Below, in pieces: positions 1 to 64,000 of a stretch of 64,000 nt of DNA (positions are counted from its first letter, which is position 1; each line of letters starts with the position of its first letter). Source of the stretch: a virus. Position numbers and translations under genes: made by a program. The DNA lies in IMG/VR virus record IMGVR_UViG_3300036985_002638, positions 1 through 64,000 of that record; one strand, 5' to 3'. Under the pieces are notes generated by a model. It ran no database searches. It had not been told where the DNA came from and worked only from the letters and a program-made list of their open reading frames with translations.

Positions 1-2
1 CG

Positions 3-149
3 GAAGAAACTAAAAAAGATAGTGCTGAAGTAATGGCTGATTTAAAAGCAAAAGCTAAAGAATTAGGTATTAAAGGATTTGCACTACCTCACATGACAGA
101 AGCTAAATTAGTAGCTGCCATAGAAGAAGCAGAGAGTAAACTAGCATAA
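3..149 (+). CDS. 3' end of a gene truncated by the window edge; short helical C-terminal domain (Rho-N/HeH-like)
   Basis: Open frame EETKKD...LKAKAKELGIKGFALPHMTEAKLVAAIEEAESKLA* ending TAA at 147-149, followed by a terminator. Confidence 0.55.
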   Translation, partial: EETKKDSAEVMADLKAKAKELGIKGFALPHMTEAKLVAAIEEAESKLA

Positions 150-170
150 CTATAACTAAACACAAAACGA

Positions 171-201
171 AAGAGGGCGAGATAAAACTTGCCCTTTTTT
201 T
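171..201 (+). terminator. Rho-independent terminator
   Basis: AGGGCGAG-ataaaa-CTTGCCCT stem followed by a T-run. Confidence 0.75.
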
Positions 202-228
202 ATTTACTTTTATTAAAAATTTAACACA

Positions 229-1038
229 ATGAACGCTATACAAATAGGTTACGCAATAGACTTTTACACAAATCTTACCCACGCGTCAAGATTTTACAAC
301 ATAGAAAAGAATAAAGCTATGAATGATGCTATTATGAAAAAGATAGATAGCATAACAGATACAATCAATTCTAATCAATTAACAGGAATAGATAGAATCC
401 AAAAGTATAGAGATGAGTTATACACATTACTTAAAACAAGCTCAACTGCGCCGACAAACATAGGTACTTATAATACAGATGTTTACATTAACCATGTAGA
501 CTATCCAATAGATTACCAAACATTTGCCGCTTTAACATTAACCGTAGGCGGAAATACTACTTACGGAAGAGAAACTACTTATAACAAGCGTGGACCATTA
601 TTAGAATGTTCATTTAGAAAACCTACAAATAAAAAACCTTACTTCTTAGAAGATTCAACAGGATTACTTATTTATAAAGGAGATTCTAGTGCTATCACAT
701 CGTGTAAACTAGACTATATTAAACAGCCAGCAGTATTTAATATGGGAGATGAGAGTCAATATATTAATGCAGGAGCAGGTGTAGTGACTATTGGCGCTTC
801 TTACATAGCTACGGAGTTAAGTGTGCAAAATGGTGTTACTTATCAAATAGGAACTCAGTTTACGGCGGCTGTTACAACAACACTAGCAAGCGGACAAGTA
901 ATACTAGCTTCTAATACAACAACTACTGATATGCCTGAGAAATGTCAAGATGAATTAGTTAAATTGGCGGCAAGTATCTTATTAGGAGTAACAAGTGCTT
1001 TTGAAAATTCAGCTTTTGCAGAAAAAGAGACTAAGTAA
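229..1038 (+). CDS. Virion structural protein, probable head-tail connector/ring protein (crAss-like)
   Basis: 269 aa; LDYIKQP and C-terminal DMPEKCQDELVKLAA resemble crAss-like ring proteins; lies in structural module. Confidence 0.55.
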   Translation: MNAIQIGYAIDFYTNLTHASRFYNIEKNKAMNDAIMKKIDSITDTINSNQLTGIDRIQKYRDELYTLLKTSSTAPTNIGTYNTDVYINHVDYPIDYQTFAALTLTVGGNTTYGRETTYNKRGPLLECSFRKPTNKKPYFLEDSTGLLIYKGDSSAITSCKLDYIKQPAVFNMGDESQYINAGAGVVTIGASYIATELSVQNGVTYQIGTQFTAAVTTTLASGQVILASNTTTTDMPEKCQDELVKLAASILLGVTSAFENSAFAEKETK

Positions 1039-1100
1039 AATCGTATTAAAATAATATTTACATTTACATTATATAAACCAAATAAAAAACCAAAAAAACC

Positions 1101-2693
1101 ATGTCACAGAAAAACAAATCAGTATTGTTTAATACATCAGCAGGAAGCGATGTACAATACAGTGGCGGTGAAATCCTAATTGCTGGATTAGACGCTGTCA
1201 AATTATCAAGAGTGATTAATTTCTCTCAAATCAATTATCGTGCTGAAGTAGCACAAGTAATCACAATCGGAGCAACAGCTTACACTCCTACAGCTTCAAC
1301 AGCTTATTCGGTTGAAATCGGAGATGTAAACGTAAGAGACCATGGGTACACTTCTTCTTTAAAGAAGTTTACTTACACTACTCCAGATGATATTACTACA
1401 TTAGGAGCTTCTGCTGCTTTACAACGTGAGGCTATTACATTAAAATTAGTAGCTGAGATTAACGCAGGTTCTCCATTTGTAACTGCTGCTACCTTAACAT
1501 TAGGTAACGGATTTACAGTAACAGACAAAGCAGGATACTTCCCTTATAACCGTCAAGGTAATAATGGTCGTCAAGGTGCTTCTGTAGTTCGTCCAACAAC
1601 TAATACAGATGGAACAGGATTTGCTGCTTCTAACTTCGTATTAACAACTGCGGCTGTTTATGAGTTCGGTACAGGATTAAACTTGTTAAACAATGCTCCT
1701 GTTTACGATTTTATGACAGGTAACTTAATTTCAGGCGAAATTGAAACTCCTTTAACTGCTGCTGGAGCAACTGCGGTAAGTGGACAAAAATACAATATGT
1801 TCAATATTTCTTACTTAGATTTAGTTGCTTTGCCAACTGCATTTAACGGAACATCAAGAGTATATTTAGTTAAAAACCAAACTGCTTATGTAGATAATGG
1901 AGCTGGTGCTTCTACTGCTAACGCAACTGGTTATGCTGCATTTGAAAGAAATTTACAAAGAGGTATTTTATCAATTTATGCTGAAGATCAAGCTTCTATT
2001 GTAGAGTTTTTTGATGGCGCTCCTATTGCAGGCGCAAAAGCTGGTGGCGCTCCTGTCGGAACTACTGGTGCTGAAAATACACTACATTTATCTAGCGGAA
2101 ATGTTTTACATTATGCTATCTTAGGTGCTGGTCAAACATTAACTGCTCCCGCGTATGTAGCTACGGGTTTACAATTAGACTTAGATGCTGCTGATAACGA
2201 AGGTGCTGAGTACTCTGCTCCTGTAGATGCTGTTTCAGGTAAAGAGTTTGTAGTTGGTAAAACAGAATTTTCTTTAATTTGGAAAGCTTCTATTGCTGAC
2301 GTTTCAGATACAGATGATTGTTTAGTAGGTTTCCGTAAGAAAGAAGCTTATCAAGCTGCTGTAGATAATTATGATGAAATGGCTGCTTTCAATGTGAATT
2401 TAGGAGATATTTTTATTTCTACTATTTTAAATAACGCTGCAACAGTAGATACTGATACAACTTTAAATTGGGCAGATACAGAAGTTCATGAATTAGAAGT
2501 TAGAGTATTAAAAACTGGAGCTGTTAAGTTTTTGGTTGACGGAGTTGATAAAACTAGCGTTCAAACTACAGCTTATTCATTTGATGCGGGAGAAGTGGTT
2601 ATTCCATTTATTTATGTATTAAATGCTGCTGCTTCTGCTCCAACAGTAGTTGCTAGCAAGTTTGCTGCGGTTCCAGCTATTTGGAAAGCGTAA
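1101..2693 (+). CDS. Abundant virion structural protein (auxiliary capsid/decoration-like) with a C-terminal beta-sandwich domain
   Basis: 530 aa, Ala/Thr/Gly-rich, strongly biased codons (GCT/ACT), own terminator downstream. Confidence 0.55.
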   Translation: MSQKNKSVLFNTSAGSDVQYSGGEILIAGLDAVKLSRVINFSQINYRAEVAQVITIGATAYTPTASTAYSVEIGDVNVRDHGYTSSLKKFTYTTPDDITTLGASAALQREAITLKLVAEINAGSPFVTAATLTLGNGFTVTDKAGYFPYNRQGNNGRQGASVVRPTTNTDGTGFAASNFVLTTAAVYEFGTGLNLLNNAPVYDFMTGNLISGEIETPLTAAGATAVSGQKYNMFNISYLDLVALPTAFNGTSRVYLVKNQTAYVDNGAGASTANATGYAAFERNLQRGILSIYAEDQASIVEFFDGAPIAGAKAGGAPVGTTGAENTLHLSSGNVLHYAILGAGQTLTAPAYVATGLQLDLDAADNEGAEYSAPVDAVSGKEFVVGKTEFSLIWKASIADVSDTDDCLVGFRKKEAYQAAVDNYDEMAAFNVNLGDIFISTILNNAATVDTDTTLNWADTEVHELEVRVLKTGAVKFLVDGVDKTSVQTTAYSFDAGEVVIPFIYVLNAAASAPTVVASKFAAVPAIWKA

Positions 2694-2712
2694 TAATAAA
2701 TTAATTACAATT

Positions 2713-2747
2713 AAAAAGGCTTGGTGTAAAAAACTAAGCCTTTTTTT
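2713..2747 (+). terminator. Rho-independent terminator
   Basis: AAAAAGGCTTGG-tgtaaaaa-CTAAGCCTTTTTTTT. Confidence 0.8.
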
Positions 2748-2778
2748 ATTTATTTTTGATACATAAAAATTTAATAAA

Positions 2779-3117
2779 ATGAATGAAAACGCAAGTGCTG
2801 TAGTAAGGGCAATTAAACAGAAAAAAGAGTTAATAGCTGTAGGATACGAGAAGTTAACTGTAACAGGTGGAGCCGCTCAATCTTTAACCGTTCCAACATC
2901 TGCTGTTTATGCAGAGATTAGAGTTGAATCTGCGACTACTACTGGAATAATTATGAGGTATTTAATGCTAGGAGCTACAACTCCTCCAACAACTACAGAT
3001 GGTATGGCATTATCTTATTTAGATTTCTTTGATATTACAAATGGAGATAACGTGAGAAACTTTAGAGTTATTGCAGTTTCTTCGACTCATACTTTACATA
3101 TACAATACTATAAATAA
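2779..3117 (+). CDS. Small beta-rich virion protein (fibre module)
   Basis: 112 aa ORF opening the fibre gene cluster. Confidence 0.5.
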   Translation: MNENASAVVRAIKQKKELIAVGYEKLTVTGGAAQSLTVPTSAVYAEIRVESATTTGIIMRYLMLGATTPPTTTDGMALSYLDFFDITNGDNVRNFRVIAVSSTHTLHIQYYK

Positions 3118-3123
3118 TAAAAC

Positions 3124-3366
3124 ATGATTTCAGCTATTAAAAATATAAAAAGAGTATTTTCTCAAAATGGAGGTAGTGGCGGAGGTAGTAACCTAGAAAT
3201 AAAAGATAATGGTTCTACCTTAACAGCAGCAGCGACATCAATAGACTTTACTGGAGCTGGTGTAACTTCATCCGTAGTGGGCACAGCAGTTACTCTTAGT
3301 ATAACAGGAGGCGGTGGTGGAACATCATCAACAAGTAATTTATTTGCTTACTATAACTTTATATAA
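3124..3366 (+). CDS. Short fibre anchor/adaptor protein
   Basis: 80 aa, Gly-rich linkers, SIDFTGAGVT fibre motif, N-terminus similar to that of 6050..7540. Confidence 0.5.
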   Translation: MISAIKNIKRVFSQNGGSGGGSNLEIKDNGSTLTAAATSIDFTGAGVTSSVVGTAVTLSITGGGGGTSSTSNLFAYYNFI

Positions 3367-3378
3367 AAACAAAACAAT

Positions 3379-3636
3379 ATGATGACTTACACAGCCCCAG
3401 ATGGGCACATAATCGAATCTTTACCATATCCAAAGGTGGTAGTTTATGATTGCAAATGTTCAGAAATAGTAGATGGTATTTACTATTCTATTGAAACGAC
3501 TGGAGCACCGACTGAAATAGGAATACAACAAATTAATATTAAAAGAGCAGTTGATAATAATAATATGAGTATTGAAATAATAATGAGTTCAGATGAAGAA
3601 TTAATTGAATATCAAAATAATAATAAACTAATATAA
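3379..3636 (+). CDS. Hypothetical protein (fibre cluster)
   Basis: 85 aa ORF in tightly packed operon. Confidence 0.5.
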   Translation: MMTYTAPDGHIIESLPYPKVVVYDCKCSEIVDGIYYSIETTGAPTEIGIQQINIKRAVDNNNMSIEIIMSSDEELIEYQNNNKLI

Positions 3637-3637
3637 C

Positions 3638-4057
3638 ATGGCAGCAAATACAACACCAATTTTCGTAAAACAGGGTAATTTTACGCCCGCAAGAATAGCA
3701 GCAGCAAACACAGCATCTGATGGTTCTGGAACATTAGTAACATTAGTAACAGCAGTTACAGATGGAACAAGAGTAGATGGAGTTAGATTTATTAACTCGC
3801 AAGCTACGGCAGCAGTATCTGGTGCTAAAGTATTAAGAATATTTTTAACTGATACAGGTGGAGCAAATCCACGATTAATTGGTGAGGTAGCTATGGCAGC
3901 AGCTACTCGTTCAAATACAGTTATTGGAGCAACTTCAATTTATACTTTTGACCAAGCAATAGTAATGAAATCAGGACAGTTAATGTCAGTTTGTATGAGT
4001 GTTTATGTTGGCGTTCAAGACCAAACAGATGCTATTGCTTACGCAGGAGATTATTAA
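3638..4057 (+). CDS. Fibre-associated beta-sandwich protein
   Basis: 139 aa MAANTTPIF... type small structural protein directly before the beta-helix gene. Confidence 0.5.
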   Translation: MAANTTPIFVKQGNFTPARIAAANTASDGSGTLVTLVTAVTDGTRVDGVRFINSQATAAVSGAKVLRIFLTDTGGANPRLIGEVAMAAATRSNTVIGATSIYTFDQAIVMKSGQLMSVCMSVYVGVQDQTDAIAYAGDY

Positions 4058-4059
4058 TT

Positions 4060-6021
4060 ATGGCAGCTAGAACAGTTAGTAATACAGGTGGTAATTGGGA
4101 CGCTGTAGCAACTTGGGTTGGTGGTGTAGTACCTATTGCTGGAGATACTGTAGATTTTACCGCAACAAGTGGAAATCTTACCGTTAATGTTACAACAGCA
4201 ACATTAGTAGGGATAAATTTTACTAACTATTTAGGAATAATTACATTTAATGCTAATATAGCAGTTAACACATCAGTTAATTTAGGAACAGTTGGATATA
4301 CTCAAGCTGGTAGTGGAACTTTTGGATTAACAATTAGCACTACTACAACAATTACATCAAATGGAGTTGTTTGGAATAATTTATTAGCTTTTTTTGGAAG
4401 TAGTCAAACGTACACATTAGCAGATAATTTGACAGTTACTGGAAATATAACTATATCTGGAACTGGTTCAACAACTTTTACAGGTAACACTTTATATATA
4501 AGTGGTAATTTAACAATTACAACTACAACAACAATTGTTGGTGGAACAGAATTTGTTTTTAATGGAACTGGAACTTGGGCTCATTCATCTACTGGAGTTA
4601 TACAAAATAATGTTACCATTAACACTACTGGAACTCTGACAATAGGCGCTAATATCTATTACAATACAGGTATCCTAACTTACACAGCAGGAACAGTTGA
4701 TACAACAACTAATAATAGCACTTTAAATATAGGGGCATCTACTACTTTAGATACAGATAGAGGAGTAACTAAAATAACTTGGAATAATATAAGGACAAAT
4801 AGTACAATTACATTAACATTATCAAGTAATTTAAACACTACTAATTTGTATCTAAACAATGTTTTAAGTTTTGTATTGGGTGGAAATAACTTATCAATAT
4901 CAGATACTTTAATTATAGGATACGCAACTGGTTCAACTACATTTAATACACCTCAAAATTTACAAGTAACTAATTTATTATTAGGTAATGGTTTTGCTAG
5001 TAATCACATATTAAATGGTTTATTTACAATATCAGTATCGGGTAATTTAACTCAAAATCAAGGCGCTGGCACTTCATCAGGTACAACTTCAATTTTATTA
5101 AATGGAACAGGAACTTGGAGTAATACTAGCACAGGAGCTTTACAAAGCAATTTAACAATAAATACTATTGGAGATATAACTATAAGTGGAAATGTTTATT
5201 ACTCTACAGGCACATTTATTCACACATTAGGAAATGTAGTTACTACAAATAGTACTCTAAATATAGGTTCTACAGCTACGATAAATGCAAGTGAAATATT
5301 TTGGAATAATATTATATTTGGTACTGGAACACAAACTTTAATAAGTAACTTAAATTGTAAAAATTTAACATCTGGAGGAGCGTCAACTAATACTATAAAT
5401 GGTTTATTTAATATAAATGTAAGTGGGAATTTAACCGCAAATGGAATTGTACTAGGCACATCTACTATTATATTAATTGGTACAGGGCTTTGGACTTCTC
5501 TTAATTCTTCTAACACTTTTAGAACACCTGTAATTATTAACGCAAATGGAATTATAACATTAGCAAACACTTTAGAGTGCGGAGGTAATTTAACATATAT
5601 TAAAGGAACTGTAAAAGCGAATAATACAACTATTAGTTTTACCACATCCACATTAATAAATTTACATAAATTAATTTTTAAAAATGTTTTACTAGGTGCT
5701 AGTTCAACTATTACAATGAATGAATTTTTTAGTGGTAGCCCATCACTTGTAACTAACGTAAATTCAACAAGTGGCTCAAATTACACAATAGCTTTTCAAG
5801 ATGGTTTTGAAAAAATATCTAAATTTGTAAATATTAGCAGTTGCACATTGTCAAAACCTTTACAATTATTGGTTCTTACAAAGAGTAAAATAAATTCAAG
5901 AAATAGTGGAATAAGATATATTAATCAATCTCCTAATGGAATAGCAAAGAATAAACCAAGTATTATAAACCAAACAACTTACAATAGCCAGATGTTAATT
6001 AGTGACCCTGGAATGAAATAA
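4060..6021 (+). CDS. Tail spike / receptor-binding protein, beta-helix repeat
   Basis: Start reassigned to ATG 4060 (MAARTVSNTGGNWD..TWVGGVVP); Thr/Asn/Gly-rich with three repeats of (N/I)GTG(T/L)W...N.TIN..G.(L/I)T. Confidence 0.7.
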   Translation: MAARTVSNTGGNWDAVATWVGGVVPIAGDTVDFTATSGNLTVNVTTATLVGINFTNYLGIITFNANIAVNTSVNLGTVGYTQAGSGTFGLTISTTTTITSNGVVWNNLLAFFGSSQTYTLADNLTVTGNITISGTGSTTFTGNTLYISGNLTITTTTTIVGGTEFVFNGTGTWAHSSTGVIQNNVTINTTGTLTIGANIYYNTGILTYTAGTVDTTTNNSTLNIGASTTLDTDRGVTKITWNNIRTNSTITLTLSSNLNTTNLYLNNVLSFVLGGNNLSISDTLIIGYATGSTTFNTPQNLQVTNLLLGNGFASNHILNGLFTISVSGNLTQNQGAGTSSGTTSILLNGTGTWSNTSTGALQSNLTINTIGDITISGNVYYSTGTFIHTLGNVVTTNSTLNIGSTATINASEIFWNNIIFGTGTQTLISNLNCKNLTSGGASTNTINGLFNINVSGNLTANGIVLGTSTIILIGTGLWTSLNSSNTFRTPVIINANGIITLANTLECGGNLTYIKGTVKANNTTISFTTSTLINLHKLIFKNVLLGASSTITMNEFFSGSPSLVTNVNSTSGSNYTIAFQDGFEKISKFVNISSCTLSKPLQLLVLTKSKINSRNSGIRYINQSPNGIAKNKPSIINQTTYNSQMLISDPGMK

Positions 6022-6049
6022 AAATTTTAAATTAATATCAATAACAAAC

Positions 6050-7540
6050 ATGGGACAGTCAGCAGTAAAGAATCCTAGAAAAATATTCAGTCAAGCTGGG
6101 GCAGACCCTGCATTAAATAATCGTGTAACAAATTTAGAAAATAATGAATACAAAATTACATATTATGAGATTGTGTCAGGAACAAGCGGAAGCCTCACAA
6201 TCCCAGCAAACTCAACCATTAACTCAGATGAGTTTGGTTTATCGGGTAATGCAATACTTTCAAAGATTGATGGCTCAAATAAACCAACGTATGAAAGCCC
6301 TCAGACAGTAGGTGGAGTTGTAGTAACAGCATCTCTTAATACTACTACAGGAGCATGGACATCATCAGGAACTTATACAGATACTAGTGTAGCTTTAATC
6401 TATTCAATTAAGATTAAAGCAGTATATTATTCTACTTTAAATTATGATAGAATAATTGAAACTGTAGATTTAGCTGTAACAAAAACTTCTGATTTAATAA
6501 ATGATGGTGATGATGGAGTATCTCACTTTATATCTTTAAATGATTTACCTTCTAATCTTATATTGTACCCTACAACGGCGTCAAGTGATGTTAGCGGATA
6601 CTTTAAATTAGTAAATAGCATAACAGACCCTAGCTATAATTCAGTTGCTGTAAATGTAAGTACAGGAGCAATAACAACAACGGCTCAATTAATATCTTCA
6701 TTAGCTACAAGTGCAAATATATTAGTTGGCAATCCAGGTGTATTCAATATTTCAACAATAGGTAATATACGAAAAACAAGTGGTAGTGGTACTGCTGATT
6801 TTTATTTTGAAGCTTATAAAAGAGATTCTATTGGAACAGAAACACTTATAACCACATCAATTAATACTACACCTGTAACAAATGCCCTTTATTCTGAATT
6901 TTCAACAACTGGTTTATGGAATAATGGTGATTTTGTATCAACAGATAGAATAGTTTTAAAGTTCTATGCTAATAGAATAACTGGTGGTTCAGACCCTACT
7001 TATGACTTTCAATTTGGAGGAACTGCTCCAGTTAGAACTCTAGTACCTATACCTTTAAATGTGGCTCCTAGTAATTCAATTCAAATTGTATCTAAAGACA
7101 TTACTGATAGCACAGCCTTAACAGGTACAACTGCTATAACTTTAATGAAGTCGGTATTAATACCTGCTAATACTTATGTAACTGGGGATGTAGTTAAAAT
7201 ATTAAATAGAGCTATTAGAAATACAGCAACTGGTACTGCTAGTAATTTATTTTACATTAATACATCTAATACTTTAACAGGTGCAACGCTTGTTGGTACT
7301 CAATCAGCTGCTTCAAGGTATTATGCAAATGAGCGTAATTTATACATTAAGTCAACAACAATTAGTGAAACTATTGATGTTACTACTTCAATTAGTAGTG
7401 ACGCAAATGTATCTTCAGCAAATGCAAATAGCAATTTAAATATTAATTGGGGTGTTAATCAATATATTATTGCAGCTTTCCAAAATGCAGCGGTGGGTAA
7501 TAGTACGGTAATGAGTTCACTAATTATACAAAAATTCTAA
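6050..7540 (+). CDS. Tail fibre protein
   Basis: 496 aa, Ser/Thr-rich mosaic; TKTSDLINDG linker seen in phage fibres. Confidence 0.65.
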   Translation: MGQSAVKNPRKIFSQAGADPALNNRVTNLENNEYKITYYEIVSGTSGSLTIPANSTINSDEFGLSGNAILSKIDGSNKPTYESPQTVGGVVVTASLNTTTGAWTSSGTYTDTSVALIYSIKIKAVYYSTLNYDRIIETVDLAVTKTSDLINDGDDGVSHFISLNDLPSNLILYPTTASSDVSGYFKLVNSITDPSYNSVAVNVSTGAITTTAQLISSLATSANILVGNPGVFNISTIGNIRKTSGSGTADFYFEAYKRDSIGTETLITTSINTTPVTNALYSEFSTTGLWNNGDFVSTDRIVLKFYANRITGGSDPTYDFQFGGTAPVRTLVPIPLNVAPSNSIQIVSKDITDSTALTGTTAITLMKSVLIPANTYVTGDVVKILNRAIRNTATGTASNLFYINTSNTLTGATLVGTQSAASRYYANERNLYIKSTTISETIDVTTSISSDANVSSANANSNLNINWGVNQYIIAAFQNAAVGNSTVMSSLIIQKF

Positions 7541-7743
7541 TGGAAAATTTAATTAAAAAAGATAATACAATTACTTGGCGAAATATTGAAAACGCTGAAA
7601 TAATTGACGTTCAAAAATTAGATGAATTGGCTTTGAATTTAACCTTAGCAGAATATAACACTTATTATTTTGACTATCCAAATACTAGCGTAAATGACAT
7701 TAACTATAAAAATATTGACGAATTAATTAATGCTTTAAAATAA
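7540..7743 (+). CDS. Small protein after fibre (possible fibre chaperone)
   Basis: 67 aa, translationally coupled to the fibre gene. Confidence 0.4.
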   Translation: MENLIKKDNTITWRNIENAEIIDVQKLDELALNLTLAEYNTYYFDYPNTSVNDINYKNIDELINALK

Positions 7744-7759
7744 AAGAACTTAAAAGACT

Positions 7760-8158
7760 ATGAATGCCTCAGAATTAATATTTGGAATAAAAGACGTAGT
7801 AGCAATTATCATAGGATTAGGTTCTATAGTTAGTTTTGTTTATGTTATAAAATCAAGTTCAGAAAAAGCTAACATTAAAATATCTGAAGTTAATGATGAA
7901 TTAGATGAATTTAAAAAAGTTGTAAATGAGAAGTTTTTACATTCTAAAAATACAAAAAAAGCAACAGTAGAATATATCATGGATACAGTAGAAAAAAAAG
8001 AGAATTTAATTTACAGTAAAATAACTGAAATAAAAAGTGAACAAGAAGTGGCTCACAATAAGTTATGGAACAAGTTAGACACTGTAGAAAAGATGCAGCA
8101 AAACATTAGTAATAATTTAGCTGAACTAACAGGTTATTTAAAAGCTAAAAATATTTAG
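7760..8158 (+). CDS. Membrane protein, putative holin/antiholin
   Basis: One N-terminal TM segment (VVAIIIGLGSIVSFVYVI) plus coiled coil; upstream of putative lysin. Confidence 0.5.
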   Translation: MNASELIFGIKDVVAIIIGLGSIVSFVYVIKSSSEKANIKISEVNDELDEFKKVVNEKFLHSKNTKKATVEYIMDTVEKKENLIYSKITEIKSEQEVAHNKLWNKLDTVEKMQQNISNNLAELTGYLKAKNI

Positions 8159-8279
8159 TTCAGAATATAAAAACTAATAACTGAAAGGATTAGAAAGAAA
8201 AGCATCCGCAATTTTGCGTAGTGATGCTTGTAAGATATTAATGCCAAATAAAAAAGTTTAATATTAAAAAATTAGTAGT

Positions 8280-8894
8280 ATGAGTAGAACTTATAATCAA
8301 ATAGAACAAGCTGTTAGGTCACTTGGATATAAATGGTTTACGGCACCACATTCTTTAAATTATGTTTGGGAAAGAACTTCATTTGAAGCCACAAATAAAT
8401 TTACTGATTATTTACATATTTGTTATCAAGGAAATCATGGGGACAAAGTGATATTAACAATTCCAGCAACAACAAAACCAGGATTAAAAGGTTCGTTATT
8501 AGAACCTACAACTGTTGAAGGTATTAAAGGAACAGCAGTTATAGAAAGTCCTCAACAAGTATTAGGTGGATGGGAATTTAAGGATACTACAAAAGAATTT
8601 AGTTCATATCCATATTTCAGACAAGTTGGTAAGGTTAATTATTGGAGAGATGGAAATAAAGACACTTTTATTGATAAAGTTCAAAGGCAAATAGCAAAGA
8701 TATTTGGCACACATTGGCACAGAATGAGTCAAAATAATACTTATGGAAGTGGATTAGTTAATAATTGGAGTTTAGGCTGCTTCGGAAGCCCAGAGCCTGA
8801 ATTTGAAAAGATATTACCTATTACAAGAATATCGTGTGGTATTTATGGGAATAAGGTTACTGGAACAATCATAGAATCTAAACATATAATTTAA
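8280..8894 (+). CDS. Putative endolysin with an L,D-transpeptidase (YkuD)-like catalytic motif
   Basis: 204 aa; GTHWH...NNWSLGC matches the His...Ser-x-Gly-Cys motif; flanked by membrane proteins. Confidence 0.55.
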   Translation: MSRTYNQIEQAVRSLGYKWFTAPHSLNYVWERTSFEATNKFTDYLHICYQGNHGDKVILTIPATTKPGLKGSLLEPTTVEGIKGTAVIESPQQVLGGWEFKDTTKEFSSYPYFRQVGKVNYWRDGNKDTFIDKVQRQIAKIFGTHWHRMSQNNTYGSGLVNNWSLGCFGSPEPEFEKILPITRISCGIYGNKVTGTIIESKHII

Positions 8895-8905
8895 AAAATT
8901 AAGAT

Positions 8906-9121
8906 ATGAAAAAGTATAAAGTATATTTCTCGGTATTTAATTTATTCGGAAATACTCAATCAGAGATTGTAAAATTACAGCAATACGCAAAAGGTATAGT
9001 AAGTGCCATTGCAGGAATGACATGGTATGAATCTAATGCTACTTATGCTATTTATGTAGGTATAGGAGGTGTTGTATTAGATACGTTATTAGCTTGTTTA
9101 TATTTAGAAGAAAAGAACTAA
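8906..9121 (+). CDS. Small membrane protein, putative holin
   Basis: 71 aa with two hydrophobic segments, next to the putative lysin. Confidence 0.45.
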   Translation: MKKYKVYFSVFNLFGNTQSEIVKLQQYAKGIVSAIAGMTWYESNATYAIYVGIGGVVLDTLLACLYLEEKN

Positions 9122-9756
9122 TGGAAATTTCAGTAGTTAAATATTGGTTAGGGGTAATAGGCAGGGGCATAGTAATATTACTTGCTTGTTTATTTGTATT
9201 TAGATATTGTGGCGGATGCGAGAATAAAATTGAAGTAGCTAAAAATGATAATAGTCAGTATTTTGCTAAGATGAAGTCAGATAGTATGATAATTGTTAGC
9301 TTAATGAAAAAACAATACCAAGACAGTTTAAATACAATAGCTTCAAAACGCTCAGAAGACTCGATTAAGGTAATTGCAGACAATAATGAGATGTTGTATA
9401 GAAGTTCATCTAAAAGAGTTAGAGAATTACTTGCTAGAGGTATTTGTGATACTGTATTGATAAAGATTGCTATGAATGATTGCGATAGTACTATTAAATC
9501 AAAAGATGCTTTACTTGCTCAGAAAGATTCTACTAATAAAAGTGTTAATGAAGAGTTAAGTACAGTAAAAGAAGAGTTAGTTATAAGTAAAGGAATGGTT
9601 GTGACGGCGCAAACAATAATTAAAAATCAAGCGGAGGACTATAAAACTCTTGAAAAGGAGTCTAAAAAAGCTTTAAGAAAACAAAAGATTAAAACAATAG
9701 GCGCTATTATAGTTGCATCAATTACAGAAGTTTTAACTATATTTGCTTTGAAATAA
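9121..9756 (+). CDS. Putative spanin-like protein
   Basis: Start likely ATG 9121 (MEISVVK); N-terminal TM segment with Cys, long coiled coil, C-terminal hydrophobic segment. Confidence 0.5.
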   Translation: MEISVVKYWLGVIGRGIVILLACLFVFRYCGGCENKIEVAKNDNSQYFAKMKSDSMIIVSLMKKQYQDSLNTIASKRSEDSIKVIADNNEMLYRSSSKRVRELLARGICDTVLIKIAMNDCDSTIKSKDALLAQKDSTNKSVNEELSTVKEELVISKGMVVTAQTIIKNQAEDYKTLEKESKKALRKQKIKTIGAIIVASITEVLTIFALK

Positions 9757-9790
9757 ATCTAGGGTCGCAATCTTGAATTTAATTACAACT

Positions 9791-9817
9791 AGCCTTGCAG
9801 AAATGTAAGGCTTTTTT
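9791..9817 (+). terminator. Rho-independent terminator
   Basis: AGCCTTGCA-gaaa-TGTAAGGCT followed by a T-run. Confidence 0.8.
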
Positions 9818-9833
9818 AATTCAACTTTGAGTT
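9818..9833. promoter_or_regulatory. 16-bp palindrome AAYTCAAnnTTGARTT (first of 13 copies)
   Basis: AATTCAACTTTGAGTT; other copies at 16337, 24787, 36773, 43256, 48928, 50406, 52197, 53601, 56183, 59184, 61226, 62421. Confidence 0.7.
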
Positions 9834-9882
9834 AAAAACCATTAATTATTTTCGTTACATTTGAAGTATAAATAAGTAGAAT

Positions 9883-10728
9883 ATGCCAACTAAAAAACAA
9901 ATCATAGACGATATTTTAATTTTAGCTGAAAGATTTTCTCGAACTGATGAATCTAGGATTGATGAAGATTGGGTTGGATATAAAGTAGAGCAAGCAAGAG
10001 TTTCGGAAATTCTTAAAGAATACAACATTACTAAGGTTATTGACCAAAATTGGTTAGTTGACTTTGGTATTCACTCGTTAACTAAGGTTAATTTCTCAGA
10101 TGATCCAAACGTAGACTTCTGTAATTGTGATATTATGAAGGCTATAATACCTGAAGTAATCAATTTAACTTACTTAGGAGACGGAAACTTAGATTTAGGA
10201 TTAAGAGTTATATCTGCTTGCGGAAAGACTACTTACACTTTCTATCCTATTGAAACGTGGAGAATGATACCTAAAGAACACGTTAGAAGTATGTTTCATT
10301 ACTATCAAAGATTCGGCACTACTATTTATGTTAATAAAATTGTGCAAAACCTAAGATTTTTTGGAATACCTACTACAACAGAAGGATTAATGATTAAGAA
10401 AACATTACCTGTTATTAGTGGTGGAATTAAATCAGGTTATTCATATACAGTAAAAGGAACAACAGGATTAGTAGTTTACGATGGAGTTAATTATTTACCT
10501 AATGATACGTTCACAGGAACGGCTACAACTACTTTTACAGCTAGCGGAAACTCACAAGTATTCTATACTAACTATGAAGTAGAAATGACTGAGAATGACC
10601 CATATCCTGTATCAGCGCACTTAGCTAGACAAATTGTAATATCTATCTTAACTACTGAGTTTCAGATAGAGAAACAGCAAGTGATGGATGTTTTAAATGA
10701 TTCGGCGGATGATGTGGTAACTAAATGA
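9883..10728 (+). CDS. Tail ring/structural protein (crAss-like)
   Basis: 281 aa; C-terminal DPYPVSAHL...DVLNDSAD resembles crAss-like ring proteins; precedes tail genes. Confidence 0.55.
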   Translation: MPTKKQIIDDILILAERFSRTDESRIDEDWVGYKVEQARVSEILKEYNITKVIDQNWLVDFGIHSLTKVNFSDDPNVDFCNCDIMKAIIPEVINLTYLGDGNLDLGLRVISACGKTTYTFYPIETWRMIPKEHVRSMFHYYQRFGTTIYVNKIVQNLRFFGIPTTTEGLMIKKTLPVISGGIKSGYSYTVKGTTGLVVYDGVNYLPNDTFTGTATTTFTASGNSQVFYTNYEVEMTENDPYPVSAHLARQIVISILTTEFQIEKQQVMDVLNDSADDVVTK

Positions 10729-11186
10729 AGAAATTAGTAGATAAGAAATTAGGAGAGTGGTCAACTCCAAGAGTACATGGATTGATTAAGAGGGACTTTA
10801 AAAGAAGGTTTAAACAAAAGATAACTACAAAGGATATTAACGATATTTGGAATAGTTACATAGAAGAGGAGATATTGAACAACTTAAAAATAGGAGCGAT
10901 TATAAACTTAGATAATCAAACTAAAATTTGGGTTAAAGCGACAAAAACAACAGACAGTAAAAGAATGATGTCGTTACTAGAGAAAGGATTAACGTATGTC
11001 GGAGGACGAGTAACAAAAGCTAAGTTAAATTTAAGTAGTTCTAAGTATATTTACAAGATAGTATTAGAAACTAAGAGATATAAAAAAAACAAACAGATAT
11101 TTTTTAAATCACACCAAGATTTAAGAGATGCTGTTACAGAAGGAATTAAAAAAGGAACATTAATAACTAGATTAAAATGTCAATAA
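10725..11186 (+). CDS. Basic HU/IHF-like DNA-binding protein
   Basis: 153 aa, very basic; same position before the tail tubular gene as the IHF-like gene of crAss-like phages. Confidence 0.45.
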   Translation: MKKLVDKKLGEWSTPRVHGLIKRDFKRRFKQKITTKDINDIWNSYIEEEILNNLKIGAIINLDNQTKIWVKATKTTDSKRMMSLLEKGLTYVGGRVTKAKLNLSSSKYIYKIVLETKRYKKNKQIFFKSHQDLRDAVTEGIKKGTLITRLKCQ

Positions 11187-11908
11187 ACAGATTAATATCA
11201 ATAAACAATCCTATAATTAATGCAATGGATTTGGCGGCGGTTGACCACGCTAATCACAGACCATTATTTATGACTTGGGCTTACCAAGCAGAAAAGGAAA
11301 TAGGAAGTTACTATCAATACGAAAGACAATGGAAAGTTATTGATGTTTGCGGATGCACAGCACAACTACCTGATAATGCTATTAAGGTAGAAGGTGCTAT
11401 CTTAGGAAGTCACGATGTTAATTGTGGAAGTATATTTGCTAGAACATTTAGTAATCCAATAGTTAACGCTTCATTATCAGCGGATAATACTTTCTTAATA
11501 GTTGATACAGGAGTATCTGAAACTACAAGTGGATGCGGAATAGTGCCATACCATTTTCAGAATAATAAAATGATATTTGATGTAGAATTACATAACGATA
11601 AAGTAACTGTTCAGTACATAGGATATAAGGTTGATTGTGATGGATTTATGGAGATAGGAGAAAATCACGTAGAAGCTATTACTCAATTCATATTGTATAA
11701 TTGGTGTATGAGAAGAAAAGACACTAAAATGATGCAATGGCACTATACACAATGGGATAGACTATGCGCTCATTCAAGAGCTTTAGATGCTGAGTTATCA
11801 GAAACAGATAGAGAAGAGATTGCAAGATTATACCATGACCCTTATTCAGGTCGTGGATTATGGGTAGGAATGAATATAAACAATACTTATGGCAGGTTCA
11901 GTTATTAA
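11177..11908 (+). CDS. Tail tubular protein (P22 gp4-like / crAss ring)
   Basis: 243 aa directly upstream of the muzzle gene; V.VQY.GY.VDCDGF..I...EAI..FI pattern. Confidence 0.6.
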   Translation: MSINRLISINNPIINAMDLAAVDHANHRPLFMTWAYQAEKEIGSYYQYERQWKVIDVCGCTAQLPDNAIKVEGAILGSHDVNCGSIFARTFSNPIVNASLSADNTFLIVDTGVSETTSGCGIVPYHFQNNKMIFDVELHNDKVTVQYIGYKVDCDGFMEIGENHVEAITQFILYNWCMRRKDTKMMQWHYTQWDRLCAHSRALDAELSETDREEIARLYHDPYSGRGLWVGMNINNTYGRFSY

Positions 11909-14900
11909 TACATTTGACAAAGGACTTCATCAAGATAGTTCTTTTATATTACAGCCTGACGGCACATATCGAAACATGAAAAACGGTATGCTTATTTCTT
12001 ATGACGGTAATCACTACACTGTAGAGATGACTAAAGGGAATAGAGTTTTACTTACTTTAACTCCAAGATATTCTGAGGATGTAGATAATTTAGATTTAGA
12101 GCCTATGCCAATAGGTTTTGTTTCTTTTATAGATAAGTTAGTTGTATTCTCTACTAATAGCGAAACAACTACTGGATACGGAGAAATAGGAGTTATTTCA
12201 TTTACTAGAAGTGGGGTTGATTTTGTTGGTACTTATGTGCCATATTATCACCATATTAATTTAAACTTTACTAAGATTCATAAGATAGAAGGATTTTCTT
12301 TTAGAGAGAATGATAAAAATCAACGCGTATATTGGACTGATAATTTTAACGAACCAAGGGTATTTGATATTGCTAATCCTATTTTTACAAATTATATAGC
12401 TAGTGGTTCTCTAGTAGTAGGCACTCAGTACATGGTACTACAAGGTTGTATTATTTATGATTCTGACGAGTATGGTCCAACTGATGAAAGCGGAACTATA
12501 TTAGGTAACATATTCACCGCTACAATAGCAGGAGGAACAACTTATGGAGTTTCTGATGGTTCGCCATTAGTAATTGAATACTATCCATTATCTTTATTAG
12601 ATTGGTCTCCAAGTAGACTGTTAGGTAATATTGAGTTTAAAGAATATGGTATAGGAGATAAGTATTGCGGAAGCCACATTTACTTCTATAGATTATCTAA
12701 TTCTTATGATGGCGTAGTTACATCTTGGAGTTACGCTAGTACACCTATTCATGTAGGTATGGATAATTCGGCTGCTTATTTAACAGGAAATGCTTATAGA
12801 GATTTTGTAGGTAATGGAAGCGCGACAACTCTTGCGAATAGCGGTAAGTCTGTAAAGTTAAATATAACTGATATTGACACTGATTTTGATACTATTGAGA
12901 TAGCTTGTGCTGAGTTTACGCAATCAGAGGATGTTCCATATAGAATTATTATAACTAATAAAGAAGCTGTAACAGGTTCGACTATGACAATAGAAGATAA
13001 AGGTTCAGTTAATTTAGGAACGGTTACGATTAGCGATTTAACATTGTTTCCTGCAAGTATTTTAAAGTGTAAAACAATAAATACAAATAAGAATTACAGT
13101 ATTATAGCTAACATAACAGAGAGAGAAGAGTTTGATTTAGATTTAAGTGGAGTGGCTATTACTCAGTTTCAATATCCTTTAGTATCTCATGGAGATTTGA
13201 ATTTATGTTCTAATTGTAATATTCCTGCTGATGTAAGCCCTCCATTAACAGGAAATCCTACACTAGCTGGGCAAGTGTTGCCGTACTCAAGATGGTTAGT
13301 TACGTTTGGTAATTTAACTACAGATACAGTTATATATGAAGGTATATACTATGTTACGGGAGAGGTTATTGTTGGAGGTTCTATTTGGTCTATAATGTTA
13401 TTTACAGGAACAGCATCAGTAAGACCATGTACAACTAAAAATAAATATACAGTTACTAACCCATCTTCTTCTGATGTAGGAAAAAGACGAGAAGATGCTA
13501 TACAATTAACAACAGGATTTTGGGATTATAAAGACCCTGCTGTAGCATCTCATAATAAAGGATATTGGAGTGGAGAAAAATATAGATTTGGAATTTTGTT
13601 TTTTGACTTAAAAGGTAATCCATTCTATGTAAAATATATAAAAGGAGACCCAACAACTTTTGACTACACTTTTGATACTATTCCTGATAAAGGAGGATTA
13701 ATGAGAAAAGATGCCATATTTGGAACAACTCCTACTCAATACTCTTACGCATTAAATACGTCTGGAATTAATGTAAGTGGATTAGATATACCTGAGTCAG
13801 TAATGAATCAAGTTAGTGGGTTTAGTATCGTAAGAGCAGAACGAGATCCTATTGCAATTACGCAAGGATTATTGATGCAAAGTGTATATAGTAATTTGCT
13901 CGGTTTTAATTCTGTTATGCCATTAGGTATATGTAGAACAGACTATAGTATTTTACCTATGTATCAAGTTGGAGATGGATATTATATTTACTCTGTATTA
14001 TCGCCTGATATACAAACTGGATATTCTTTTCCTTCTGCGGTTAAAATTGGAGATAATTTAAAAGAAGCTTGTTGGTTAGACGGAACTCAATTAAAAACAG
14101 ATACTCAAAAAAGAGTAATGTTTACTAAATTATTTAATATGCCTGTCGGAAGCTTTGGTACAGGAAAAGATGCTAGTTCTCCAAGAACTTTGCCGCTTAA
14201 ATCAATGAATGGAAATGCTGTTTATAATTTTGATGAGAATAATGGAGCTGGAGGTTTTTTAGGAACAAGTGTTGATTATAGAAATAGATATTCTAACGTA
14301 AACGAGACATTAGTAACACTTAATTATGATTCTATTTGTGGCGTAACACCTTTTGACCCAGGCTATGATATTTTATCTGTTGGGTGTAAAAAGCAAATAA
14401 TTAAATCTCAATTTAATCACTTTGATGCTTTAACAGATTATAACGCTACTGCTAATACGTCTAACTATAACAAGATGTTAGCTAACTTTATAACAGATAC
14501 AGACCCTTCTAATCTTTATGGAGGAGTAAATGAAGCCGCTATAGCAAATACACTGTATATGTCTTGTGGTCACTTTCAGCCTATTAATACACAAGTTAAA
14601 GCAGATACTTTAAACGGTACGTTTGCTTCAGGAATTTACGCAGGAGAAAATAAATATACTTTTAATGATATAGAGGTGTTCGGCGGAGATTGCTTTACAA
14701 ATCTTATTGATTTAGGATATGGATTATGGGATGAAGCATTTGAAACTAGCGACAATGCTATGTCTTATGCTTTATGGTTTCCATGCGAAGGTAACGTGAA
14801 TTATAATTTAAGAAGAGGACAAAAGGTATCGAATAAGAATATGTTTCCTTCTTCGGGAGCTACAGGCATAGGATGGTTTGATTCATCTTTATCTCCTACG

Positions 14901-16334
14901 ACACAATTAGAATCTTATAGTTATAACAAAGCATATACTACCGATGGTAATTTTATTAAATATCCGTCACTACCACTTAATTATAAATTTTCAGGAAACT
15001 TTGATTATAGAATAAGATGGAGTCAATACAAAAATCCTGGAGAGTTAATAGATTCATTTCGTGTATTTAGAATACCTGATTACAGAGATGTAGATGGACA
15101 GCGCGGACAAATCAATAACCTTAAAGCTAGAGATTCTAAACTATTCTATTGGCAAGACCACTCAGTAGGCTACACTCCAATCTTAGAACGTCAATTAGTT
15201 GGAGGAAGCGCTTTAGGAGATGCTACTGCATTAGGTGTAACAGGAGTTATTGATAGATATGATGATATAGATACTAACTTTGGAAATCAACACCAACATG
15301 GACTAACTGAAACAGAATATGGTTTCGCTTGGTTTGATATGCGTAGAAGAGCATTTATGGTAATGGGTATTGGAAGTAAGCCTGAAGAAATGTCTATGGT
15401 TAAAGGATTACAAGTATTTTTTAATAATGAGTTTAATGAAGGTAATGTATTCTATCCTAACAGTTATTCAGCTATTTATAATACTAATAACTTAGGGATA
15501 CCTGAAGTTCCATTACAAGGATATGGTATAGTGGGAGTATATGACCCTACATTTAAAATGACTTATTTAACTTTTAAATACGCTAAGAGAGATTTAGATG
15601 TAAATGATAATGAATTATTTGTAAATAGAGATTTTACATTAGGCTATAATCATGTATTAAATGCTTTTGTAGCTTTTACAGATTGTACTCCTGCGATATG
15701 GCATAATCATAATGATTTAGTATTAACAGCTAATAATCCTAAGAATACTAAAGCTTATAATACAGATATGCCATCTACGAGTTATGTAATTGGAGATACG
15801 GTGTTAGTTGGTAATGTAGAGTATATATGTGTTAATGATGTAACTATAACTTCATATCCAGGTACATTGACTGCAATAACAGGAACTAATCCATTAGCAC
15901 CAAGTAGTAATTCATGGTTAGCTATTAATAAGACTAACGAGATTTACTTACAAAACTTTGGAGCTGACTTATGCAAGTTCTATGGTAAGGTATGGACGCA
16001 TGAATTATCAATAGTAGTAAATGCTAAGAGTGATATGGCTGTTTCGGCGCAAAACATTCAATTTAAAACTATTGGCCCTAATTGGACTGACTTAGTAGCT
16101 ACTACTGATGACCAAACAGCAAGTGATATAAATATACCAACTACTAGCAGAAATTATAGATGGATAGATAAAGCTTGGTTTTCAAGCCTACCATTACCTA
16201 GTAACGGAAGGTTAACAGATTATTATGTGAAATTAAACTTCTCTTATAAGAATTATGTAACTAATCCAACTGTAGCTAAAAACATACAAAAGGTATCGCA
16301 GTGGTTAAAGACTTTTTTCGTGAGTAGAAGATAA
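11889..16334 (+). CDS. Tail stabilisation / muzzle protein (P22 gp10-like, crAss-like)
   Basis: 1481 aa; N-terminal NTFDKGLHQD, VYWTDNFNEPR, YRFGILFFD..GN, VFGGDCF and YFDMRR-like motifs. Confidence 0.75.
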   Translation: MAGSVINTFDKGLHQDSSFILQPDGTYRNMKNGMLISYDGNHYTVEMTKGNRVLLTLTPRYSEDVDNLDLEPMPIGFVSFIDKLVVFSTNSETTTGYGEIGVISFTRSGVDFVGTYVPYYHHINLNFTKIHKIEGFSFRENDKNQRVYWTDNFNEPRVFDIANPIFTNYIASGSLVVGTQYMVLQGCIIYDSDEYGPTDESGTILGNIFTATIAGGTTYGVSDGSPLVIEYYPLSLLDWSPSRLLGNIEFKEYGIGDKYCGSHIYFYRLSNSYDGVVTSWSYASTPIHVGMDNSAAYLTGNAYRDFVGNGSATTLANSGKSVKLNITDIDTDFDTIEIACAEFTQSEDVPYRIIITNKEAVTGSTMTIEDKGSVNLGTVTISDLTLFPASILKCKTINTNKNYSIIANITEREEFDLDLSGVAITQFQYPLVSHGDLNLCSNCNIPADVSPPLTGNPTLAGQVLPYSRWLVTFGNLTTDTVIYEGIYYVTGEVIVGGSIWSIMLFTGTASVRPCTTKNKYTVTNPSSSDVGKRREDAIQLTTGFWDYKDPAVASHNKGYWSGEKYRFGILFFDLKGNPFYVKYIKGDPTTFDYTFDTIPDKGGLMRKDAIFGTTPTQYSYALNTSGINVSGLDIPESVMNQVSGFSIVRAERDPIAITQGLLMQSVYSNLLGFNSVMPLGICRTDYSILPMYQVGDGYYIYSVLSPDIQTGYSFPSAVKIGDNLKEACWLDGTQLKTDTQKRVMFTKLFNMPVGSFGTGKDASSPRTLPLKSMNGNAVYNFDENNGAGGFLGTSVDYRNRYSNVNETLVTLNYDSICGVTPFDPGYDILSVGCKKQIIKSQFNHFDALTDYNATANTSNYNKMLANFITDTDPSNLYGGVNEAAIANTLYMSCGHFQPINTQVKADTLNGTFASGIYAGENKYTFNDIEVFGGDCFTNLIDLGYGLWDEAFETSDNAMSYALWFPCEGNVNYNLRRGQKVSNKNMFPSSGATGIGWFDSSLSPTTQLESYSYNKAYTTDGNFIKYPSLPLNYKFSGNFDYRIRWSQYKNPGELIDSFRVFRIPDYRDVDGQRGQINNLKARDSKLFYWQDHSVGYTPILERQLVGGSALGDATALGVTGVIDRYDDIDTNFGNQHQHGLTETEYGFAWFDMRRRAFMVMGIGSKPEEMSMVKGLQVFFNNEFNEGNVFYPNSYSAIYNTNNLGIPEVPLQGYGIVGVYDPTFKMTYLTFKYAKRDLDVNDNELFVNRDFTLGYNHVLNAFVAFTDCTPAIWHNHNDLVLTANNPKNTKAYNTDMPSTSYVIGDTVLVGNVEYICVNDVTITSYPGTLTAITGTNPLAPSSNSWLAINKTNEIYLQNFGADLCKFYGKVWTHELSIVVNAKSDMAVSAQNIQFKTIGPNWTDLVATTDDQTASDINIPTTSRNYRWIDKAWFSSLPLPSNGRLTDYYVKLNFSYKNYVTNPTVAKNIQKVSQWLKTFFVSRR

Positions 16335-16356
16335 ATAACTCAAAGTTGAATTATTT

Positions 16357-16386
16357 TGTAACCTTTTATGGATAACTACCGTACAA
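16357..16386 (+). promoter_or_regulatory. ECF-sigma-type promoter GTAACC-N15/16-(C/A)GTwTAA (first of 14 copies)
   Basis: TGTAACC-16 nt-CGTACAA; all copies lie just upstream of and co-oriented with the downstream ORF. Confidence 0.7.
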
Positions 16387-16417
16387 GTACTTTATAAACC
16401 AATTAATATTAGAAATT

Positions 16418-16927
16418 ATGGAAGCTATTAAATCTCGTAGAACAAACATTTTTGTTTTATTATTATCAGTAGGGTTTTTATTTTTGGCTGGATGTGCTTT
16501 TGCACAATCTATGGAAATAGAAAGATATTCTAGTTATAATTCTTACTACAAGAAAAGTATAATTACAAAATATCCTTCTTATAATTTAGAGTTTGTTGAC
16601 GGAAAAGATACTACTTATTTTTCCGTTTTCTCTGACAGTATCCGCGCAGGTCATTACGGAGTTAGATTGTACGCTTATTTCTCTAAGACTACAGATTTAA
16701 ACAACTCTATTATAAAAATAGGATTTGAGGATGGTAGTGAAGATTATATTGCTGCATTTGAAATAGATCATAAGTTGAGTTATGTTGAATATGCTATTCC
16801 TCAAAACGTGTTTAATAAATTATTTAGATTTAAAGTTGTTTCAGTTCAGTTTAATTACAGAGATAAGATTAATAAAATAGAAGATTCTTTATATTTCTTT
16901 GCTTTTTTAAGTCGAGCAGCTCGTTAG
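16418..16927 (+). CDS. Exported protein with signal peptide, moron-like insertion in the tail operon
   Basis: N-terminal basic plus hydrophobic segment ending AFA-Q; has its own promoter motif and palindrome. Confidence 0.6.
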   Translation: MEAIKSRRTNIFVLLLSVGFLFLAGCAFAQSMEIERYSSYNSYYKKSIITKYPSYNLEFVDGKDTTYFSVFSDSIRAGHYGVRLYAYFSKTTDLNNSIIKIGFEDGSEDYIAAFEIDHKLSYVEYAIPQNVFNKLFRFKVVSVQFNYRDKINKIEDSLYFFAFLSRAAR

Positions 16928-16974
16928 AAGTATTATTAAAATATGTATTTTTGTTTGTATAAAACATAAATACC

Positions 16975-19900
16975 ATGCCTGAAGATAAAGGAAAAAGTGT
17001 TAAAGCACCTAAAAGTAAATCTAATGATGATTTTGCTCCTCAATTAGTTAAAAGCAAATCTGAAATACCAAAAAACGCTGTACTTAAAATTGATTCTGAC
17101 GGCGGAGAGTATTGGGAAGTTGAGACTAAGCATGAAGAGACTAAGAAAAAGATGTATCCGCCTTCTAGCGGAAAAAAAAGAACAGGGACTCCAAGAAAAA
17201 AAGACCCTGAAAAGTCTTCTACATTTGGGTCAACTATACAGCGATATAAATTACCTCCTCCAGAAGTAATACCTCCTAAGCAAACAGGTTTGTATGGAGG
17301 TATTAGTACTTATGAAAAAATAGACCCTGCTGCTCAATGGGGAGCTGATTATGGAATAACAACATTTACATTTCCTGATGAGTATGGAAGATATACTAAT
17401 ACATCAAGAACTACAAATATTGATAAAGAGGGAAATGAAATAGCTTACGATTTAGCTAATCCATTAAATAGTTTTAAAGACGGAAAGTTTACTCCAACTC
17501 TTACAGGCAGAACTATTGATGATGTAAGAAACGAATGGTCTCTCGTGGGTATGTCTAAGCCAACGGATTATAGTGGAAATAAAGCTAACCCTGATTATAA
17601 AGGAAGTTTAATGATGCCTGGAACTAAAGCTACAAGAGTAGCTGGTGGTGGCGGCGGAGAGTTTAATCAAAGAAATATCGCAAATGTTCCGAATGCTTTA
17701 GATAAAGTTCCAATAGGATATATTGAACAAAAATACGATACTCAAGGAAATCCTATTGTTACTCCAAATGTAGGAGTTCAAATGGATACAAAAAATATAA
17801 CTCCTTTAAGAAAAGGAGAAATGGAAGTAGGTAGAATGTACAATATAGAGAATCCTATTGAGATTAAAGGTAAGTTTGCTAAAGGTGGTATTGTAAGTAA
17901 GATTAAAGGATATTATGATGGAGGTCCTGTCTACAATCCTAATATGAATATTGATGGAACTTATGGGGACTCAAATAGTTCTTATAAGCCAATAGATACA
18001 TTTGGAAGTGGCGTAGTTGGAATGAATGATCAATATACTGCTCAAAACAATATGCAAGCTAAAAAGGCTATAGATGAAAATAAAAAGAAAGCTAATCAAC
18101 AAAAAGCTAGAAATGTAGCCAATGGAATAGGAGAAGGAATGGGAGGCATAGGTTCAGCTTATTATAATTCACAACCCGCACAAAATGAAGGAGAATCTGC
18201 AAGAAACGCAGGATTAGCAGCCGCTTCTCAAATGGGGCCAATAGGAGGAATGATTGGAGGAATTGCCGCAATAGGAGATAAGATAGGAAAACCTATTAGA
18301 AATAGAAGTGAAAAGGTTGATGCTAGTGGAGAATTACTAGATGAAGGTAAAGCTAAAAGAAATGCTGCTATTGGAATAACTTTTAGTCCATCTAAGAGAT
18401 TAACTTACGAAGGAGGATTAACTGATGTTACAGGACAAAAATACATTGATTCTATTGAAAATAAAACAAAATCTCAGTTAGCTGAAGTAAATGCTGCTAA
18501 CACTGCATCTAAACAACAACAAGCTATACTAGCTAGAAATAACCAAGAAGAGAATCCTACATTAACTAATCCTTATGATTTGACGGGAGCGACATTTGAT
18601 AAAAATCAAAATATGATTTTAGCTGATGGACAACAATTTGATAAAAACCGTCCTATGATGAATAAAGGAGGTATAGTTGGTAAAATCAAAAATATGTATG
18701 CTGACGGCGGAGAAATTAAAGGTAAAGGAACTGCTAAATCAGACAGTATAATGGCTGAAGTAAAAGAAGGTTCATTTGTAGTGCCTGCCGAGAATGCAGA
18801 ATTAGCAAAAGGTATTCGTAAACTATATTTAAAAGCTCCTAATAAAAAAGCTAATCTTAAACAAGAAGAAGGTGAAGCAGTAAAACTATCTAATGGAGAA
18901 CATTTATTTACTCCTGAAGAGAATGAATACTTAGAATCTATTGGTATTGAATTAGAAGATTTAGCTCCTAACTCAGAAGAGAATAATGAAGAGATGATAA
19001 TGGGCGGTATGCTAAAAAGAGCAGATGGCGGTTTAGTTGAAGGAGAGGGAGACCCTTTAATTCCTTATAGCAAATCAATAGTTCCTTTAGTAAACAAAAA
19101 AGATTCTGCGGCTTTTCAAACGGGATACATGGAAGCAAATCCAAGAAATACCATTGTAGATAAATACGGAAATGTAGCTTATCCATCAGGTTTATTAAAG
19201 TCAGGAAGCGAAATGATGAAAGAAGTGTCTGAAAGTAATAAAAAATTCGCATTAGAAATGAATAGTCCAGAAAAAGCTGGAATGTACGCTGCTTATTTAG
19301 CTAATCAAGAAAAGTATAAAAAAGGAGTAAGCGCAGGCATGAATTTGACTAATCAAGATGTTATAGATATTGCTAAAGATAAAATAGAAGGTTACTCTTT
19401 CCCTATTGACCGATTATCTCCTGTAGACCAAAAAAGAATCCAAAAAGCGATGGTAGACCTTGGCACATCAAAAAAAGCAGATGGCGGTAAGATTATGGCT
19501 CCTAAAATTAAAAAATATGCCGCAGGTGGAGATGTTGTTGATGGAGAACCTGAAATTAAAACTTCTAAAATAGAAGGCAGAAGAAACTCTACTGGAAATA
19601 AGGATTTTGATACTCAAATAGATGAATTATCTAAAAAAGAGTATTCTAAAGTAGAAGACGTTAAAAGTGATATAGATAAATTACAGAGCTTACAAGAAAA
19701 ATATAGTTCATTGTATGGAAAAAATAGCGAAGAGATAGCTCTTACTATTCAGAAATTACATAAAACCGTTCCTGTTGTTGAAAAAAATGAAAGTAATTAT
19801 AAAAGAGATTCTGAAATAAATAAAAATATAGAACTTGATAAAAAAGAGTTAAAAGAAATGGGTGCTAGCGATGCTCAGATTAAAGAGTATGAAACCGAGG

Positions 19901-21315
19901 CAACTACAGGTAATAATAAATATTTTGATAAATATAGAAATGAAGCTAAAAAGAAAATAGCTGGAGAATTGTCGTATTCAAATGCAGGTAAATCTAAAGC
20001 ATTAGATGAGGATTTATTAAAAAAAGACGCTAAAAATTTTTACGCTAAACGATTAATTGAATCTATTAACAATGTAGAGATTGCTAAATTAAAACCTCAA
20101 AATTTTACTAGAGAGCAAATTGATAATTTTAATAAAGATGTTGAGTTATATAAAAGAAAATCTTTAGATGTTGACGATGCTATTAAAAATGGTGGGATGA
20201 AATTGGTTAGAGAGAGAGATGTTTATAGAGATTTATCTAAAACGAAACCAAGCAGCTCTGCTAATACGTCTGACGCAATTATTTCTGAAACTAAAAATAA
20301 AAGCGATGTAGTAACTCCTAAAACTAATTTAGAGACTGCGCCTAAATTAAAACAAAGTGATAAGACTTATGAAGAATTAATTAAAAAACCTGTTAGTTAT
20401 GTAGGTACTCCCGAAGCATGGAAAAAGGCTGTAGATGATTCTATTGCTAAAGGAGACACTATTCCAAAAGGAGGAGTTCCTACTACTAAACCATCTTTAA
20501 AAGCACCTAAAGTAACTACTTCTAAAGTAACAGTAGATAATTTACCTACTAAGGATTTATCTTTACAAGGATTAAAACAAGATGCTGAGTTAAAGGTTGC
20601 TAATCAAGCTGCTATGCAAGAGGCTTCTATTGCTAATGCTCCTACAAGACAAGCTGTTATAAACGATGCTAATGTAACAAGTAATGAAAATTATTTAGCC
20701 GCGAAACCTAAATCTAAAAACGCTTGGGCGGATAAATTAAGTAACATAGACCCAACTGCATTTGTAGGAATAGGACAAGCAGCATTAGGATTAAATATGC
20801 TAGGTAAAGAGAAAAGACCTATTGATAAAGCTGTAATAGACCCAACATATAATGCTGCTGTTAACCGCGCTCAACAAGATGCTTTATTCGGATTAACTCC
20901 TGAGCAAAGGTTTATGGCAGAGCAAGATATACAAGGAGGATTAAACGATGCTAAATTCGCAGGATTAAACTCTAGTGCATCAGGTTCATTTAATCTTAAC
21001 AGAGCTGCTATTAACGATGCTTGGAGAAACAAATTAGGCTTAAAACAAGCGGATGCTGAGATGAGAATGAATAAACAAAAGTATGCTGATGTAATGGCGG
21101 GGGATAGAGCTAGTATATTAGCTGGTAATAGAAGACAAGCTTTTAAAGACTCTATGGATGCCTTTCAGCAAAAACAACAAGCAGGAAGTGAATTAATAGG
21201 CGCAGGACTAGCTAATACTATTGGAGCTTATAGATTTAGACAAGACCAACAAGCTAGATTAAAAGCAGACGAGGCTAGAGGATATAGTTTAAATAATTAT
21301 AACCCTACAACGTAA
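16975..21315 (+). CDS. Large virion cargo/ejection protein
   Basis: 1446 aa after the muzzle gene; repeated xxGG boxes, GKGTAKSDSI and LSNGEHLF motifs, Gly/Ala-rich hydrophobic patches. Confidence 0.65.
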   Translation: MPEDKGKSVKAPKSKSNDDFAPQLVKSKSEIPKNAVLKIDSDGGEYWEVETKHEETKKKMYPPSSGKKRTGTPRKKDPEKSSTFGSTIQRYKLPPPEVIPPKQTGLYGGISTYEKIDPAAQWGADYGITTFTFPDEYGRYTNTSRTTNIDKEGNEIAYDLANPLNSFKDGKFTPTLTGRTIDDVRNEWSLVGMSKPTDYSGNKANPDYKGSLMMPGTKATRVAGGGGGEFNQRNIANVPNALDKVPIGYIEQKYDTQGNPIVTPNVGVQMDTKNITPLRKGEMEVGRMYNIENPIEIKGKFAKGGIVSKIKGYYDGGPVYNPNMNIDGTYGDSNSSYKPIDTFGSGVVGMNDQYTAQNNMQAKKAIDENKKKANQQKARNVANGIGEGMGGIGSAYYNSQPAQNEGESARNAGLAAASQMGPIGGMIGGIAAIGDKIGKPIRNRSEKVDASGELLDEGKAKRNAAIGITFSPSKRLTYEGGLTDVTGQKYIDSIENKTKSQLAEVNAANTASKQQQAILARNNQEENPTLTNPYDLTGATFDKNQNMILADGQQFDKNRPMMNKGGIVGKIKNMYADGGEIKGKGTAKSDSIMAEVKEGSFVVPAENAELAKGIRKLYLKAPNKKANLKQEEGEAVKLSNGEHLFTPEENEYLESIGIELEDLAPNSEENNEEMIMGGMLKRADGGLVEGEGDPLIPYSKSIVPLVNKKDSAAFQTGYMEANPRNTIVDKYGNVAYPSGLLKSGSEMMKEVSESNKKFALEMNSPEKAGMYAAYLANQEKYKKGVSAGMNLTNQDVIDIAKDKIEGYSFPIDRLSPVDQKRIQKAMVDLGTSKKADGGKIMAPKIKKYAAGGDVVDGEPEIKTSKIEGRRNSTGNKDFDTQIDELSKKEYSKVEDVKSDIDKLQSLQEKYSSLYGKNSEEIALTIQKLHKTVPVVEKNESNYKRDSEINKNIELDKKELKEMGASDAQIKEYETEATTGNNKYFDKYRNEAKKKIAGELSYSNAGKSKALDEDLLKKDAKNFYAKRLIESINNVEIAKLKPQNFTREQIDNFNKDVELYKRKSLDVDDAIKNGGMKLVRERDVYRDLSKTKPSSSANTSDAIISETKNKSDVVTPKTNLETAPKLKQSDKTYEELIKKPVSYVGTPEAWKKAVDDSIAKGDTIPKGGVPTTKPSLKAPKVTTSKVTVDNLPTKDLSLQGLKQDAELKVANQAAMQEASIANAPTRQAVINDANVTSNENYLAAKPKSKNAWADKLSNIDPTAFVGIGQAALGLNMLGKEKRPIDKAVIDPTYNAAVNRAQQDALFGLTPEQRFMAEQDIQGGLNDAKFAGLNSSASGSFNLNRAAINDAWRNKLGLKQADAEMRMNKQKYADVMAGDRASILAGNRRQAFKDSMDAFQQKQQAGSELIGAGLANTIGAYRFRQDQQARLKADEARGYSLNNYNPTT

Positions 21316-21381
21316 CCTTTTAAAATAACTTACGTTAAACAAGTATTAATAATGATGATTAAAATAATCAACGAATGAATT

Positions 21382-21412
21382 AAAAGTAGGAGTAGAAATA
21401 TTCCTATTTTTT
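21382..21412 (+). terminator. Rho-independent terminator
   Basis: AAAAGTAGGAGTA-gaaa-TATTCCTATTTTTT. Confidence 0.7.
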
Positions 21413-21463
21413 GTTTATAATGAGTTATAAAATTTTATATCTTTAACAACAAATATTTTACAC

Positions 21464-22888
21464 ATGGAATGGGGAACAGCTAAAGGACTCGCGGTAGATT
21501 TAGGATACGACCAACGTATTGCTGACGCTAGATTTCAAGATCAACAAATGAAACGCGCTCAAGCTGAGAATACGGCTGAGTTAAAAGCATTTGAGGATGA
21601 CTTAGATTACATGAATGCAGCCAACTCTTATGACTATAATCTAATTAAGGGAGAGGCTGATAAAACAATTCGAGAGATAGGAACTATAATTAGAGATAAT
21701 CCTGACTTTAGATATAATCCTAATGTAAGAAGACAAATTAACGAGAAGAAAAAATACCTTAAATCTAATCAAAACGTTATTAGAGGAATGGCATCAGACG
21801 AGTCTTTTAAAAGATTAAATGATGATTTAGCTAAAGTAGCTAAGAATCCTAATCAATATGATGCAGGAGCTTACCAAGAGTTACTTGCTAAGAAACAAAA
21901 CTATTTAAAGTATGGACATCAAGACGGACAAGAGGCTGCTGCTACTTATGGCCCACAAGCATTTGTTTATGATAAACCTGAAGACTTTATTGATTTGCCA
22001 ACAACTGCAATAGAAGTAGGTAATAAATATCGTTCTGATAAATATCAAAAAGACGGAAATGGCGGATACCACCAATTAGTGGATGATGCTACTTTACGTC
22101 CATTAGCAGAAAATTTATACAGACAAAGAAAAAGACAATTCCAAGTTCAAAATGGAGTTAAAACTGACGAAGAAGGAATACAAGCGGCTGCTGATATGAT
22201 AAGAGCAGGTATTAAATTAGAACGTAAGTTTGGAGAGCCTAATCATGCTTTAATAGCAGCACAATGGAAGCGTAAGATGGATATGGAAGATGCTAAAGGA
22301 GGCTCAGGAAGACCTATTGATACATATAATAAAATGATTAGAGATGAAGGCTCTTCTTATCCTGGCGCTGAAAACTTAACTAAAATGATTGGAGTTAAAC
22401 CTACTGTTAAGATTTATGATGTTGACGGAAATTATGTAAAAGACGAGAGTGGACGTGAGTTTATTCCTATAGGAAGTTATGTAAGGTCTAATGATGTAGT
22501 TAGAGTAAAACCATATATGAATAAAGAGGGTAGAATGACTCAATATGCTAAAGGTTCAGATAAAGGAGTTGGAGTTATACACGGTTATTCTGTTTATTCT
22601 AAAAAAGAAATGGATGAATTGGGGTGGCTAGATGAGCCTTCTATGAAAAAGAATATTGAAGTTTCTTATGAAAGCGGTAAAGACAAAGAGCCTGTTTATA
22701 AGGTAAAAACACAACACGTATTTGACCCTGAGAAAAATCAAGCTTATGCTTTTAAATTAAATAATGCGGTAGGTGAAACTTCTAAACAAATAGGAGAAAT
22801 GGGTGATGTTGAAAATATACCTAGAAGAAAAGTTTACCAAAACGGAATAGAATATACTTTAAATCCACAAACAGGACAATACGAATAG
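21464..22888 (+). CDS. Virion cargo/ejection protein
   Basis: 474 aa, helical and charged; middle one of three large cargo-type genes. Confidence 0.55.
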   Translation: MEWGTAKGLAVDLGYDQRIADARFQDQQMKRAQAENTAELKAFEDDLDYMNAANSYDYNLIKGEADKTIREIGTIIRDNPDFRYNPNVRRQINEKKKYLKSNQNVIRGMASDESFKRLNDDLAKVAKNPNQYDAGAYQELLAKKQNYLKYGHQDGQEAAATYGPQAFVYDKPEDFIDLPTTAIEVGNKYRSDKYQKDGNGGYHQLVDDATLRPLAENLYRQRKRQFQVQNGVKTDEEGIQAAADMIRAGIKLERKFGEPNHALIAAQWKRKMDMEDAKGGSGRPIDTYNKMIRDEGSSYPGAENLTKMIGVKPTVKIYDVDGNYVKDESGREFIPIGSYVRSNDVVRVKPYMNKEGRMTQYAKGSDKGVGVIHGYSVYSKKEMDELGWLDEPSMKKNIEVSYESGKDKEPVYKVKTQHVFDPEKNQAYAFKLNNAVGETSKQIGEMGDVENIPRRKVYQNGIEYTLNPQTGQYE

Positions 22889-22890
22889 TT

Positions 22891-25800
22891 ATGCCAGAGA
22901 AGCCAAAATTTAATCCTAACGAGCCATATAAAACTGTAAATACAGCTAAACCTGCTTTTGACCCTAATCAAGACTTTAAAGTAATTGATGAAGGTAGAAC
23001 TTTCGATAGAGATAGTAATGTAGAGTTACCTAAATACACAACTCCTCAAGATTTAGAGATAGATAGTACATTGAATTTTATCCAAGAAAATTCTCTTCGG
23101 ACTATGCGTGATGATGAAAAGGATATATTGAAAAATATGATGAAAAATCCTTTGACTTCTAAGGAGGAATTATCAGATGCTATAGTGACTCTACAAGGTA
23201 AAAAAGCAAAACAAATAGATAATAGTTGGACAACACCTGATTATTACATGAAACGTGATGAAAAGAGTGGTAATTATAAACCTATTGCATTAGAACAAGG
23301 AGAGAAAATACCTGTTGGATACCACGCTGCTAGTATTTGGGGAACTAAAGAATCTGCTAAAGATGATAATGCTTGGCAAGATATAGGAAAGAGTTTAGCT
23401 AATGGAGTATTCGGATTAATGGGTGGAGTTGTTGACGTTGCTCAATCAGGATATGAGTTAGTAACAGGAGATGAATCTGAAACTTTAAGAAGCGGAAAAA
23501 ATGCAATAGAAGGATTAAAATTTGAAAAAGATGCTGATTTAGATAGACCTGTTTATAACATGGAAGGTATAACTAAATGGGCTGACTTATTAGATAAAGA
23601 TAGATTTGATTTTAGTCCACAAGCTTTATGGGGTACGTTTAATTCAACAGCCGAATCATTAACAGAATTTGGATTAGGTTCATTAACAGGAGCTACATGG
23701 TTAAAAGGAGCTAAGGCTTTAAAGTATGGCTACAAAGGAATAGATAAGGCTTTAGATTTAGGTAAAGCAGGAAAACTAGGCGCAATATTTACAGGAAGTT
23801 TCTTCACTAATATCGGAGAAACTAGGGATGCTGCTGAGGAGGCTGGGTTAGAAGGTAGAGATAAGGGTGCTGTTTCATTAGGAATTGCTACTGTAAAATC
23901 TGCTATTGACGCTGCTTTTGGTTTAGAAGGTAAGATTATGTCTAATGCTTTTAAGGCTAGTGAAAGAGAAGTTTTTAAAAACTTAATCAAAAAAGCTGAA
24001 AAAGATGCTGTAACAGGGTTGATTACTCCTAATGGGTTTAAACAATTAATGAAGGAGGCTAGTCTTGAATATTCTACTTTAGCAAAAGTTGGTTCAAAAA
24101 GTGGACAAGTTGTTAAGGATATGATTGAAGAGGGTAGTAATGAAGTTGCTACTGATTTTGCTCAAAAAGCAGGTGAACAATTATGGGATAAATTAACTCC
24201 TGATGAGAGAGGGCAATTTGGAACAGATGCTTTTGATGCTAAATCATTTGGTAGTTATGCTAATAGTTTTACTCAAGGAGCTATTAGTGGAGGAATGATG
24301 TCTATTCCATCTCAAGTATTAAAAAACAACCACGATAGACAATCTATTAATGCTTATGAGAGAGTTAAGGAAGGTCCAGAAGCGGTTAATGCTTTAAGAA
24401 CTGACTTAAATAATGCTTTAGATAAAGGAGAAATAACTCCATCAGAACATGAGCAAGCTAATTTTAAAATAGATGCCTACAGTAAATATAACGAAGAAAC
24501 TAAAGGTGTTAATTTAAAACCTGAAAATGAAAAGAAGGCATTTGAATTATCATTCCAAATACAAGGGCTTAAAACTGAAATACCAACTAATGAGAATGAA
24601 ATCTCTAAGCTTGATCCAATTGCTAGGGCTAAAGTTGAGAGTAAACAGAAACAAGCTAAAGAACTTCAATCTGAATTAAATGATATTATCCGCCAAGGAG
24701 AAATCAAAGGTGAGCCTGTTATTCCTAAGAAAGAAGAAGAGCGTATTCAAAAAGAAAAAGAAAAGGAGATTAAGGTAGAGGAAACTAACTCAAAGTTGAG
24801 TCAAGAAAAGGAAGTTGAAAAAGCTAAAACAAGACAACCTGATATTGAAGGTTTAGGTAAAGAGAAAGTAATTACATATCCTAAACTTGAAAATAAACCT
24901 TATTGGAAAGACGATAAAAGAACTTATGAAGAAATAGATACAGAAGAATTTAATAACCCTTCTACTGATGCGCGGACTATTCATAGAGTTGTTCGTAAAG
25001 AAGCTTATAATAAACCTAACAGAAAACTATTCGGAAACTTAACTAAGAGATTATATTCTTACATTAATGATGAAGGAGATAGAATGAAGGGTGATGTTAT
25101 AGAAGTTACTATGGAAGATGGTAAAAAGATTCGTGTAGCATCTTCTAAACAAGAATTTAAAGATGAAAATGATAAGACTGTAAGATGGGATGATATTTTT
25201 AGAAGACACTTTAGAAGTGAAAGAACGCAAGGGAATGAAGAAGGATTACCTGTAGGTATCCGCGCAGTTGATTTGAATAATCCTTTGAATGAAGATAAAG
25301 GACCTGATTATAAACCTGGCAAAATAGCTTTAAAAGTATTTGATGCTAGAACGGGTAAGTTTTTATCATGGGCTAAAGAAACTAAAACAGGTAGTGCGGA
25401 GTCTTTAGATAAAGCAGGGAATGAATTATATACAGCAGAGCAAAAGGATTTACTTAAAACCTTAGAGCAACAGATGTATAACGAAAATCCTGAAGGTGGT
25501 GATGTTATAGAAAGACTTACTAAACCAAAACCTAAACCAACTCCTACAGATTTAAAAGCTCAAAAAACTGATATAGAAAGAAGAAATAAAGAAACAGAGT
25601 CTAAAATAAAAAATAAAGAGCTGTTTTTAGCAGAGTATGATGAAAAAGGAAACAAAATAGGGGAAAGTGTTGGTGAAATGATTTCCCAAAGTAGTGCAGC
25701 TCCTATTGCAACATCAGTAAGAGAGCAAGATGGTTTTGAATTTGTTGAATTTTCAAATCCACAAACAGGGCAAGTTGATGTAATTGTTTCAGGAGATACA

Positions 25801-28800
25801 AAAGGTAATTATGTAGGTTTTTACAGATTATATGAAAATGGTAAACCTACAAATAAATGGAGTTCTAAAATGAACTCTAAAAGTAAAACTGCTTTTAAAA
25901 CAATGATTTCTGGTGTGCAAGAAATGTTACCACAAAATCATGAATATTCAGAAAAAACTTCAATATCTACAGATGGTTTAAGGGTTTGGAATCAACAATT
26001 ACAAAGAGGGTACGAGTTGCAATACGATAGCAATGGTGATTTAATAACCGATGCAGTAGCTATAAACGGAGATGCTTTAGTAAATGAATTAGGTATTGAT
26101 GTAAATGAGGGTAATTTCGATAATATATCTGTTACTTCTAAAAAACAATTTGAAACAGTAAAAAAAGCTTTATTACCATACTTAGAAAAATTTGGATTAA
26201 ATGAATCTAATATTAGAAATGTAAGCGGTACAGTAGAAATAGATTTGCCTGTTTTAAGAAAATCTAATACAACACAACCTACTACACAAACATCTAATCA
26301 ATCTGAAATAGAAGCTAAGAAAGCTGATATAGAAAAAAGAAGTGGATTAAATGGTGTGGAAGAAATAATATTTTCAAATCCTAATTTTAGGCTTGAAGGT
26401 TTTGAAATAGATGGTAATTATTGGAATGTAGTAACATCAACAGACAGAGCTAAAGTTCTTGTAAATATAAATGGTGTTATTGTACCTTTTTATTTGACAA
26501 CAGGGCAAGCAGGTAAAGGACTTGTTCCAGGATGGTATCCGTTTTTTGGAATAGGTAAAGATGGTTGGCTTAATAAAACAGATAAGTCTGATATGGAGAC
26601 TTATTATGAAAGATACTGGGGTAAAGAAACAGCAGATATTGTAAAATCTATATCTGAAGAGTTAAATGGTTTTTATGGTACAGACCCTTCTGCTTTTAAA
26701 AATGATGGAGATCCAAATGCAACTTCAAGACCTTTAACTACTTTAGCAGATAAAGTAGAGGATTATATTAATTCAAAATTAAATTATACCCCTGCAATTA
26801 ATAATGCAGATGCAAGAAAAACTTTAAGAAGTAATGTAGAACAATTAGGTAAAGAAATCAATGCTAAATATGATGCAGAATTAGCTGCTTTAGAAGGTAC
26901 AACAACTACTACAGAGAAAGCTAAAGTAGCTACTGAGAAAATAGTAGAAGAAGGTAAAGCTAAAGTTGCAGAACAAAAAGCATCAGTACCATTAACTATT
27001 ACAAAAGCAGTAAAGCAACAATTATATGACTTAGGATATAGTAAGGTTAATGTGGATAACATGAAGCCTGAAAGAGCATTAGATATTATTAATAAACAAG
27101 AAACAAACAAGAAAGAAGTTATTTCAGAAAAGGAATCTACTAAAAAAGAACCTGCTGCTAAAAAAGATAGTTCAAGTCTTAGAAGAAAAATAACAGGTTA
27201 CAATCAACTAAGTAGTGATGAAAAGAAATCTGACTTTGGTGTTAATCTTAGAAAAGAAATTCAAAAAGAAGTTGAGGAGTTCGGAGGTTCACTTAAACCT
27301 TTGCTTAAAGGTAAAATACAATTATTAGATAGCGAAGGTAAGCAAGTAAAGAAAGCTCCTATAAAAAGAAAACAATCTGTTATAGATGCCGAGAAAGCTA
27401 TTGCTAAGAAAAGAAAAGATGCTTTAAGTACTAATCCAACTACTCCTGAACAGTATATAGCTATGGTTATAGGTTCTAAGGGACAATTTAAAGAAAGTGT
27501 AGTTGGAGAGATTCCTGATGTACCTTCAATGATGAAGGATTTTAAAAATGGATATACATTAGAATCATTGTATCAAGGGTATCAAGAGAAGTCTGGGTTT
27601 TATGATATTAATGAAGATGATTTTAACTCTAGGGCTAATTCTTTTTTAAGTGATTATTTAACAAAAGGAGGTAGAGATTTAGCTATTGATTATGCTGTTG
27701 AAGCTTACGAGAGAGAAATTAATGATGGATATACTGATAAAGAGATAGCTGAAATGGTAGCTTATGGCGAGAGTTTAGGGCTGACTGAGAATGAAGTTGT
27801 TGTAATAGATGAGTCTGTGCAAAACTTAAATGAAGAAGAAGTAACTGAATTAGAAACTAAAATAGAAAACACAAATGAAAAAGACAGAAACGAAGAATCA
27901 GCAAACAAAATCATCCAAAACATTGCAGGAGAGGAAGGAAGCAATAAAAGTCCATTTGATGAAATGGAAAGCGAACAGGACAGTGAAGAAGGAAAAGATA
28001 TAATTAAAGGAGAAGAAGGCGCTGAACCATTCCAAAAAGTATCTCAACGTAAAGGAGATTTCCAAAAAGTATTTGAAAAAATACAAGCTAACTTTAAAGG
28101 TATTACAGTAGTTGAGGATGCTAGTAAATTTAAAGGAGAGCAATCTACAGTTGCAGGTAAGGTATCAGCGGATGGAAAAACTATTTACATTAATCCTAAC
28201 TACGCAGGATTAGATACTCCTATCCACGAGGCAGGACATATCTTAATTGACGCTATGGGATATAATAATAGAATTATACAGGCGGCTATTAAGCAATTAA
28301 GAACAACTCCTTTATACGCAGAAACTAAAGAACGTTACAAAGAATTATCTGAAAGTGAATTAGATAAAGAAGTATTAGCAGAAGCAATCGGAAGAGAAGG
28401 TGCTGACATCTTTGATAAAGTAGAAGATAGAAGTAAATTTAAAGCTTACCTAGATTATATATTTGATTGGTTGAAGCAGAAGTTAGGTTTAGATAAGAAC
28501 GTAGCTAAGAGCCTTGCTAAACAGATAATTGGAGGTGTTAAAACTAAAGAGTTAAAAGGTGTTGCTACAGGTAAAGAACAATTACAGAAGGATAAGAAAA
28601 AACCATTTGCGGACCAAGCATTAAAGTATAATCAATATGCAACAGCAGAAGGTTTTGATGCTCAGAAAGAATTTGATAAATACGAGCAAGCTACTGTAGA
28701 ATTAAGAGAGGTAAAAGAAGATGAGAAATTAGCTACAATAGCCGCCGATGAAGCTGTTACAGACGAAGAAATTAAGTCTGCCGATGCTGAGTTAGAAAAA

Positions 28801-31146
28801 CAAAGAGCCTTATTAAAAGAAGCTAGTAAAGAGTTTGCTATTAAAGCTAAAAGATACTTAGGGTACTTAAAATATAAAAAAGACTTTAGAGCAGTACAAG
28901 CTATCCTAAAAGATAAGGATTTAGATGAATATACTGAAAATGAGTTAAACGATTTAATTACTAAGTTATTTTCATTTAATGATAGAGCAGCTAAGGCAGT
29001 AAAAGAGAGAGCGTATCAAAGACTTGGACACCTAGTTACTGTTAAGCAAAACGAGATACATAAAGATAAAGAAGGCTTTATAGAGGCATTAGGTAAAACA
29101 AGTGATATTAGTCCACTACAAAGTAAGATATTACATTACTCTCAATTTTCTGAAAAGAATGCAGATATGCAAGCCTTAGCATTAGCAAATGGAAAGGCTA
29201 TTATTGATAAAATAACTGAAGCTAATTCATTAAAAGATACTCATGCTAAACTTGGATTAAAAGTAATTCAAGAAGAGAATAAGAGATTAGGTATTACAGG
29301 TAAAGCCGCCAATAGATTTAGTTCTGATTCAAGTAAATACTTTGAGTGGATGATAGATGATAATGGTAATTACTTAACAATAGATGAAGCAAAAGCTAAA
29401 GGATTGTCTAAAGCTAAACTTGACTACTTAGACTTCCATAGAGAAACAGTTGCAGGATATAGAGAATCTATGTCTGCAAATGACTATGAGAATGTTAAAA
29501 TGGGTGCCATTAGAGTAGATAAGAACTTTAGAGAGGCTTATAAATCAGAAGGTTTAATTCCTGCTTTTAGTTATTACTTAGGTGGAGGAGCAACTAACTT
29601 AGGTAGAGTTAGAATCCTACATAATGGTAAGGTAATGTCTTATTCTGAAATAGAGAAAGAGATTATTGCTGGTGTTGACAAGAAAAACATTAAGAGTATA
29701 GCAAAGGCTTTATATAATTTACTTGTAGCTAACATTAAAGCTAGACGCCAATTAAAGAAAGGTCAAAATATTGATGAGAAAGATAATCCATTAGAGTTAA
29801 AAGGAGATGCTGAGTATTCATTAAACGAGAAAGGTCAATTAGTAAGTAAGTTTGATAAGCCAAGAGCTAAAGATAGAGGTTACTCAAAAGACTTCTATAA
29901 AGCTATGAATCAATTTATAGATGAGTCAGCACACGTTAAGCATATCAGTAAGATTATGCCATTAGTTGAGGCTATAGAGTATCTTAATAAGTATGGTTAC
30001 ATGGAAGAGGGATATGTTCCTAAAAAGAATGTATCTAAGTGGATTAACGATTGGAAAGCTTTACAGATTTTCAAAGAACCTTATGTAAATGATCCTGTTA
30101 TTGATGCGGCTATTAAATCTTTAAGAAAATTAGTAGCAAGTACAACAATGTGGTTTAATATTCCTGCTAATGCTATTAACGTATTTGTAGGTAACTACAA
30201 TAATTGGAGAGCTGAGAACGCAGAAACATTAGCTAGAGGTAATGCTAGATTATTTGGAGGTAAAGGAAGTAGAAAAAAAGTAGGTATTGTTAATGATTAT
30301 GCTTTGGCTATTATTAAAAAATACAACTTAGTAAACCAAGATTTTGACTCTCATCCTGTAATTAAAGCAGGTAGTATATTTTCTAAGTTAGCAACGTGGG
30401 GTACTCAAGTAGGTGAATATCAAATACAAGGTTCTTTAGGGTTAGGTTTACTTAATCAAGAAGAGTTTGATAGTTTTGAGTTTACTAAAGATAAATACGG
30501 TAACGATGTATTAACTGTTAAGCCTAATGGAAAGTATACTGAAGATGAGATTAAATCTAAAATGACTCAAGTTAAGAATAGAGTTACTGATATACAAGGT
30601 AAGTATCCTGACGAAGACCGCCGTAATATTATGCGTGGAGAGTTCGGTAAAGCTTTATTCCAATTTAAAGTATGGATGCCAGATTGGTTCAAAGAAAGAT
30701 TCTCAGCTAGATACTTTAATGCTTATGGCCAAGAGAAAGAAGGTTCTTATACTAAGATGTTAAGAGTAGGAGTTAAAGAAATGGCTGCCGATTTAAAGAA
30801 AGGTGATATTAAAAAAGCTTTAACTAATCCTGCTTTTGTTCAAAACTTAAAAGGAATGGCTACAATCGGAGCTTTATTAGCTCTTAAACACGGAGGAGAT
30901 GACGATGATGATAAGAAAAAAGGTGGGTTAAATTGGGATAGTGCATTAAGTCAAGTATTATTTATCTTTGATTTAGAGCAAGATAAGTACATGGTAAGTA
31001 ACCCTGCTGCTATTTTGGGCAAGATTAAAGATATGTTAAATGCTTTTGAGGCACTTGTAGGATTTGAGGAAGATGCTTGGCAGAAAACTAAGAGAATTTT
31101 ACCAGGAGGTAAAGCTGTAACATTTGTTGAAAATCAAATAAAATAA
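22891..31146 (+). CDS. Giant virion cargo / polyvalent protein with a zincin-like metallopeptidase motif
   Basis: 2751 aa; IYINPNYAGLDTPIHEAGH (HExxH at 28225-28239) plus EVLAEAIG; no DxDGD/DFDxD RNAP motif seen. Confidence 0.7.
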   Translation: MPEKPKFNPNEPYKTVNTAKPAFDPNQDFKVIDEGRTFDRDSNVELPKYTTPQDLEIDSTLNFIQENSLRTMRDDEKDILKNMMKNPLTSKEELSDAIVTLQGKKAKQIDNSWTTPDYYMKRDEKSGNYKPIALEQGEKIPVGYHAASIWGTKESAKDDNAWQDIGKSLANGVFGLMGGVVDVAQSGYELVTGDESETLRSGKNAIEGLKFEKDADLDRPVYNMEGITKWADLLDKDRFDFSPQALWGTFNSTAESLTEFGLGSLTGATWLKGAKALKYGYKGIDKALDLGKAGKLGAIFTGSFFTNIGETRDAAEEAGLEGRDKGAVSLGIATVKSAIDAAFGLEGKIMSNAFKASEREVFKNLIKKAEKDAVTGLITPNGFKQLMKEASLEYSTLAKVGSKSGQVVKDMIEEGSNEVATDFAQKAGEQLWDKLTPDERGQFGTDAFDAKSFGSYANSFTQGAISGGMMSIPSQVLKNNHDRQSINAYERVKEGPEAVNALRTDLNNALDKGEITPSEHEQANFKIDAYSKYNEETKGVNLKPENEKKAFELSFQIQGLKTEIPTNENEISKLDPIARAKVESKQKQAKELQSELNDIIRQGEIKGEPVIPKKEEERIQKEKEKEIKVEETNSKLSQEKEVEKAKTRQPDIEGLGKEKVITYPKLENKPYWKDDKRTYEEIDTEEFNNPSTDARTIHRVVRKEAYNKPNRKLFGNLTKRLYSYINDEGDRMKGDVIEVTMEDGKKIRVASSKQEFKDENDKTVRWDDIFRRHFRSERTQGNEEGLPVGIRAVDLNNPLNEDKGPDYKPGKIALKVFDARTGKFLSWAKETKTGSAESLDKAGNELYTAEQKDLLKTLEQQMYNENPEGGDVIERLTKPKPKPTPTDLKAQKTDIERRNKETESKIKNKELFLAEYDEKGNKIGESVGEMISQSSAAPIATSVREQDGFEFVEFSNPQTGQVDVIVSGDTKGNYVGFYRLYENGKPTNKWSSKMNSKSKTAFKTMISGVQEMLPQNHEYSEKTSISTDGLRVWNQQLQRGYELQYDSNGDLITDAVAINGDALVNELGIDVNEGNFDNISVTSKKQFETVKKALLPYLEKFGLNESNIRNVSGTVEIDLPVLRKSNTTQPTTQTSNQSEIEAKKADIEKRSGLNGVEEIIFSNPNFRLEGFEIDGNYWNVVTSTDRAKVLVNINGVIVPFYLTTGQAGKGLVPGWYPFFGIGKDGWLNKTDKSDMETYYERYWGKETADIVKSISEELNGFYGTDPSAFKNDGDPNATSRPLTTLADKVEDYINSKLNYTPAINNADARKTLRSNVEQLGKEINAKYDAELAALEGTTTTTEKAKVATEKIVEEGKAKVAEQKASVPLTITKAVKQQLYDLGYSKVNVDNMKPERALDIINKQETNKKEVISEKESTKKEPAAKKDSSSLRRKITGYNQLSSDEKKSDFGVNLRKEIQKEVEEFGGSLKPLLKGKIQLLDSEGKQVKKAPIKRKQSVIDAEKAIAKKRKDALSTNPTTPEQYIAMVIGSKGQFKESVVGEIPDVPSMMKDFKNGYTLESLYQGYQEKSGFYDINEDDFNSRANSFLSDYLTKGGRDLAIDYAVEAYEREINDGYTDKEIAEMVAYGESLGLTENEVVVIDESVQNLNEEEVTELETKIENTNEKDRNEESANKIIQNIAGEEGSNKSPFDEMESEQDSEEGKDIIKGEEGAEPFQKVSQRKGDFQKVFEKIQANFKGITVVEDASKFKGEQSTVAGKVSADGKTIYINPNYAGLDTPIHEAGHILIDAMGYNNRIIQAAIKQLRTTPLYAETKERYKELSESELDKEVLAEAIGREGADIFDKVEDRSKFKAYLDYIFDWLKQKLGLDKNVAKSLAKQIIGGVKTKELKGVATGKEQLQKDKKKPFADQALKYNQYATAEGFDAQKEFDKYEQATVELREVKEDEKLATIAADEAVTDEEIKSADAELEKQRALLKEASKEFAIKAKRYLGYLKYKKDFRAVQAILKDKDLDEYTENELNDLITKLFSFNDRAAKAVKERAYQRLGHLVTVKQNEIHKDKEGFIEALGKTSDISPLQSKILHYSQFSEKNADMQALALANGKAIIDKITEANSLKDTHAKLGLKVIQEENKRLGITGKAANRFSSDSSKYFEWMIDDNGNYLTIDEAKAKGLSKAKLDYLDFHRETVAGYRESMSANDYENVKMGAIRVDKNFREAYKSEGLIPAFSYYLGGGATNLGRVRILHNGKVMSYSEIEKEIIAGVDKKNIKSIAKALYNLLVANIKARRQLKKGQNIDEKDNPLELKGDAEYSLNEKGQLVSKFDKPRAKDRGYSKDFYKAMNQFIDESAHVKHISKIMPLVEAIEYLNKYGYMEEGYVPKKNVSKWINDWKALQIFKEPYVNDPVIDAAIKSLRKLVASTTMWFNIPANAINVFVGNYNNWRAENAETLARGNARLFGGKGSRKKVGIVNDYALAIIKKYNLVNQDFDSHPVIKAGSIFSKLATWGTQVGEYQIQGSLGLGLLNQEEFDSFEFTKDKYGNDVLTVKPNGKYTEDEIKSKMTQVKNRVTDIQGKYPDEDRRNIMRGEFGKALFQFKVWMPDWFKERFSARYFNAYGQEKEGSYTKMLRVGVKEMAADLKKGDIKKALTNPAFVQNLKGMATIGALLALKHGGDDDDDKKKGGLNWDSALSQVLFIFDLEQDKYMVSNPAAILGKIKDMLNAFEALVGFEEDAWQKTKRILPGGKAVTFVENQIK

Positions 31147-31176
31147 TCTATATATTTACACTATAAAAGTAATAAA

Positions 31177-31848
31177 ATGGCATTAGAAAGAATAGATTTA
31201 ACAGGTTGTATCGAAATAGAGAAAGGTTGCACACAACTTTTGTTCTCAGATATAACTGGATTCCTTGTTACAGTATGTAACGATGAGTATAATGAATTTG
31301 GATATGGATTAATAGATGGAATAGCATTAGATGATGTTACTTCCGCGCAATTAAACGTCTATTATCCTTCGATGACTACGCCTATTACTTTTGATTTCAT
31401 TATCGCTAGTCACGTTATTACAGAATGTTTATTCACTGATTTAAACGGAACAGTAACAGATATTACTGCTTTATTAGAATCTACAGTATTCCCTTTGACT
31501 AACTTTGATGTTACTTTAGCTGCTTATGGAGTTACTTTACCTGAAATGGCGGATGGCATCTTTAAATGGGATTACACTATCAGTGGATTGAGTGGAGGAT
31601 TATCATTCTCTTATACTACTTCAGATGAAGCTTTGTCTAGTTGTTCAGTAAATTGTTGCATAGAGAATAAATATGTAGAAATGGACTTATCTTGCGGATG
31701 CTTTGACGATAAATTAAAAAACTTAATTCTATCAGAAGTATTATTACAAGGCGCTAAATACGCTATGAACGTAGGACAAGATAATAAAGCTCAAGGTATG
31801 TTAGATAAGGCTGCTGAGATTTGTGATAGTAATTGTACAGATTGTTAA
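31177..31848 (+). CDS. Structural protein, tail hub-like, Cys-rich C-terminus
   Basis: 223 aa, acidic, ending CDSNCTDC. Confidence 0.5.
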   Translation: MALERIDLTGCIEIEKGCTQLLFSDITGFLVTVCNDEYNEFGYGLIDGIALDDVTSAQLNVYYPSMTTPITFDFIIASHVITECLFTDLNGTVTDITALLESTVFPLTNFDVTLAAYGVTLPEMADGIFKWDYTISGLSGGLSFSYTTSDEALSSCSVNCCIENKYVEMDLSCGCFDDKLKNLILSEVLLQGAKYAMNVGQDNKAQGMLDKAAEICDSNCTDC

Positions 31849-31866
31849 AAATTAAAAATATTAAAT

Positions 31867-32268
31867 ATGTGTAAATGTTCAGGTAAATGTGGTTGTAATA
31901 TCACATCAACAACAAAAGGAGAAAAAGGTGATGCTAGTCCAGTATCTAATTTAGGATATAAAGTTTATTCTGCATTAATTTCACAATCTGGAACTAGTAT
32001 ACCTACCGCTAATGTTTTTCAAAACACATTAGGCGCTACGATTAGCTTCACAAGGTCTGCTATCGGAGTATACGTTGCTACTTTTTCATCTGACCCAACA
32101 ACAGATTCAGCTAAAATATTAGTAGTTGTTAGTGCAAATTCTCTTGGGGTTTTAACTCAAACTGCTAAAACAACTAGTACGGTTGGATTTAGAAGTTATA
32201 ATTATTCTGCTGCTCTGTCTGATGATATATTGGCAAATAATTTTTTAGAAATTCGCGTATACCCATAA
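31867..32268 (+). CDS. Small structural/fibre-like protein
   Basis: Cys-rich N-terminus, GEKGD collagen-like triplets, YKVYSALISQSGT domain. Confidence 0.5.
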   Translation: MCKCSGKCGCNITSTTKGEKGDASPVSNLGYKVYSALISQSGTSIPTANVFQNTLGATISFTRSAIGVYVATFSSDPTTDSAKILVVVSANSLGVLTQTAKTTSTVGFRSYNYSAALSDDILANNFLEIRVYP

Positions 32269-32852
32269 TGGAAATTCAAACTAAACATAGACTAGAATTA
32301 TTAAACGCAAAGTGTAATTATGTTTGCGCTGTAGATATTTTACAAAATAAAATGTCTTACGGAGAGGATGTATCATGTTGCATTAATAAACTTTACTTGG
32401 CTCAAAAACTTATAGGGAGACTTGAGTGTTTTTGTTTTGAAACTCCTGTGTATGACAATGCTGTGTCAGCAGAGTTTACTTTTACTGTAGCTAATAATTT
32501 CTACTTACCAGATACTATTTTGCAATTAGATGTTAATGGAGTTCAAGTAGCAACTAAAATAATAGAAAAGGAACCACCAATAAAACCTATATCGTGGTCT
32601 GAATTATTAGATAGTATTAATTATACTTACGAATTAGTAAATAATGGCGACACCAGTACACTTACTTTAATCATGCCTTGTAACATTACAGACATTACAG
32701 CATCAATAACTAAATCAGGAGTAACTAATACATTTATTTTAACTAATACTGTTGTAGGAGTATGTGAAGTACCTACACCTCCTTGTTATAACTGTATAGA
32801 GAACTCTGATTTACCTAAAATGTATGAAGTGTTACATAAATTATTACAATGA
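32268..32852 (+). CDS. Structural protein, tail hub-like
   Basis: 194 aa, Cys-rich termini, translationally coupled. Confidence 0.45.
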   Translation: MEIQTKHRLELLNAKCNYVCAVDILQNKMSYGEDVSCCINKLYLAQKLIGRLECFCFETPVYDNAVSAEFTFTVANNFYLPDTILQLDVNGVQVATKIIEKEPPIKPISWSELLDSINYTYELVNNGDTSTLTLIMPCNITDITASITKSGVTNTFILTNTVVGVCEVPTPPCYNCIENSDLPKMYEVLHKLLQ

Positions 32853-33376
32853 TTTTTACAATAGCTCAGATAAACACTATATGGCAAAATAAAACTGCCA
32901 CATTAGATAAAATTTATCTTTGTGATGATAATTATATGTATAAGGGAGTGAGTAACGGCGCTTTAACAAGAGTTCTTACTGGCAACTTAGATAATTATAA
33001 AGCTGAGTTAAGAAAGCAACAGTTAGCTGCTGAGCAAGAGGAATATCAACAGCAATTAACTGTAGAGTCATTAGTTAGTCAAGTATCAGAATTAAGTACA
33101 AAATCTGAAATAAAACAAGTAGAGGTTGATTTTGGTAACGAAGGATTATTTGAAAAAGAATTTACTATATATGACAGTAGAATATTATCAGATACATTAA
33201 TATTAGCATCATTAGCATACTCTAAACCAACAGATAAAGATTTAGATGAATTAGAGATGGATGATTTAATAATTAAAGCAGGGGTATCATCCGAAGAAAT
33301 ATTTAACTTGTTTATAACGGCAGCAGATGGAAGTCCATTAGAAGGAAAATTTAAAATTAACTACTCAATAAATTAA
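32849..33376 (+). CDS. Hypothetical structural protein
   Basis: 175 aa in late operon. Confidence 0.45.
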   Translation: MIFTIAQINTIWQNKTATLDKIYLCDDNYMYKGVSNGALTRVLTGNLDNYKAELRKQQLAAEQEEYQQQLTVESLVSQVSELSTKSEIKQVEVDFGNEGLFEKEFTIYDSRILSDTLILASLAYSKPTDKDLDELEMDDLIIKAGVSSEEIFNLFITAADGSPLEGKFKINYSIN

Positions 33377-33381
33377 ATATT

Positions 33382-33990
33382 ATGGCAATTATTAAAGACT
33401 TATTAGGATATATTTGGAAAATAGATCAAACTTCTCAAGCAGGTAGAGTTACACAATATAATACAGATGCTTCTTTAGTTAAAACTATTGATGGTGTTTC
33501 TAAAACGTATTCAGCTTCTATAACAGGACTTGTTGTTGCTGCGGCGGCTACTGATTTTTTTATGATAACAGGAAGTGCTACTAAAACAATCCGTATAACT
33601 AAAATAGAATTGATAGGTACGGCTACTGGAGATATAGTTACAGATATTACAGTTATAAAGAGGTCTACATTAAATGAAGAAGGAACATCAACAACTTTAA
33701 CAAGTGTTCCTCACGATAGTTCAGATGAACCAGCTACATCAGTTATAAAAGCTTATACTGTTAACTCAAAAAAATTAGGTACATCTGTTGGTGATATAAT
33801 TTCTCATAAATTATTTTTAAGTACATCCAAAACTCAACCATACGCATTAAAAATGTTATTTGGAGATAGAGCTTCTAAAGCTATTGTTTTAAGAGGAGCC
33901 GACCAATGTTTATGTTTAAATTACAATGGAAATACTAATGCAGGTAACGCTATATCTATTTCAGTAGAGTTCATAGAAGACTCCTTGTAG
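33382..33990 (+). CDS. Hypothetical beta-rich structural protein
   Basis: 202 aa, Thr/Ser-rich, end of late operon. Confidence 0.45.
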   Translation: MAIIKDLLGYIWKIDQTSQAGRVTQYNTDASLVKTIDGVSKTYSASITGLVVAAAATDFFMITGSATKTIRITKIELIGTATGDIVTDITVIKRSTLNEEGTSTTLTSVPHDSSDEPATSVIKAYTVNSKKLGTSVGDIISHKLFLSTSKTQPYALKMLFGDRASKAIVLRGADQCLCLNYNGNTNAGNAISISVEFIEDSL

Positions 33991-34002
33991 TATTAGTATC
34001 TA

Positions 34003-34572
34003 GTGAAAAAATGCTGCAAATGTAAAATAGAAAAGAATATTGTTTGTTTTGTTTTTTACAAAACAACAAAGGATGGTCTATCGCCAGATTGTAAATCTTG
34101 TAGAAAAATATATAAAGCAAAATGGGATGCTAATAATAAAGAGCATAAAAGTATGTATAAAAAGAAATGGTATATTGAAAACAAAGAAGATGTTAAGCAA
34201 TATGGAAAAGATAATATAGTAAAAACAAGGTTATCTGCAAAGAAATATCAACAAAAACACAGAGATGAAAATCCTGAAATTTATTCTTCAAAAGAGTATA
34301 AAGAAAAAATGCGTTATTTAACCATAAAATCTAAGTACGGAATTACATCAGAAGATTATAATGCAATGTTTCTTAAACAAGAAGGTAAATGTGAAATTTG
34401 TAAAATTCACCAAAGTAATATAAATAGAACATTGGTAATAGACCATTGTCACGCTACAAATAAGGTTAGGGCATTACTTTGTCATAAATGTAATCTTGCA
34501 ATAGGGTTAATGAATGAAAGTATAGAATCGTTAAAATCAGCCATGAATTATATTAATAAATGGACTGAATAA
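34003..34572 (+). CDS. Endonuclease VII-family (HNH) putative homing endonuclease
   Basis: N-terminal CxxC...CxxC; C-terminal YGIT..DY..M...Q.GKCEIC...LVIDHCH.TNKVRALLCHKCN.AIG. Confidence 0.85.
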   Translation: MKKCCKCKIEKNIVCFVFYKTTKDGLSPDCKSCRKIYKAKWDANNKEHKSMYKKKWYIENKEDVKQYGKDNIVKTRLSAKKYQQKHRDENPEIYSSKEYKEKMRYLTIKSKYGITSEDYNAMFLKQEGKCEICKIHQSNINRTLVIDHCHATNKVRALLCHKCNLAIGLMNESIESLKSAMNYINKWTE

Positions 34573-34591
34573 TAGTTAGCTATAAAATAAT

Positions 34592-34618
34592 AAAAAACCC
34601 TCTTTTTTAGGGAGGGTT
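34592..34618. terminator. Terminator hairpin between convergent late and replication operons
   Basis: AAAAAACCCTCT-ttttta-GGGAGGGTT; T-run on the minus strand. Confidence 0.65.
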
Positions 34619-34720
34619 AATTACTGACTTACGATTCAGATGAGCTAGTGGGCTTTAATTTATTTAGGAATAGATTAAACGCATCTCATTTTTACGATTC
34701 ACACGTCTGTGACCAATGTT

Positions 34721-35116
34721 TTAAACATCATTTAGGCTAAATATAATTCCTTTACAGAAGCTTTTACCGTCTTTTTTTAAATCATACTGAACGTGCTTTA
34801 TAAGAGTTAAGAACTTCCATTTGAATAGACTGTGCTTATCCCAAAACACTTCTATCACTTTTCTTGATTTATTAGGACACTGCTTAGTATAAGGTACATA
34901 TTCATCTCCTTCTTTAGCCATAAATATCTGTCCGCCGTGAAGTAAATCAAACTCATCTTTTAAAGAACCACTAAAGATTATAGTATCGTCACCAATGGCA
35001 GACACTATTACTAAGTTACTGTATTTAGCTGAGTTAATAACACTTTTAGTAAAGCTATCATCTACGTCAAATCCATTTAATTGTTTTGCTAGTTCTTCAG
35101 CAGATATTTTGCTCAT
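34721..35116 (-). CDS. Hypothetical phage protein
   Basis: 131 aa; LVIVSAIGDD...FCKGIIFSLNDV phage-type protein. Confidence 0.6.
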   Translation of the reverse strand: MSKISAEELAKQLNGFDVDDSFTKSVINSAKYSNLVIVSAIGDDTIIFSGSLKDEFDLLHGGQIFMAKEGDEYVPYTKQCPNKSRKVIEVFWDKHSLFKWKFLTLIKHVQYDLKKDGKSFCKGIIFSLNDV

Positions 35117-35650
35117 TTACTTCTTTTTAGACTGTTTAGTAACTGCGAAAATTGTCTTTTTTCTAGCTTTCAACTTCTCTTCATAAATGTCTTCTTTGTT
35201 AGCTTGAGCTTTATCTACACGTTTTAATGTAGCTGCTTGAGTTTGTATTTTAGCGTTTCTACGTTTCTGTTCCGCCGACTCTGGAGCTGCTTTTACTTGA
35301 GCTTCTTCATCTAATACAATGTAATAAATAGAACTCTCATGCGTCATTAAATAAGGCTTACCATTGATAATAGACTCTAAGTTAGCCATTGAATTGTAAA
35401 TCACTAATAAACCCACTTTAAGGTAATCTGAACACTCAGGACCTAATGCTATGATTCTAGCAGTAAACTCTTGAGTACTAACTGCATCAGGAATGATTAA
35501 TCCTGTTTCAGACTTTCTTTCTCCTCCTTTAACGCGTTGTAATAAAACTGATTTACCTAATGGAATAACGTTTACATTACTTTTAACTAAATCCTCTGGC
35601 ACTTTGATTGCTTGGATTCTTTTTGCTAATTGCTGATTAATGCTTTCCAT
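35117..35650 (-). CDS. groES: Co-chaperonin GroES-like protein with a basic C-terminal extension
   Basis: VIPLGKSVLLQRV....KSETGLIIPD...ARIIALGP.....LKVG..V.Y. Confidence 0.75.
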   Translation of the reverse strand: MESINQQLAKRIQAIKVPEDLVKSNVNVIPLGKSVLLQRVKGGERKSETGLIIPDAVSTQEFTARIIALGPECSDYLKVGLLVIYNSMANLESIINGKPYLMTHESSIYYIVLDEEAQVKAAPESAEQKRRNAKIQTQAATLKRVDKAQANKEDIYEEKLKARKKTIFAVTKQSKKK

Positions 35651-35810
35651 AGGTAGTAGGCTGTGTTGTTGTTAATTTAACTTTTGGGAATTTGTTTTCT
35701 GTCATCCATGCTTTTAAGCAATCGGCTCGTTTTGACATTTTTAATTTACTCATTTTTTCTTTTTTTTGTTTGGTTATAAAATTAAACTATTTGTATTTAT
35801 TATCAAAATA

Positions 35811-36101
35811 TTAAGCGCATAAACTGTTTAAAAAATCAACAATTCTTTTAGCTTCTAAATCCCACATATTATAAAGTTCGTTTCCTTTGTTTTTATCTCG
35901 GATTTCTATCACTTTATTTTTCCAATCTCTGACTTGTTGAATATCATCTGACAATATTCTGTCTAACTGCTTAGTAGTAGAGAATGGATCAGGTTCTTTA
36001 ACATAGATTAACTCAGAACTATCCTCTGTTTTATTTTCTAACATTTCTTTGCTAATGTCTTTATTGTCTGAAGGATGTATTATCTTTATCATTATTGACA
36101 T
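35811..36101 (-). CDS. Hypothetical protein
   Basis: 96 aa ORF. Confidence 0.5.
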   Translation of the reverse strand: MSIMIKIIHPSDNKDISKEMLENKTEDSSELIYVKEPDPFSTTKQLDRILSDDIQQVRDWKNKVIEIRDKNKGNELYNMWDLEAKRIVDFLNSLCA

Positions 36102-36337
36102 TCATTGCAACTGTTTTTTTCTATAACAGTTAGGTTCATTTGATTAGTTGCTCCATAGTTTGAAGTGGCTTGATATTCTGCATCCGTTGAGGTGCATTTG
36201 TAGAATATAAAAGAGTTATTGAAACCCATCTGATACCAACAATATACTTTTGAATTTGTTGTTTGTGTTGTGCTGCTTGGAGCAGTAGTTTTCTTTTGAC
36301 ATCCTACAAATAGGACTAAAATTAATAAGTGTTTCAT
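36092..36337 (-). CDS. Small lipoprotein
   Basis: MKHLLILVLFVG-C lipobox, Ser/Thr linker, four further Cys; own promoter motif at 36362-36390. Confidence 0.7.
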   Translation of the reverse strand: MKHLLILVLFVGCQKKTTAPSSTTQTTNSKVYCWYQMGFNNSFIFYKCTSTDAEYQATSNYGATNQMNLTVIEKNSCNECQ

Positions 36338-36338
36338 A

Positions 36339-36371
36339 ATTATTTGTTTTTGATTTAAATTTTATACGATA
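36339..36371. repeat. 33-bp direct repeat (5' UTR plus -10 element), copy 1; copy 2 at 36714-36746
   Basis: ATTATTTGTTTTTGATTTAAATTTTATACGATA identical in both copies. Confidence 0.9.
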
Positions 36372-36418
36372 CTTGATATAAAAGGTTACAAATTAATCAA
36401 TCATTTTAATTGTTTAAA

Positions 36419-36712
36419 CTAATCTTTGATAAATGTACCGTCTACAGTCTTTCCACTTCTATTAGATATTTCTACCCATGCAGCTTCTAAACAGTCTTCT
36501 ATTCTTAATTGATTCTGCTCTGCGAGTATAATTAAAGTAACCATTACATCACCTATGCCATCAATTAATTTAGGAGTATCCTTCTTCAATAAAGCAGATG
36601 CTACTTCTCCTACTTCTTCTGTTACTTTAGCCATTTGAGCTAATGAGTTTTCTTTTTTCAATAGGTTCTTATCCGCCGCCCATTGAACTACATTTTTGAT
36701 TGTTTCTTGCAT
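36419..36712 (-). CDS. MazG-like nucleotide pyrophosphohydrolase
   Basis: WAADKNL....Q..KV.EE.GE.A...DGIGDVMVTLIILA...CLE.AW.EI..R.GK.VDG.FIKD. Confidence 0.85.
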   Translation of the reverse strand: MQETIKNVVQWAADKNLLKKENSLAQMAKVTEEVGEVASALLKKDTPKLIDGIGDVMVTLIILAEQNQLRIEDCLEAAWVEISNRSGKTVDGTFIKD

Positions 36713-36770
36713 GATTATTTGTTTTTGATTTAAATTTTATACGATAATTAATGTAAAAGGTTACACTTTT

Positions 36771-37241
36771 TTAACTCAAGTTTGAATTATATTCTTGTTT
36801 TAATCTTTCTTCTAATTGAAATACTTTCTGCCACTCAGGTTTATTGATTATTTCACTTCGCGGATTGTTATCGAAAATACTATGGCATCCTGTTCCTTGT
36901 ATATTATAACACATTATTCTGATATTATCAGGGTTAAGCCTAAATCTCTCATATCTGCTTTTTCTGAGTATATGAGCAAAGTTTGAATGAGTTACAAGGC
37001 TAAGTCTTTTTTCGCATACAAAGCAAGTAATAGGATTATCCTCGAATGAATCTAATATAACTTGGAATACATCTTTCTCTCCTGTAGCTTTAAATACTTG
37101 CTTTTTAGCTACCGATTTACCTTCCGATTTCTTTTTAGCTTGTTTAAGTTCGTAATTACATCTTTGGCAGTAGCCTTTTTTAACAGCTATAACACCTTCT
37201 TTGTCACATTTTACACAAACTCCATGATGCGGTTGAAACAT
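36771..37241 (-). CDS. Zn-binding HNH-like nuclease
   Basis: CxxC pairs; CFVC...NFAHIL......RLNPDNIRIMC....CH..FD. Confidence 0.6.
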   Translation of the reverse strand: MFQPHHGVCVKCDKEGVIAVKKGYCQRCNYELKQAKKKSEGKSVAKKQVFKATGEKDVFQVILDSFEDNPITCFVCEKRLSLVTHSNFAHILRKSRYERFRLNPDNIRIMCYNIQGTGCHSIFDNNPRSEIINKPEWQKVFQLEERLKQEYNSNLS

Positions 37242-37242
37242 A

Positions 37243-37803
37243 TTATCTTAATAATTTAATGTGAACTCCTGGATTATTTTTATCGTATTGATATGGTTTA
37301 AAAGAAGGGATTAGAAAGTCTGCTGAATCATCTTCTATCCAATTATTTTCAGTGAATAAATCTTCGCAAGTTTGCGATGCATTACAATAATCGAACCTAT
37401 GCTTACTTCCCCTTACAAATGTAAACTCAACTCTAAATGGAGGTTTTAATCCGTAATGTTCAATAGCTTTTCTAAACTCTATTCCAAATATATTGTATTG
37501 CATAGCTGTAACCTTCTTATATTCTGAGTGACCTTTGCTTGGTAAACTAATCTGCTTGCCATTTCTAACAAAGTTTATTCTACTATTCTTTTTAGAAGGA
37601 ACGTTGTAAGTAATAAACCACTCTGTATTTATTTTATGCTCAAAATCAGGGCTGTCATTTACTTTTAACTTAGGTATAATATCAAGCATTTCAAACTCTT
37701 TAAATTCTTTTGGAGTATGCTTTTTACTATAAGTACCATCTTCATTACGAGTTAATCCCATAGCTTCTAATCTCTCTATTGTAAACCCTGTTTTCTTAGC
37801 CAT
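37243..37803 (-). CDS. RusA-like Holliday junction resolvase
   Basis: NVPSKKN, RFDYCN....EDL......IEDDS, DKNNPGV.I motifs. Confidence 0.7.
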   Translation of the reverse strand: MAKKTGFTIERLEAMGLTRNEDGTYSKKHTPKEFKEFEMLDIIPKLKVNDSPDFEHKINTEWFITYNVPSKKNSRINFVRNGKQISLPSKGHSEYKKVTAMQYNIFGIEFRKAIEHYGLKPPFRVEFTFVRGSKHRFDYCNASQTCEDLFTENNWIEDDSADFLIPSFKPYQYDKNNPGVHIKLLR

Positions 37804-38114
37804 TATCCAAATATTAATTTAAGTTTTTTAAGAGCCTCTGCTTCATCAAATTTAGGAGAAGTAATAAGTAATTGGGTATTAATACCATATCTTACTGCTA
37901 ACCATATAATCTGAGCTTCACTTAGTGTATTCTTTTGAGGCTTATCACTAAAGTATCTTGATAACTGCTCTGGAGCTATCTTGAATCGTCTTTCAGAAGC
38001 ATCTAACACAACCGCCGAGTTCTTAAATCCAAATCCTACATTGGACGGATAAAGCTCTTTCAGCCTGTCGTGGATATGCTTCTTTAAGACTTTACTATCC
38101 TTTACTAATGACAT
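37803..38114 (-). CDS. Hypothetical protein, possible HTH
   Basis: 103 aa; IAPEQLSRYFS helix pattern. Confidence 0.4.
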   Translation of the reverse strand: MSLVKDSKVLKKHIHDRLKELYPSNVGFGFKNSAVVLDASERRFKIAPEQLSRYFSDKPQKNTLSEAQIIWLAVRYGINTQLLITSPKFDEAEALKKLKLIFG

Positions 38115-38358
38115 CTAAGTATTCATCTATGTTGTTAATAGCTATATCTAATTGTTTCTCTAGTAAATCATTTGTAGTTTTAGGAAAAGTGAGTCTTCCG
38201 ATTTCTGATTTAGTTTTACGATCAACAAATGTTTGGAGGTTAAAAAATTCTCCATCAGCGTTTCTACCTATTGGTTCTTTGAAAGTATCAATAGTAACAA
38301 TGATGTTTCTTCCGTCTTTTGTTTTTGCTTCTTTAGCGATTGATGCTGTTGGTTTCAT
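38095..38358 (-). CDS. Hypothetical protein
   Basis: 87 aa in operon. Confidence 0.5.
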   Translation of the reverse strand: MKPTASIAKEAKTKDGRNIIVTIDTFKEPIGRNADGEFFNLQTFVDRKTKSEIGRLTFPKTTNDLLEKQLDIAINNIDEYLDVISKG

Positions 38359-38366
38359 GTTTATAT

Positions 38367-38834
38367 TTATTTATTAATTACTATTTCTCTGTAATATTTA
38401 TCTGTATAAGACTCGGGAGATAATACTATTACTCCTTCTTGAGCCACAAAATTGAGGACGTTGTCTATGAACTCCGATGTTTCTTTCTTATTCAACTCTG
38501 TTAAACTCTTTACCATGTGCTTGTCGTATTTCTTTTTACCTACTACTACTCTTATTTGGTAAGCTAAAAACATAGGTTGAAACACTTGCTTATGTAATTC
38601 CTCTACATTACTGTAACCTTGGAATGACTCGTGTTGTAAGCAAGTTCTAAGTATTCCTCCCCAATAGTAAGAGAATTGAGATACACTAGGGCGTTTGTGA
38701 CGTTCTTTAATTACAAGTTCTATTTCTTTACCTGCAAGAGCATCACGTTGTTCATCCCATAAATCTTTATGGTAAAATACTATATTTCCGTTATCTAAGC
38801 ATCTGCCGAAGTGGCGCACAATTACATCTGCCAT
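38367..38834 (-). CDS. NinB/DUF1367-like recombination protein
   Basis: RPSVSQFSYYWG...LH......SLTELNKKE.SEFID.V pattern. Confidence 0.55.
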   Translation of the reverse strand: MADVIVRHFGRCLDNGNIVFYHKDLWDEQRDALAGKEIELVIKERHKRPSVSQFSYYWGGILRTCLQHESFQGYSNVEELHKQVFQPMFLAYQIRVVVGKKKYDKHMVKSLTELNKKETSEFIDNVLNFVAQEGVIVLSPESYTDKYYREIVINK

Positions 38835-38849
38835 TTATTGTTTTTGTTT

Positions 38850-38926
38850 TGGTACACATACAGGACTCGAACCTGTGACCTCTTGGGATTATTGCCAAGC
38901 CTCTATCCAACTGAGTTAATGTGTAC
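38850..38926 (-). tRNA. Atypical tRNA / tRNA pseudogene, anticodon undetermined
   Basis: Minus strand GTACACAT-TA-ACTCAGTTGGATAGAG-G-CTTGG-CAATAATC-CCAAG-AGGTC-ACAGG-TTCGAGT-CCTGT-ATGTGTAC-CA; intact T-arm and acceptor stem, 8-nt anticodon loop. Confidence 0.7.
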
Positions 38927-38939
38927 TGTTAATTGTTAA

Positions 38940-39698
38940 TTAGAACATATCTCCTTCTTCATCTCCTGGATTAAAGATAATCTCCTTCTCTTCTTCCTCC
39001 ATTTTAACTTCTGATTTAGGAGCTGATTTAGATTTAGAGTTTAAGCCATTATCTTGATTAGAATCCACAACTTCACCTGCCGCTACTGTAGAAGCGTTTT
39101 TAGCTAAATATGCAGTTAAGTACTCTTGTAACTCTCTATCTAATTCTATTGCCGCGTTATTAGCTTCATCAGATACTTTTAAAACTTCATACACTGGTTC
39201 AAAATACTTAGTAGCGCCCTTCTTCATTGGATTAGCTTTCTTAACCGAAACTCCAATCTTACTCATCTTCTTTCCTTTGCAGAACTCAATGTATGGTCCT
39301 AATGCAGAACCTTTTAATTGTAAGTTAGCTAATACATAATTCTTACCTTCTTTAATAGCTACATATACAGATTGAACGTAATCAAGTCCGCGAGATGATA
39401 ACTTCTCTTTTACGTTTTCGTATAAGCCTGTCATAACTACTCCGTTCTTTGTACGAACTGTTAGCATATCAGTTTTAGTGTTACGGATTTCATTTGAATA
39501 GAATCCTAATCCTGCCTTCTCATCATAACCTTTAGTTGTAGATAATTGATCTAACGGCAGAAAGTAGAAAGGTAATTCAATGAATACATTTTCTTTCTTT
39601 TCTTTATCGTAGTACTTAAATTTTCCTTCCGAACCACTCCATTCGATAAATTTTGAAGCTGGGTTTACGGCGTTGTCTGTTGGATTACTTCTTGACAT
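38940..39698 (-). CDS. Putative single-stranded DNA-binding / recombination protein
   Basis: 252 aa; beta-rich N-domain and acidic C-tail ending DEEGDMF. Confidence 0.55.
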   Translation of the reverse strand: MSRSNPTDNAVNPASKFIEWSGSEGKFKYYDKEKKENVFIELPFYFLPLDQLSTTKGYDEKAGLGFYSNEIRNTKTDMLTVRTKNGVVMTGLYENVKEKLSSRGLDYVQSVYVAIKEGKNYVLANLQLKGSALGPYIEFCKGKKMSKIGVSVKKANPMKKGATKYFEPVYEVLKVSDEANNAAIELDRELQEYLTAYLAKNASTVAAGEVVDSNQDNGLNSKSKSAPKSEVKMEEEEKEIIFNPGDEEGDMF

Positions 39699-39782
39699 TT
39701 GTTTTTGTTTTTATGGTTTATATTATTTATACGTTTAATTTTGATATAAAGTTACATCTTTTGATTAAAATATGCAAGAGAT

Positions 39783-40049
39783 TTAAAATAATAATGCTTT
39801 ATCCGTGTATAGGTTAACTCTATTCATATTCTTCTTGTGGTACTTTCTGATAGCTATTTTACGTTCACTTACTGCATTACCGTGGGTGTGGATAGTTCCT
39901 AACTTATTAATGGTTAGTTTGAATGTTTCTGCTTTAGAAAACATGATATTCATCGCGCCGATGTGTCGCATGATAACACACTTTATCTGCTCTTCCGTGT
40001 ACTCAGGATGCTTTTCTTTTAGTTTATGTAGTAGTTGAGCGTTTAGCAT
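39783..40049 (-). CDS. HU/IHF-like small DNA-binding protein
   Basis: LL..L.EKHP..TEEQI..VI...I..M.......E...L.I.KLG.I resembles the IHF/HU N-terminal fold. Confidence 0.45.
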   Translation of the reverse strand: MLNAQLLHKLKEKHPEYTEEQIKCVIMRHIGAMNIMFSKAETFKLTINKLGTIHTHGNAVSERKIAIRKYHKKNMNRVNLYTDKALLF

Positions 40050-40672
40050 TACACGGTTACTTTTAAATCTTTGTAATACTTAATACCATTTACTACCTTA
40101 CCATCTTCTAATGAGTCAGAATTAGCTTTTAGATACTCTTTTACTTTACTTTCATCTACCATTAAGAACTCTTTAGGAACTGAGTTAATATCTACTACTT
40201 CAAATGTCCAAGGCCTTCTTACTTTAGATATTACTTCTATTTCAATAGGAGCTTCTTCAAACACTGGCTCAATACCAATTTCTGCCATAGCAGCTAACTC
40301 TTCTTCTTTAGCTTTTCTTTCAGCGTCTTTTAATCTAATCCAAGCTATCTTTTCATTTTTAAGATGCTTTAATGCTTCTTCTGAAGACTCAGATACATAA
40401 GCCGCCGCCGAGTCAATAGCTTTACCTTTCTCAAAATAAGGTTTCTTTTCTGCTACTCTAACAGACTCTACTGCCTTAATAAGTTCATTCACTTTACCCA
40501 TTTGGTTCTCACAGACTGCTAAACTATTCTCATCAGTTACTTTGATTTGCAGGCAGGTTTCCGCCGCTTTGTCGAGTTGTAATTTTACATTCTCAAATTT
40601 AAGAAGAGATGACTTTAACTCAGGAGTTTGTACTATCAATTCTTGTAGTGTTACTTTTTCTTTCTTTGCCAT
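40049..40672 (-). CDS. Conserved coiled-coil phage protein
   Basis: 207 aa; C-terminal RRPWTFEVVD...VPKEFLMVDE.KV....GIK.Y. Confidence 0.6.
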   Translation of the reverse strand: MAKKEKVTLQELIVQTPELKSSLLKFENVKLQLDKAAETCLQIKVTDENSLAVCENQMGKVNELIKAVESVRVAEKKPYFEKGKAIDSAAAYVSESSEEALKHLKNEKIAWIRLKDAERKAKEEELAAMAEIGIEPVFEEAPIEIEVISKVRRPWTFEVVDINSVPKEFLMVDESKVKEYLKANSDSLEDGKVVNGIKYYKDLKVTV

Positions 40673-40675
40673 GGT

Positions 40676-41014
40676 TTATTTTTTTAGTGATTTTAAAAAC
40701 GAAGTTAATTCTTTAGCCAACAAGGCATTATTATATTGTGATGATTCTATTTGATATAAAGCACTCCTTAATCCTCTTTTAGTTTGAGTCTCAAGACTTG
40801 TGCCTTCTCCTTTTAGGCAGATAAATCTATCCCAAGGTATCTTCACTTCTTTTCTTTTCTTCATAACTACAAAGTGATCTATTTTAACATCTAAAACAGT
40901 AAAACAACCGTCCATTTCAGATATATGAACTTGACTTCCTGGGATACAAGGTTTTTTGTTTTTAACCAAAACTCCAGAACTGTAATAATACCATGGATTA
41001 TAATATGTACTCAT
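40676..41014 (-). CDS. Hypothetical protein
   Basis: 112 aa preceded by the promoter motif at 41033-41061. Confidence 0.55.
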   Translation of the reverse strand: MSTYYNPWYYYSSGVLVKNKKPCIPGSQVHISEMDGCFTVLDVKIDHFVVMKKRKEVKIPWDRFICLKGEGTSLETQTKRGLRSALYQIESSQYNNALLAKELTSFLKSLKK

Positions 41015-41090
41015 AATTTCTAATTTTAATAGTTAAACGTATAAAAATAAATAAGGTTACAAAAAATTGAATAAATAATCAAATTATTTT

Positions 41091-41510
41091 TTATTCTTCT
41101 CTATTAAGCCTAAATTTATGGTATTGAGCATCTAATTTAGGAATAGGTATTTCATCAGGAAACACTCTTTTATCAGCATCAGCTTTAATATTAAGCCATA
41201 TCTCAGCCATCTTACATTTACAGTAGTCTTGGTATATCTTCTTATGCTTATCTTTATCTTTAATACTTCTATCTTGGATGACTAAGTAGTCTGCTTTACA
41301 ATTCTCTAATACTTCTTTCTTGATATTTTCATCAATAGTCATATCATTACCTGCCCATTTAAGTAAATCGTATAGCATAGCTCCTGAGTGTGTGTTTGTT
41401 ATTATTCCACAACCTTCATTATCGTAAAGGTTATAGAACTCTTTTAGGCATATAGCGGATAAAGCTAATCCTATTGGGGATTTAAAATCTACTTTAGAAC
41501 TCGTCTCCAC
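41091..41510 (-). CDS. Hypothetical protein
   Basis: 139 aa overlapping the end of dnaB. Confidence 0.5.
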   Translation of the reverse strand: METSSKVDFKSPIGLALSAICLKEFYNLYDNEGCGIITNTHSGAMLYDLLKWAGNDMTIDENIKKEVLENCKADYLVIQDRSIKDKDKHKKIYQDYCKCKMAEIWLNIKADADKRVFPDEIPIPKLDAQYHKFRLNREE

Positions 41511-42870
41511 TTGCGCCTCCTTTTATTATATCGTTTGAATCAGGAGCATAGTCTTTGAATGCCGAGTATTTACCCTCAAATCTTACATAAACCTTTCCCG
41601 TGCTTCCGTATCTGTTTTTAGCTACGTTAATTTCACACAGTCCACGCAAATCCATTCCTGTTTTTGGATCTGTTGCATCAGAATTATAGTAATCAGCCCT
41701 GTAAAGTAACCAAATTTGTACAGCGTTGGCCTCTATTGCTCCCGAGTCTTTCAAATCAGACATTAAAGGATATGGCGGATTTCTCTTCTCTACATCTCTT
41801 GACAACTGAGATAATTCAATCATGCAACAATTTTCAGTTTTAGAAGTTTCAAGTAACCCATTACATCTATCTCCAACTTGTTCTTCTTTAGATTTTCCAA
41901 CCGTCTCTTCTTTGGTATTCTTCATTAACTGTAAATAATCAATCATTACAGTCATAAGTGTACTTAATGGAATGCCTAGTTGTTTACGAACCTTTCTTAT
42001 CTTAGTTCTCATATATTGCCAAGTAATTCCAGGAGTGTCATCAATAACTAGGTTTCTCTTAATCTTATCTCTTAGTTTTTTAATCCTTACTAAATCTTCA
42101 TCAGATACATTTCCGCTTCTAATCTGCCAACTATTAATCTCTAGGCAGTTAGCCCAAATGTTTTTCATTAATTGTTTTGCGGGCATCTCTAAAGAAAATA
42201 TAATTAACGGCTCTCCTTTATCAACAGCTATATGTTTAGTTATGTTAATAATTAAGCTAGTCTTTCCCATCCCTGGCCTTGCTCCAACAACAATAACTTC
42301 CTGCTTTGCTCCCGATGTAATTTTATTCAAGTCTTTTATACCATAAGAGTGTCCGATTGTTTCCGATTTACTATTCTGAGCTTCCATTAACTCTTCAAAA
42401 GCTTCATCAAAAATATCTTCAACGTGTCTTTCTACTGATAGATTGTTCTTAATGCTTTCAATATCCGACACTATTGACTTTAAATCTTCAATAGAACTAT
42501 TTACATCAGTTATCTCATTACTAAGCTCTGAGTGAACGCTATGAAGTATAGGTAGCATTTTTCTCTTAGTGTACTCATCGAATATATCATTTACATACTC
42601 TGATACGTTTTTAGCAATAGCATAATTTGGTTCCGACACTTCCAATCCAATCTCTTTCTTGTTACAGCCAGACTTAATTAACATATTAGAAAGTAGATAA
42701 ACGTCAGACTTTCTACCTTTATCGTGGTTATGTTTTATAATTTTATACTTAACCTTGTTAAAATTTGTGGACCACAATTCATCAAATATCAAATGGTGAC
42801 ATGACTCGAATAAATTTTCATTATCTGCATATAAATTTAGTACCGCTCTTTCTTTCTCTTTTAATGTCAT
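41494..42870 (-). CDS. dnaB: Replicative DNA helicase, DnaB family
   Basis: GARPGMGKT, FSLEM, IDYLQLM, LSQLSRDVEKR, DLKDSGAIE, VAKNRYG. Confidence 0.95.
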   Translation of the reverse strand: MTLKEKERAVLNLYADNENLFESCHHLIFDELWSTNFNKVKYKIIKHNHDKGRKSDVYLLSNMLIKSGCNKKEIGLEVSEPNYAIAKNVSEYVNDIFDEYTKRKMLPILHSVHSELSNEITDVNSSIEDLKSIVSDIESIKNNLSVERHVEDIFDEAFEELMEAQNSKSETIGHSYGIKDLNKITSGAKQEVIVVGARPGMGKTSLIINITKHIAVDKGEPLIIFSLEMPAKQLMKNIWANCLEINSWQIRSGNVSDEDLVRIKKLRDKIKRNLVIDDTPGITWQYMRTKIRKVRKQLGIPLSTLMTVMIDYLQLMKNTKEETVGKSKEEQVGDRCNGLLETSKTENCCMIELSQLSRDVEKRNPPYPLMSDLKDSGAIEANAVQIWLLYRADYYNSDATDPKTGMDLRGLCEINVAKNRYGSTGKVYVRFEGKYSAFKDYAPDSNDIIKGGASGDEF

Positions 42871-42872
42871 AG

Positions 42873-43250
42873 TTAACTTCTAAAAAATGATGATGTTTGC
42901 TCCACTTTTTCTTGTATTTTATTCTTATCAACAAACCAAACCGATAAAGCTTTCCCTTTCCAATTAAGAACAGGTGAACCATTAGCTCCTTTCCATTCCA
43001 TAGTAGAATAGTATTCAAAAAACTTATTCGCGGATTCTAAGGTATATCCTTTTGATTTAAAGTATTCTCTTACGTCTTCTACTCTTGGAGCAGGAGCAGG
43101 TTTCTTCTTTTCTTTCTTAGGTTTACTAAAATACTCTTTAATAGCTTCGTGGGTAGTCTTAGAATACTTTTGTTGTTTCTTAGTTCTATCCGCCAAAGTG
43201 AAATTGTAAATAAATATTTCTCCTTCTTGTGTTACTTCTAGTTTTGTCAT
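42873..43250 (-). CDS. Replication initiator/helicase-loader-like protein
   Basis: PRVEDVREYF.......ANKFFEYY....WK...G.PV.NWK resembles C-termini of phage replisome organisers; adjacent to dnaB. Confidence 0.55.
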   Translation of the reverse strand: MTKLEVTQEGEIFIYNFTLADRTKKQQKYSKTTHEAIKEYFSKPKKEKKKPAPAPRVEDVREYFKSKGYTLESANKFFEYYSTMEWKGANGSPVLNWKGKALSVWFVDKNKIQEKVEQTSSFFRS

Positions 43251-43269
43251 TTTTTAATTCAAGTTTGAG

Positions 43270-43551
43270 TTATAAATTAAATACTTTATCTAAATTGATT
43301 TGTTGATACCATTGCAAATAACTTACATCAACTTTTTTAGGCTCGTTAATCAATAACTGACTAGCTTTACTTTTACTTAAATGCTTTCTGTTAATTATCC
43401 AAGCATTAGCCGATTCATTAAAGTTAACGAGTGTAGGAACATTTGTGATATTAAATAACAACTTTTTTCTAAATGCTAGTATCTGATTTTCAAATATTAG
43501 GTAGTTAGAGTAGGTTATAAAATAATCGTTGTTTGGTTTTGCTTCGTTCAT
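43270..43551 (-). CDS. 93-aa hypothetical protein at the intI position of the cassette array
   Basis: Starts 40 bp from the first GTTAG crossover and points away from the array; no tyrosine-recombinase motifs. Confidence 0.6.
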   Translation of the reverse strand: MNEAKPNNDYFITYSNYLIFENQILAFRKKLLFNITNVPTLVNFNESANAWIINRKHLSKSKASQLLINEPKKVDVSYLQWYQQINLDKVFNL

Positions 43552-43597
43552 TATCAGTTAGTTAAGGTGGTTGATTGCGTGTAGCGAGTAGTTAGCA
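43552..43597 (+). other. attI-like site (array-proximal crossover G/TTAGCA without a preceding hairpin)
   Basis: GTTAGCAG at 43591 opens cassette 1; no TAAC arm or inverted repeat upstream. Confidence 0.5.
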
Positions 43598-43626
43598 GTA
43601 ATAAAACTCCCACGCTCCTGTGCGTA

Positions 43627-43887
43627 TCAACCAGCGTTAAAAGAGCCTAATATTACGCCTCTTACTTGTTCCTCATTTGCTATCCCTATTTCTTTACAAA
43701 ATATAGATGTTTCTTTTAAAGCCCAATCACTCCATTTGCTATTAGGTTCTTTGTAAACCCTACCGTCAGGATGTATTGTTTTAGCATCAGTTTCATTTTC
43801 AGCGCAAACGATACATGAGTCATAAGTATCATAATCGTTGTTGTCATTTTGGGTTAATAAGTATATTTTCATTTTAATTATTTTCAT
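43627..43887 (-). CDS. Cassette 1 ORF, hypothetical protein
   Basis: 86 aa; YDTYDSCIVCAENE.DA..IHP...GVILGSFNAG phage-type small protein. Confidence 0.7.
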   Translation of the reverse strand: MKIIKMKIYLLTQNDNNDYDTYDSCIVCAENETDAKTIHPDGRVYKEPNSKWSDWALKETSIFCKEIGIANEEQVRGVILGSFNAG

Positions 43888-43934
43888 TTTAAGTTTTATG
43901 TTTTACATTTCAAATTGCTATTCTGTTTTACTAC

Positions 43935-44010
43935 TGCTAACAGCACCTAATAAACAGGCGGACATCAACTATATTTATACCGCCCGTCCATTAGCTGCAA
44001 AACGTTAGTT
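43935..44010 (+). repeat. attC-like site 1
   Basis: TGCTAAC-AGCAC-CTAATAAACAGGCGG...CCGCCCGTCCATTAG-CTGCAAAAC-GTTAGTT. Confidence 0.8.
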
Positions 44011-44059
44011 TCAATAAAATAAACCATTGATGTTTACTTTTCTGATGTTAATATAAGCG

Positions 44060-44365
44060 CTACTTACCGTACTTTTCCTTTAATCTTTCTAATTGCTCCA
44101 ATTCCCTTCTTTTAATTTCTTCATTTCTTTTGTTGGTTTCAGCTATTCTAAAACTAAACTCTTCGTCTGTTTCTAATCTTTGATTAAAAGCAGTAATTGA
44201 AACATACGCATTTCCATAATCATCATAAGCTTCTATGTCAATATAATTAGCTCCTAATTTTTCAAGTTCATTAATATCTTCTTTTAATTTGCTTATTTCA
44301 ATTCCATAAGTCCAGTTAACTGAGTAATTAACTTCAAATTTTCTTAATTGTTTTTCCTTATTCAT
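44060..44365 (-). CDS. Cassette 2 ORF, hypothetical protein
   Basis: 101 aa; RLETDEE...ELEQLERLKEKY phage-type protein. Confidence 0.7.
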   Translation of the reverse strand: MNKEKQLRKFEVNYSVNWTYGIEISKLKEDINELEKLGANYIDIEAYDDYGNAYVSITAFNQRLETDEEFSFRIAETNKRNEEIKRRELEQLERLKEKYGK

Positions 44366-44399
44366 ATTTTTTTATTTTAATTTGGTTTATTTTACTGTA

Positions 44400-44486
44400 A
44401 ACTAACACAACCTAACAAACATTTGAGCGTTACTGCTAATATGTATCAGTTGGTCTACAAACGTCTGTTAGCCCCGTCCGTTAGTA
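44400..44486 (+). repeat. attC-like site 2
   Basis: AACTAAC-ACAAC-CTAACAAACATTTG...CAAACGTCTGTTAG-CCCCGTCC-GTTAGTA. Confidence 0.8.
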
Positions 44487-44503
44487 CCAATAGCCTTTGA
44501 TGT

Positions 44504-44851
44504 TTACGCTTCGGTTGTTGATATAGGTGGATTTGGTAATCGCATCCAATGTGTTACTGTTCCAAGTAAATTATGATTTGTATCAGATTTAAACTTATTA
44601 TCTTGTAAAAACCAAACTCCCTGATAAACACATTGGTTGAATTTTGGAGCATCGGCATTAAATAATAATACAAATTCAACTCTTTCCGTTGGTAATTTAT
44701 CTTTTACATTAAACCATTTATTTTTTTGGTTTGAGTATTCAACTATTAAAGCATCAATACACTTTAATACAGTTTCTTTTGGATGAACTAATGGAAAGTT
44801 GTAATAAGCAACTTCTACTATTTTTTCAGCGTATTGTTTTGAATCTATCAT
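44504..44851 (-). CDS. Cassette 3 ORF, DUF551-like protein
   Basis: KWFNVKDKLP...VTHWMRLPNPP. Confidence 0.75.
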   Translation of the reverse strand: MIDSKQYAEKIVEVAYYNFPLVHPKETVLKCIDALIVEYSNQKNKWFNVKDKLPTERVEFVLLFNADAPKFNQCVYQGVWFLQDNKFKSDTNHNLLGTVTHWMRLPNPPISTTEA

Positions 44852-44891
44852 AATTGTATGTATTTGTTTTTAAATTTAATTTGGCTACTGG

Positions 44892-44946
44892 TACTAACAG
44901 CACCTAATAAACAGCAAGCCGATTTATTAGCTGCAAAACGTTAATA
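44892..44946 (+). repeat. attC-like site 3 (minimal, 55 bp)
   Basis: TACTAAC-AGCAC-CTAATAAA-cagcaagccga-TTTATTAG-CTGCAAAAC-GTTAATA; outer arms identical to site 1. Confidence 0.8.
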
Positions 44947-44951
44947 TATAC

Positions 44952-44980
44952 TTAAACGTATATAAAAATAAAAGGTTACG
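44952..44980 (-). promoter_or_regulatory. ECF-type promoter firing into the cassette array from its distal end
   Basis: Minus strand CGTAACC-15 nt-CGTTTAA, directly beyond attC-like site 3. Confidence 0.65.
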
Positions 44981-45001
44981 TTTATTTGTAAATATTTAAA
45001 A

Positions 45002-45247
45002 TTATAAATGAGTGTCAAGCAATTTAAGCATTTCTAGCCAATTCTCTTTAGTTTTAAAATAGATTTCCATCGTGGACGCACCAGCTTTTTCTCTTAGTAA
45101 GTAAATATCTAATCCATAGAGTGAAGTATCGTCTTTGTAGGCGTAATAGCCCGCGAAATCAATCTGATTAAAAGAAAACATAACATATCCATCTACATAT
45201 ACTTTTACTCTTCCGTTGTAAATTTTAAGTTCGCGTTTATGTTTCAT
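45002..45247 (-). CDS. Hypothetical protein
   Basis: 81 aa ORF. Confidence 0.55.
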   Translation of the reverse strand: MKHKRELKIYNGRVKVYVDGYVMFSFNQIDFAGYYAYKDDTSLYGLDIYLLREKAGASTMEIYFKTKENWLEMLKLLDTHL

Positions 45248-45251
45248 GGTA

Positions 45252-45596
45252 TTAATCTTTTTTGTTAATAGCTATCATAACATTTTGTAATAATTTTCCA
45301 GATATTTCTCCTATAATATAAGATGCGTGGATTAACTTATTATACTTACTATCAGCTTCTTTTTTTTCATCAGGCTTCATCATTTTACGTATAGGACTAG
45401 CTTTAATCATCTCACTATCTTTCTTTAGCATCTCTATAATACCTCTAGCGTGTAACATGGCTGCTAAATCATTATCAATACTATTCTTAGTTTCTAATTC
45501 ATATCCTTCTTTAGATATAGTTAGTTTGTAGTCAATAGAACCTTCTATTACTAAGTTTGTTGGAGACTCCGCCGACTTGTTTTCTTGTTTTTTCAT
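45252..45596 (-). CDS. Hypothetical protein
   Basis: 114 aa ORF. Confidence 0.55.
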   Translation of the reverse strand: MKKQENKSAESPTNLVIEGSIDYKLTISKEGYELETKNSIDNDLAAMLHARGIIEMLKKDSEMIKASPIRKMMKPDEKKEADSKYNKLIHASYIIGEISGKLLQNVMIAINKKD

Positions 45597-45735
45597 ATTT
45601 ATTTGTTTTTATAGTTATTTGCTAAGCATTTAAAGCATTGTAAGACTCCTTTTATAATATTCATGTCAGAAGTAAATACTGGGTGTAAGCTATACTCTGT
45701 AGGCTTTTTACAGATATAACATACTTTTGTTTCTT

Positions 45736-48360
45736 TTACTTCTTTTTCCATTTGTTCTTCATTTCTAATTCGTAGTATATAGTACTGTATTGCCCCTTAG
45801 ATGCGAAGGTAGTGTCATATCCTTTAGATTTCAAATATTCTAACTCTTTTTTATTACAAGGTTCTAATGATATAATATCCGCGCATTGTTGTTTAGTGTA
45901 AGTATTATTTTGAATGTCGTGTCCTAAATCAGATATATATTTCAACTGCGCGGATGTAGCTGCTTCTTGCATCTTTTTCCATCCAAATTGTTTAGCAGGA
46001 GGTAAATCAATTAATATAATCTTTTCGTCTTTCTTATGTAAGTTTTCTACATGAGCAACTCTTCTTTGTCTTTCTTCTAATATTTGTTGTTTTTTAGCAT
46101 CAGTAGTAAATACTCTATCTTCTAAATTAAGAACTCTATCTAACTCCCAACAATTTATAAGCTTGTGTCTTGATGTCGAATCAACGAAGTCCAGGATAGT
46201 ACAAACTTGACCGTATTTATCAACGTATTCTTTTGATTTTAATCTAGTACCTCTTCCTACCGATTGAACAAATTTAACTAATGATTTTGTAGGAGATACA
46301 TTACCAATACACCCTACTTCTGGATGATTAAATCCTGTAGTAAGCACCATTACATTAGTTAATACTTGTATCTTACCCTTCTTAAAATCAGATATTGTTT
46401 GTTTTCTTTCAGGAGTTACTTTTTCGTCTCCAACAACAGGTTTACAACTAATTCCGTATTCGTTAAATATTTCAGATAAATCAACCGCGTGTTGTATATC
46501 AACACAAAAGAATATCCCTTGTTTTCCTGTAGCGTGTTTGATATAACTTTCAACTACTAATCTATTTCTTTTAGGTATATTTACTTCTGTAGCTAAATCC
46601 TTTGTATTAAGCTCTCCAGCAGTTGTTTTTACATTGTCTAATGAAACGTCTGTCTTAATTCTAATACCGTCTAATTGGCATAGGTAATTGTTTTTAATAC
46701 CATCTGCAATATTGTATTCAAATGTTATTTTATCAAATAAATTACCTAGAGATAAGCCGTCCATACGATACGGAGAAGCTGTCAATCCAACCATTAACTT
46801 AGGTTTGAAGTAATTTAAAGGCATGATATAAGTTCGACTCATATATTTATGGCACTCGTCCACAATAATTAGATCGAAATAATCTTCAAGTATCTTATCG
46901 AGTCTCCTGTAGAGTGTTTGTGCGCTGGCTACGATGACTTCTGCGTCTATTTTGAACGTATCTGCTTTAATAACGCCCATTCTAAACTGATTATTCTTAT
47001 TCTCGAAATGACACTTAGCTCCGTTAACCCAATTAATGAATCCTATTCCTTCAACGTGTCCAGCCATTTCTTCATCGAATTTATTTTCAATGAATGCAAG
47101 TGCTGATTGTTCGATTAGTTCTTCTGTATCAGCGATAAATAGAACCCTTTTAGCTTTTAAGCGTTCAGATAGTTCTACTGCAACTTTAGTTTTGCCCGTA
47201 TTGTGATGTACCGTAAAGTCACCTGTTAAGTATAAATGATTTCCATCTAATTCAAACCCATAAAAATCATCTTCTGTTAATGGCTCTACAGAAAATCCAG
47301 TAACTAAAACATCTTTTATTTGTCTTCTAGGACTCGCTTGTTTCCTTTTTATTTTACAAGGAATTTTATCAGTATGTCCGCTTATGTATATTCTATAATA
47401 TAATCCTTCAAAATTAATTGATTTTATTTTTGCTATTTTTTCTTTTTTATAAGCGCAAAACCCTAAAGACCTAGCTAAAAATAAAATATCGTCAGCTAAA
47501 GAATTGTATTTAGAAGATATTTCATATCCGCATCCATCGTGATTTAAGCTTCCATCAGAATCAATTAATCCCGCTAATAATTGCAATCTAGCATCCTCGT
47601 TTCCTGTTAATAATAGGCTTGGTATTATTTTCTCCCCAGTAATACACATACTTTTGCATATTTCAGATATGCTATTCTTATCTTTTCTAGCCTGATGTCC
47701 ATTTGGCATTGTAAATGAAAAGAACATACACCTATCTTCAGGAACAGTTTTTTTAATAGTTATTTCTGGATGGTTTATTGAACAAAACTCTTTAAATTCC
47801 CCAAAGAACCAATTTTCAACTTCAATATCAGGAATAGTTATTTGAGGAGTATTGAATGTTCCGTCTCCTAACCATAATCCTATAAAATAAGGATGAGTAG
47901 GACTTCCTTTATCTATACTGCTTATTATTGGCTTTCTGTAAAGTTTATATAAATGTTTTTTTGATTTACTCCAATCTAAATAATCCTTAACTGTTACGTT
48001 TTCTATTTTATTAGGATTATATTTTTCTCTATGAGGTTTTAATGTAGTTCTTTTTAAAGATAAAATATGGTTTTCGTTAACCATAAATGAATCTCCTTTA
48101 ACTGGAGTTATTTTATACATCAACTCGTTACCTCTAGCTAAGTTTAATACGGTTCTTTCAGTAGAATCATCTCCCATTAATTTATCTCCAACAACAATAT
48201 CCTGAACCATTTTAATAGTTCCGTCAAACATTATGATCGGAGTATTTAGAGCATGGCATCCAGTAGCTAATACAAGTAATAGCTTATCATTACCATTCTT
48301 TAAATCATCTTCTATACAAGCTAACGCTTGTTCTTGATAAGGCCTCAAGTTCTTTACCAT
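45736..48360 (-). CDS. Superfamily II (DEAD/DEAH, ResIII-like) helicase containing an intein
   Basis: LRPYQ, split Walker A ATG|TGKT, DECH, GLTASP, VLTTGFN.P, QSVGRGTR. Confidence 0.9.
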   Translation of the reverse strand: MVKNLRPYQEQALACIEDDLKNGNDKLLLVLATGCHALNTPIIMFDGTIKMVQDIVVGDKLMGDDSTERTVLNLARGNELMYKITPVKGDSFMVNENHILSLKRTTLKPHREKYNPNKIENVTVKDYLDWSKSKKHLYKLYRKPIISSIDKGSPTHPYFIGLWLGDGTFNTPQITIPDIEVENWFFGEFKEFCSINHPEITIKKTVPEDRCMFFSFTMPNGHQARKDKNSISEICKSMCITGEKIIPSLLLTGNEDARLQLLAGLIDSDGSLNHDGCGYEISSKYNSLADDILFLARSLGFCAYKKEKIAKIKSINFEGLYYRIYISGHTDKIPCKIKRKQASPRRQIKDVLVTGFSVEPLTEDDFYGFELDGNHLYLTGDFTVHHNTGKTKVAVELSERLKAKRVLFIADTEELIEQSALAFIENKFDEEMAGHVEGIGFINWVNGAKCHFENKNNQFRMGVIKADTFKIDAEVIVASAQTLYRRLDKILEDYFDLIIVDECHKYMSRTYIMPLNYFKPKLMVGLTASPYRMDGLSLGNLFDKITFEYNIADGIKNNYLCQLDGIRIKTDVSLDNVKTTAGELNTKDLATEVNIPKRNRLVVESYIKHATGKQGIFFCVDIQHAVDLSEIFNEYGISCKPVVGDEKVTPERKQTISDFKKGKIQVLTNVMVLTTGFNHPEVGCIGNVSPTKSLVKFVQSVGRGTRLKSKEYVDKYGQVCTILDFVDSTSRHKLINCWELDRVLNLEDRVFTTDAKKQQILEERQRRVAHVENLHKKDEKIILIDLPPAKQFGWKKMQEAATSAQLKYISDLGHDIQNNTYTKQQCADIISLEPCNKKELEYLKSKGYDTTFASKGQYSTIYYELEMKNKWKKK
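47200..48258 (-). mobile_element. Intein (353 aa) with LAGLIDADG homing endonuclease
   Basis: Begins C-HALNTPIIMFDG, ends FTVHHN followed by +1 Thr; internal YFIGLWLGDG and LLAGLIDSDG. Confidence 0.95.
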
Positions 48361-48363
48361 ATA

Positions 48364-48864
48364 CTACTTACCTAATTTTTTAAGGTTACTGAATAGAGTT
48401 GCTACTACAGGAATATCTTTAATTCTGTTTCCTGTAACATTAGCATGAGGGTAACAGTTTTCAATATCATTAAGACTATATTTAGGGTTGTTGTCTTCTA
48501 TGTAATTAAATCTGTTTTTTTCTGATGTGAATGTTAAATATCTATCAGCCACTTCCTTATCTTGTTTAGAGAAGTTATGAATAACAGCAATATTTTGTGA
48601 TGGAATAGTTAAATCTTTACTTAATAAATATAATACAGTAAAATTCTTTTCAAACATCTCCGCGCCGTCTGTAGTAATGTATATTGGAGATTTACTTTCT
48701 ATATGCCATGGAATAACATCTTCTTTTACTTCTTCCCAATCTAAAGAATCTTCTATTATCCATTTGGCAATAGCTTCACATTCTTTATAAGCATAGTAAT
48801 AGTTCTTGTTACTTACTCCAATTTCTACAATGATTCCTGTTTTTTTATGTTTGTACTTTTTCAT
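48364..48864 (-). CDS. Hypothetical protein
   Basis: 166 aa preceded by the promoter motif at 48883-48912. Confidence 0.6.
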   Translation of the reverse strand: MKKYKHKKTGIIVEIGVSNKNYYYAYKECEAIAKWIIEDSLDWEEVKEDVIPWHIESKSPIYITTDGAEMFEKNFTVLYLLSKDLTIPSQNIAVIHNFSKQDKEVADRYLTFTSEKNRFNYIEDNNPKYSLNDIENCYPHANVTGNRIKDIPVVATLFSNLKKLGK

Positions 48865-49035
48865 AATTATTAATTTAAAAGGTTATACGTTAAATGATTT
48901 AGAAAGGTTACGATTATTATAGAAAATAATTCAAAGTTGAGTTAAAAAAGATTAGTGGATGTTGCAACTTATTCTTACATCGGTTTTTGTCTCCCCGAAT
49001 CACTAATCTCTTAATCCGCCATGGATTTAATAAAT

Positions 49036-49170
49036 ATTACAAGTTATCTCCTCTTACTATAAGATATGAATGAAGCCAAGCAGGGCATCATATCTCCTTA
49101 CCTGACGTGTATAGTCAATCAGAGACTCCAGCTAGGATTTTAGAGTCCAGCGGTGGCGTTACCTTGTAAT
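49036..49170 (-). ncRNA. Candidate structured ncRNA directly downstream of tRNA-Gln
   Basis: Closing stem ATTACAAG/CTTGTAAT with internal stems GACTC/GAGTC, CTGA/TCAG and AGATATGA/TCATATCT; no ORF in the track. Confidence 0.4.
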
Positions 49171-49173
49171 TTG

Positions 49174-49246
49174 TTGTCTGACTAAGGCTCGAACTTAGAC
49201 TCTACTGAACCAAAATCAGTCGTGTTGCCAGTTACACTATCAGACA
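49174..49246 (-). tRNA. tRNA-Gln (TTG)
   Basis: TGTCTGA-TA-GTGTAACTGGCAACAC-G-ACTGA-TTTTGGT-TCAGT-AGAGT-CTAAG-TTCGAGC-CTTAG-TCAGACA-A; CCA not encoded. Confidence 0.92.
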
Positions 49247-49371
49247 ATTTATCAGCAGATTACTCGTTGTTTTAATAAATCCACTGTTAAGTAGTTTTAC
49301 GAGGTCTGCTGATAGTTGTTAAACAAACAATATAAAGAACGATAGTTTTACCTGATTACAAATTTAATAAA

Positions 49372-49584
49372 TTATATTGGTTTAAAAGGATATACTCCTT
49401 TAAAATGTAAGTTAAAGTGTCGTCCAATAGATTCGCTATCAATTAACTTCCTAAACTCTTCTGCGGACACATCAGAGTATTCGTATTGCTTACCTTGATT
49501 GAATGTTACAATAAGGATATTAGTCTCTGTATTGTACTCTAATGCCTTTATTTGGCTACTTACTACTTCTAATTTAGTTTTCAT
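49372..49584 (-). CDS. KTSC-domain protein
   Basis: Start reassigned to MKTKLEV; VSSQI..L.Y.......L.V.F..G..YEY.DV....F..L...SIGRHF. Confidence 0.85.
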   Translation of the reverse strand: MKTKLEVVSSQIKALEYNTETNILIVTFNQGKQYEYSDVSAEEFRKLIDSESIGRHFNLHFKGVYPFKPI

Positions 49585-49754
49585 TGTCTTGTTTGTTTGT
49601 TTTTTGATTGTGTTTTTCACAAAATAAATCATTTGTAAGTCCAACAGATATAATTACTCTACACAAATTACATAGAGTAGCACCACTTCCATTGTTTAAT
49701 TTGTGTATAGGTTTTATTTTTTTTATCTTTTTCATATTAGTCTTGTTTGTTTAG

Positions 49755-50048
49755 TTAGTAAAATCCTTTTCCTACTACTTCTTCCCACAACTGAATCATA
49801 GTAGTTCTAATAGAATCTTGTTGTTGTTTATCTAATAATCCAAAATCGTGTCTATATCTCATAGCCATTGAATCTATAAGTTTAGGGTTTGGACTATTTA
49901 CTTCAATCTTTTCAGCCATATCTTTTTGACATTGAGTGTAGCCATAGGTAACTGCATCCGCAATACTGTGCGAAGTCCAATCATTAAACATATTAACTTT
50001 ATCAGAATACTTATAGCTTAGTTTTTGTATTTCTTCTTTGCTTTTCAT
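49755..50048 (-). CDS. Hypothetical protein
   Basis: 97 aa; LIDSMAMRYRHDFGLL...M.QLWEEVVG.GFY phage-type domain. Confidence 0.6.
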   Translation of the reverse strand: MKSKEEIQKLSYKYSDKVNMFNDWTSHSIADAVTYGYTQCQKDMAEKIEVNSPNPKLIDSMAMRYRHDFGLLDKQQQDSIRTTMIQLWEEVVGKGFY

Positions 50049-50615
50049 AGCGTTTTTGTTTTTAGATTGTTTTGAAATTTATTACACTTTTTATTTTATT
50101 TGCATTATCAATAGTTGTTTGTAACATATTACCAGAATAAGAACCAAACTTTATTTCTTTCCATAAGGATGAATATAAATCAATCCATTGTGTAACTGTC
50201 ATAGCAGGCATTCCTTCTAGTATTTTTATTTGATTTTCCATGATTATTATTGTTTGATTTATACTGTTAAACGTAAATAAAATAAAAAGGTTACATAAAA
50301 AACAAAACTCCCGAATTAACGAGAGTTCTGCTGGACAAAAACAAGAAATAATCAGTCAAAAAGCAACACGAACCATTTGAAAGTTATGGTAAATTTAATA
50401 TTTTTAACTCAAAGTTGAATTATTTTTTAAAAGTAATTGAAAATATTTATATCTTTGAGGCATATAATTAATAGGTGAGACTTTTGGTTATATAAAAAAG
50501 ATTGATTATTTTTACAAAGATTTTATAACATACTGGCTAGTGCTACACAACTGCCTCAACTCCTAGAAGTCTCACACGGTAATTCGTTTGAGGCTTTTGT
50601 GTTTTTAGGAAGTTT

Positions 50616-51329
50616 ATGAATATTAACCAATTACTAATAAAAGATTTAATCGAGATGAATAAGCAGCGTTATTTAGCTGTATTCATTAAGTTTAAGAGTA
50701 TCTATAGTAGTGGATGTGTTCATAATTATTCTCCTTATAAATTCTCATCAGTAACTAAATTAAGCCGTAATTCTGTAAAGAAGTATGTAGATTACTTTAT
50801 TGCTAATGGATGGGCTAGAATGGACGGAAACAACTTAATCTTTAATAAATTTAGATCGTTTGACGAGAATAAGAAAAGATTAATGTGTGTCATCAGTTTT
50901 AAGAAATCAATAAAAGAAATAGAAATATTATTATACAGAGAAGTATTAAGATTAAAACAATCTCAATTTAACTTTCTGAAACGTGTGAAATGCGACCTAC
51001 AAAATCCAACAGGAATTAAAACGTATAAACGAGCTTTAAATACTCAGAAAAAATATACACTTAATTCCGAAAACCTCCCAGGTGCGCAGGAGAAGTACAA
51101 AGTTTCAATAAAGAAGATTGCAGAGAGTTTTAATTGCTCTGTAGGTAAAGCAATGGGTGTAATAGATAAACTTTGTGAGAAGAATCAGATTAAGCGATTT
51201 AGGCAAATGGAGATAGTTTGTTTTGGTATGACTAAAGCAATTAATCAGCAAGCTATAAATACTCACAAAGGAGCTTATTTCAGTAGAAATCAAGTAGTTT
51301 ATAGATACACTAATAAATATACTTTTTAA
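50616..51329 (+). CDS. Putative replication initiator / winged-helix DNA-binding protein
   Basis: 237 aa, basic; two HTH-like segments (LSRNSVKKYV; SIKKIAESFNCSVGKA); preceded by TATCTTTG (-7 element) and a structured leader. Confidence 0.5.
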   Translation: MNINQLLIKDLIEMNKQRYLAVFIKFKSIYSSGCVHNYSPYKFSSVTKLSRNSVKKYVDYFIANGWARMDGNNLIFNKFRSFDENKKRLMCVISFKKSIKEIEILLYREVLRLKQSQFNFLKRVKCDLQNPTGIKTYKRALNTQKKYTLNSENLPGAQEKYKVSIKKIAESFNCSVGKAMGVIDKLCEKNQIKRFRQMEIVCFGMTKAINQQAINTHKGAYFSRNQVVYRYTNKYTF

Positions 51330-51412
51330 TCAATAATTATGTGTCAAAAAAATGAATCTTATTTAAATCCAACTCCTATTCCTACGGAATACTTAACAGT
51401 AATACTTAAACA

Positions 51413-51685
51413 ATGGAAGAACTAGAAAGAAGATATAACGCAAAAGAACGTCAGCGAAATTCTGATTATTTTAACTCTGAAATTTTACCAGAATTGAAGA
51501 AAAAATATGTACACGGAATTATCAATAAAGATAGCGAACAAAATAGATTTAAGTACAATAGAAATATCGTTGATTATTATCCAAGAAGAAAGAGATTGTG
51601 TCACGTAAATAGTGGACAATGGTTTACGGTGGACGAGGATGAATTTATAGCTAGTAGAATAATATTTTTACTTAACAGAAAATAA
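51413..51685 (+). CDS. Hypothetical protein
   Basis: 90 aa ORF. Confidence 0.5.
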   Translation: MEELERRYNAKERQRNSDYFNSEILPELKKKYVHGIINKDSEQNRFKYNRNIVDYYPRRKRLCHVNSGQWFTVDEDEFIASRIIFLLNRK

Positions 51686-52012
51686 TTGTAACCTTATTTA
51701 AAGAAACATAGTATAAGCTATTAAAATTTAAAACATCCGCCGACTATGAAAGACTTATCAATTAAATACTCTAAGAGTGAAGTAAGAGAGAGGAAAAAGA
51801 GATTTCCTAAATTACATCCGCGAGATAAGCAAAAGAAAAACAAAGAAATATTCGATAAAAGTTATTTTGGATTATTATTAGCAGAACGTAACCTTTTAAA
51901 CAAATAAAACGTATAAAAATCATGGAAGAAACATTAATTAAATCAGCTTATTGGGATAACTTTAATCTTAACTTGTATATTAGTTATCTTCAGAAAAAAA
52001 TAGCATTAACTT

Positions 52013-52198
52013 ATGGAACAAAATAATATGGGAGCAAATAAATCAATAAAAGTAATATTCAAGGCATACGATCAAACTCACGAGTTGATATTTCCTGCAA
52101 CACATCAATTATCTGATGTATCTAATTATCTTCGTAATGTCTGTAATACTTACATTATTGTAGACTTAATTCCAACTTCAAAAGAACCTACAATTTAA
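52013..52198 (+). CDS. Hypothetical protein
   Basis: 61 aa ORF. Confidence 0.45.
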   Translation: MEQNNMGANKSIKVIFKAYDQTHELIFPATHQLSDVSNYLRNVCNTYIIVDLIPTSKEPTI

Positions 52199-52322
52199 CT
52201 CAAACTTGAATTATAAATGATTAGAGATAAGTTTATAGAGATTATATCTGGCAGAGAGTCTAATATAATAATAGGATTAGGCATATTAGTATTGGTATGT
52301 ATAGCACTTAATAATTAATAAG

Positions 52323-52649
52323 ATGAGTAAAGAAGAAGCAATAGACTTAATAGCAGGTCGCATAATTGATGAGTATAGAAAGCATCCGTTATTAGAATGG
52401 AATAAAATAGCGGCTAGTAAAATACACTCGCAATGGTTTCAGCATTATACAGATGAGATAAATGATTTAAAGAGTCAATTATTAATATCTGAACAGAAAG
52501 TGAAACTAAACTATGTAAATTTAGTAGACGCTATTAATGAGAATGAGCAGTTAAAAGAAGGTATATCTGATTTAAAATTACAGCTCAAAGCGGCGGATAT
52601 TGATTTAGAACATTATAAAAAAATAGCCTCTGATAATAACCATTTTTAA
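52323..52649 (+). CDS. Hypothetical coiled-coil protein
   Basis: 108 aa ORF. Confidence 0.55.
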   Translation: MSKEEAIDLIAGRIIDEYRKHPLLEWNKIAASKIHSQWFQHYTDEINDLKSQLLISEQKVKLNYVNLVDAINENEQLKEGISDLKLQLKAADIDLEHYKKIASDNNHF

Positions 52650-52838
52650 AACACATAAAATAATGCAAATATTATATTACATATGGGAGGTATTGTGTCA
52701 GATATGGCCAATAGCTTTAATAATGGGATTTATATCTATTCCTTTACTTTGGATATGGTTTAATGAAGAGAGTGAATATGAATCTCTTGATGACCATTAT
52801 AGCAGTGAGGATGTTAATGATGAATCTAATATTTAATT

Positions 52839-53195
52839 ATGACTGAGAAACAACTATTCACTTACACTAATACTGTAATATGTGCTGAGTTACTATCTAA
52901 CTATCTTGAGAGTTTAAAAGAAACTCCTGTGTATAGACAGCAGATAAAGCATTTGTCAGGTAATCTGTCCACTGAGTTAGAAAAGATGCTTAAAACAGAA
53001 CTTCCTAAGATATTTGATGTAGATGAGGTATTCACTGTTAATCTAATGAGAGAGTATAAGGATTTAGTAGAAAATCTTACTTCGGCATCGGCGGATGATT
53101 TAATAGTAATCGGACAACTAATAAAAGAATACAAGAAGGACAGTAGTAAGTTCCTAGATAAATTTGAAATAACCTTAACTAAGATAGATGAGTAA
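52839..53195 (+). CDS. Hypothetical protein
   Basis: 118 aa, helical. Confidence 0.55.
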   Translation: MTEKQLFTYTNTVICAELLSNYLESLKETPVYRQQIKHLSGNLSTELEKMLKTELPKIFDVDEVFTVNLMREYKDLVENLTSASADDLIVIGQLIKEYKKDSSKFLDKFEITLTKIDE

Positions 53196-53496
53196 CATAG
53201 AGTCAAATAAATTGATAGCGGAATTTATGCAAATTCCTAAATGTAAAAGATGTGAAAATTGTGGAGCGTATCAGTATAGTGCGGCTATTATTTTCCATCC
53301 AAAAGAAATGCTTTACGACTCATCTTGGGATTGGTTAATGCCAGTATGTAAAAAGATATGTAAAACAACCCCTTATAACTCTTATTTAGCTATAGAAACT
53401 ATTACGGTATTTGCGGATATTGAAGATGTGTATAAAGCAGTTGTAGAATTTATAGAATGGCATAATAAACCTGATAAAATGGTTGTGGACGAATAG
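53188..53496 (+). CDS. Hypothetical phage protein
   Basis: SNKLIAEFM...YDSSWDWLMPV...VYKAVVEFIEW pattern. Confidence 0.65.
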   Translation: MSNIESNKLIAEFMQIPKCKRCENCGAYQYSAAIIFHPKEMLYDSSWDWLMPVCKKICKTTPYNSYLAIETITVFADIEDVYKAVVEFIEWHNKPDKMVVDE

Positions 53497-53620
53497 TCTA
53501 TTCTAAACTCTAAAACACCCCTGAGCATAATAAAGAATAATGGGTAAAAACCACTCATAAAACAAAATATATAGGTTTATAGTAATTATATGAATAAAAT
53601 AATGCAAATTTGAGTTATAA

Positions 53621-54166
53621 ATGGCAGGAAACACTAAACTAATAGAATCTATAACCTTAAAAGAGCTTCTACCTAAACAGGAGTTGGCGGACCAATCTTG
53701 TAATAAAGCCTTCACTCGTCATTTGTGTAACATATTCCTTTACTTAGACACAACAGAGTGCGCCTTATTCACATGGCTTGTAGGATATAGTGACCAAGTG
53801 AACGTATTTACATACTCCACCACTCTATTACAACAGTTTGATAAAGCTTCTGATAGAGCCATGGAGATATATGGAGTAGATAAGGTAAAGTATAAAACTT
53901 CGAGGGACAATGCGCGGATGACATTTATATCTTTAGTAGAGAAAGGACTATTAATAAGAATAAAAGGTAAGAATAGATTTATGATCAATCCTTATATGGT
54001 ATATTCAAGTAATCCTAGAAAGTTTGCAAGAGCATCAAGACATAAGGAGTATTTAGATATTATAGAATTTAGTTCGGCGGATAAACTAGCAGGAGAATTA
54101 ACAGAATATTGTAATGATATAGAAAGAGTGTTTAAAGAATATACAAAGAAATATGGAAATTGGTAA
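53621..54166 (+). CDS. RepL-like winged-helix protein
   Basis: F.SLVEKGLLIR......FMINP...Y resembles the RepL C-terminal wHTH. Confidence 0.55.
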   Translation: MAGNTKLIESITLKELLPKQELADQSCNKAFTRHLCNIFLYLDTTECALFTWLVGYSDQVNVFTYSTTLLQQFDKASDRAMEIYGVDKVKYKTSRDNARMTFISLVEKGLLIRIKGKNRFMINPYMVYSSNPRKFARASRHKEYLDIIEFSSADKLAGELTEYCNDIERVFKEYTKKYGNW

Positions 54167-54491
54167 GCGTAAGTCTAAAGTAATTACATTAAAAGGAGAG
54201 GATGCCTTCATAAGACTCCTAGCAGCTCAATTTGGCACCACGGCGGATATGGAAATAAATCTTATTAAAGTCCTTATTAAATTCGACTTGTTTACGCCAT
54301 TTTGTATGGAGAAGCATATGAGACGGCGGATACAAAAAGAGATGGATGTACCTTACACAACATTAGGAACAGCTATAACCCGACTAATAAAGTCAGGTAT
54401 AATAGCAAGGAACGGAAAGAATGTTTATGTTAATGTCGCTTTTAGGGGTCTCGAAAATATAGATTCAATAGTGTTTAAGAAAGCATTATAA
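54153..54491 (+). CDS. Winged-helix DNA-binding protein
   Basis: IQKEMDVPYTTLGTAITRLIKSGII.RNG..VYVN. Confidence 0.6.
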   Translation: MEIGKRKSKVITLKGEDAFIRLLAAQFGTTADMEINLIKVLIKFDLFTPFCMEKHMRRRIQKEMDVPYTTLGTAITRLIKSGIIARNGKNVYVNVAFRGLENIDSIVFKKAL

Positions 54492-54981
54492 ATTTTTTGC
54501 GCTTTAAATTTATATTAACATAATACCTTGTAGTGTTGTAATATTTACATAATTCAGATATCGAATTAAAATACCTATTATCATCTTTGTTCATTATTTT
54601 CTTAGACATTCTATCTGTACTTATTCGCTTATTCAATTCACTTATTTTAGCAAGTCCACTTTTGTGCGCGTGATAAGTGTTTTCGCTAGCCGTAACCCAC
54701 TCTAAATTAGAAACATGATTGTTCAACTTATTACCATCTTTATGATTCACTTGAGGTAGATTATTTTCGTTTTCTATAAAATGAATTGCAACCAATCTAT
54801 GAATATAGAAATTAGCTCTTTTTTTTAGATACGTTAAGCTAACTTGTAAATATCCTGCTCCAGCTATATTTGCAGCCATTTTCTTTTGGTTTTTTCTAAT
54901 AACTATTGCTGTATTGCTTATTTTATAAATACCTTCATAGCCTATTACATCTTTCCAAATTTCATTTTCTATATTTTCCAT
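54475..54981 (-). CDS. NUMOD4/HNH homing endonuclease
   Basis: Start reassigned to MENIENEIWKDVIGYEGIYKISN; IHRLVA.HFI.N.NNLPQVNHKDGNKLNN.VSNLEWVT.SEN. Confidence 0.92.
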   Translation of the reverse strand: MENIENEIWKDVIGYEGIYKISNTAIVIRKNQKKMAANIAGAGYLQVSLTYLKKRANFYIHRLVAIHFIENENNLPQVNHKDGNKLNNHVSNLEWVTASENTYHAHKSGLAKISELNKRISTDRMSKKIMNKDDNRYFNSISELCKYYNTTRYYVNINLKRKKFIMLS

Positions 54982-55141
54982 TTTAATTAAAATAAGAAAC
55001 CCTCTAAGTTTGAGGTGGTAGACTCGCACAAAAAGGGTTCTTTTTTAAATATTTTTATATTATCGCTACCACACGACAGCGTAAAAGTAGTTATTTTAGT
55101 TTAATTAAGCAAGTAATTTAGATTATAATTCCTTTTATAAA

Positions 55142-55399
55142 TTAATCTCTAGCAAGCCCTGAGTTACGCTCCTCGTATCGTTGCTCCCAATAGTCAAAAC
55201 TCGTTTGTTCGTAATGTTTTTGGCATTTCCAATTAAGGTTTTCGATGTCGGAGGATGGTATCAACTCGCTAATCTCCAGACTTCCATTCTTAATAGAGTT
55301 TATTCTAATAGTAACTTCACCATCTTCTTTGAAGTATTCGAAGTCTATATCAATATTGATTATAGCTCCATCAATAGTTATTTCAGTGTTATATGTCAT
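55142..55399 (-). CDS. Hypothetical protein
   Basis: 85 aa acidic ORF. Confidence 0.5.
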   Translation of the reverse strand: MTYNTEITIDGAIINIDIDFEYFKEDGEVTIRINSIKNGSLEISELIPSSDIENLNWKCQKHYEQTSFDYWEQRYEERNSGLARD

Positions 55400-55688
55400 G
55401 GTTAGTTGCTTTGTTTATTACATCGTTTATTCTTTCCTTTTGGAATAAAAATAAATTATCCCAAATATCTGTATTGTTTTTTATTTCAATCAAAACCTCT
55501 AATAATTCAGGTGCGGCGGCTATTAATCTAGCATTTGCGTTACCTTCTTCATCGTCAGTATCAAAGCACCATACTGTAGCTAAATTTTCAGTTGAACCGT
55601 GTAAATTAGATATATCTATTCCAACTGCGCCGTGTTCATTAATACTTGTTTCGTCTTCTGTCACCCATGGTCCCTTTGTATGTTTCAT
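55389..55688 (-). CDS. Hypothetical phage protein (HTxGPW...ANARLIAAAPELL type)
   Basis: Characteristic N- and C-terminal motifs; paralogue of 56353..56664. Confidence 0.7.
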   Translation of the reverse strand: MKHTKGPWVTEDETSINEHGAVGIDISNLHGSTENLATVWCFDTDDEEGNANARLIAAAPELLEVLIEIKNNTDIWDNLFLFQKERINDVINKATNHDI

Positions 55689-55946
55689 AACTATATGTTT
55701 TAATTGATTAGTAAAGTTAAGTAAAGCCGCCTTATGTATTTTAGAAACCCTATAACCATTAACCCCTTAATGGCAAAATATCACTCGGCGGCTTAATATT
55801 GATTTAATTTGATTTTAATGAGGTTAAATATTTTTATAGTACTTTGTATTAGATTTATTGTTAAGTGTCGGCAGAATTGAAATTTGATAAGTAGAATTTG
55901 ATTTTAATATCAACTTATTAGTTTGCATTATACATCCGCCTATAAA

Positions 55947-56147
55947 TTATCTGTGTCTGCCTAAATATTGGATATGAATTTGTTTACCGTCTGAAAATCC
56001 AGTTAATGTATCGGGTGTTGTTGGGTTGTTACTTATGCACCCTATCTCTTCAGGCATATTATATCTATCTGTTTGGTATCCATTAAATGCTACAGATACT
56101 GATAAAGCTAATATTAATGCGATTATAAATTTATCTTTATTGTCCAT
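55947..56147 (-). CDS. Small membrane/exported protein
   Basis: 66 aa with a hydrophobic N-terminus. Confidence 0.5.
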   Translation of the reverse strand: MDNKDKFIIALILALSVSVAFNGYQTDRYNMPEEIGCISNNPTTPDTLTGFSDGKQIHIQYLGRHR

Positions 56148-56352
56148 GTTTTTAGTTGTTTAAGATTATACTTCCGTTTTATAATTCAAGTTTGAGTTAA
56201 AAAAGTGTTTTTTGTTCGTTTTGTTTGTTTTCTATATATTTCATGCAAGCCTTTTTACTACTAAACTTAGCATAAAACATCCATTGGCCGTTAACTTTCT
56301 TATCAAGGCTCCAGCCTCCTATTGATTTTCTTATCTCGTACATGATTTCTAT

Positions 56353-56664
56353 TTATTTAGTTGCTTTTTCAATGGCTTTATCAATAAATTCTTGCGCCTC
56401 TGTAGTTAAGTTTTTACAGTTTAATAAAGCTACATTCAAGGCTTCTAATAAGTCTGGAGCTGCTAATATTAGTTTAGCGTCTGCTCTTTGTCTTTCGTTT
56501 AATACATTTGATCCTAAATTAGTTTCAATCTTGCATACTACCTGAGTAGTCCAATGGGTTCTATCTTCCATGTCGCAAATTTTACCGTTATTGCTTGAGT
56601 ATGTGCTTGTTACTCTTCCATCAATACCCATTTCCCATGTTCCTGGCGTGTGTTTAGTTTCCAT
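56353..56664 (-). CDS. Hypothetical phage protein (HTPGxW...ADAKLILAAPDLL type)
   Basis: Paralogue of 55389..55688. Confidence 0.7.
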   Translation of the reverse strand: METKHTPGTWEMGIDGRVTSTYSSNNGKICDMEDRTHWTTQVVCKIETNLGSNVLNERQRADAKLILAAPDLLEALNVALLNCKNLTTEAQEFIDKAIEKATK

Positions 56665-56676
56665 ATTTTCTAGTTT

Positions 56677-56898
56677 TTAGATTGTTTTTACGTTAATTAC
56701 TGGACAAAGTTTCTTTATTTCGTTATAAATTTTAAGGCATTCAATGGCGGTTTTGCTATAAAATAGTTTATAAGCAAGTGCTTGATTAACATTATACATC
56801 CGTTCATAATTAGCCTTTTTAAAGCCTATTGTTATCACTTCATTACTGTACTTCATGTAAGTTATAACTCCGTTCTGTGGTAATATCGTGTGTATCAT
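56677..56898 (-). CDS. Hypothetical protein, possibly KTSC-like
   Basis: 73 aa; I..M.Y....I.I.F......YNV pattern weakly like KTSC. Confidence 0.4.
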   Translation of the reverse strand: MIHTILPQNGVITYMKYSNEVITIGFKKANYERMYNVNQALAYKLFYSKTAIECLKIYNEIKKLCPVINVKTI

Positions 56899-56912
56899 TA
56901 TACGTCCTGTTA

Positions 56913-57203
56913 TTAATTAAGGTTTAATCGTGTCTCTATTTTGATCCTTACTGTATCTTTTAAACTTCTTTCTGAGTTTGTTTCATCTCCCAATGCTACA
57001 TTAAGCCAATTAATATGAGGGTATTTGTCGGCGGCGCTGTTAATTAATTGGGCTTTTTGTCTGTATAAACTGAATATCTTTTCAGCCTTATTGGCGGGTA
57101 TATCAGCCTTTGCTTTTACTTCTTTAATGTCGTTTACTATTAATTGAATAAGGCTTTTAAAGGCTTCAATATTAATCATATCGCTTTTAGTTAGGTTTTT
57201 CAT
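56913..57203 (-). CDS. Hypothetical protein
   Basis: 96 aa with upstream GGAACTATAAT motif. Confidence 0.55.
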   Translation of the reverse strand: MKNLTKSDMINIEAFKSLIQLIVNDIKEVKAKADIPANKAEKIFSLYRQKAQLINSAADKYPHINWLNVALGDETNSERSLKDTVRIKIETRLNLN

Positions 57204-57230
57204 AGTTGTATGTATTAAGGGTTAAATTAT

Positions 57231-57241
57231 ATTATAGTTCC
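57231..57241 (-). promoter_or_regulatory. GGAnnTATAAT gene-junction motif (representative of 10 copies in 55.1-59.2 kb)
   Basis: Plus-strand ATTATAnnTCC at 55122, 55927, 56165, 56897, 57231, 57533, 57808, 58175, 58414 and (GTTATA variant) 59197. Confidence 0.65.
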
Positions 57242-57522
57242 TATTTATGTTTAATGTGGTAATTTTGAGAGTGCGCGTAACCTAAGTAGCACCCGTGGCA
57301 TTTTGAACTATAGTCTTTGCCTAAATAAACTGGTGACAAGTCCTCTCTATCTGTTATAAATATTACTTCGTTAACTTCATCGCCTGTTGACATAGATTTG
57401 TATGTATCTACTCTGCTATAACTTGAACATCTTACTTTGTCAATTACTGTAAATTTAACTGGAGTAAAGGTTCCATAGTTTGTATGCTGAACTTTTGGAT
57501 TTTTTATCTTTATATCTTTCAT
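57241..57522 (-). CDS. Hypothetical protein with a C-terminal CxxC..H..H motif
   Basis: 93 aa; CHGCYLGYAHSQNYH. Confidence 0.55.
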   Translation of the reverse strand: MKDIKIKNPKVQHTNYGTFTPVKFTVIDKVRCSSYSRVDTYKSMSTGDEVNEVIFITDREDLSPVYLGKDYSSKCHGCYLGYAHSQNYHIKHK

Positions 57523-57552
57523 GGCTAAATGTATTATAGTTCCGTTTATAAA

Positions 57553-57783
57553 TTAAAATAAGCTAATTTGTTCAAAGTTTGCCTTTAGTCTGTCTGCTAC
57601 TGCGTACATTCCACATTTAGTTGCTGGCACCTTAGTATGTGTTAATATCTCCATTATCTGAACTCTCAAACTCTTATTGTTTGGTCCTGCTAAAAACATA
57701 CTTACGTTCATCTCAAAATGAAACCTATCTGCGTTATATTCGTTTCTTAACTGCTCTATAACTTTTAATGCTTTCTCTTTCAT
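57553..57783 (-). CDS. Hypothetical protein ending in a beta-clamp-like motif
   Basis: 76 aa ending EQISLF (QLsLF-like). Confidence 0.5.
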   Translation of the reverse strand: MKEKALKVIEQLRNEYNADRFHFEMNVSMFLAGPNNKSLRVQIMEILTHTKVPATKCGMYAVADRLKANFEQISLF

Positions 57784-57822
57784 GGGGTTAAATTTTATAG
57801 GGTTTATATTATAGTTCCTTTA

Positions 57823-57963
57823 TTAAATTGGATTAGATGATAGCATTATAAACTGTCCGTGTTTATCTATCATTTGTTTATTAAACTCTGTTAAGTCTTG
57901 CGTATCTGTGTAAATTTCTGTTACTGGTCCTCGCGGTGTCAATAGTTTTATTTCGTATTTCAT
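57823..57963 (-). CDS. Small hypothetical protein (46 aa, below ORF-track cutoff)
   Basis: MKYEIKLLTPRGPVTEIYTDTQDL... fills a gap in the early operon. Confidence 0.45.
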   Translation of the reverse strand: MKYEIKLLTPRGPVTEIYTDTQDLTEFNKQMIDKHGQFIMLSSNPI

Positions 57964-57975
57964 GGCTATAAGGTT

Positions 57976-58125
57976 TTAATGTTTACTTCTCCATATTTTA
58001 ATAGCGTCTTTAACTGAGTAGTCAAAAAACTTTTGTCCATTAATATTAATACAGCCGTTTGCATATTTGTATGCAAAAATTCCGTTTCTTACTTTTGTTT
58101 TGCTTATTGGTGTATCGAATAACAT
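57976..58125 (-). CDS. Small hypothetical protein (49 aa, below ORF-track cutoff)
   Basis: MLFDTPISKTKVRNGIFAYKYANG... directly after the promoter motif at 58146-58175. Confidence 0.5.
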   Translation of the reverse strand: MLFDTPISKTKVRNGIFAYKYANGCININGQKFFDYSVKDAIKIWRSKH

Positions 58126-58190
58126 AATTTTAAGGTTTTAAATATTTATACTAATTTATTTATACAAAGGTTACATTATAGCTCCTTTAA

Positions 58191-58388
58191 TTAATTAAGT
58201 CCTTTATCGTTAAATTTTACTCTTACACTTATTCTTCCTGTTTGCTTCCAGAATATTAAAGTCTTTGGCCCAAACATATAACAAAATTTATATAGTGCCT
58301 TATCTGTTTCTTTAACCGTGGCGCCGTTACAAGTTGCTAAAAAAGCTCTTTTATTTTCTTGGATAGTATTATTATTTAATGTTTTCAT
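58191..58388 (-). CDS. Hypothetical protein
   Basis: 65 aa ORF. Confidence 0.5.
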   Translation of the reverse strand: MKTLNNNTIQENKRAFLATCNGATVKETDKALYKFCYMFGPKTLIFWKQTGRISVRVKFNDKGLN

Positions 58389-58425
58389 GGCTTTTATGTT
58401 TTAATAGTTTTAAATTATAGTTCCT

Positions 58426-58671
58426 TTAATCTTTTAAATATTCAAGCATATCATTTATACACTCGCTTGTTGTTTCTCCCTCGTCTGCTCTATCATAGTA
58501 TGTATAAACGTCAAACCAATTTTCAAAATCATTCTTTTGTCTTGTACTTAGTTTTTTATATAGTTCTTGCGCTTGCTTGCGTTGTCCGTTGGTCCTACTA
58601 TCTAATATATACTCGAAATATTCTTCAATAGTATTGAAATCTAGTCCTTTTATTGTTGCTTTACTTACCAT
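58426..58671 (-). CDS. Hypothetical protein
   Basis: 81 aa; EYFEYILDSRTNGQRKQA. Confidence 0.55.
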   Translation of the reverse strand: MVSKATIKGLDFNTIEEYFEYILDSRTNGQRKQAQELYKKLSTRQKNDFENWFDVYTYYDRADEGETTSECINDMLEYLKD

Positions 58672-58716
58672 GGTTTCTAATTATTAAGGGGTTAAAATTA
58701 TTTGCTTGTTGTTTTA

Positions 58717-58926
58717 TTAGTTGTTTAAATATCTAGTGTTAAATTCTATTTGTGTTACTTTTTGAGGGGTTTTATTGAGATTAAAAGCTACTTCCTCGAT
58801 AAATTCTAAATTGTCAGGATTTTTAATATTGTTAGTCCATTTCGGGCAAGCATCAACATTAAATTTTTGTAGTGTGCAGCTATTTAATAAAATTGTGCTT
58901 GCTAGTGTTACAATTACTGTTTTCAT
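58717..58926 (-). CDS. Small lipoprotein-like protein
   Basis: MKTVIVTLASTILLNS-C lipobox. Confidence 0.55.
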   Translation of the reverse strand: MKTVIVTLASTILLNSCTLQKFNVDACPKWTNNIKNPDNLEFIEEVAFNLNKTPQKVTQIEFNTRYLNN

Positions 58927-58976
58927 GGTTTTGGGGTTTTTAGGGGTTAAAATTATTATTTATCAATCGGCGGGCT

Positions 58977-59159
58977 TTATCGAATACGGTTAATATAATT
59001 GTATAGTCTTAATCTTGCTTTGTATCTTGTATCAACATATATCTCAGCATCGAATTTAATCTCCCAATTTTGGGCTGTGTCACTATCATTGGTTAATCTC
59101 TCAACCGTTTGATCTTTGGCGTTTTTGTAAACTACATGTAATAAATATGGCTTTTGCAT
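58977..59159 (-). CDS. Hypothetical protein
   Basis: 60 aa ORF. Confidence 0.45.
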   Translation of the reverse strand: MQKPYLLHVVYKNAKDQTVERLTNDSDTAQNWEIKFDAEIYVDTRYKARLRLYNYINRIR

Positions 59160-59216
59160 TTTCTTAAATTTTAGATTGTTTTTAACTCAACTTTGCGTTA
59201 TATTTCCTTTTATTAA

Positions 59217-59564
59217 TTAATCAAATTTTAAAGGCACTATTTCACTTATCATTATCTCTATATTGTTACTGTATAGTTCCTTTTCTCCTTTCTTCCATTT
59301 TTCTATATCGTATTTTGATGGTTCGTTGTTGTCTTCGTCTACTAAATTACTCCACCATAAAACGGTTTTATCTTCGTTTGTTTCCGCGTGTTCAAAATTG
59401 AACGGCAAATAAATAGTATTATTAAAGTGATTTTCTATTGCCTCGCGTATTGTTTCCGTTTTTTGTGTGCTTTCAATATCATAACAATTAACCTGTTTTC
59501 CTTCTCCTTCGTTATAACTGTCAATATATACCGTGTGAATTGTTGTTACTTTAAATTTTCTCAT
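59217..59564 (-). CDS. Hypothetical protein
   Basis: 115 aa; IEKWKKGEKELY. Confidence 0.55.
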   Translation of the reverse strand: MRKFKVTTIHTVYIDSYNEGEGKQVNCYDIESTQKTETIREAIENHFNNTIYLPFNFEHAETNEDKTVLWWSNLVDEDNNEPSKYDIEKWKKGEKELYSNNIEIMISEIVPLKFD

Positions 59565-59624
59565 GGTTTCCTGGTTTTAAGTTGTTAATATTTGATTTTT
59601 GTTTTTGCGGTTCGGCGGATGTGC

Positions 59625-59912
59625 CTATTTATATACTTTCATTAATTCTATTATATGCCTTTCATCTTCTTGTATATTATATGACTGTATTAATATTCCT
59701 CCGTCATATCTTTTATTATGGTATTTCTTCCCTCCTATCTTCTTAGCTCTCTGTAATGCTAATTTATATTTATTGTCAATTCCTATATATATCCCTGTCT
59801 TATCATAATCATCGTTATCAGTTATGAAGTTTAAAAAGTGACAAACATATCTAGGGTTCCCGTTAATATCATTGTTAACCCTTGTCCATTCTATTTTATT
59901 TGTAGTTTCCAT
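59625..59912 (-). CDS. Hypothetical phage early protein
   Basis: TRVNNDINGNPRYVCHF...A...A.KIGGKKY..K.Y.GGI..QSYN. Confidence 0.65.
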   Translation of the reverse strand: METTNKIEWTRVNNDINGNPRYVCHFLNFITDNDDYDKTGIYIGIDNKYKLALQRAKKIGGKKYHNKRYDGGILIQSYNIQEDERHIIELMKVYK

Positions 59913-60050
59913 ATCTTTATATATTTAAATTGTTATTTACCTTGTATCTTTAATCCTTAACCGTTGGTAGTCGTTTGTTGTCGGTTAATATAAACCTATT
60001 TATGTATGTGTATTATATAATTTTTATACTTCCAACATATTAACGTTCAA

Positions 60051-60299
60051 TTAGTTACGCGCTTTAAATCTCTCTAATTGGTGGTGAATATTTGCGTATA
60101 AATCCGAAATTAAATCGCTTAAAATGTCGTTTAGTTGGTACATTTCCAGGTCATACAACTGGTTAAAAGTATCTCCATTAACTAAATGAGGCGCTGTTTC
60201 TCTGTAATTGTCTAATATGCAGCCAATTAGCTCGGTTTTAGCTTGGCGTTCTCTATTCATTAGGTCGCGGAGTTTTAGGGTTATTTGTGGATTTTTCAT
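60051..60299 (-). CDS. Hypothetical protein
   Basis: 82 aa ORF. Confidence 0.5.
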   Translation of the reverse strand: MKNPQITLKLRDLMNRERQAKTELIGCILDNYRETAPHLVNGDTFNQLYDLEMYQLNDILSDLISDLYANIHHQLERFKARN

Positions 60300-60382
60300 T
60301 GGTTCTATTTTTTTAGGGGGTTAAAAATGTTAAAAGCTTGTAAACATTGGTGTCTATACGGTGGACGAATAGCATTTTGTGG

Positions 60383-60802
60383 TTAAAATTCTGGTGCAAT
60401 TATACCGAATCCGCCAAAGTCTTTATGTATGTTTAAATCTTTTGCTTTCTCGCTTTTAATCTTTATAGCGTATCCTCTAGCGTCAAAATTGATATATACT
60501 AAATCTTTTGCTTTTTCGCCTAATATCTTAACTAACTGCTTTTCAATACCGTTAAAAAATACCTCTACTTCTTTTTCTGTAGCATCTTTTAAATCATATC
60601 CAGTAAACTTATTACGTTCTAATAAATTTAATGTGTTTGTATTCATTAGGCAAGTTGTGGCAAGATGTGCTTTTCTTTCTACTCTTATAAGTTTTTTGCA
60701 TAGTTCTATTGGTTCAATTCCAGTATTAAAAATATTGTTTAGGTTTTCGCCGTGTCTTTTAATGTTATTATACATTAATTCTTTTTTAGTTTCTGCTTTC
60801 AT
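60383..60802 (-). CDS. Hypothetical phage early protein
   Basis: Start likely MKAETKK at 60802; YIN.DARGYAIKI....IHKDFGGFGIIAPEF. Confidence 0.65.
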   Translation of the reverse strand: MKAETKKELMYNNIKRHGENLNNIFNTGIEPIELCKKLIRVERKAHLATTCLMNTNTLNLLERNKFTGYDLKDATEKEVEVFFNGIEKQLVKILGEKAKDLVYINFDARGYAIKIKSEKAKDLNIHKDFGGFGIIAPEF

Positions 60803-60890
60803 GGTTTCTAGTTTTATAGGGTTAGTATGTTTGTTTGTTTGCTTATTCAAATATCGTTATTCTTTCGGGACCATATTAAATATTGGTATG

Positions 60891-61221
60891 AACGGTAAAA
60901 CAAATTTGTTAGCGGTAAAATAGATTTATGAGTGGTAAAAGGATCTATTAAAAAACGTGTTAAAATTTACCCTATTTATTTAACCTTTATACTAAGTCCA
61001 AAAATGATAGTTTAAATTAAAACCGTGCCAAAATCGTATAAATTTAAACTATTACATAAGCGGTAATAATCCAGGATAAGCGGTAATGGCTCAAATAGCC
61101 GTTTGTTGTCGGTTAATAGCGTGCCAAAATTACTGTAAATATGTTAAATTATAAGCTATTACATGAACGGTTATAATCAATGATGAACGGCAAAGGTTAA
61201 TTATCCGTTTGTTGTCGGTTA
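60891..61221. repeat. Phased iteron-like repeats and a duplicated ~67-bp block in the non-coding strand-switch region
   Basis: AnyGGTAAAA at 60891/60911/60931; TAAGCGGTAAT at 61057/61077; TGAACGG at 61164/61184; similar blocks 61049-61115 and 61156-61221. Confidence 0.7.
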
Positions 61222-61613
61222 TTCTGACTCAATTTTGAGTTATAAACGTGTGTTATTCCTGGGATAGGTTGTTATGTGTCGGCGCGTTATAAAATGATTA
61301 TGCAAGGCGGCGGCCTTACTAAAATAATATATTTATATATATAACATTACTAATTTATTTACTTATCTACTAGCATAGCATAAACCAATTTACCATATAT
61401 AAATACTAATTTACTAATCCTAATAAATCCTAATTTCAAATATCTGTTTAGCTTTTCGTCTTTGTATTATCCCCCCCGTCCCCCGCTTTTTGTTTCTGTT
61501 GTAAAATTTAAGCTATATAGTCCCACGAAAGTTTTAATTTTTTAAAAAAAAATTTGATGTTTATTTTATCAATGTTGTAACCTTTAGGGAATGGTTAACG
61601 TATAAGGTGTAAT

Positions 61614-61784
61614 ATGAAAATAACGGCAGCAAAGGGGTTTTTGAGACAAGTTAAGAAGGCTATGGAAGGAAAGGTATTAATGTGGGATTGGGTGGATGAG
61701 AGGTGGATTGTAGGGGATTTGTATAAGGTTAAGAGGTTTAGTAAGTGGACAGTAGTGATAAAAGATTTTAGTAATGAGAAGTAG
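61614..61784 (+). CDS. Small hypothetical protein (56 aa, below ORF-track cutoff)
   Basis: MKITAAKGFLRQVKKAMEGK... directly after the promoter motif at 61576-61605. Confidence 0.5.
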   Translation: MKITAAKGFLRQVKKAMEGKVLMWDWVDERWIVGDLYKVKRFSKWTVVIKDFSNEK

Positions 61785-62013
61785 AAGTAAAGTAAAGGAA
61801 GTAGTAGGTTCGGATTATGTTTTGACATTTGGTAAGCATAAGGGTAAGGCTATATGGTGGATTCTTATGAATGATTGTGGTTACGTGGTGTGGTTAGTAG
61901 ATAACGATGTATTAAGTTTATCTGAGGGGATATATGAAGAAGCTAAGGCTTTTTATAGTGAGATGGATGATATGAATGCAGGGTTCGGCGGATGTGAGGT
62001 AGATATTTACTAA
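61774..62013 (+). CDS. Small protein with an FGK(H/Y)KG motif (DUF3820/ExoX C-terminal-like)
   Basis: LTFGKHKGK.I......D.GYV.WL. Confidence 0.65.
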   Translation: MRSRSKVKEVVGSDYVLTFGKHKGKAIWWILMNDCGYVVWLVDNDVLSLSEGIYEEAKAFYSEMDDMNAGFGGCEVDIY

Positions 62014-62064
62014 ATAAATTAAAATAATTGTAACCTTTTAAAGGGATAATAAGTATAAGGGTGT

Positions 62065-62262
62065 ATGGAAGAGAATAAAGGTTCCGCCGAAATGGTGGAT
62101 AGAAAAGAAGGATATTATTGGGTTAGATATACTAAGTCAGAAGAATTTGAGGTTGCTAAGTGGTGGCCAAAGGAGGGTAATTGGACTAGAAATAACTACG
62201 AGTGGGAGTTCTGGGATGAAGATTTTTACGAAATAGATGAAAGACAGATATGCAGAAGTTAA
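62065..62262 (+). CDS. Hypothetical Trp-rich protein
   Basis: RKEGYYWVR....EVAKW...W; after promoter motif 62029-62058. Confidence 0.6.
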   Translation: MEENKGSAEMVDRKEGYYWVRYTKSEEFEVAKWWPKEGNWTRNNYEWEFWDEDFYEIDERQICRS

Positions 62263-62438
62263 CCTTAATAGAAGATATGATGCCACATGAGATAGTGTTG
62301 TATTACTTTCCAACGGCAGATGAAAACGATATTGATTGGATATTGTGGAACAAGACAGTATTTCCTTATGGGCCGATAGAGAAGATAAATGATAGTATTT
62401 ATGAGTGGTATTTAAAAAATAACTCAACTTTGAGTTAA
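62250..62438 (+). CDS. Hypothetical protein
   Basis: 62 aa; FP.A....IDWILWNKT.FP.G. Confidence 0.55.
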   Translation: MQKLTLIEDMMPHEIVLYYFPTADENDIDWILWNKTVFPYGPIEKINDSIYEWYLKNNSTLS

Positions 62439-62473
62439 AAATAGGTAATTAATAAAAAAGTAATTAATTTAGC

Positions 62474-62815
62474 ATGGTGTCAACTAATAAGATAAAACCT
62501 TACGCGATATACGATAGTGTATATGATTTACAGTATATGGAACTGTATAGTGGTAGTGAAAGAGATCCTGTAGTGGATGCTTCGATATATGCTGTAGACA
62601 ACTTAGCTTTTGATTGTTTTGGTAGTAAACTTCCTTTTAGTATACAAGTAGGATTAAATGCTCAGTATTTAGATAGAAGTAAATACTTACTTGAGGATAT
62701 GGATAAGAGGGTTGTGAGATGTAGTCAGAGAGTTACAGTTACTATTATCGTATTTAATAACATGGATGATTACTTATGGTATGAAAACGGAGAGAAAACA
62801 TGGATAGATTTATAA
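62474..62815 (+). CDS. Hypothetical protein
   Basis: 113 aa ORF. Confidence 0.5.
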   Translation: MVSTNKIKPYAIYDSVYDLQYMELYSGSERDPVVDASIYAVDNLAFDCFGSKLPFSIQVGLNAQYLDRSKYLLEDMDKRVVRCSQRVTVTIIVFNNMDDYLWYENGEKTWIDL

Positions 62816-62914
62816 GCCAAACATATAGTTATAGTACTCATAGAAATTACTTTATGAATAGTACAGGAGACTTATTTATAAATAAAGAAGGAGATTTATT
62901 AATTTATTACAGAT

Positions 62915-63148
62915 TTGAATATGGCAAGTAATAGTGAATACGAACAAAGAAGAAGTTTTGAGGGTAATAAGTCTAATGCTATAATAGAGGAAATAGATGG
63001 CATTATGTGGTTTACACCAACATCTCAATTAGAAAGCGGCAGGAAGATAGTTCGCATAACTGGGTATGAAATGGCAATGCTTGACGATAAACAAGATAAG
63101 TTACTAGTTCATCCGTCTACTATATACAATCCAAATAGTAAAATTTAA
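62915..63148 (+). CDS. Hypothetical protein
   Basis: 77 aa ORF. Confidence 0.45.
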   Translation: MNMASNSEYEQRRSFEGNKSNAIIEEIDGIMWFTPTSQLESGRKIVRITGYEMAMLDDKQDKLLVHPSTIYNPNSKI

Positions 63149-63163
63149 AAACCAAATAAATAT

Positions 63164-63952
63164 ATGAAAAGAACAATTAGTAAAATCACTGTTAATTCAG
63201 GAGGTTTAAAGGGATTAATCCTAGAGGGTCGCGAAGATGTGGCTAAGAACAACAAGATTACTGAAGATGGCTTCAAGTTAACTAAAAAGCATCCGATTTC
63301 GAGAGATTTAGAAGACAAACTTAAAGAGTTTCGTTTTTTTGCTTTAAATATTTGTGGTTTAATAACAGATAGTACAAGTAAGAATGAGAAATTAATGTTA
63401 CTTGACGGATGTGATGTATTATCTATTGAGTTCGAGAAGGGTGTTACTGGTTACTTTAAGATTAAGGTAGCAAGCCGAGTATTTGATACTAAGACTATTA
63501 CATTAAGCACTCCAAAGACAGATTCTAGTGACGATTATCAGTATTTTGATACAGTTATGAATGTAGTAGAGTCATTATTAGAAGAAGTTGAGCAGTATGA
63601 GAAGGGATTGAAACAAATCAGTGACGAAGACTTAATGATAAGCTATATCAGACACGGTAAAGATAAGAGTATGGATTTAGACAAGTTAAATGAGATGTCG
63701 GCGGAAGAAAAAGCGGATTACTGTCAATCCATCCTTGAGAAACTAGGATGCTTAGTTATTCGTCCTGATGAAGTATATGAAGAAGGAGAAATAGAAGAAG
63801 TGTCTTTAGAAACTAATGTACAACCATTAATGTTAGATATGGACCCAATGAGTGATGAATCTCAAGAAGTATGGGAACATACTATGCCACAAGAAGATGA
63901 AATTGAGCCTTTAGAATTAAAAATTGCAGAACCAATTAAACTAAAAAAATAA
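63164..63952 (+). CDS. Hypothetical phage protein with an acidic C-terminus
   Basis: 262 aa ORF. Confidence 0.6.
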   Translation: MKRTISKITVNSGGLKGLILEGREDVAKNNKITEDGFKLTKKHPISRDLEDKLKEFRFFALNICGLITDSTSKNEKLMLLDGCDVLSIEFEKGVTGYFKIKVASRVFDTKTITLSTPKTDSSDDYQYFDTVMNVVESLLEEVEQYEKGLKQISDEDLMISYIRHGKDKSMDLDKLNEMSAEEKADYCQSILEKLGCLVIRPDEVYEEGEIEEVSLETNVQPLMLDMDPMSDESQEVWEHTMPQEDEIEPLELKIAEPIKLKK

Positions 63953-64000
63953 ATATGATTCATAATCTATTTCCAAATGAGGTGTATTTAGAACCTAACG

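Follow-up and report, generated by a model that had tools for sequence, protein, structure and literature searches.

An integron-like array of three gene cassettes in a phage genome and the Xer-like tyrosine recombinase adjoining related arrays

In one phage genome, three consecutive small genes lie between inverted ends that differ from unit to unit, and the units are joined by hairpins. Are these mobile gene cassettes comparable to those of integrons and, if so, which enzyme would move them? Integrons are the textbook gene-capture device of bacteria. A complete integron comprises the IntI integrase, a tyrosine recombinase with an IntI-specific additional domain (the I2 helix region), together with attC and attI sites and cassette boundaries at G|TT in the R' box. 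The attC site is an imperfect hairpin recognised by its shape and consists of R''/R' boxes (AAC/GTT core), an unpaired spacer, L boxes and a variable terminal structure. Cassette ORFs are oriented away from attI and are read from the Pc promoter, and clusters of attC sites without an integrase are known as CALINs. We conclude that the locus is probably an array of three cassettes belonging to an integron-like gene-cassette system, one that is widespread among Bacteroidota phages and has a Xer-like recombinase as its enzyme.

The array occupies positions 43592–44940 of the window (the whole 64-kb stretch of DNA analysed) and consists of three single-ORF units on the minus strand, each closed by an inverted repeat of at least 15 bp (GTTA-arm / arm-TAAC) that is followed by a hairpin site. 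Cassette 1 (43592..44004, minus strand, 413 nt) has arms at 43591–43607 and 43925–43941 (repeat I7; 17 nt, 94%) with a G.T at arm position 11, an ORF of 86 aa (43627–43887, minus strand) matching phrog_5444 of unknown function, and a hairpin site at 43938–44007 (minus strand) that scores 55.1 bits with our covariance model. In cassette 2 (44005..44480, minus strand, 476 nt) the arms at 44004–44026 and 44383–44406 contain one bulged base; their core (I6; 44009–44026 / 44383–44400, 18 nt, 89%) is prolonged across it to GTTAG/CTAAC in a by-eye reading. The 101-aa ORF (44060–44365, minus strand) weakly matches phrog_25568, and the hairpin site lies at 44403–44483 (minus strand, 42.4 bits). Cassette 3 (44481..44940, minus strand, 460 nt) has arms at 44480–44495 and 44883–44898 (I11; 16 nt, 94%), a 115-aa ORF (44504–44851, minus strand) and a hairpin site at 44895–44943 (minus strand, 53.7 bits). 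This 49-nt hairpin also occurs as a separate unitig in metagenome assemblies.

The three-unit hairpin array is thereby confirmed. An earlier model-made reading of the sequence alone (the sequence-only reading) had described three single-ORF units with unit-specific inverted ends, and all three arm pairs were recovered in place. It had also called the cargo DUF551-like, and the ORF of cassette 3 is indeed a DUF551 protein (E 8e-10). The emphasis shifts in one respect, since both the genes and the folding strand are the minus strand.

The joining hairpins have the form that had been proposed, TAAC-5 nt-CTAA...TTAG-8/9 nt-GTTA, in all three cases. They have a 20-mer in common, present in three copies in the window against 0.09 expected and likewise in three copies across the whole 73.8-kb genome. 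The covariance model, trained on 36 family sites, matched the window three times and no more, each time on the minus strand. Folded as single-stranded DNA, the three hairpins reach -17.2 (z -4.2), -15.7 and -8.6 kcal/mol on the minus strand vs -9.5, -8.5 and -5.1 kcal/mol on the plus strand. We rejected the interpretation of the hairpins as a plus-strand peptide (LTAPNK...LAAKR*), as the frame is interrupted by a stop codon in the related contig L007 and the two halves show the covariation of a stem. Ahead of the first unit, at 43552–43590, no hairpin site was found, in line with the sequence-only reading. The array-proximal hairpin-less junction (43552..43591, minus strand) reads ...CTAAC|TACTCGCTA in the sense strand, and L007 has the same TACTCGCTA at its junction.

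The family recurs in phage contigs and Bacteroidota genomes. The same site grammar was found in more than 160 sites on about 60 uncultured phage contigs, as well as in Bacteroidota genomes and in Polaribacter phage P12002L. All nine genome matches belong to Bacteroidota, and two of these loci, for which a gene scan was made, look prophage-like. Comparison of the array region and one site with 50,697 deposited phage records (blastn) gave no match or chance matches only, and no close cultured relative was found for DnaB or for the recombinase described below.

All sites have a common layout: a TAAC/GTTA core helix with an adjacent conserved G.T pair and a 4-nt bulge on one side, then a helix of 3–4 bp, a mismatch of one base and a long stem that covaries, with a tip that varies from about 9 to 100 nt. 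Their conserved sequence is confined to TAAC/GTTA plus one base. The stem structure is real. Among 36 aligned sites, pairing was observed in 87.5% of stem cells vs 69.2% in shuffles, and two-sided changes in 103 cells vs 42, a count of 103 being reached by none of 500 shuffles; slid stem partners gave only 35–51% pairing. Folding also depends on the strand: in 56 of 66 distinct sites it is better for the sense strand (Wilcoxon p 2.5e-9), and G.T pairs have G on the 5' side in 122 cases vs 13 reversed.

The arms behave in a similar way: at positions 5–16, 89% of bases pair with the true partner and 50% with a shuffled one (59 distinct arm pairs), and the pairing ends after position 15. They are unit-specific, with 51 distinct octamers among the 59 pairs, so that complementarity is kept and not sequence. 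G.T at arm position 11 was found in 77 of 110 sense candidates vs 14 of 79 antisense ones. Of 68 candidate units, 61 have the ORF on the folding strand and directed toward the recombinase end; among the seven wrong-way candidates, three resemble chance arm matches.

Comparison of relatives revealed how the arrays change. The sequence-only reading had named a fixed order of the same three ORFs in relatives as evidence against cassettes and had expected differences at the junctions. The relatives do not have these three ORFs in common, and array content differs wholesale between flanks that are at least 95% identical. Among segments with at least 95% identity, all within-array breakpoints lie at TAAC(G) on the 5' side of either a hairpin or the attI-like flank; GTTA has no breakpoint. 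Breakpoints are resolved to these four common bases, within which the exact position is not separable. TAAC in the sense strand corresponds to G|TTA on the plus strand, and the integron-type G|TT boundary thus falls within the four shared bases; at this resolution, the TAA|C breakpoint is the classical integron crossover point. For example, L019 contains three cassettes (1839 nt) additional to those of L018, bounded by GCATAACG, while L024, L025 and L026 have identical flanks with different arrays between them. Homology of the window with L024, L025 and L028 stops at the hairpin site of cassette 3, and L022, 98.9% identical downstream, loses homology at the hairpin-less junction.

At greater distances the pattern is different. 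L040 carries the arms and ends of cassette 2 around an unrelated 129-aa ORF. Across distant contigs, hairpins, arms and ORF bodies are combined independently of one another: unrelated ORFs are framed by the same hairpin, arm and leader and by the same 47-nt ending. We therefore rejected whole-cassette sharing between distant contigs, as the homology lies mostly at cassette ends and the ORF bodies are unrelated. Such separate assortment is not predicted by simple whole-cassette mobility. The conserved cassette frames (hairpin, arm, leader and last 47 nt) around unrelated ORFs may be a trace of cassette birth. The cargo in relatives includes C5 and N6/N4 DNA methyltransferases, radical SAM proteins, RNA ligase and PAPS reductase, which is typical accessory and anti-restriction material.

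Which enzyme might act on these sites? Relatives whose dnaB is 91% identical encode a Xer-like tyrosine recombinase of 277 aa where the window has a 93-aa ORF of unknown function (43270..43551, minus strand); in L025 (IMGVR_UViG_3300043435_000347) the recombinase gene lies at 3108–3941. The recombinase gene is located between the array and dnaB (L024–L028, L030, L032–L038), at the hairpin-less array end and in the position and orientation of intI. In 26 loci selected by the recombinase, all 68 model matches were upstream of the gene and on the same strand, with more sequence searched downstream of the gene than upstream. Arrays adjoining the gene contain up to 11 sites, and the enzyme family comprises more than 120 protein clusters at more than 70% identity to the recombinase. 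The catalytic residues R, K, H-x-x-R, H and Y are all present. The protein aligns unbroken to XerA and XerD, which are its best matches (XerA: NF040815, 198 bits; PDB 4a8e, E 4e-35), and its score is under every curated cut-off. TIGR02249 gives 164.5 bits, in two stretches, vs a cut-off of 265. Compared with IntI4 (2a3v), residues 17–172 align with 16–175 and 202–274 with 248–319, leaving about 43 IntI4 residues without counterpart; the IntI-specific insertion (I2 helix region) is absent. The C-terminal SPLS tail aligns with the IntI4 tail. Recombinase-bearing loci also have in common an attI-like junction, TAAC|TAYTATATGTA, about 45–70 nt before the start codon (for example TAAC|TATTATATGTA).

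The studied genome is organized differently. The window junction retains only TACT (4 nt) of TAYTATATGTA, and homology with the recombinase-bearing L024, L025 and L028 restarts only at the last bases of the 93-aa ORF. This ORF has no match in Pfam, PHROG or NCBIfam, and its interpretation as a recombinase remnant was rejected, as it shows no similarity to the recombinase. The lack of IntI that the sequence-only reading noted for the window extends to the entire genome (97% complete), in which neither a tyrosine recombinase (no PF00589 match) nor a serine recombinase was found. Therefore, with three sites within 1 kb in a recombinase-free genome, the array is CALIN-like, provided that the sites count as attC-type, and it may no longer move. 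In bacterial genomes, no recombinase was found beside the sites within the fetched 8-kb loci; Xer-like homologues with 27–45% identity occur elsewhere in the same genomes.

We propose the following mechanism. In plus-strand terms, a cassette would extend from the TTA after a G|TTA crossover through one minus-strand ORF to a hairpin site ending in G. The first and last 15 nt of the non-hairpin part of each cassette are complementary, so that a cassette closed into a free circle would have a single long folded site whose core helix measures 15 bp. Recombination would most likely fall to the relatives' Xer-like recombinase encoded at the hairpin-less end. This enzyme would cleave the folded sense strand at TAA|C and would insert or excise cassettes in the way that IntI does at attC and attI. 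In this lineage the unrelated 93-aa ORF appears to have taken the place of the recombinase gene and of most of the attI-like junction; the window array would therefore be frozen, unless a co-infecting relative serves it in trans. Strand asymmetry and covariation point to single-stranded DNA as the substrate, which agrees with the single-strand recombination suggested in the sequence-only reading. However, the array is transcribed in the sense direction, and therefore covariation and G.U pairs also fit RNA structure.

Accordingly, an alternative at the RNA level has to be weighed: hairpins and arms would fold in the sense transcript, which is polycistronic, and would act there in processing, stability or insulation, and the conserved sequences would be patches for ordinary homologous recombination between co-infecting phages, a route that has been proposed for the promoter/stem-loop cassettes of T4-type phages. 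All units and sites are on the transcribed strand, the non-Watson-Crick pairs are G.U in that strand, and unrelated ORFs are surrounded by recurring hairpins, arms with leaders and 3' ends, which is what conserved flanks acting as exchange points would produce. But such modules leave unexplained the recombinase at the hairpin-less end with every site upstream of it and co-oriented, the placement of breakpoints on the four bases TAAC and not across the 50–130 nt of shared sequence, and the invariant TAAC/GTTA core, which is typical of tyrosine-recombinase crossover sites. Besides, an Rfam search at E up to 1 gave no family match, and there was no clear enrichment of sigma-70-like promoter matches (16 vs 12.9 expected; Bacteroidota promoter types were outside the scan) or of terminator-like sites (2 vs 0.8 expected). 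We consider this alternative unlikely.

A second alternative follows from the enzyme. XerC/D bind Xer/dif sites, conserved 28-bp duplexes in which a 6-bp centre separates two 11-bp arms, and are thought to exchange or invert modules at pdif sites on Acinetobacter plasmids. Similarly, a Xer-like enzyme might bind duplex inverted repeats centred on TAAC/GTTA and swap or invert the modules. XerA and XerD are indeed the nearest proteins to the enzyme, the IntI insertion is absent from it, and the inverted repeats flanking each ORF resemble those of pdif modules. Nevertheless, the phage sites have no conserved 11-6-11 duplex and no duplex site conserved beyond 4–5 bases; their arms differ between units and covary, the stems of the arrayed hairpins covary as well, and the two strands fold very differently. 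Recombination at duplex inverted repeats would flip ORFs, yet nearly all candidate units are co-directional. Unlike Xer proteins, the phage enzyme is below all curated cut-offs and has the IntI4-like tail. Duplex exchange of this kind thus appears improbable. The PeSLs attributed to Arbiol et al. 2010 are reportedly mobile regulatory cassettes of T4-type phages, composed of direct repeats with an early promoter and a stem-loop, and are said to have no dedicated recombinase and to flank small accessory ORFs in hyperplastic regions. In both systems short conserved stem-loop sequences flank small accessory ORFs and accompany ORF swapping, whereas unit-specific inverted arms, the invariant TAAC/GTTA core, four-base breakpoints and the adjacent tyrosine recombinase distinguish the present family.

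The integron-like reading itself is supported, with qualifications. As in integrons, each cassette has a single ORF and finishes with an imperfect hairpin, in which an AAC/GTT core is combined with an asymmetric unpaired spacer and a variable tip. The two ends of a cassette are mutually complementary, the crossover is at G|TT, and the hairpin-less junction adjoins the gene of a tyrosine recombinase, whose strand is opposite with respect to site polarity. Near-identical hairpins are common to different cassettes, as in chromosomal integrons, and integrase-free arrays occur, as in CALINs. The invariant core, asymmetric spacer and covarying stems are those of attC-type hairpins, with longer arms and different spacers: the core helix of the closed cassette has 15 bp vs about 7, with the fixed G.T at position 11, and the spacers have 9 against 5 nt in the sense strand, unlike classical attC, as had been noticed. 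Also unlike integrons, ORFs run towards the recombinase, opposite to the Pc-type orientation, and the family is hosted by Bacteroidota phages. Architecture, G|TTA breakpoints and an enzyme at the intI position stand; the enzyme is Xer-like and not the IntI of a complete integron, here or in the relatives.

One study (PMC7790495) presents the I2 region as the innovation that shifted integron integrases from double-strand towards single-strand recombination. This is a counterpoint to our explanation, as the phage recombinase has no such region. We suggest tentatively, with slightly more doubt than belief, that an insert-less tyrosine recombinase performs integron-type recombination of folded single strands using other shape cues, either as an independent invention or as a surviving early integron. 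The 15-bp core helix with its G.T at position 11, the core-adjacent G.T and the 4-nt bulge might stand in for the extrahelical bases read by IntI.

The remaining alternative, an ordinary CALIN in which classical attC sites of bacterial-integron origin would be used by an IntI of the host, has in its favour the attC-like core, asymmetric spacers and variable tip and the fact that the HattCI pipeline called a site of this family, P12002L_attC1, an attC (PMC9892861), but is very improbable, given that no IntI-type gene turned up at any array-bearing locus and the neighbour is always the insert-less Xer-like enzyme, that the genome matches are confined to Bacteroidota with prophage-like surroundings where scanned, that P12002L_attC1 was the sole one of six phage sites not recombined by IntI1 (PMC9892861), and that 15-bp arms with a fixed G.T and reversed ORFs are foreign to classical cassettes.

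The family offers a natural integron architecture with an insert-less Xer-like enzyme, abundant in environmental phages, and bears on two questions about integrons: how Xer-type duplex recombination evolved into single-strand recombination and where new cassettes originate. The family also shows that, in virulent Bacteroidota phages, accessory genes such as orphan DNA methyltransferases are maintained in the form of exchangeable cassettes, which bears on how phages keep pace with host defences. For the window array, as a recombinase-less member, service in trans is a testable question.

The system is not wholly new, contrary to the sequence-only reading, because one site of the family had been predicted as attC in P12002L (PMC9892861). 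Qi et al. 2023 treated the P12002L sites as classical integron attC, without a named cognate enzyme, and reported two predicted sites only, in 'divergent directions' (PMC9892861). The arms, the G.T position and the Xer-like partner, found in the present family, are not described there for P12002L (PMC9892861). The family accounts for the published negative, a predicted phage attC unusable by IntI1 (PMC9892861), and this cultured member gives bench access to it. No recombinase was found in the complete P12002L genome. Our model revealed four sites in it, between the methyltransferase and Mom-like genes and on the gene strand, with the same TAAC-G...GTTA grammar and the same TCGTTTTAATG loop. 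The P12002L_attC1 oligonucleotide (PMC9892861) corresponds to L082:30008-30056.

The array lies within the replication-gene block of a 73.8 kb virus record that is 97% complete, between a DnaB-type helicase (41494-42870, minus strand) and an SF2 helicase with an intein (45736-48360, minus). It contains three small ORFs, all on the minus (sense) strand (43627-43887, 44060-44365 and 44504-44851), which encode one DUF551 protein and two proteins of unknown function. Each ORF is enclosed by an inverted repeat (I7, I6 and I11) that starts with GTTAG and ends with CTAAC, the remainder being specific to the unit, and each unit is followed in plus-strand order by a hairpin (43938-44007, 44403-44483 and 44895-44943). 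On the plus strand the hairpins are laid out as TAAC, 5 nt, stem, tip, stem, 8-9 nt and GTTA; between unit 1 and the adjoining 93-aa ORF (43270-43551, minus) no hairpin was found. A 20-mer common to the hairpins is present in three copies in the window versus 0.09 expected, and nowhere else in the genome. The sequence-only reading had described this array correctly: the complementary, unit-specific ends of three consecutive single-ORF units, the hairpins after the units with none upstream of the first, and the DUF551-like cargo were all recovered. We conclude that the array belongs to an integron-like cassette family found in phages of Bacteroidota, of which it represents a form without a recombinase; the partner of the family is a Xer-like enzyme.

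Two features of the surroundings were also recorded. An AT-rich stretch just past the last hairpin (44944-45001) contains an imperfect inverted repeat of 29 nt (I1) together with the motif AAAGGTTACGTTTA; it is conserved upstream of the arrays of two related contigs (L006 and L025) and may be a promoter region reading through the array. The intein of the 874-aa SF2/ResIII helicase is located ahead of the helicase core and comprises a Hint domain (residues 35-133) and a LAGLIDADG homing endonuclease (residues 246-329).

Comparison with relatives revealed where the array content changes (a slash marks the break). Across dnaB and the 93-aa ORF, contig L022 matches the window at 98.9% identity; all homology ends inside the last arm, at ...GCTAAC/TACTCGC, beyond which lies a different 88-aa unit. 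Three loci with an identical recombinase and near-identical flanks (L024, L025 and L026) have different arrays, the breaks lying at TAACG/ at one end and at /TAAC at the opposite end. Similarly, L019 differs from L018 by 1839 extra nt consisting of three hairpin-plus-unit blocks and bounded by GCATAACG, with flanks 99.9% identical, and L020 differs from both, again at TAAC. Among the compared relatives no breakpoint was found at the GTTA side of a hairpin. Since all of them are at TAAC, a cassette is composed of a hairpin and, in sense-strand order, the unit that follows; its plus-strand reading is TTA..., unit, hairpin, ...G, which places the window cassettes at 43592-44004, 44005-44480 and 44481-44940. 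The layout and the G/TT crossover are those of a classical integron cassette, but the ORF is reversed. Thus, array content varies at the G/TTA junctions, to within the four shared bases, as the earlier reading had anticipated.

The family was gathered by exact and degenerate pattern scans of IMG/VR, supplemented with loci fetched via DnaB, and includes about 40 viral contigs. In all of them the sense-strand hairpin consists of TAAC-G, about four unpaired bases, a helix of 3-4 bp, one mismatch, a long stem and a tip of about 9 to 100 nt, after which the return strand runs down to GTTA; the unit then follows in the order GTTA-arm, leader, ORF and arm-TAAC. Site lengths fall into clusters of 45-50, 66-93 and 116-130 nt. 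When 36 different sites were aligned, pairing was seen in 87.5% of cells, compared with 69.2% in shuffles, and it fell to 35-51% when the partner was slid along. Two-sided changes were found in 103 cells versus 42 expected (a value reached by none of 500 shuffles), compensatory changes affect 10 of the 11 stem pairs, and the core-adjacent pair is G.T in 34 sites. The arms behave likewise: in 59 distinct arm pairs, positions 5-16 are 89% paired with the true partner versus 50% with a shuffled one, and pairing stops after position 15. Among candidate units picked by arm length alone, G.T is present at arm position 11 in 77 of 110 on the sense strand versus 14 of 79 on the antisense strand. The first 47 sources, searched with a covariance model of the site, gave 95 matches, three of them in the window, with a single orientation within each locus; the model also recovered the 120-130-nt class, which was absent from the seed alignment.

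Short hairpins of 48-49 nt from different contigs (L038:4537-4584, L032:1224-1271, L030:122-170 and L082:30008-30056) differ in their stems and share a constant loop of 11 nt, TCGTTTTAATG. Because the loop is constant while the stems covary, it may make a sequence-specific contact.

The sites are strand-specific. In each arm pair, the substitution mismatch reads A versus C between the plus-strand arms, which corresponds to a minus-strand G.T. The window sites, folded as single-stranded DNA, reach -17.2, -15.7 and -8.6 kcal/mol for the minus strand versus -9.5, -8.5 and -5.1 kcal/mol for the plus strand, and the minus-strand folds alone stand out from shuffles. The strand that matters in the window array is therefore the sense strand. 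Across the family, 56 of 66 distinct sites fold better on the sense strand (p 2.5e-9), and in their wobble pairs G is on the 5' side 122 times versus 13 times on the 3' side.

In relatives with 91% identical dnaB DNA, the place of the 93-aa ORF is occupied, on the same strand, by a 277-aa tyrosine recombinase. It is identical in L024-L028 and L030, 92% identical in L038, 89% in L037, about 46% in L032, L033 and L035, and split in L034. We fetched 34 loci through the recombinase protein and ran the site model on the 26 not already searched, 22 of which yielded 68 matches (not all independent, some loci being near-duplicates). All 68 are upstream of the recombinase gene and on its strand, although the downstream sequence searched was longer. 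A conserved junction, TAAC/TAYTATATGTA, meets the last cassette about 45-70 nt before the recombinase start codon. The protein contains Phage_integrase and SAM_4 domains; archaeal XerA was its best model, followed by XerD and then the integron integrase, all below curated cut-offs. It aligns unbroken to solved XerA and XerD structures, whereas it aligns to IntI4 in two pieces, with about 43 IntI4 residues between 175 and 248 omitted; its C-terminal SPLS aligns with the IntI4 tail. Homologues of more than 70% identity form at least 120 clusters; most bear either no name or the name XerD, and an 'uncultured Caudovirales phage' is the source of one. Together with the turnover at one point, the presence of this recombinase in relatives supports the integron-like interpretation put forward from the sequence. 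In L034 (4831-5927) the recombinase is divided into two pieces, residues 1-126 and residues 238-275, which are separated by about 600 nt; it stands beside a four-site array and represents either a decayed or an insertion-interrupted gene.

The lack of IntI noted earlier for the window extends further, as neither a tyrosine nor a serine recombinase was found in its 97%-complete genome, and the 93-aa ORF showed no relation to the recombinase. In this phage the 93-aa ORF block appears to have replaced the recombinase and the junction (boundaries at 43256-43275 and 43586-43595 in the window, and at 3037 and ~3945 in L025). The block is flanked by TAAC on both sides (...GCTAAC/TA and ...TATAAC/TC), which may point to past recombination at a secondary site or may be a coincidence, the DNA being AT-rich. 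The covariance-model scores of the window sites are level with those of sites in recombinase-bearing arrays. L022 has the same replacement block yet a different terminal cassette; thus, the window array may be served in trans or exchanged by homologous recombination.

The observations establish that the sites have a folded anatomy with covariation and are biased towards one strand, that the crossover position is fixed, and that array and enzyme are tightly linked. For the chemistry we propose single-strand recombination, possibly with activity in trans. The recombinase would bind the folded sense strand, with one subunit positioned at the TAAC/GTTA core helix and a second at the inner helix, cut at TAA/C and exchange one strand with a second site, either another hairpin or the TAAC/TAYTATATGTA junction, leaving a strand-exchange junction for replication to resolve, by analogy with integrons. 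Within the array the core helix would be just 5 bp, because each flanking arm comes from a different cassette; the two arms of one cassette would meet once it is a free circle and form a 15-bp helix with G.T at position 11, which would account for the arms staying complementary. This difference predicts that insertion is favoured over excision. The cassettes would be transcribed along with the surrounding replication genes, making a Pc-type promoter unnecessary.

Alternatively, the modules may be explained at the RNA level combined with homologous recombination, possibly as a parallel function. The main support for this is the replacement of ORFs inside conserved cassette ends, which no model presented here accounts for. 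In distant contigs the cassette parts assort separately, and an identical 49-nt hairpin is combined with different arms. One cassette 'frame' encloses three unrelated ORFs (window 44480-44943, 115 aa; L006:9153-9569, 101 aa; L005:4836-5381, 136 aa); the sequence from the hairpin through the 5' arm and the leader to the ATG is near-identical, and so are the last 47 nt, which comprise the ISTxEA codons at the end of the ORF, its stop codon and the 3' arm. In metagenome contigs the window hairpins and arms are covered, whereas for cassettes 1 and 2 the ORF bodies are not; joints in these contigs swap ORF bodies within the same ends, including those of these two cassettes, and the 49-nt hairpin occurs as a separate unitig. 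The conserved frames may hold a clue to the formation of cassettes; chromosomal integrons, too, usually have homogeneous hairpins.

The two-part site pattern gave nine matches in 185,579 species genomes, all Bacteroidota, including Brumimicrobium mesophilum JCM 14063 and a complete Cyclobacteriaceae chromosome; eight of the nine have the family grammar, and the two bacterial loci whose genes were scanned look prophage-like. Larger cassettes of relatives encode C5 and N6/N4 DNA methyltransferases, a radical-SAM protein, an RNA ligase and a PAPS-reductase-like protein.

Polaribacter phage P12002L is one of the virulent phages reported to contain integrase-less attC clusters (Qi et al., 2023, PMC9892861). 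In P12002L, where no recombinase homologue was found, our site model has four matches between methyltransferase and Mom-like genes, on the gene strand, and one of these is the P12002L_attC1 oligonucleotide of that study, the sole site of six left unrecombined by IntI1 (PMC9892861). The site family has thus already been glimpsed as 'CALIN', without its grammar or enzyme. The earlier suggestion of an undescribed system accordingly holds in part: we found no paper on integron-like arrays served by an insert-less Xer-type enzyme, but one P12002L site of the family had already been predicted as an attC. As a cultured virulent phage, P12002L is a ready laboratory model for the site family. Two short arrays of this family (NC_028924, 29248-31255 and 37305-39099) surround three methyltransferase genes and one Mom-like gene in its genome. 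Both attC oligonucleotides of Pseudoalteromonas phage PH101 were recombined by IntI1 (PMC9892861 supplement); they also read TAAC-G...GTTA, but with 5/5-nt spacers, so that the core grammar may extend to phages outside Bacteroidota.
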